A stretch of 64,000 nt of DNA from the NCBI RefSeq assembly GCF_036588685.1, contig NC_086381.1, positions 50,840,001-50,904,000 of the forward strand. Direction: 5' to 3'. This DNA comes from Mytilus trossulus (taxonomy: Eukaryota). The notes under the pieces were generated by a model. The model worked only from the letters and a program-made list of their open reading frames with translations, had not been told where the DNA came from and did not search any database. Position 1 is the first letter of the stretch. Each line of letters starts with the position of its first letter. Positions 1 through 64,000 of this stretch are shown here, piece after piece. The translations under genes were made by a program, and so were the position numbers.

Positions 1-215
1 CGTACGGTATTTAAGTGTGTCTGACAGGAGTTGCATCACTGGTATCTTGATAGCTTCGTTGGATAGAATGCTACCTAATGCAAATTAATATGAATACATC
101 TGTTAAATTATTTCGGTTTGAAACAATCTTCTTGGAAAGTATGCAACTGTTTGATAACTGAGTTGTTATAATAATCTTCAAAACAGTTCAATATTTCTTA
201 AGTGTAGTATAAATT

Positions 216-352
216 AAAATCACAAAAATACTGAACTCCGAGGTAAATTCAAAACGGAAAGTCCCTAATCAAATGGCAAAATCAAATGATGAAACCATCA
301 AACGAATGGACAACAACTGTCACATTCCTGAATAGGTACAGGCATTTTCAAA
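216..352. repeat. High-copy short interspersed repeat (further copies on the other strand at about 2530-2678 and 24300-24500)
   Basis: AAAATACTGAACTC.GAGG.AAATTCAAAA..GAAAGTCC ... GACAACAACTGTCA.ATTCCTGA is shared by three loci. Confidence 0.75.
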
Positions 353-3300
353 TATAGTATTTGAATGTACAATATATCAAGGTATTATACATGATCATGT
401 ATACTTTTATGTGCATAAGGTCGATTTCTATTCGACGCACCTCTTATCATAGTTCAATTATTAATGTGTTTTGCTGTTGGGAGTCCACTTCCATACCATA
501 TATAGTAATTGGTATATCTTTTGCACATTTTTCTAGTCCTGCAGTACCTTGTTTTTTGTTACATCTTGTTATATATATATATATCATTATCATACCAATC
601 ATACTGCGCATGCATCTCCTTAATCAGGTCTGATACCTATTTACGATAGTAAAGAGACACTATGTTTTTTGTTCTGTGAATTATCAGTCCATTCATTCAT
701 TCATTCATGCATTCGTTCGTTCGTTAGTTCGTTCATATGTTTGTAATTCTGTCTGGCTTTCCTTTATAAGGTTGTTTGGTGTCACTTTTCATTACTAGTA
801 TACATAAACTATCTAATATAGTTATGTCAGTTTCAATAAAAGCAACAATTTCACTGCACTAGCTGCACATTTCAGCAATTAATGTCTTTCCAGTAATGTT
901 CAAGGCCAAAATATATGTCGTTAAATCCAAAACATGATACAAGTATTGACGAGCTGATTAAAACAAAAAGGACCAAAAGTAACCCTAACCCTGAGAAGGA
1001 ATCGAAAGTTGGCATGAAGATTGTTTTTAATTAAAAAACAGTTCCAAAATTTTACAACAGAAAATGAATTACTATCTTGAATTATCAAGTTACAGAGTAC
1101 TGGATTGGTGGTAGCGGTTGTAACAAACAATCCACCAGTTGGGCTTACTAATATCAATGGTCGTTATAACATTTTAAGTACCAATCTGAATGCACCAGTT
1201 ACACAATTCGACATTAAATGTATGTTCAGTGATGCTTAAAGCCAAAATATTTTGAAAGTCAAAATCTTATAAAATTGTTGCAGAGCTGATCAAATAAAAA
1301 GGACCAGAAGTTATTTGATCCATATTTCCTAATCCACGTAATATGAAAGACAATAGTGTGTGAAGGGCACGGGGACCTATGGAAACATATGAATTTTCTT
1401 TAAATTAAGTAGCTGGGTATTTACGTACGTAGATTTTTTTTATATGAATAAAACAAGTAATTGGTGAATTTTACAGAATTATACAAAAACAGAAGACATA
1501 CATATTACAGACATGTCTTATACTATGTTTTGTTCTAAATCTCCCAATAATTTTAATATAATTTTTATTATATTTTATGGCAAATAAAGGCAACAATAGT
1601 ATACATGAAATTGTGGTAAAAACTTTGATATTCATTGGTTTTTATTAATAATTAATAATTGTCATTGTTCATGGAATATCATGGCGATAATTATCCCTCT
1701 AGACATACCATTTCAATGTGCCCTTTTTGTTATAGTATGAGCTTCAATAAAAGTGTTATTGACGGAATCTTGGCGAGTATTATCCCTCTAGACATGTGTT
1801 CTTTCTTGTTTTATTATGACCGTAAAATAAAAGTCTTATTGCAGAAATATTGGCGAGTTTAAATATACCTCTAGTCATACTAGTGTTATAAAAGGATTAT
1901 TGGTGAATATTATTTCTCAAGACATGACATTTAAGTGTGTCTACTCTTGTTTGAGTATTGCCAAACAAAATAAAGGGCAACTGTAGGAGTATTGGTAAAT
2001 TTTCTTTCTTAGATTGTTTGAGTATTGCCTTAGATTTGGAGTATTATTGGTACCCTCTCTATATAAATTGTAATAAACAAGTATGTTCAAGATTTACAGT
2101 ATAAATCAATTGAAGTATATAAAGTGTGTTTTTACTGTTTACCTCTTTATTTAGTAAATATCACTTTATCTGTATGCTTTCTTTTTATTCCCTGCCATTT
2201 CTATAATATTGCCAAACCAGGATGTTATTTAGAACATGATTATTTCTGCTATTAAATCGATCCAGATAATCAGTTAAAATTTTAAATTATGTATAGCTGA
2301 AGATATGTTTTAGTTATTTATCAAGCATGCAAGTCGGTATATATGATTTAATCTGCACGGCTCGAGTGACCCTGATTAACCCGAACGATTATAATAAAAT
2401 TGATTTTACAATAAATTAAAAATTATACTGCTGCACATGCAATATGAACTTCAATAATCTTTGACTGAATGTTGAATTGAAATCAATTATAAAATTTGTA
2501 TTGTTTGATCCATAATTTTCTACGTTAGAAAAAGCATGTACCGTGTCAGGAATATGACAGTTGTGATCCATAATTTGATTCCTTTGATGTTTTTGAGCTT
2601 TTTAGTTTGCCATTTGATAAGGGACTTTCCGTTTTGAATTTTCCTCAGAGTTCAGTATTTTTAAGATTTTACTTTTTGTCTTTTTCTATCCATTAAAAAC
2701 CAAAAGGTAACCATTTTGCTAATATAAATTTAAAACTTTGTAAATGTGTTTTTTATGTTAAGATGAACATATTTAGATGGTAAGTAAAAAATCGCTGACT
2801 TTCTTCTTAAAACAATCATTCAAAATAACTATCTCATCTATCATGAAAACTAAAATAAATTATATGAAAAGAACAGTTAGTGTGAAGATAAACATTATTT
2901 CCATTTCCTCGGTTTTCAGAAGGCTGATATTAGGAATATATGAATTATCATTGGCCTCAAAGGACAAATTTCATCCATTTTCTTTTTTTTTACTAGTATA
3001 TAATTATGATAACATAATACAAAAGTGAAAGATGGGAAGAGCAAGTATATACATTAGTGACAAGATTTACACTAGGGCAAGCATTACTGGGTCAACCGAA
3101 GTATTTGCTTGTTGGTATATATGCCTTAAAATGACAATAAATTATATGTGTTTCCGCTAAACTTTGAAAGTCACTGAGTGTATGCAGTCTTAACCTTGTT
3201 ATATAATACCAAGCAGATATATGGGTCATTTTCAAAAAATGTCGAATTTTGAAATTGAAAATATTATTAAGTTTCTTATTTTAACAACCATCTACATAAG

Positions 3301-6300
3301 CAAATCAAAACAAACAGTACTTTAAGAACAACATATTAAAAGATGCAATCGTAATGATGTCATACAAGAATATCTTGAACCATTGTTTGATCGGTGGTAC
3401 AATATTTTGTCTATCCTGTTACCATTTTCAATAGAAATTTTGGGTTATTAAAAAAAGGTTTAGATAAAATGTTAAGCTTGTTTTACGTAGCCAATGAGAT
3501 GGTTTTCAAGAGAATAAACTTCTATATATATTCATTCTGTAATATAATAGATTATTTGCCAATTAACCAGGGTGTGCGTCTGAAAAATGCCTCTAAAAGT
3601 TGTTTTACAAAGTTGTAAAAATTACCACCAGTAATGCAAGTCTAAGATAGAAATTTATATTGTTCGGCATTTTTTCACCTTTTCAAATAAACCCAACATC
3701 AAGTAAATCCCTCGTAAGTTAGTTTACTTTTCTCTGTATTTCATTGGTAACAGGAACGTTCGTTTCTGATATATCACTTAGTCTATATAAAAGTCTATCC
3801 TGTTACCTGTTTGTCTATCCATGCAGCTGGTTACCGATATCAGTATTGCACCTGCAAATGCTTAATTGGGATCCAGGGAAGATTTTAAAGACGTTATAAC
3901 ATTAAGATGAGTTCAACGAAGTATTTCATTCGTTTTGCACCTATATCAAGTATATGTAAAGATAACAAATTTAACGAAGTTTTTGTCTACAATTGTCTAT
4001 CCTGTTACTGTTACCATAGCAACTATAGTAACAGTTATTTTTTTATTACATATTTGATTTTATCAGGCAAAAAATAGCAAATGTTCATCAAACTGTAAAT
4101 ACGGGATCAAAACTGTATCGTATGCCCTTAAGTAGCAGTAACAGGATGGACATGAACCTCCCGTAGGCTGATTCAATTTAGTTTGTAGATAATATGTTAC
4201 AATGATAAAGAAGCTACGATTTTTCGTTAGAGAAATAATTAACGTTCTTAAAAAGTCCCTTTTGCAGATATCAAGGCGATCAGAAAATCGAGAAAAAAAT
4301 CATTTGAAATGTGTTTTTCTGACAATGTACGCATACAAATTTATACCCCCAAAATCGGACTTAAATGCAGTTTAATCTTATCAAAATAGATGTAAGATGT
4401 GTTGATTATTAATGTTCTGAATCACAAATCCGACAAGCTTTCATTTAGACCATTACAACTGAAATTTCCATTAGAAAAAACCTGTTTATGATTTTTACGG
4501 GAAATCTGTGTTGTTTCCCTTGAAATTATCTCCCTTTTTCTATTTCATGTCGTGGAATAAAATTTCATCACTGCCTCCTGATCCACATGGCTTGAGTTTC
4601 ATGTTGTCGTTTAACATCTTCACAGACAAATTGTAACACGTCATATCTTAAAGGTAAAGAGGTGAAAATGAATATAGAAAATATCGTCATAGTCTTTATA
4701 TAAAAAGGGGGGATGTATCAACATTCTGTCAAAAAAATTGCTAGTACACCATCTGTAATAAAACTCAGTAAAGAACATTTTCAAACTTTACTCTCACAAT
4801 TTGCTTTAGTATAATGTTTGTGTCTGGTGTATGTACAACAAAAAATCAATGAGATATCGTATGACAGACTGAGACCCAGACATGACAGATGTGTTGTTTT
4901 TATTTATTTACAATATTATTATTTTTATTATTTACAGTGCTTATACATGTTATATAGCACTTATCTAAATAAACATTTACTCTAAGTGCTATACAATGCA
5001 TAAATAAAAAAGCAATGATACAAGTACATAATTATATAAACAAAATTAAAAATCTATGTGTAAATAGTTCAACATGTTCAATAGAATATTTTTTTTTATA
5101 GAAACCGCAAAATATACAACTCCAAATATGAAAATCAAAAATTATTCATCAAAAACAATTTTAAAAGATAGATAAATTTTGAAAAATATTAAAAAGAAAA
5201 TCAACAGAAGAGCTTCAAATCATCACAAATGTTTCCTTACAACATGTACAATACATTTATTGTGATGATGATGTGTGCATGAAATATTTGCCACTGTACG
5301 TTAATCAACACACTCACCCAATACTCTAAATGAAGAAAATAATATTCTGTGTAGCCTTGGCAACAAGTGTGCATTTCTAAATACAAAATATTTTAAAAAG
5401 TGGGTGAAGTCCCCAAAATTGGTTCATAGTAGAATTTCAAACCATTTGAGATGAAACCATGGACATTTATTTAAAAAGAGGTCAGATAAAAATCAAATGC
5501 ATTTCTCTTGTATTACATTAAATGGAATTTCAGTTACTAATTATATATAATTATAGATTATCGTTAATCATCTCAACAAGATTGATTTTCTCTCTCAATG
5601 ATCATCTGTTTATCTATATATTTTACCTATGGCAACGTGAATGTCATGTCAATTTCCTTAGCAACGCTACGTGCCTCCTTAGTTTCTAGCAATAATTTTC
5701 CATCTCAAGTGAGTAGCATGATATGAAAAATTATCACAAAAAAAGATTAAAGGAAAAATGCACAAAATAGCAATAATTTCAATCATCATGATTATAAATA
5801 CAAGTTGGAAGCATTCTTTAAACTAAATTCTTACATCAACTAAATCTAATAAAATCTAAGACATGTAAGAAATTTAGTTTAACTTGTTTTTTTCAAGAGA
5901 TTGTTTTTTACTGAAAAATCCCAAATACTAATTCAAATTACAATGATTATTGAATTTATTGCACTGATTTATAGTTTGGATCCTGTTTGGAATAAACTGG
6001 TATATGATTTCGATTAGATGAACATGATGAAGAAATATATGTAGGTTGACATGGTTTGAACATTCAATATCTCATTTCAAAGTTACGAATTCCTCTACAA
6101 AATTAGAGGTTTGTGTGTATCAATGTGACAGTCATGTTCCCCATCAAGGGCTCATAATTTTAACAACAAATGTTCTTAAATTCTTATGTATTTTTAAGAA
6201 GTTACATTTTAAAAAATTTGAGAAACTAAAAATTTACAAAGGGAGATATATCTGGTTATATGTTCAGATCTATAACTACACAAGCTCAAGCCTCATAAAT

Positions 6301-6569
6301 TTACAACCTAATAAAGAGAATTTGACACTTCTAATAATATTTTTAACAAAATACAATGTTATTTGTTGATCATATTGATAGGTGGCATAACTTTTTTACC
6401 AACCAACCCTTTCTAAGCAATTTTTGAAAGGCAAATGTACAGCTTTGTCAATCAGCACCAGATATGACAAAAGTCCTCTGGTCACAGTAAGGCTCACTTA
6501 CATATTATTTTTTTTTTCATTCTACTGTATTTTATTCGTAGGCTGGATAGTTCAATGTAAAGAATAAAC

Positions 6570-9500
6570 ATGGAAGGTCTAGGATCTGTGCAACAGAAGA
6601 TTTCATGTGTGTTCAAGACAGCAGTTTTAGAAGAACAATCTAACAAAAGAACTTACCAACCATATAAAGTTGTAGCTGTTGATGAAATTAGACCACAGGC
6701 CATAGAAGATAACATCAGGGTAGCTAGGGCTACAGAAAAATTAGATGGGACTTGTGTTTATATTGCAGAATTTTGTGGTAATTTTAAAATTGATAAATTA
6801 TTAATAATTAAAATTGACAACAACACTTCAAAAGATCTGCAATTTTATTATCTATGTCTACATGTTTCGCCTGCAAGGCAGGCTTCATCAGGACAATTTT
6901 TATACAGAAATTGAGCCCCTGAGGTACTCAAAGTGGTGCATTGAATTTGACGTTGTCATGGTGAGAGAAACAATGAAAAGTGAAAGTAGCAATACAGAGT
7001 TATAAATAGATAAGATAAATATAGAAAATTAAAGTTTGTATACAATGTAACTTGAGTTCGTTTTACTATTATATGATACATGAAATTGTTCTAAAGGCTT
7101 GGCATCTAATAGGACGAACTTCCCATGGTTCCTACCACTTGGCAAGGCTTCTCTTCCAACCTGGCCATAGTTGGAGGTTACTACTTCCCGGCGCGTCGGC
7201 AACAATAGGAAGATTATGATCTCCGCTGTGGATAATAAAATTGTCAAAAACTGATAAATTATTAGTATAATAGTCCAAGATTTTTTAATTTTAGTTTTAT
7301 TTAAAAAATGAATAGAGCTAGAATATGAATAAAAATTGAATGTTTTTATGTTTAATGTTTTAAACATAGCAAATAGATCATGTTGATTATTTATGTTTAC
7401 ATGTTTTTAGGAAAACCTTGGTTGTGGGCAAGGCTAGACAGAAAACCAAACAAAAGTTCAGACAAAAAGTTCAAGAAGTTCCATAATCAGAAACAGCAAT
7501 GGCTTAGAGATGGCAAACAAGGATCAGAACCAACATTTCAGTGGAATGTTTTGACAGATTTTAAGGCAAGATAAATTCTGATGCCAAGCATAGTGAAATA
7601 CACTTAAGGTGGTACCTAACACTACAGGGAGATAACTCTGTAAAGTCGGTTTAACGTTTTAATTACGTTATGTTGTAAAAGGAATATTAAGCTTCTCAAT
7701 GATCAAAATTGGTGTTTGTCAAATTGCTATATATAACCAGTGTATTTTTTCTGACAAAACGGTTGGTTAAACTTTTTTAAAAATTTTATATTTTTGTTAA
7801 AGTGTCAAAGTAAATACTTTGACAAAATTTCATGAAAATTAAACGAGCCAAATTAATTTTAGTGAAAGTGTTAGGTACCACCTTAAATGATTGATATGAG
7901 TCATTTTAAATAGTTCCTATATATATTTATATTAAATAGAGGAAAGGATAAACATAAGTAAACATTTTGCTGCACTAGTTGCTAAAAATATATATGCGAT
8001 CAAACAAAGTCAAACAAAATTATGAAAGTATGACAGGTAAATGTAATAAGAAGATTTGGTATAAGGGCCAATGAGAAAACTCAAGTTACAATGTGTAAAA
8101 GTAAACAATTATAGGTCAAAGTACAGCCTTCAACATGGAGTCTTAACTGATGCAGAACAAAAAAATTTAAAGGGCCTGACAATGACTAGTGTTAAACAAT
8201 TCATATGGGAAAACCAACAGTCTAATCTATATGAAAAACAAGAGATGAGAAACACTTATGAACCACATCAACAAACCACAACCACTGAAAAACAGGTTAC
8301 TGACTTAGGACTGGTGCAAAATGTGTTAATATTAAAAAAAAAAAAAGAAGAAGAAAGAATAAGATTACATTGATCATGTCTTTAACACATCCATATAATT
8401 AGGATGAGATATTTGTTTGTTACCATTTATACAGCTAATCTTCAAACCAAATCTGTTTCTATGATAGAATTTAGTAAAGATTTGAATTAAAGAAACCCTG
8501 TCTTCAATAAACTGTGAGTCATATGCATGTAGTTAAGGTTCTCCTTAAATTTGGAGTGAACTTACAATAGTTTTCCACACAGGATTAGTATATTTTCAAC
8601 AGTGCCAGTATATTTAGTGTCTTTAGCGAGCTGCATAATCTAATGCAAGTGTTATGAATGTTGTATAAAAGTTTCCTTCAATGAGGTCAATAAGTTAACG
8701 TAAGGGTACCCAAATTGCACCGAGTACCCAAATTGCACCTATTCAGAAAAAATAGCAACGGAAATCTTACAAGATTTCCAAGAGACTAAACAATTTGTAT
8801 TTTTATGATTTGTTACTGTGCACGTCTTTCAACATAGGTAAACATATTTAGATATATACAAAACGTTCACAGTATTTATCAACAGATGGACTGTTTACTG
8901 AAAAAGCAAAATGTACAAAAACGTCACCATGCGACGACATCAAAACGTCATCTTTTTAAAATTAGCAAATACAATATATTACAAGTATCCATTTCGTAAA
9001 ATATGAAAAGTAAGCATGGACTAATATCCAATTGTTCAAAAATATTTGAAGAAATTAAACATAAGCTCAGTTATTAGACTTTTGACGATGTGAATTTAAG
9101 CATGGATGCAATTTGGGAACTCCTCATTACAGAATCATGGATAGTTTTGAGGTTGATTCAAACCCATTTTTTTATGACTCAATATGGATTAAAAATCAAA
9201 CTGGTGTACCTATACAATAAAGAAGGATAGGGCTACAAAATAAGCACGGTATGGACATTTTTTTCTTGATAAAAAAAAAACTTAGGTGAAAAAACTGTCA
9301 AAATAGGTGCAATTTGGGTACCGTCACGTTAGAGTTACAATGTATCTTTAATTTACCAAAACAAAATTTCAGGAAGTTCCCGAAAACTGGATTCCATCAT
9401 CTGGTGTCCCACTTATAGACGGCTTGCCTCAACCGGATGAAAACGGGCATATTCCAGGTAATTTTTAAGTTCCTTTGAAACTTATTGAATAAAAGTACGT

Positions 9501-12500
9501 TTTTATTTCTATTATTGCACAAGAAATTTAAGTTGTGAGTTCAAACTCCGTTCATGGCATGGTGTGTTAAACTCCAATCTTAATTGATAAAGACCACTGG
9601 TGGCCTTGGGCTGTTTTCTGCTCTTATGTCGGGTTGTTGTCCCTGACACATTCCTCATTCCATTCTCAATTTCAGTGTTCACCCTAAAGGGGGTCTCATT
9701 GGGGGGTTCCGATCCCGGATCCCGCTTACTGTTTTGTCAGATTCCCGTATCCCAGTTACACTATGTACGTAACCAATTCTTATTGTCATTTTTTGTCATT
9801 TCCCGGGTCCCGCAAGACCTCATTTCCCGTTTTCACGACACAATAATTTGACTTTCATGTTTCACGCTTACGAAAAATCGGCAATCCTGCGTCACGCTTA
9901 GACCCCAATGAGACCCACCCTAAATTTCCAATAAGATTTTAACTAGAATTCTGCTTAAATTAAAAAAAAGTGATAAACAAATTTTACATAATCATTCCTG
10001 AAAATATTTACCACTGATAGTTTGAATCTGTTTCTTCAGGTATAAAACTAATTACTTAAAGAAGATAATAATTTTGTATAAACATGCAGCAAAATATTAT
10101 CATCAAATATACTGTGCAGAAAATTTGTGTTTCATTGATATTAGATGGGAGATAACTCTAAATAGTTTGCTGGATAAAAAAAAGAAAATCCATAAAACAC
10201 ATGTTAACTTTGTATAAATATTTGTAATATTATTCTGTTTTCTAGGATGGGTACCAATTGAACAGAAATTCAAGCAGTACATTTGGCATATGTCATCAGT
10301 AGATCTTGATCATGGTTTAGGTGTGGTTCTCAGGTAATACATTATGCTTGATCATGGTTTAGGTGTGGTTCTCAGGTAATATATTATGCTTGATCATGGT
10401 TTAGGTGTGGTTCTCAGGTAATATATTATGCTTGATCATGGTTTAGGTGTGGTTCTCAGGTAATATATTATGCTTGATCATGGTTTAGGTGTGGTTCTCA
10501 GGTAATATATTATGCTTGATCATGGTTTAGGTGTGGTTCTCAGGTTATATATTATGCTTGATCATGGTTTAGGTGTGGTTCTCAGGTAATATATTATGCT
10601 TGATCATGGTTTAGGTGTGGTTCTCAGGTAATATATTATGCTTGATCATGGTTTAGGTGTGGTTCTCAGGTAATATATTATGCTTGATCATGGTTTAGGT
10701 GTGGTTCTCAGGTAATACATTATGCTTGATCATGGTTTAGGTGTGGACCGTGTGGTTCTCAGGTAATACATTATGATTGATCATGGTTTAGGTGTGGTTC
10801 TCAGGTAATATATTATGCTTGATCATGGTTTAGGTGTGGTTCTCAGGTAATATATTGTGCTTGATCATGGTTTAGGTGTTGTTCTCAGGTAATACATTAT
10901 GCTTGATCATGGTTTAGGTGTGGACCGTGTGGTTCTCAGGTAATACATTATGATTGATCATGGTTTAGGTGTGGTTCTCAGGTAATACATTATGATTGAT
11001 CATGGTTTAGGTGTGGTTCTCAGGTAATATATTATGCTTAATCTTTATGAATGTGTGTTGCTTAGAATGCATGGTCCTCTGTTTTAAATTAATAAGCATT
11101 GTAAAAGATTGTTAAAAATTGAGTGTTTGGAACATTAAAGCAAATTTGTAATCTGAAAATTTGGCAGGAAAATTGCTCTAGATTTTTCATACATTTAACA
11201 TTTACAGCTTTTTTGCTCACCAGGCCTAAATGCAGCAACAAAATAATAGATGCTGTGTTTATATGCAAAAATCTTCATTATAGAAAAATAGATTATCTCC
11301 CCTTGTCATTAGGCTATGATTTTGTTTTTAAGGAAAACAGGTGAAAAACTCGTTTTAAAACAGAAAACAAATAAGATGGTGTTTGAAAATACTTATCTAT
11401 TTCAGGGAAGATAGTGAAAGACCATCTGACCTTGTGATAGAGGTCAGAGAATTATGTGACCTTTTAGGTCATACAGCAGAGCTGATTGGCACTAATGTCA
11501 ATGCCAATCCTTATGGTATGCATAACCTCTGTTTCCTTTTTATCAGATCACATGTCCCAAAGGGCCAAATGAACTTTTCTCATCAGTTGCCCACTCTACT
11601 TTTATACTTTTGATCGTTTTGGAAAATTTCTCACATAAATTTTCAATAGCTTTATCATCAAAAAAAATTATAAATTACTTTATGCTTGTTACAACAGAAT
11701 TGTAAATAACATTTTTATCCTTAATGCTTGTCTATCAAAAAGCAAACAGTAGTAAATGTTCATTAGGTATCATGACGATCAAAAGTTGAAACATAATAAA
11801 CAAAACTCTATTATATGATTATAGTTTTTTTTTCTCTAGAAAAAATAAAACATAGCAGATCAGTAAAATAAATCAGAATCAAGGATCTGGATTTTTTTGC
11901 ACACTATTTTGGTTATTTTTAGATGACTTAAAAGTTGATGCTTGTGATCCGTGTTGGGTAACACAGGTAAAATTAGTATTTATTAGCAATATATTTCCTG
12001 AAGGTATTAATATAGTTATGACGAGGGCCCTTAGGATATGAATACTACATTAGAGTGGCAGTTTTATTGCAGGAAAGTGATATTATAATAAAGACAAGTA
12101 CAAAATGGCGATCAAGATTTATCTTAACGAAATCTTAACGAAATGATCGAAATTATTTCTGTAAAAGTTATTTTTGTTCTAAATCCCTATCTTTCTTTTA
12201 GATTTCAGATTCCATCTTGTCTGGCAAATATGACCGTTTCTGGACCCTTCCGTACTAAATCCAACATTTTTTGGTATATTTTAGGCATTGGAAACAAAAA
12301 GAATCCACATCACTTTCTAGTCATTCATGGCTCAGTAGCTGTTAAAAATCCACCAATCTTCAAACTAGATAGTGTAAAGGACTGGTTTGAATCATCTGAT
12401 AGTAATGGCCGTGTAGAAGGTGTGGTGTGGCACTGCCCTGCTGGTGTTCTGTATAAAGTAAGTAATTTCAGCACTCACAATTGTTTTGAATTAGAGTTAA

Positions 12501-13840
12501 GTTGAATCCTATTGATTTGATTGCATTATTAATTTGCTGTAGGGGGTCTCGGTGGCTGAGTGGTCTAAGTTGTTACTACTGTAATCACTAGCCAGTCAAC
12601 ACTTCAATCTTAATTGACTTGAACTACCAGATATCCTATCAAAGGTCAGTGGTTTTTCCCTGGCACTCTGGCTTCCTCAACCACTAAGAACTGGTCTTCA
12701 AGAAATAGCCTAAATGCAGTGCTTAATAGGGCGTTTAAACACCAAAAATTAAAAAATAAATTTGCTGTAGTATTGATTTTTATCAGTCGTGTCTGTTACT
12801 AATCACTCATTAGAAGTTATAATTTGAAACAAAACTCTTAAATCCAGAAGCACCAAACCTAAATGTTTTAACTGTTTTACTGACTATCAATTTTAGGTTG
12901 ATAGTCCCAAATATAAAGCTTTACTTCAAGTATCGCATTTAATTTACATGACACAAGAAAATGAGGTCAAGGTCAGATAAAACCAGAAATACATGTACAC
13001 CTTAGTCTTTATAATCATTACATACACCAAATATAGAAAACCCTATTGCTTAAAGTGTCTGAGATATGTACATGACCATGAAAACTTAACCTTGTTCATT
13101 GATCCATGAAATAAGGTTGAGGTCAGATAAAAACTGTCGGATAGGTACAAGGACCTTGCAAGGTATGCACATATAAATAAAACATATACTGACATGTACA
13201 TCATAAAATATTCATGATATTGTCATACACCAAATATAGAAAACCTATTGCTTATAATATCCGTGCAAGCTATGCACATACTAAATATAATGACACTATT
13301 ACTCATAATAGAAAGAAATTATCAGAACAAAAATTTAATTCTATATCAAGTAGTCAATTAGCCAGGAAAATGAGGTCAAGAACAATGAACATATGACAGA
13401 AGGAACCTGCATAAAATAAGGCATATATACAAAGTATGAAGCATCCTGGTTTTCCGCCTTCTAAAATATAAAGATTTTAAGTTAGCCAGACACTATCGAG
13501 CTTTCTCTAGTTGCAGTGGCAGTGATTCAGTTATTACTTAAAGGATGAATCACATTGATGTGGCATAAGTCCACAACCTTGCATTGAAATTCTTTGATAA
13601 TGCAAATAATTGTTTTTTTTATTATTACAGGTTCATCGACATCATCTGAATCTTTCATGGCCGATCAAGGAACCACAACTCTCCTGTCGTAAAATTCATA
13701 TTTGTGTCGATGTTTCAAAGTATGAGTTATCGTACGATAAAAAATCAATATTCACAGAGTTGGCAAAATTCCAAGGACTGTCATGTGACTCTTTGATGAA
13801 TATTCATGAATTATTCATGGAGGAAAATGAAACAAGATAG
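6570..13840 (+). CDS. RLIG1: RNA ligase 1 (C12orf29 homolog), 7 coding exons, 342 aa
   Basis: Exons 6570-6777, 7411-7565, 9373-9457, 10246-10333, 11406-11515, 12285-12457, 13631-13840 join in frame (1029 nt). The protein has [15 protein letters not shown], ligase motif [10 protein letters not shown] (KxDG), [36 protein letters not shown] and EGVVWHC...[12 protein letters not shown], all matching C12orf29/RLIG1. An acceptor at 6540-6541 implies an upstream non-coding exon. Confidence 0.95.
7608..7882. mobile_element. MITE with TTAA TSD (Kolobok-like, GG..CC termini)
   Basis: TIR GGTGGTACCTAACACT / AGTGTTAGGTACCACC with TTAA on both sides; a degenerate relative lies at about 15095-15340. Confidence 0.85.
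8696..9331. mobile_element. MITE with ~30-bp imperfect TIRs
   Basis: TAACGTAAGGGTACCCAAATTGCACC ... GGTGCAATTTGGGTACCGTCACGTTA; the GTACCCAAATTGCACC motif is repeated subterminally. Confidence 0.8.
9689..9916. mobile_element. MITE, 8-bp TSD (hAT/P-like), copy 1
   Basis: TIR GGGTCTCATTGGGG / CCCCAATGAGACCC; TSD ACCCTAAA. This element explains ORF 9600-9851. Confidence 0.85.
10305..11039 (+). repeat. 42-bp minisatellite, 17 copies, each made of the last 29 nt of RLIG1 exon 4 plus its 5' splice site
   Basis: Unit CTTGATCATGGTTTAGGTGTGGTTCTCAG|GTAATA(T/C)ATTATG. Units 11 and 15 carry a 9-bp insertion, giving a 177-bp higher-order spacing. Confidence 0.97.
12880..13520 (+). mobile_element. Degenerate Helentron-associated (HINE-like) element
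   Basis: Shares GAAAATGAGGTCAAGG core repeats and flanks with the copies at 40924 and 59815. Confidence 0.7.
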
Positions 13841-13982
13841 CACATTAATTTTGTGTATTTATTTATTCTGTCATGTATAAAATCCAAAAAAAAAGAAATG
13901 TGTTGGAGTTTTTGTCAGACACTTGACAAAAGTGATTTTGAACATAATAGATACAAGGTCATAACAAATTACACATCATTAA

Positions 13983-14731
13983 CTCATTGCCCCCTGAATC
14001 TATTTTTAGATAACTGCACTATATTCCTGATTCGATTTTCAACAGTAGCATTCCTCTCCCTGAAGGAAAATGGCTGCCATAGATTTTAAACATAGGTGTA
14101 TTTTAAAAAACCAATTAAAAATATTTATCAAACCGATATGATTGTTGTGTTTTGTTTTTTGTTTCAATAATATGTTATATTTTATAAATAAAGTAAAATA
14201 AAAATTAATACATTCTCACTTTTATTTTTATTTCCTTGTTTATTGCACTCTACCGTAGTTTTGCACTGTAATAATTTTCCATATATTTATCCATTATTTC
14301 TTGTGAAATTCTCTGAATCAGCTCAGACAAATAGAGACATCACATCCATTACGTTTAATTTTAACATTTTTTCTCACTTTGTTAGACAAACATTGTTTGC
14401 AATGTCCCCTTTTGTCATTTTCAAAAGGCCATTGTTTACGTTTCACAGATCGATGACTTTGTAGTAAAATTCCAATGTGTATTTTATGAATGAAAACAGT
14501 GCCACGTGGTAAATCTCATAAATATTCATTGGAGAATCATGTGACACTAAAGCCATGCTCCTACTAGGAACCAATCAGAAGAGGTTTAACAAAAACGGGA
14601 CCCAACCAAAATGACGCTTATATGCGTCTTTCGGGAAATACAAAATGGCGGATTCAGACGCACATATGCGTCACCAGGGAGCAAAACGAAAGTAAAAATG
14701 ACGCATATGTGTGTCTTCAGGGGCCAATGAG
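13983..14731. mobile_element. piggyBac-like non-autonomous element downstream of the RLIG1 stop codon
   Basis: TTAA|CTCATTGCCCCCTGAA ... TTCAGGGGCCAATGAG|TTAA, with three subterminal GACGC-NNATAT-G(C/T)GTC-type palindromes near the right end. Confidence 0.85.
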
Positions 14732-16022
14732 TTAACAATTATCACAATTTCCAAGCATAAACATATCAACTCACATCTGGTATATGAAAAATACAGGCCA
14801 TATTCATAAAAAATAGCCTTGCCCATAACAACATGTCAAAAATGATAACCACTCCCAGGAAAATATTTTAAATATTTGGACATATTGGAAAACAAATATC
14901 GGAAATATGAGTTTTGTTAACTCATTATTGATGACAGTATAACAACTCATCAACACACATGGTTTATATCTTTGATAGAACAAATTGGTCAAAATAGCAC
15001 AATATAAAATTTAGTCCTAAGACCCATCATATAAATCAGTAGATTTAAAACAAAAACTTCAAATACAATTATAAACTTATGCGATACATAACATTACAGG
15101 GAGGTAACTCTGTAAAAATCAGCTGAAAGTTTTAATCACATTCTAATGTTAAGGAAATATCAAGCATCTTAATGATATAGATACCATAAGTGTTTGTCAA
15201 ACTGCTAAATATATCCAATGAATTTGTTCTGATAAAGAGAGTAGTTCAAGTTTTTTTTTGTGAATGGACCAAGGTAAATATTGAGTCGAAGTTTCTGAAA
15301 ATTAAATAGGCCAAATTACTTTTTAGTCTTATTTTCACCTTCAATTACTTTGTCTAGTCTCCCAATTCTGATCATTCTCGTGAATGATGTCTATGCCAAT
15401 GAGAAAATCCAATAGATACAATTTCAATGACAAGTTTTGTTTGAAACACATGTATTTTTGGTCGCATCTTGAAACAAAATGAAAATTCATATCGTGATAA
15501 AAAATTGAAAGAGAGATTTCTTGATACAATCAACATAAAGGCTAAATGAATGAAAAACATCATGCAGACACATATTTCACATATAATCATATAAGTTAAA
15601 CATGTACACCACAGCTGAGGAGGATATTTCATTCCTTTCTAACCAAGGATGGGGGAGGATGGCAAAATTAATAGATTTTCCTCTTAATAGAATGGACATG
15701 CCATTTCTGGATTCGTTTCTGGACACTAATTTTTGTGGATTTTGTGGATTCAGGGAACAACAAGTTTCATTCTTCATTGAATAACAAATTTTCTAAGAGA
15801 AAGTATGCAGACTATGCCAAAACCATGGATTTTTTTTTTATCTATGAATGAAAGTTTTCCTCAATCCACAAAATTGGTTCCCATGAAAATTATTTAATCC
15901 ACAGTAGCTATAAATAGTGATACAATTAGTCATGGTTTTGTGGCAATGTTCAGTTTGATGACATGATCAATCTTTCATGCAGCTCATTCGGTTTTGTGTA
16001 GCTTCTTTTGTATTGTTCCTCT

Positions 16023-42582
<26,560 letters not shown>

Positions 42583-44417
42583 TGTTATTATTTATCTAAA
42601 AAAAATGCAATCATTGATACATTTACTTAACATATATAGTCAAAACAAGGCAATGATTTTTAAGACTTACATGTACATGTAGTACATTTTAATAAGTGTT
42701 GATCAGATGAATATACAGTGAAATTATTATTATCTCCCTCCCCCTCCCATTTATTGATAAAAAATTCTGCAGAGATACATGTATATCTCTCCTGTATGCA
42801 ATTTTAAAATAAAATTGCAAATGTTGATATCAAATTGGCAATAAATGTACATTGTTCTAGATCTAAAATATATGTAATAACTATGCAAAACATCCAGACA
42901 GTCAATGAACTATAATGACTGAAGATTGAGTACTAAGAATTGACATTAATTTATAAACTACAAATGTATTAGTATATCTATCATCATTCCTATGTCTTCT
43001 ATTAGTCAAGAAATAACTATAAATGTAAGGGGGGGGGGGGGGGGGGGGATTGTCAAAAAATTTTGCACAGCTCAGCTGATGACCAACATTTTATTTACAA
43101 TGTATCAATAAAAGTTCAATGAGCCATTATGAGGAAAAACTATTCTGTTTAAGATGCATCATTTCTATTACAGAGTCAAACACTTGTCCATTCAATGGTG
43201 TTGTTAAAGACTGTATTTTTACCCTATATATCGAATTCAAATGTCCTTACCTTGTCTCCTTTTATTGCTTGACAAAGATGAAACAAATGTGTGCTGTTTT
43301 CAGCGCAACCAATAATTTTAGTTTGAAAAATAATCCCACAAATGATAATGTTAATTTAATGAGTTTAATTTGTATGCAATTGGAAGTAGTACATGTATTG
43401 CATGTATTGATACTTCTTAATGCTTCTTATTTCAATGGAAATTATTTTGGCCCCTTTTGCTTACATGTACATCTATTTCTTGACTGATAGAAGACCTAGG
43501 AATGATGATAGATGAAGTCGGCATACAGATTTGATTCCAGTGAACACATTACCTACATCAGCGCTTACATGTAGCCAGCTTAGGTTTGAAAGAAACTGCT
43601 TTCTTTAAAAAGATATCATATATGTTTTTTAAATTACAATTTAAATGTACATGTATAATGGATAAATTATTTTTAGGAAAAAATAAAATACAATTACCCT
43701 TCCAATAATCATGATAATAAATATATGTTAGTTGGTCAAGAAAATAAAATGTTTGGTTTTATGGGTTTGGCCGGCATGTGATTTTTATATATTAAGTATA
43801 TCAACTGTGTGTGTGGTTTTTTTTTGTGGCTTGATCTTTGTTATGAGACTTTGTATCAAGGAATATCAGCACAAACAAATTGCCACAAGATCGACAGGTG
43901 CAAACAGAAATGGACTTACGAACGTAATTGAGGGAAGGCTTAAGCAACATAGAATATATATATATATATAAAATGAACAAATGTAACTATAGATATTTCG
44001 GATAACAGATATCCTTCATCAGTTTGACCACGATGTAAAATGAATCATCTCAATCTATTCTAATTATAACACTGATAGTGATAGTGGTATAATGTCCCGA
44101 AATTTTTATTGAACTAATGAACTCAAAATCATTAACTTTTTTTTGTCACTTTTTTCAACTCCTGCATTTGCGCAGAAATCAACTTCCTTCTTCTGGTCTC
44201 GTTGTCATGAGACATTGAGTAGTCTAGTAAATATAGGAACTCAAGGATCACAATACCAATTTCATTTTTAATAATTCTTTGTCTGTGATATGAATAAACG
44301 TTACATGATGATCGCGTTTCTTTGTTTATACATTGAACAAGTGAAATCCCTAACAACAGAACCATAATCGGAAAGATTACGGTATTTCTGTTTCTTTTTT
44401 AACAGATTTTTTAGTTA

Positions 44418-45543
44418 AGCCCTGATCACAACGAACCCTCGACACATCTATGCAGCTCCACGACATAAAATTTTGTCAAATCGTGGGTCATCTGTGATCG
44501 TCGTACGACAATCGCACAACATTTTGAGCGTTGTGGCGCTGTCGTGTGACGAAAATTGGACATGCACCTTTTATGCTCTACAATTTTTTGTCGTATCACT
44601 GTCTTGTGGCTGTCGTTAGAGTGACTTACCACAGTCGTGCAACTGTTATGCGATTAACCCATTGTCATGAGTACCAACATAAACCATTTTAATAAAACAA
44701 TCGTAGCAGGACTGTCGTTCGACAATCTCACGACCATCGCAAGACACTCGTGATACATTTGTACAGTCGCACAGTTGACTCACGAATACAAAATTTCGTA
44801 CGATGCTTGGACAGCATTGATTGTCTGTCGTACGACAGTGGTACGTTTCAATGTGCAGCATATTTACGGTTAAGTTAGAAGAATACGATTCGGCGGATAT
44901 AAATGTTTGAAAAAACATACCGTCAATCATTTAAAGAGGATGGCTTTTCCACCAGAACGATTATGTTCGGTCCTGTTGGATAAGCGCCTTGCTGGACTCC
45001 AACAAGAGCAAAATATAGTCATGTTAGCTTTGATTTTGATTAGCATGAACAGTATAGGAATGCCAGACGTTGGTGGGTTAAGCCATGGATCGAACAGCGG
45101 CTGATGTTTGGGTAGTATAGTACACTGATGCAAGAGTTGGAACGAGAATCTGCCGGTGATTTCGTTAGATTCATGCGGATGAAGCCTGGCATGGTTCAAG
45201 AGCTTTTTCTGAGAGTCGCTACTCGCATCACAGTTGTACGACAATGGCATGTGACAGTAACACGACAATCACACGCGCATCCCATTACATGAAAACCTGA
45301 AAAATAGCCCCCAAACAACTCACGATTGTCTAAGACTATCGCACGACCCACTTGCGACAAGAACACGACAGTACAATTACATATTTTTTTCTGTCTTGTA
45401 CCCATTGTGGAACCATCGTTGGCATGTCGTAGCTGATGTGACCACTCGAAATATTATTTGGACATTTTGCACGACAGTGTCATGACAACTATTTTATAGA
45501 TCTTCCACGACAAAAAATCGTACAATTTGTTGTGACCGGGGCT
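44418..45543 (+). mobile_element. PIF/Harbinger internal-deletion derivative retaining a transposase N-terminal remnant
   Basis: TSD TTA; TIR AGCCCTGATCACAAC / GTTGTGACCGGGGCT. Positions 45065-45217 read RRWWVKPWIEQRLMFG*YSTLMQELERESAGDFVRFMRMKPGMVQELFLRV, typical of the Harbinger transposase N-terminus, with one in-frame stop. Confidence 0.85.
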
Positions 45544-45914
45544 TTACAAAAAAAACCCAATTCATACAGACTTTGTCCCCTTTCACAGGTAATGCCTTCC
45601 TGCCCTCATATAATTACATGGATATAAATTATAATAATACTGGTGTGAGAGATACTATTACACTGAAAATTAGTATCCTTTCAAAGCAAAGCTCTTGCTA
45701 GAGGGGGGGGGGGGATATAAAAGACTAAAATAGCCTGTGGCCGTAGGGGTACAACACTAACAAGTTAAAGTTTACTATTGATAGTATTACATCTGAAATT
45801 ATAATTACATATAATTTTCGAATGCACAAAATAACTATTCACATTTCACTGTTCAACACATATATCTGCAATAGTCTAATCAAGGACGTTTAGTTAAAAA
45901 TCTAATTCCTTTAC

Positions 45915-46135
45915 GAAGGCGTCCTCAGCAACATAACTTCCGCCATCTTGGATGTTTGAATAATCTCTAAGTCTAGACGAGGGATAGATATATCATAATA
46001 TCTAATCAAATTACGATAATTTCATTTCAAAACAATTTATTTATTTTGTTGGAATTGTTATAAACAACTTGAATTAGAAATATATAAGGATATAGATCTG
46101 TTTTCGGTTGAAGGCTATTTGACGATCAAAACAAC
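45915..46135. promoter_or_regulatory. Probable bidirectional promoter for TTLL1 and TMEM41B
   Basis: YY1/ETS-like AAGATGGCGGAAGT on the minus strand (45936-45949) followed by a minus-strand donor (TTC|GTAAAG) at 45914. The TMEM41B ATG in AACATGGC lies about 190 bp away. TTLL1 coding exon 1 has an acceptor at 42596-42597, so it needs an upstream exon. Confidence 0.6.
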
Positions 46136-49100
46136 ATGGCAGCGAAAACGTCAGAAAATCTGTCATCACTAAAACAACGAAATAAATCGACTACAGGTAG
46201 AAATCTGACAAGTTCTCTTGGGGCCACACCAAGGGCCCGTCTCCCACAGATCTACGATCTATCATATACTCGCTCAAAGGGCTGGTATGACATATGTGAG
46301 TGAACAAGACCTTCCAAAATTGTACATGTCATATGTACCAGACAGTACAAAACTATACTACTGTCAATTTGAATATTTAGTACTAGTAGTTCGGCATGCC
46401 TGATTTATAGTTTAACTTTTACTAACAAAACTTAAATTAACAGTTAAATAGATATAAGAAAATGTGATATGAGTGCCAATGTAGCAACTATCCATGATCA
46501 GGGATCTCCATGGCCTGTTTAACGATGGCGCCCCGCCATCGTTCAAATGTCTTGCGCCATCGTCAAATGACTCGCGCCATCGTTAAATTGTCTTCCGCCA
46601 TCGTTCAAATGTCTTGCGCCATCGTCAAATGACTTGCGCCATCGTTAAATCGTCTTCTGCCATCGTTCAAAACTTCATCGTTTTTTGTAGCCCGACACCA
46701 TTTTTTTTTTATCAATTATAATCAAATGCATGTAATTGCATAACCCTTAGGCTTTGTATGTTATAATCCAATACATTTCCAACGCCTGAGGGATATCTGG
46801 ATTAAGATCGCTAATCACTTGTACCTGAGCTTGTACAGGTAGATCAACAAACCAGACAGGAGAATACTATCTGAGGATAGACGATCCATTTGTCGAATTA
46901 ATCAACAAAGTTTCAGCAAATGATTATTATAATTTAGATTAAATAAATAAATTAATAATCCAGTTACAAAGAAAACAGTTTAACAAGTCGAACACGTGCT
47001 TTATTTTGACTTATGCAATCAGCATTCCCCTTTTTTAAGAAGTACAAAATAAGACCCAAAACAGTAAATATTATTTCATCGCAAATAGCTCGAGTACTGC
47101 TGTAACGATAATTTAGAAATACTTTAAAAGTTTAAAAGTAAAAACTTTTAAATATTTCCTGTAAAGAAATATCGTATCGTAATTCCGTATTCATTTTGTA
47201 TATTACAATCAAATTGATACATCCACGTTTACGGTTTCTATTCAGACTCGAAATATGCATGTTGCACAGCATCAATTTGCCAGATAAAGTCATTAAAAAC
47301 CTTTTCATTTGTCAACGTTTGCTTTAAAAATCTCTTTAACCTTTTACATAACCCGTACGAATCGTTTTGTTGTTGTTGCAAATCAGCCATACCGGTAATG
47401 GGTTCTGAATTTGACAGTGTCCATGAAAAAAAGCTCCACATCATATGATTTTTAACCCCCATAACAATTACCAAAAATACAAGAAATCTGCATGGGGACC
47501 TTCATGACAGCTTTTGGTCATTCTCGACTAAGGGGGGGACCATGAAGACTTGGCATTTGAATGGTTAAAAACGGCAATAAATGAAAATATTGATACTTCT
47601 AATTCTATAATGAAAATTCAAATAAATATAATTTAAATAAGCAATGAATTAGCATGTTCACCATTCCTTGTATGGAGGGATAAAATACTTCCGATCGCGC
47701 TACACTGTACAGCGTAGACACAGTTTGTAATGGTGAAAGTTCCTCCATCGTTCAATTTTCATCCATGGAGATCCCTGATGATACCATCCAAGTCATAATT
47801 AGTAAAAGTATTCCACACATATTAACATACTTTTGGTTAGATCTACTTCATTTATAAATGTGATTGACAGCAGTCTCGGTAGGGTATCTAGATGGCGTCT
47901 AGACTAGAATTTGACAACTCCTTTAAAAATTATTCATTAGTCTTAGCTATTTATCCAATAGTTTACTTACAAATATTTACAAGCACTCATGTACACTTGC
48001 TTATTTACATTATCAGTGATTATTAGATTATTATTTTTAATTAAAAAAGATTAATTGTACAAAAAGTTCTTGTTATAATGTACTTCTGGTAGCCTGGAAT
48101 GCTTAGATGTCATGGGTTGGATCGTTGGCATAGTCAAATGAAAGACTTGTAAACTGGTACTTGCTGAAGCATGCAGCCTAAAGGAGTAGTTGCAAAGTTT
48201 GGTTAGATGGTCAGAATATAAGTAGGGTGTCATGTCTTCCTGAGGACAAGCAGGGCAGTGTTCAATATCGTAGCAGCTACTTAGTGCTACACAGATTTTT
48301 GTCTACTGAACGAGTAGCTAGCCTAGCTGCTATCAATATCTATGTAGCAGCTAGGCTAGCTACATGTTCAATAGTCATAAATCTACGTATCCCTATGTAG
48401 CCGCTACGATATTGAAAGCAACCCAGGTTAAAGATCTGACTAGCATGTTGGTCTGAGTAGTGAGAAAAATAAGGGTTCTTGTTCATAACACTTTAAAAGC
48501 ACATCCTTGTCTTGACAGATCTATTTGCATTTACATGCATAAGAAAATGTATGTGAATGTTTTGCCACTGGATGTATATTTTGTAAGGCAAATTACAATC
48601 ACTTGATACATGTATATGCATGTGATACATCATGTATTTGCTATTTGGCATTAAACATGTTAAACACCAATCCTTTAGCATCATATTTATTAAAAATTAA
48701 ATTAAAAGAGCTTATGTTGATGATTTCAGCATGTTTAAATTTGTAATACATGTAATAAGCATGATTAGTTGTTTGAGATAAAAAAAAAAAATCTGTCATT
48801 TGATTAGTCCACACACTTACTATGTACACGAACATGTGACATGTGTATTAAGAGATGCAAGGTACTTGTAAATTTAACAGTAATCAAACAACAAAAACAC
48901 AGACATTTAAATTTAGAGGTACATTTGTAAATATTTTGTCTTAAGGGAGCATTGTCATGTACAAAATGTAGCAAGCTCTTGTTGGCTCTGAAACTCCTAT
49001 ATTATTGTCATACATAGTTGTCTCATGGGCAATCAAACCACATCTCCTTAATTTTATATGGCATCTTAAAGGTAGGTGGCTTAAATCTCCAAAAGAACCA

Positions 49101-52100
49101 TTGAAAAGGGGGGGATACAGATAAAAGAAGATGTGGTATGATTGCCAATGAGCATAATGAGACAACTCTTCACAAGAAAGCAAATGACACAGTAATTAAC
49201 AACTATAGGTCACTGTACAGCCTTTCTACAATGAACAAAGCCCATACCGCAAAAATGCATATAATAAAAGTTGAGGTAACAATTTGTAAGACAACCATGG
49301 AAACCAAACCAATCTGACAACAATACACAGCTTTCAACAATAGAGGAACATTAAATACCTAGGCTATACCGGTATACATTGTACATAACTGAATAAATAT
49401 TTATCACAAAAATAAGAACATAAAAAAATTGGTATAATTAAACTATTAATTTTCCATTTATATTTCCAGATGACTCAAGTACTACACAGTTTACGTCACT
49501 AAAGTCCAAACCTGAAGAGAACAACAGAAGCAGCACTGGGTCGTTTGTCATACTAGGCCTAATATTTCTGACATCTATCGTAGCTTTAGGGATTGTTTAT
49601 CTAAATTTCCCTAAGGTTGAAGAGTGAGTATTTGTGGCTGACAGTCCTTGTAAATAGTGGTATTAAAAAAGGGACTGTCTTCAAGGTTTGTATCACATGA
49701 TTATCACACAATTTTATTCTTTGATCTTACTTCTAAATGCTGTGTATACATGGAAGAGAAACGGCAATTACAAGTTTTAAAACCAAAGACTTGGCCCAGC
49801 CATGGATTGAACCCATGGCTTCCCACACTTGAAGCAAGCAAGTTACCATTAAAGATCAGAGGTGGTATTTAAACTTTGAAATTATATATATAGATCTAGA
49901 CATAAAGGTACTTTTATTGCAGTTTTTCATCTTGTCAGTTCCATAAAGGTACTAGCTAATATTTGCAAATGATATTGTTTTCTGAATTTATGATTATCAG
50001 TAGGGCTAAAGCAACAAATTGGAAAACAAAATATTTTGATCAATATAAATGCACTTGAATTGAAATAAATAAAAAAACAGAGAATAAAACATGTCAATAA
50101 ACAGTCTGAAGGAAGCAATCTAAAAAAAAAGATCTATGAAACACTGAAAAAAAATGGAATTTTAATGTCTTATTTCACAGAGATGAGAAATTTAGATTGT
50201 ATAGTATTGATATAGTTTCATTATAAAATTAGATTCTCATGAAAAGATAAATTGAGGAAAACCAGATAAGGACTGTCATATGACTGTTATGTAGAAACAC
50301 ACATGGGACCCAGGAAAGGCACTTCAAATATCAATGGGTGTTACATAGTTTTTTGTATAGTGAAATGCAAGTTGTATTCTAAAATTGTCTAGATTTAGAT
50401 GTTACCCCTATTATAGTGCATTCCCTGAGTACCATGTATCTTTTGATGGAGTAGCATTAAGACATTAAAGAGGGATTAGTTATGCAAGCATAATTCTTAG
50501 ATTTTAATTTTTTTTTGTGTAATTTATTTTCATTGATTTTTTTTTTTTTGAGGGGTTATCATTTGTTATGTTGTAAGGGAGATAATTCAAGCTTGCAAAA
50601 TATTAGTAGTCACATTTCTCATGAAAGTATCATAGGTACATATTTACCTAATGATTCTTGCATGAGAAATATGACACTTTCTGTCAGACTGTACATTACC
50701 CCTTTTTTTATGAAAATATTTTTTCCGATATACATTTGCAAATTAAAATCTAATTCATCTCATTTGTGAACTCCATGTCAAACTTGTATGAACATTTCTC
50801 AAATAGCCCAATGAAATTTATGTATTTAAAAAATTAGCAGTAAAAATCCCATCATGTTTTTATTGTGGACCAACTATTTGGAAAGGAGTTATTTCCCCCA
50901 AAAAGCTGAAGGAAACATTACTGATTATATTCCAGCCTATTATAAAAGATTTGAATTCTATTTGTTTGAACACCATTTATATTTATGAATCTTTTTTATA
51001 TCCCACTTTAGTTTGCATCAACCAAATGTTATGAAACTTATACACAATGCTTATTACCACACAACACAGATCAAGTTTGAATTTGGGTTGCGTCACTTTT
51101 ACCGTTCTTGAGATGTATCCCTTTATAATGCAAGCAGGGGCATCATCTGTCATGTCTGTATCCCATGGATACATTCTCCATTTATTTTAAAGCTAGTGTA
51201 GTACAGACACAAGATGGCTTCATTAAGTCTTTGTGGGGATTCTGAAATTGTACATACTAATACATCATGTATTAACTTTGAAAATCATATATTTCTATGT
51301 CAACTTTTATCTTTTAATTTAAGAGACGAAAGTTTAATCAATTATTTTATATTTCAGATCAGAAAAGCAGCATATAAAATTACCTAGAGATATAGAGGAC
51401 GCTAAGCGATTAGGAAATGTTTTATCTATATATAAAGATAAATTTTATATACAGGTGTTAGGGGCTTATTTTGTAACATATATATTGTATCCTTTTACGT
51501 AACATGCAAAGTGACATGAAAGACGATTATTAAAAAAAAACACACAAAATCTGGTACCCTTAGTTTGACTTCTTGCATTGCTCATGATTGTTGGGACCCA
51601 GTTTGCTGCAAATGACCTTTGGGACCTAAGACAAAATTTAAAGATTTACTCATCTATACTACTCAAATAACGAGGTCCAATTTGTTAGCCGGCATGATGT
51701 ATAAAAGACGAATCAAAGAATTCAGCTTTCTATATAACTAAGGGCTATTCCAGAAAAAAATGTATGGGTGGGTTGGAAGGCACATTGTATTAATAATACA
51801 TGGGTGATGGGTATCAGAGCAACTTTTCACACTTTAATGCACTATAATTCTCAAATACAATTGTCTGGGTGGCGGGTGCTGACAAAAACTGCCTTCCAAC
51901 CCCCCCATACATTTTTTTCTGGAATAGCCCTAATATAGGACAATGGTGTTGATTAAAAATTACACCATTCCAGGCCCTTTTGTTTTCCGCATAATTAAGG
52001 CAGCAATACACAGTTAGGAAAAAAACTTAAAATTGACACTCATAATTTTTAAACACCCTCTTTCCCCCCTTGTTTAACAAAGAAGGTTTTATATGTGTGT

Positions 52101-55100
52101 TATGCATGTATATACTTATAGAAAGAAAATCTTCCATAAATTTGATTTCTAATGGTCATAAGGGTGAAATATAATCCCTTTTGGGTGTAACCATGGCGAC
52201 AATTTGCATTTCTTAGATACAAAATATAGCAAAAGAGGGGGGTGAACGTGTCACAAAAGTCTCCAAAATTTGATCTAAAGGAAAATTTCAATGAATTACA
52301 GTGATACCTTTCCTGAATCCATAGGTTTATATCTATCAAGTGGTCAAAAAAAAATCATATGCTTTCCTGCTCGTTTTTCCATAAAATTGAATTGAAAAGA
52401 TCGAACGCAAAATCTTTGTTGATAAACACTACTATAATTTATGGACCTATGAACGGTACGGATAGGAAAATACGGACTGTCAATCAAAGAAATGGCCTAT
52501 AAAACATGTTAAAATCAATCTAAATGTTCATATAAACCCACTAAGAAGGCTATATTATTCTTCAATTATCTAAAAATCAATTTTATTGTACAAAAACTTT
52601 CATATTTAAAAAATTCACAGGGGCCATAATGCGAAACTAAACTTCTAACTGTGTATTGCTACCTAAGATTACCAATAATTAACAAGTTCTGGATCAAATC
52701 TGATACTGATACCAATAGTATAATGTCACATGTTACCTGTCCTGTTACCTAATATGTACGTTCCGCCTTTGTCAAGCACACCACCTAACGATGTATTCAG
52801 GATTTGTTATATACACAGGTCATAATCACACCTGAACTTCGTCAGTATATAGGGATTGACACTAAATTCAATTATTGACCAAAACAATATATAAATCTTC
52901 AAGTAGTTTTCGGTTGTAGTAAGAAAACCAGGACAGGTTCAAACAGAAAGATTTTGAAAACAGAGAAAACTGTGTATCTTATAATCAGTATGTCTTTATC
53001 AAATGGCAATACGAACACTAAGAATCCAGGCTAAAAATAAGGTGTAGCTACTTTAATTCAGTCACTGACCCACGATGTCCAGGGTGTGTTCTAGTTATAT
53101 AATAAAATAACTCTTTATCCTGTATTAAATGTGTTGGTTGACCTGTCAATAGGGATAGAATATCACCAATAAGCAATAAACGTAATAATTAATACAATTT
53201 TATCAAGGAAAAGAACAAAAACAAAAATTTTGGTTTAAATTTTGTATGAAAAATGTAAAGAAATGACTTTTTGTTAGTCGCAACCTTACAGAAATTCGAC
53301 ATTTATTACAAATTTTGGTGGGCAGGGTTTAAGATAGTATATGGTCAGTGACTGTAAAGCATAAATATATACAGTCAATGCAATTACTCAAATATGATTT
53401 ATAAAAATAATTGGATCAGTGCCTGATATATCTATGTGTAACAATATATTTGACTGTTCTAATTGCATTTGAAGAAACAACTCCTTAACTTCTACAAGTT
53501 TACAATCATTTGCTATACCAGGATCTATATTTCTCAGTATACTCTCAGGATTCCTTTTCCCATTTCCACTGGCATTATTTTTAGTATGTTTGGTAAGTAT
53601 TCCTAATTTTCATTCTTAATTTAAGTGAAAGTTCTTACTAGAATCAGGCACTATAAGAAATTCTCAAAACATAATAATAAACAAAAAAATACTGCAAATT
53701 AAGCATGCATACAGTTTATTTTGCAATCTTGATTGCCTTCAAGTAAAAATGATAGATAGGAGCTGTTTTGTATCTGTAGGTCATGTTATTCACAATTATA
53801 GTATTTCAGCAAGATGTTACTTGTAATAATTGAGTTACCTCTATCTGGTTTGGTTTTAAAAATAATAAGCAAAACACCCAAGAAGTTCAAAAATACTACC
53901 GAAAACTGAAGATGGAATTATATAAACCTATAAACCCACTTAAAGGTGGGGTGAATAGTTTTATAAATAAAATAAGGTTTTTATATACTTGCATGACTTC
54001 TTATAGATCTAGAGATCAACATACATGTACTATATTCATTGATAGACAAGTGTCCATACCGTACATATTAAAAATTAAAACTTATTGAAGCATACACATT
54101 AAGCATTGGGATATATTGTAGATAAGTGGAAAGGTCATCTTAATATTTAATGAAAGTTAAATGTTTGTGTTTTGTATTTTTCAGTGTTCTGGTTTAGGAG
54201 CAACATTTTGTTATTCATTATCATATCTAGTAGGAAAACAATTAGTCATGAAATATATACCACAGAGAGTTACAGAATGGCAATCTCATGTAAGTACAAA
54301 ACCATAAATTACATACATGGGGGGGAGGGTAACAGAATGGCAATCTCATGTAAGTACAAACCAATAGAGTACATACATGGGGGGAGGGTAACCGAATGGC
54401 AATCTCATGTAAGTACAAACCCATACAGTAAATACCTGGGTGATGTTCTCTCATGAAAGTAAATATTTACCTGTATAGGGCGGCATTACAGAATGGCAAT
54501 CTCATCCAAGTATATACCAGGAGGAAAATAACAGAATGGCAATATCATGGAATTAATTATTACTTGTATAGTACATATTGAGGGGATGGTTTTACAGAAT
54601 GGAAATCTCATGTAATATATTTAAAAATTCGTAAGGGTTTCACGGAACCCAGTGTCTCGCCTACTTTTGCTGTTAATCGCAGACTCAACAAAAATGAGGA
54701 AAAACATCAATAAAAATTTCCCTCTCGATACTGTCTTTTGATTGAAAGAAGCTTCCAAGTTTGGAAAAAAATCCAGGATAGTTTATAAATCTAATAAATG
54801 TTTTATAAACTTTAACTGCAGACTGTATGTAATGTTACTTGGAAGAAAAACTAAGTCCATTTATAAGTAAAATACAGAAAAAGTGATTTTTTTTTTTACA
54901 AAATTTACTTCTGAATAATATCTTATGATCAGAAACAAGCTTTTGTCTAAGTTTGGTAGAAATCCAGGATAGTTTAAGAACATTATAAAAATTTTAAAAA
55001 CTTAAACCACAGAGTGAATGTTTTGTTTCTGGCAAAAAAACTAAGTCCATTTATAAGTAAAATAAAGTAAAATACGGAAAAGTGGAAATTTATTTTTACA

Positions 55101-57858
55101 AAATTTTCTTCTTGATACTATCTTATGATCATAAACAAGCTTCTGTCCAAGTTTGGTAGAAATTCAGTATAGTTTAAGAAAGTTATTAAAATTTCAAAAA
55201 CTTTAACCACAGAGTGAATATTTGTGGACGCCGCCGCCGCCGCCGACGGAATGTAGGATCGCTTAGTCTCGCTTTTTCGACTAAAGTTGAAGGCTCGACA
55301 AAAAAGGAGCTGTGGTATGATTGCAATTGGAAAACTCTTCACCAGAGTTCAAATGACATAGATATACCCAATTAAAGGCCTCAGTATGAAATTGAACAAT
55401 GAGAAAATCCCATAGTGCTTTGTCGGCTATAAAAGCCCCCAACAAGAAAATGTGAAACATTTCAAACAAGAAAATTAACGGCCCTATTTATAACAAAGCA
55501 ATTTACAAAATATAAAAATGACATTAATAACCATTGAATAAAGGCTCCTGACAGGCACATAAAGAATATGGCAAGGTAAATCATGCTTGTGAGCACTCAA
55601 TCCTCCCCTCAGCTGGGACAGTCATGTCACAGCAAAACATAAGAACATTAGAACAAACTGTAAAAATTAGATATACTTGTACAGTTACTAGTAATGCAAC
55701 AGGGAGGGTGACAGAAAATATTCATATTCATTGATACTACTTTATGTGGGAGGCTAATAATGGTAATGTAATGTATGTAGTTTGATGGAATATGTACCAG
55801 CATCATTAAAGCAGATGCTAAAACAATACCTATCAGTGGGATGTTTTAAAAAGTAAGAAGTTACTACATACATGCCAAGGCTAACAGAATGTAATCTTTT
55901 GTCTTTCCAGGTAGATAAACACAGAGAACATTTGTTGAACTACATCATATTTTTGAGAATTACACCATTTTTACCCAACTGGTTTATAAACATTACTTCA
56001 CCAGTCATAAATGTTCCAATTGTACCATTCTTTGTTGGAACATTTTTAGGTAAGAATTATTGATTTCAAGAATTCCCATTCAGAAGTTTTTTGAGTGATT
56101 AAAACAATATAGAATAAAAAAAGATATAGTTCAATAGATTTAAGTTTTATGTGCCATTTATCTCATATAGTCTTCTCATATAGCCTTCTATTCTCAATTT
56201 TATTACTAATATTCACTTCATTTTAGTCCCCTACCGACGAAGTCGAAGGGGACTTTAGGTTTGCACTCCATCCGTCTGTCCGTCTTACCATCCGTCTGTC
56301 CGTCGTACCGTCCGTCTGTCCATCTGTCCATCCGTCCATCCGTCAGTTCGGCAAATCAGTTTTCCACACTTTTTTTCTTCGTTCTACAAGATATTGATTT
56401 GATATTTGGTATATAGTTTTATCATGACAAGTTATAGATCAAGTTCGAATTTTGTTCCGGTCTGATGATTAAGTATAGAGTAATCAGGGTCCATATCTAA
56501 TGTTAGAGTACTACATTTTGTATGTTAAACCATATTTCTGTACAAAGAGAGATAACTCATTTTTTTAAAGACATTCTTTGGTTAATTGTTTGAAGTGGTT
56601 TTTTTTTTTGTATAAACTAATTTTCTGAATGGTATATACATAAAACAAAATTATGAAGTGAAATCTTTTAATTAGATAATAATCTATGTTTTATAAGGTA
56701 TATATTTCATTACATTACATCGTGTATAGATAAAAGTGGTTGACATTTTATAGATAAGTAAATTTTGTTTTGGTCTGATAATTTTGTGCAGAGTTATGGT
56801 ACTTGGACTTGAAAAATTCACTCATATAATCAGTTTTCCACACTGTTTTTAGTCATGCTTGACTATATTGACTTGATATTTTCTTTTTACACCATGACAA
56901 GTTATAGAATAAGTTAGCATTTTGTTCCAGTATAATGAATTTTTACCCGGTAGGGGACTATGTATTGCCATGCAATACTCTCAGAATGCTTGTTCAGTTA
57001 ATTTTTTAAATTTGACAAGAGCTTATTGAGCGATTCACACTGATTTGACTGTTAGTAACACTGTCATATTACTCAGCTTCTGTTTTATGCAATGATTTAA
57101 TAGTTGATCTTCAATTTTATAAGATGATTGTTCAGTTACCTTGACAACAATTATGACAGAAATTTTCCATAGATTCTTGAGTCAGTATATTTGATAGTTT
57201 AATTGAGCATCTGTTATCACAACCTTTCTTTCATAAACCAATACATGAAATGTACATTCACTGTTTATCAATCTAATTCATTCTAGGAAATATTTTCAGT
57301 AATGTACATCAGAGTGTTGTGATTGGTTGACATGGATCTAAACAATTGATAACCAGCCAATTAAGTACTCTGAATTTCTTTTTTTTGTACAAACAATAAA
57401 TACCCATAATGCCTTTGGTTTTGAAATGTCAAATTGGTTGATTGTTTGACTAGCCACAATCACAGTCGATATACTTTAAACCATAAAATTGTTTGTTTCA
57501 TTTTAGGTGGTATACCACTGCATTTATTGCAATACAAGTCACTTCCTGTTTGCGAACAATTTGAATTTGTATTAAACCCACTAGCCACAAAATTATTTGT
57601 TATATATTACTCAGCATTTTGGAATACTTTTATACTTGGTCTGGAATTTGATAATGTTATAAATCATAATTTTTATTTTTTATTTTAGGTGTTATACCAC
57701 CGACGTTTATTGCAATACAAGCAGGTACAACATTACATCAGCTGACATCATCAAGTGACATGCTATCTTGGACTTCTATAGGCATGTTAGCATTGTTTGC
57801 TGTTATATCTTTACTACCTGTCGTATTCAAGAAAAAATTACAAGAGAAATTAGACTGA
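46136..57858 (+). CDS. TMEM41B: Transmembrane protein 41B (Stasimon; DedA/VTT-domain lipid scramblase), 7 coding exons, 283 aa
   Basis: Exons 46136-46196, 49470-49623, 51358-51486, 53499-53592, 54185-54289, 55911-56049, 57689-57858 join in frame (852 nt). Motifs: LPRDIEDAKRLG, YIFLQSFAIPGSIFLSILSGFL, CSGLGATFCY, NYIIFLRITPFLPNWFINITSP, FKKKLQEKLD*. Exon 1 is the least certain. Confidence 0.94.
46499..47777. mobile_element. Non-autonomous TIR element (CAG..CTG termini) with subterminal tandem repeats
   Basis: TIR CAGGGATCTCCATGG / CCATGGAGATCCCTG; flanking ATGAT direct repeat; seven 20-21 bp GCCATCGT(T)(C)AAA units at 46534-46670. Confidence 0.85.
48253..48424. mobile_element. Small MITE (second copy at about 62425-62525)
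   Basis: GTTCAATATCGTAGC(A/T)GCTA ... GTAGC(C/T)GCTACGATATTGAA inverted ends are present in both copies. Confidence 0.75.
51742..51930. mobile_element. Tourist/PIF-like MITE, TAA TSD
   Basis: TAA|GGGCTATTCCAGAAAAAAATGTATGGG ... CCCATACATTTTTTTCTGGAATAGCCC|TAA. Confidence 0.88.
51999..52663. mobile_element. MITE with TAA-flanked TIRs
   Basis: TAA|GGCAGCAATACACAGTTAG ... CTAACTGTGTATTGCTACC|TAA. Confidence 0.82.
54270..54616 (+). repeat. ~60-bp tandem repeat duplicating the 3' end and donor of TMEM41B exon 5
   Basis: ACAGAATGGCAATCTCAT|GTAAGTACAAA at about 54272, 54332 and 54391 (one mismatch in the third), with degenerate copies near 54488, 54531 and 54594. Confidence 0.9.
54632..55305 (+). 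mobile_element. HINE-like element (second family) with internal tandem array
   Basis: GTGTCTCGCC near the start, ~190-bp repeated cores (AAATCCAGGATAGTTTA; AAACTAAGTCCATTTATAAGTAAAATA), (GCC)n run, TTCGACT..AGTTGAA hairpin, GGCTCGACAAAAA end. Confidence 0.8.
56221..56995 (+). mobile_element. pearl/DINE-like HINE with CCGT/CTGT microsatellite
   Basis: AGTCCCCTACCG ... CGGTAGGGGACT inverted subterminal repeat, (CCGTCTGT)n tract at 56270-56345, GTATTGC..GCAATAC hairpin. Confidence 0.8.
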
Positions 57859-59745
57859 GATTTGACTTGATTTGTAAATCTGAAGCATTGATGGGATAAC
57901 TGGTGGACATTTTTGTTATGCATTGGTTATTTATATTATGTATATCTTATTATTGTATCCATTTTATTTCAACATCTAATTTAAATTCTTGAGTTACTGA
58001 ATATCTGGTATATGTCTGACTTGTTATTCATATCTATTAAAAAAAATCTATATAAAAAAAATACAACATTTTCAGGTTATGTTTTCAAATATATATGACA
58101 TATCCCAATGGATACATTTAAAACTGTTTAGAACTTGATATATGATCTGTATTGTCATTTTTTTTAAGAGGGATAAAGAGACCTGTTGGGTATGTTTAAA
58201 GAACTGGGGACCATAAATTTGTTATAATTTACCATATTCTTATTTTGAAAATTTACAGTAAATACTTGACTGTGAAACTTATATTTATAGTAATAGAGAT
58301 TATTTTATCTATGCAAAATTATTTATTGAGAAATATCAAGAAATTCAGTAAGAAATTAAGTGTTAAAATACAAAGAATCCAGTACTAGTATAAACCAGAT
58401 TAAACAGAAGCCATTTTGTTCACATGTTGAAATATCAAAGAATGCTAGTTGTACACATAAACAGTGTTAGACAAGAGTTTAAGTCAAGACCAGTTTCACT
58501 GTATGTAAGCTAGTCAGATTTTATAAACATGTAAAATTTATTTGCTTGAACCAAGAATATGATGTAGTTTGGCAGAATTGTTTCTGTAGATATACCTCAG
58601 ATTATTATAGTTCTCTGATATTGTATATTGTGTATGGTTTTGTGTTGTTGTTCAATTAGATAAGTGAATTTGTTACTAGTAATTCAGAAATTATTGAGAT
58701 GTTTTTATTATTGTGAAAAAATGCAACAGGGTTATAATCGCAATAATTAAAACTCGCATTTGAAATTTTTTATATGAATTAAACAGGATTTTTTTTTAAA
58801 TTATAAAAGTTCAAATCACATTTTAATCTAAAATGACAAAATTGCAATAATAAATGCTCTCAATAATTTCTGAATTTACAGTTCCTGTCATATAAACTGG
58901 CAATTAATTCTATGTTGATTTTAACAGATATACATGTACAGAATTATTTCTTATTTCATATTTTTAGTTCCTTGAATTCTAAAAATTATGAGGTCAAATC
59001 AACCTAAGACATTTAAATGTCACAAATAATTATTTATTATTATTTATAATATTTGATTTGATAGGAAGTTGTAGTCTGACAGTTTAAAGCACTTTATAAT
59101 TCATTAATTTTGTAATGATTTTGAGAATAACATTTTTCAACATGAGATCATTGTACACATAATATACAGACTATGTATTAATTGTAGTTGTTCAAATTAG
59201 CTGCAGATGTTTTGTGTTTGGTTAAATTTGTTTATGTTGTAAAAATTGTTTTTGGAACTTTCAAAAGGTGCTAAAACTTAGTTAGTGGTGCCAATTCTAT
59301 TTAGTATTGTTTAGAATTGTTGTTCATTATTTCAAGTACATTTGTTAGAATTTAAATACACTGTCTACATGGTAATTATAGATTAACAATGATCATCTCA
59401 ACGAGATTGATTTTCGAGCAATCGAATTGAAATGACCAATGATAATCTGTTTATTGCTATTTTTCCTATGACTACCTTGTTAATTTCACTGACAACGGGC
59501 ATGTGTGTGCGCCCTTAGTTTCTAGAAATAATTATTAATATCATTCTTTTGTGCTGAGAAAGGAATTTTTCAGTCAGTAAGATCAAAGGAAAATTTTGTA
59601 AAATAGAGATAACAAAAGATACACAAGAGTATACTTTATGTAGATTTACACAGTTTTTAATTGAAAAAACAGATCCGGTGTCCTGTGTTTGGGATCTTAC
59701 AATGAATGCTCTGTTCAATTTTGTGTTCAAATGATTATTACATTA

Positions 59746-61126
59746 GGGGTCATCCATAATTGTCAACCATTTTCCAAAGTGTACAAAACTTGGGGGAGGG
59801 GATTTACCGTACGCTTTTTGTCGAGTCTGCAACTTCTGTTGCAGAAAGCTCGACATAGGGATAGTGATCCGGCGACAGCGGCGGCGTTAGCTAACTTCTT
59901 AAAAGGTTAATATTTTAGAAGGTGAAAGACCTGGATGCTTCATACTTTGTATATAGATGCCTCATGTTACGAAGTTTCCGTCAGTCACATGTCCAATGTC
60001 CTTGACCTCATTTTCATGGTTCAGTGACTACTTGAAAAAAAAGTTCAGAATTTTTGTAATGTTTAATTCTCTCTTATTATAAGTAATAGGATAACTATAT
60101 TTGGTATGTGCGTACCTTGCAAGGTCCTCATGCCCATCAGACAGTTTTCATGTGACCTCGACCTCATTTCATGGATCAGTGAACAAGGTTAAGTTTTGGT
60201 GGTCAAGTCCATATCTCAGATACTATAAGCAGTAGGGCTAGTATATTTGGTGTATGGAAGGACTGGAAGGTGTATATGTCCAACTGGCAGGTGTCGTCTG
60301 ACCTTGACCTCATTTTCATGGTTCAGTGGTTATAGTTAAGTTTTTGTGTTTTGGTCTGTTTTTCTCATTCTTTATGCAATAGGTCTACTATATTTGTTGT
60401 ATGGAATGATTGTAAGGTGTACATGTCTAGCGGGCAGATGTCATCTGACCTTGACCTCATTTTCATGGTTCAGTGGTCAAAGTTAAGTTTTTAAGTGTTG
60501 GTCTTTTTATCTAATATTATATGCCAAAGGTCAACTATATTTGGTGTAAGGAAATATATTATGATCTATATGTCAGTCCCGCAGGTTTTATTTGACCATG
60601 ACCTCAATTGCACGGTTCATTGCACAGTGTTAAGTTTTTGTGTTTTGGTCTATTTTTCTTAAACTATAAGTAGTAGGTCAACTATATTTGTTGTATGGAA
60701 GCTTTGTTAGCTGTACATGTCTGCCTGGCATGGTTCATCTGACCTTGACCTCATTTTCATGGTTCATTGGTCTTTGTTTAGCTATCTTGGTTAATGTTAA
60801 GTTTATGTGACAGTTGTAATAAAGCTTTATACTTAGGACTATCAACATAATATCAATGATTAGTAAAGAAGGCGAGACATTTCAGTGTGTGCACTCTTGT
60901 TTTCTTTCTTCATCAAATAAAAGTCAGATATGTTTCACTTTCTTTTCAATGCAAATTTCTATATTAAACTAAACTACAATAAACAGGATCTTTTTTTATT
61001 AAGAATGATTGATTCTTGTCTTGAAATCTGAAAATGGTTGATGTACACTTTTTGAGGGAGGGTGGGGGGTCTGAAAAAGTGTGTTTTGTACACTTTGGAA
61101 AATGGTTGACAATTATGGATGACCCC
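59746..61126. mobile_element. Tourist/PIF-like MITE interrupted by a HINE insertion
   Basis: TTA|GGGGTCATCCATAATTGTCAACCATTTTCCAAAGTGTACAAAAC ... GTTTTGTACACTTTGGAAAATGGTTGACAATTATGGATGACCCC|TTA (44-bp perfect TIR). Confidence 0.88.
59815..60900 (-). mobile_element. HINE-like element, same family as 40924-42364, opposite orientation
   Basis: Reverse complement of the 40924 copy along its whole length, apart from that copy's insertion; T-rich junctions. Confidence 0.88.
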
Positions 61127-64000
61127 TTATACAACGAAATGTCTGCTTGCAGATTTTTCATGGTATATTTCTCTTCATTTTAAATACTAAGATCTTAGGT
61201 TTAGAAGTAAAACATAGCATTGTTAGGTCTTTGTACGAAAAATTGGCACTCAAGGATTAATTGAACCCATTTGTAATTTTTGTTCATCTGAGTTGTGGAC
61301 CAAGCTTTGCCTTATTCATGGTAATATATCCTCCATTTTAACTGTCATTAATCAATGATTTTAAATGCTATTTATTTTCCTTTTAAATTGAAAATAAGTA
61401 AATAAAATGTATTTCATTTGAAAAAATATTATTTTAAGTATTCACTTTCTTTTCTATTGTGACACTTTATCCACAAGAAGTTAAATTTGTGTTGACTGAA
61501 ACCTATAATAGTCCATTTGCCAATTACCCATTTGATTCTGTTATTACACACTTTTTAAACAAATTACTTCCCTTTGCCAATTGTAGACTGGTTCTATACC
61601 GGACAAACTTGACCTTTGCCAATGCAAAGCATGATGAATTAAAAGTGATGTATCGGCGGTTTAACTAATTTTTCATGAAAAATAATCTGAAGTCTAAGGT
61701 ATTTAGCTTAACAATAAATTAATTTAATTAAAATATTTGGAAAACTCAAAAGCTACTTACATTACGCACAGATAGATTGCTTTTTCTGCTAGCTCTCTAT
61801 TGTAAATAAAAAAGGAAGGAAGACAACTAAAAAAGGGATCTCTAATTACAGGGTCAATTACGGGAATTGGCAAATAGGCTATTGCCACATTAATTTTTAA
61901 CATAGTTGATTTTATTGTACATTATATAGTATTTTGAAACATTTATAAGTTGTTTTGGACTCTGGTCTCTTCAGTTTCTCACTTATCTTTCTAAACTATA
62001 AGGTCGATAAGTCACCTTTCAAAATTCTAAAATTTTTCACAATTGATTATGAGAGTGATTCCTCTACAAAGTTGTTTTGAAAAATAATTGTTGGGGCCGT
62101 GATGGCCAAGTGGTCTATGTAGTACAACTACTGCATTACTAGCTAGTCAACCCTTGACTCCAATGTAACTGGTTTGGAACACTTTTTCAGGATTTCAAAT
62201 TATGAATTTTTGCGTTAATGAGATCGTTTTCTGTTTTAATGATATTTTACTGCTATAATTGATAGCGCTACATGCATTGTAAAACTATGGCTGCTAAATA
62301 ATTTAATCAATTTAAAATTTTTGTGCTGTGCTTACTGCTATAAAAACAAGATTTTTTTCAAATGTTTATTATTTATTCATGAGATTGTAGAAATATAAAA
62401 ACCAATTTATTTTTGTTTTATCTTGGTTGAGTTCAATATCGTAGCTGCTATCAATATCTATGTAACAACTAGTCTATAGCTACACGTTCAAAACTATGTA
62501 GCTGCTACGATATTGAACGCAACCCATATCTAATAGTTAGAAAAAAAAGAATAAAACAAGTCACCTTCAATAATAAGCATTTGTAATGATACAGAGTGCT
62601 GTCAACATAGAATATGTTTAATTCAATTATTTCATTTAAGTTTGCATCTTATAATTTATATGTTCCATGTTTCATTGTACTTGTAAATTAAACATTTATT
62701 TATTAGAAACTTTTTTGAATCTCAGCGCATTATCTTACATAAGCCATGGTGTGAGTGAAAAATTTAAAACTTATTATTTAATTAAAAAGATGGTAATCAA
62801 ATTTTTTTTAAATACTTCCAATTTTTATTTTGTTTTGATTTTTAGAATATTTTGGTGTTTTAACATAAAGAACTGTTCTAAACTTTATGTCAGGGGAGAA
62901 AAGGTGGGGTCTAACCAAAAGCCATCAACAATATACCTTTAAAAACATTCCGACTGATTATTAAAGCTGATGTCAAAACATACAATAACCCATCAAATTT
63001 TAATTGTACCTCCACTTATATCATGTATATAGAATAGATCTAATTGAAAAACTAGAATATATTGAAGAATTAGAATGTTTTAAAAAGCTGTTCAACATTT
63101 TTATTCAAAATATTTTGGGCATTTTTTTTTGCAATAAAAAATTAAAGATTTAAATGATTTGAATAATTTTGTCAAAGAAAATCAAAAGATTAACTCTTTA
63201 ACTAAATAAAATAATTAAGATTACTGTTTCAATTATGAATTGAATAAGTGCTCTGTCAAAATGAATATTTAAGATTTGTTCCACTAATTATTGTATAGTG
63301 GGTTTTGTAAGGCTTCATGTACTGTCTTAATGATATGAGAAACAGAAATTTCTATTCATACAATGTTCTGCCTCAAGTAAACTTGTATAATGGCTTAAAT
63401 AGGCTAAATCTAAAAGTATATCTATATATAAGAGCAAGTTATAGCATACTGAAGACTTTGTTATAATCAGTTGATCATTTCTATTCATACTTTTAATTTA
63501 ATATTAAGAACTAATAAAAATAAAAGGTCTATTGTATTGTCATTTTTTACTTGCCATTATTTGAATTTCAATGAGGCATTATTATGGCTGCCTAGCCCTA
63601 ATGCTTTAAAGGAAGGGAAGCAAGCCATTGGAGTTCTATTTGTGCTTGTGTGAAGGTTCCACTAAGAAACACCAGTATGACAGACTTTTCTATAAAAGAG
63701 AATCTTCATTGAAACCATGATTAACTTGATTCATATTTTGTTAACTTATCTGATGTGTAGATGAAGATAAAAATTAAGAAATTATGTGCCCCCAAATCGC
63801 TTTTCCAGATTCAAATTCATCAGGGACACTCAAATTTATAAACAATTAAAAGTCAGAGAAGTATTAATACAATTCAGTGTTGGCAGCAGAAACAACAAAA
63901 AACATTTGCATACAGTTTAATATTTTAGAAGGTGGAAGACCTGATTACCTTATACCTGTAAAGCAGATACCTTATGTTACAAAGTTTCTGTCTGTCACAT

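What the first reader, a model, noticed from the sequence alone, without database searches (positions are those of the whole stretch)
10305..11039. Seventeen tandem copies of an RLIG1 5' splice site
Seen: the 42-bp unit is the last 29 nt of exon 4 plus GTAATA(T/C)ATTATG, so the true donor at 10334 is followed by 16 near-identical donors; only unit 6 reads GTTATA. The unit is a multiple of 3, but read-through gives CTC AGG TAA, so any downstream donor adds a premature stop. Each unit also contains TTCTCAG|GTAAT and TTTAG|GT, AG|GT juxtapositions like recursive (ratchet) splice points. Inference: copy number could shift the ratio of productive to NMD-targeted RLIG1 mRNA, or the intron could be removed stepwise.
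Basis: partly seen in the sequence, partly recalled or inferred. Interest (0 to 1): 0.7.

Follow-up and report, generated by a model that had tools for sequence, protein, structure and literature searches.

The report
Splice-donor minisatellite in mollusc RLIG1
In a mollusc's RNA ligase 1 gene, the end of one exon and its splice signal are repeated 17 times in a row in some animals and present only once in others, and the two transcript assemblies read across the junction use the first copy, so this is likely a harmless new example of a repeat type already known from human and lancelet genes.

Summary
10305-11039 is a 17-unit array (15 x 42 bp, 2 x 51 bp) copying the last 29 nt of RLIG1's fourth coding exon plus 13 nt of intron. 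Donor 10334 gives an intact 342-aa protein; all 16 later donors give TAA at codon 180. It is no artefact: one DNA run has about 11-fold depth over the unit, and two likely-RNA runs of other studies hold tandem units. Two other DNA runs show single-unit alleles, so it is polymorphic and unconserved. Both RNA runs read across the junction splice first donor to exon 5; minor leak is not excluded. No unit meets the minimal recursive-site motif. The layout matches human F7 intron 7, CBS, 6-16, LMNB2, PDGF and lancelet 'mirage' repeats (PMC1557585, PMC3087553). A second donor array lies in the same window, and earlier notes of this scan list many in this and other genomes. Verdict: new member of a known kind, likely near-neutral; a copy-number NMD dial has no support here.

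The parts
10305..11039 (+). Tandem array, 17 units (15 x 42 bp, 2 x 51 bp) plus CTT; unit = last 29 nt of coding exon 4 + first 13 nt of intron 4
   Evidence: single locus in the genome by DNA search
10246..10333 (+). RLIG1 coding exon 4 (88 nt); its last 29 nt are unit 1
   Evidence: PF17720 E 4.2e-07; RNA contigs
10334..10341 (+). Authentic 5' splice site CAG|GTAATACA, the donor used in the transcript contigs
   Evidence: X9 cover stops at 10334; X6, X8
10335..10337 (+). In-frame TAA (codon 180) reached if any later donor is used
10376..11031 (+). 16 downstream pseudo-donors; 15 GTAATA, one GTTATA (10544)
10683..11036 (+). Distal block with a higher-order repeat: units 10-13 resemble units 14-17 (each block holds one 51-bp unit followed by an A-starting unit)
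   Evidence: unit table; the duplication history is inferred
11037..11043 (+). CTTAATC, a 6-of-7 match to the unit's first 7 bases (CTTGATC); 7 of 7 in an array-free allele; likely seed of the first duplication
   Evidence: 11040 A>G in X2 contig 9, but A in X13; role inferred
11406..11515 (+). RLIG1 coding exon 5; acceptor AG at 11404-11405; intron 4 is 1072 nt (382 nt without the extra units)
6570..13840 (+). RLIG1 (C12orf29) coding span: exons 6570-6777, 7411-7565, 9373-9457, 10246-10333, 11406-11515, 12285-12457, 13631-13840; 342 aa, intact
   Evidence: junctions 4-5 and 5-6 seen in contigs, the others predicted from frame and splice signals

Best explanation
This is an intronic minisatellite copied from the RLIG1 exon 4/intron 4 boundary, absent from some alleles, whose 16 spare donors are likely mostly ignored because the first donor is used, so it likely has little or no effect on the protein. 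Shown: the copy structure, the stop behind the first donor, tandem-unit and single-unit alleles, and first-donor junctions in two RNA runs. Inferred: a first 42-bp duplication by slippage or unequal exchange between two short near-identical words 42 bp apart (CTTGATC at 10305, CTT[A/G]ATC at 11037), then ordinary minisatellite turnover, including a roughly four-unit block duplication. Taken from the human F7 model and not tested here: the most upstream of identical donors wins (oriented scanning or exon definition), and any rare later-donor product would be removed by nonsense-mediated decay.
For: X6 (728-nt contig, depth 9.77) and X8 (708 nt, 47.1) join the unit end to 11406 (GT..AG) with unique exon-4 letters upstream, that is the first donor: 2 of 2 RNA runs laid on that stretch. 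X9's cover stops at 10334. Both X6 and X8 also hold 72-nt tandem-unit contigs, so the first donor is used in samples that carry array alleles; in X6 that contig (2.5) has the depth of an ordinary distal-intron contig (2.2), as unspliced RNA or DNA would. In DNA runs X2 and X13 nothing covers 10982-10995 (bin depths match exactly); X2 has exon-4 letters right before one unit and X13 has one 957-nt contig through one unit. The X6 unit carries a G>A found in none of the 17 reference units. The same build recurs 44 kb away in another gene and at L080. F7, LMNB2 and PDGF use only the first donor; lancelet mirages do not disturb splicing.
Against: All RNA evidence is from contigs of runs only guessed to be RNA, and contigs drop rare forms. 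X8 holds the tandem-unit contig (6.39) with no cover of the unique distal intron: summed low background over many copies explains it, but so would a donor-2 product, which carries all 42 unit words. Human 6-16 and CBS do use two further donors. Array and junction were not phased on one molecule, and the samples may hold several animals or alleles. X1 may be the assembly's own source. The seed repeat is 6 of 7 in the reference and in X13, 7 of 7 only in X2.
Confidence: 0.8

Rival explanations
1. Copy-number dial: the nearest spare donors (exon 4 lengthened to 130, 172 ... nt) take a real share of splicing, the products are degraded by NMD, and array alleles make measurably less RLIG1.
For: Donors are near-identical (7 of 11 matches to the U1 complement, 6 for unit 6). 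The stop at codon 180 lies upstream of three junctions. Leak is reported for 6-16 and CBS. X8's unit contig without distal-intron cover fits a donor-2 product; if all of it were that, the share would be about 12% (6.39 of 53.5; contig depth is a poor measure).
Against: No contig shows a later donor joined to exon 5. In F7 only the most upstream site is used. In the known leaky cases only the two nearest sites are used, so copies beyond the third should add little: the effect would be presence/absence, not a dial. The array is unconserved.
Confidence: 0.13
2. Recursive (ratchet) splicing: CTCAG|GT in a later unit acts as acceptor and then donor, so the intron is removed stepwise with the same final mRNA.
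For: Every unit has CAG|GT and a branch-like TTGAT about 25 nt upstream (sequence). Recursive sites occur over a range of intron sizes and at YAG-ending exons (PMC10156609 passages). On my small acceptor matrix the unit scores 2.8, above 2 of 11 real acceptors and above 250 of 284 intronic AGs.
Against: 0 of 17 units meet Y5+N0-4YAG|GT. The tract holds 7 G in -20..-4 against 0-3 in 11 of 11 real acceptors, and another AG lies 13 nt upstream against 23 or more in the real ones. The intron is 1072 nt, and short introns prefer conventional splicing. AG|GT is just the donor consensus. The outcome would be silent in mRNA.
Confidence: 0.04
3. Assembly artefact or inflated copy number.
For: No long read was laid across the array; the number 17 rests on the assembly.
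Against: X1 depth is 293.7 over the unit against 26.1 in the flank. Tandem-unit contigs stand in two other studies. Unit variants form an ordered higher-order pattern. No N in the window.
Confidence: 0.03

Closest known systems
Human F7 intron 7 37-bp VNTR (Borensztajn et al. 2006, PMC1557585; read: abstract, Introduction, Results section 6, Discussion)
   Same: First unit spans the exon/intron boundary; identical donors follow; length varies; the first donor is used.
   Different: F7 unit has 4 exonic bases and 5-9 copies; here 29 exonic bases, 17 copies and single-unit alleles. In F7 some later sites add no stop, here all do. The F7 mechanism was tested with minigenes; nothing of the kind exists here.
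Human 6-16 intron 2, CBS intron 13, LMNB2 and PDGF intron 4 minisatellites (as described in the Introduction of PMC1557585; original papers not read)
   Same: 10-26 tandem donors of the same build; CBS has 15-20 units, PDGF 16-18.
   Different: 6-16 and CBS use two extra donors; no extra donor was seen joined here, at contig resolution only.
Lancelet 'mirage' repeats (Adh3, globins BflGb6 and BflGb9; PMC3087553, passages read)
   Same: Invertebrate tandem duplications of exon/intron boundaries, units 10-160 bp, unstable in length, reported not to disturb splicing; both donor-side and acceptor-side forms, as in this window.
   Different: Different phylum. My searches listed no paper on such repeats in a mollusc or in RLIG1; the library lacks most subscription journals.
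Recursive splice sites / distal exonic recursive sites (PMC10156609, passages read)
   Same: YAG|GT juxtaposition.
   Different: Minimal pyrimidine-tract motif not met, short intron, not conserved between alleles, no lariat data.

Membership tests
Splice-junction minisatellite (F7-type / 'mirage') | First unit spans an authentic exon/intron boundary | tested here: met
Splice-junction minisatellite (F7-type / 'mirage') | Later units reiterate the donor inside the intron | tested here: met
   16 of 16 later units keep GT; 15 keep GTAATA
Splice-junction minisatellite (F7-type / 'mirage') | Length varies between alleles | tested here: met
   Tandem units in X1, X6, X8; single-unit alleles in X2, X13. 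These runs carry different organism codes, so the variation may be between sister species as well as within one; copy numbers not resolved
Splice-junction minisatellite (F7-type / 'mirage') | Normal mRNA comes from the first donor | tested here: met
   Major contigs of X6 and X8; X9 stops at 10334. Minor forms cannot be seen
Splice-junction minisatellite (F7-type / 'mirage') | Spare donors work when the first is inactivated | not testable with these tools
   Needs minigenes as in PMC1557585
Recursive splice site | Y5+N0-4YAG|GT motif (definition of PMC10156609) | tested here: not met
   0 hits in the array
Recursive splice site | Intermediate junctions or lariats at the site | not testable with these tools
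   Only contigs were available
Recursive splice site | Site kept across related genomes | tested here: not met
   Single-unit alleles in X2 and X13
Regulated unproductive splicing (AS-NMD switch) | Alternative form puts a stop well upstream of the last junction | tested here: met
   Codon 180 of 343, three junctions downstream; that NMD acts on it is established knowledge, not tested in this animal
Regulated unproductive splicing (AS-NMD switch) | The unproductive form is made at a measurable, regulated level | tested here: inconclusive
   No later-donor joint seen; X8 unit contig ambiguous

The most novel reading that the evidence does not exclude
Array alleles leak a real share of RLIG1 splicing to the spare donors and into NMD while single-unit alleles do not, so a segregating splice-donor array acts as a natural expression variant of an oxidative-stress RNA repair enzyme in a mollusc, and the 1-unit versus 17-unit alleles give a ready-made in vivo test of the 'first donor wins' rule outside mammals.
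Probability: 0.12. Interest if true: 0.5.

Novelty: new member of a known kind. Interest (0 to 1): 0.17.

Why it matters
As it stands it matters little: one more splice-junction minisatellite, of a kind described in human and lancelet genes and recurrent in this genome. Its modest value is as test material. Alleles with one donor and with many identical donors both exist, and every spare donor adds the same stop, so allele-specific RNA-seq with NMD blocked would measure directly how strict first-donor choice is in an invertebrate. If leak proved sizeable, such arrays would be an overlooked source of expression variation in molluscs; RLIG1 is linked to RNA integrity under oxidative stress in human cells (search listing and abstract starts only).

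Tried and rejected
No listed run is on record as RNA and none is kept as raw reads, so donor shares could not be counted; this is no evidence on expression. One search was swamped by a high-copy element in intron 3, so its joints and loose ends at exon 4 were cut from view; only depths and one contig row were used. A 1-Mb survey of unselected DNA of this genome: of 4073 candidate donors, 53 had downstream copies only and 54 upstream copies only; after keeping one per acceptor, Pfam (E<=0.01) hit 1 of 41, 1 of 47, and 8 of 150 drawn from 2353 unduplicated candidates (one of the 8 a transposase); candidates with copies on both sides (65) were not scanned. That suggests about 1 in 100 supported donors carries such copies and shows no enrichment of repeats at donors; the method recovered only 6 of 9 known window donors, so it is weak. 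Selection on the spare donors: 5 variable columns plus one insert among 17 units, one of them in the donor, too few to test. A coding repeat was rejected: all three forward frames hit stops within the first units. A dispersed-element origin was rejected: one locus only (a search that skips very common words). A 13-nt microexon from TTTAG|GTGTGG scores weakly as acceptor (1.8) and was not seen. A recalled 2023 paper on human VNTRs that shift donor use was not held and searches for it found nothing, so I make no claim from it. PMC10078293 passages held nothing on this layout. No supplements were read; those of PMC3087553 may list more cases. No fold or complex job was run, as none bears on the question.

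Full report
Observation. TRF finds one array at 10305-11043, period 42, 17.2 copies. Parsing gives 17 units: 15 of 42 bp and two of 51 bp (units 11 and 15), all multiples of three. Every unit holds CTCAG|GT; 16 read GTAATA and unit 6 reads GTTATA. The unit is the last 29 nt of the 88-nt exon 10246-10333 plus 13 nt of intron. Seven coding exons from 6570 to 13840 give an open 342-aa protein, and 4 of 4 exon peptides tested match Pfam RLIG1, PF17720. Use of any of the 16 later donors puts TAA at codon 180. A DNA search finds the unit only at this locus. The animal is a mollusc by the label of one holder; 'mussel' comes from earlier notes of this scan and was not tested.

Is it real? In DNA run X1 the depth is 26.1 on the unique flank and 293.7 over the unit, about 11-fold; summed contig depth is no copy number, and X1 may be the assembly's source. 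Two runs of other studies, X6 and X8, each hold a 72-nt contig (42 + 30) made of tandem units. The X6 contig runs from one unit's tail through a whole unit into a third, and carries a G>A at 11013 found in none of the 17 reference units. So array alleles exist independently of this assembly. The number 17 itself was not checked.

Is it fixed? No. In DNA runs X2 and X13 the first bin's depth is accounted for exactly by contigs that start at 10996, with nothing on 10982-10995, where any unit-to-unit join would lie. X2 shows exon-4 letters directly before one unit; X13 has one 957-nt contig from exon 5 through a single unit. Contigs show presence better than absence, but a many-copy array would multiply its depth. 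Of the six runs laid, three show tandem units (X1, X6, X8), two show single-unit alleles (X2, X13) and one (X9) says nothing on the intron. Their organism codes differ, so the variation may lie within or between close species.

Which donor is used? X6 (728 nt, depth 9.77) and X8 (708 nt, depth 47.1) each have a contig that joins the unit's exonic end to 11406 with GT..AG ends, and whose upstream letters are unique exon 4, not a previous unit: the first donor. The X6 contig goes on into exon 6. X9's cover of exon 4 stops at 10334. No contig shows a later donor joined to exon 5. Against this: the runs are only guessed to be RNA and contigs drop rare forms. In X6 the tandem-unit contig (2.5) matches an ordinary distal-intron contig (2.2), as unspliced RNA or DNA would. 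In X8 the unit contig (6.39) has no distal-intron partner; low background summed over many copies explains that, but a donor-2 product would carry the same words. A small leak stays open.

Origin (inferred). The unit starts with CTTGATC and the array ends at CTTAATC; the array-free X2 allele reads CTTGATC there, X13 CTTAATC. Two near-identical 7-mers 42 bp apart are a plausible seed for slippage or unequal exchange. Later turnover left a higher-order pattern, units 10-13 resembling 14-17. Such a duplication is tolerated because the exon and its first donor stay intact.

Recursive splicing. AG|GT is the ordinary donor consensus, copied along with the donor. No unit meets the minimal motif Y5+N0-4YAG|GT used in PMC10156609. 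The tract has 7 G in -20..-4 against 0-3 in 11 of 11 real acceptors, and a competing AG 13 nt upstream against 23 nt or more. On a small matrix the site scores 2.8, below 9 of 11 real acceptors but above 250 of 284 intronic AGs, so it is weak, not impossible. The intron is 1072 nt. Stepwise removal would give the same mRNA.

How ordinary? In the same window an exon of a VTT-domain gene (54185-54289; name TMEM41B-like recalled; the next exon hits PF09335 at E 2.1e-05, below the cutoff) has its end copied five more times, three copies keeping GT, and that gene's last acceptor is duplicated. In 1 Mb of unselected DNA one further case had Pfam support: 33 copies of an LRR exon end with CAG|GTAAAT at L080, where the repeat frame is open for most units and a coding repeat is not excluded. 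The survey gave 1 of 41 against 1 of 47 mirror controls and 8 of 150 random candidates: recurrent, roughly one donor in a hundred, with no enrichment shown and low power. Earlier AI notes of this scan list at least nine such arrays in this genome and several in others; I did not check them.

Known kin. Human F7 intron 7 has the same build; only the most upstream donor is used, and later ones work only when earlier ones are mutated (PMC1557585: abstract, Introduction, Results section 6, Discussion). Its Introduction lists 6-16 and CBS (two extra donors used) and LMNB2 and PDGF (first only). Lancelet 'mirages' are the invertebrate form, unstable in length and reported not to disturb splicing (PMC3087553, passages). 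Searches listed no paper on this locus or on such repeats in molluscs.

Verdict. A real, polymorphic splice-junction minisatellite; new member of a known kind; likely near-neutral (0.8). Measurable leak to NMD 0.13, recursive removal 0.04, artefact 0.03. Interest 0.17.

Noticed in passing
window 54185-54615 (+): Second donor-side array: the end of a VTT-domain (TMEM41B-like, name recalled) exon is copied five more times into the intron; copies at 54335, 54394 and 54597 keep GT, those at 54491 and 54534 have lost it.
   Followed up: partly
window 57477-57538 versus 57660-57721 (+): Acceptor-side duplicate in the same gene: the last exon's 3' splice site and start are copied 183 bp upstream, 83% alike; only the downstream copy was shown to complete the frame.
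   Followed up: partly
window 7565/7566 (+): RLIG1 intron 2 appears to start with a GC donor (AAG|GCAAGA), predicted from frame; not seen in RNA.
   Followed up: partly
L080:2020-3490 (G000:C5:30142020-30143490, +): LRR_6 exon end with CAG|GTAAAT repeated 33 times at 42 bp; the repeat frame stays open for about 30 units, so it is either a donor array or a coding repeat.
   Followed up: partly
window 9687-9918: Very high-copy short element in RLIG1 intron 3 (depth up to about 600,000 in X1 against 26 in the flank).
   Followed up: no
window 11041 and 11053-11379: Intron 4 differs in other alleles too: a loose end after 11041 in X2 and about 390 extra bases in the X13 contig.
   Followed up: no
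window 6510-6545: Acceptor-like sequence upstream of the ATG suggests a non-coding first exon, so exon numbering may be off by one.
   Followed up: no
window 15990-16142 (-): Last exon of an unidentified gene converging on RLIG1; not annotated.
   Followed up: no
window 21021-21107: 37-bp x 2.4 perfect repeat holding GTAAGG on the minus strand; no open frame upstream was evident.
   Followed up: partly
window 41039-41688 and 60148-60772: Two short arrays of a 147-bp satellite-like unit on opposite strands.
   Followed up: no
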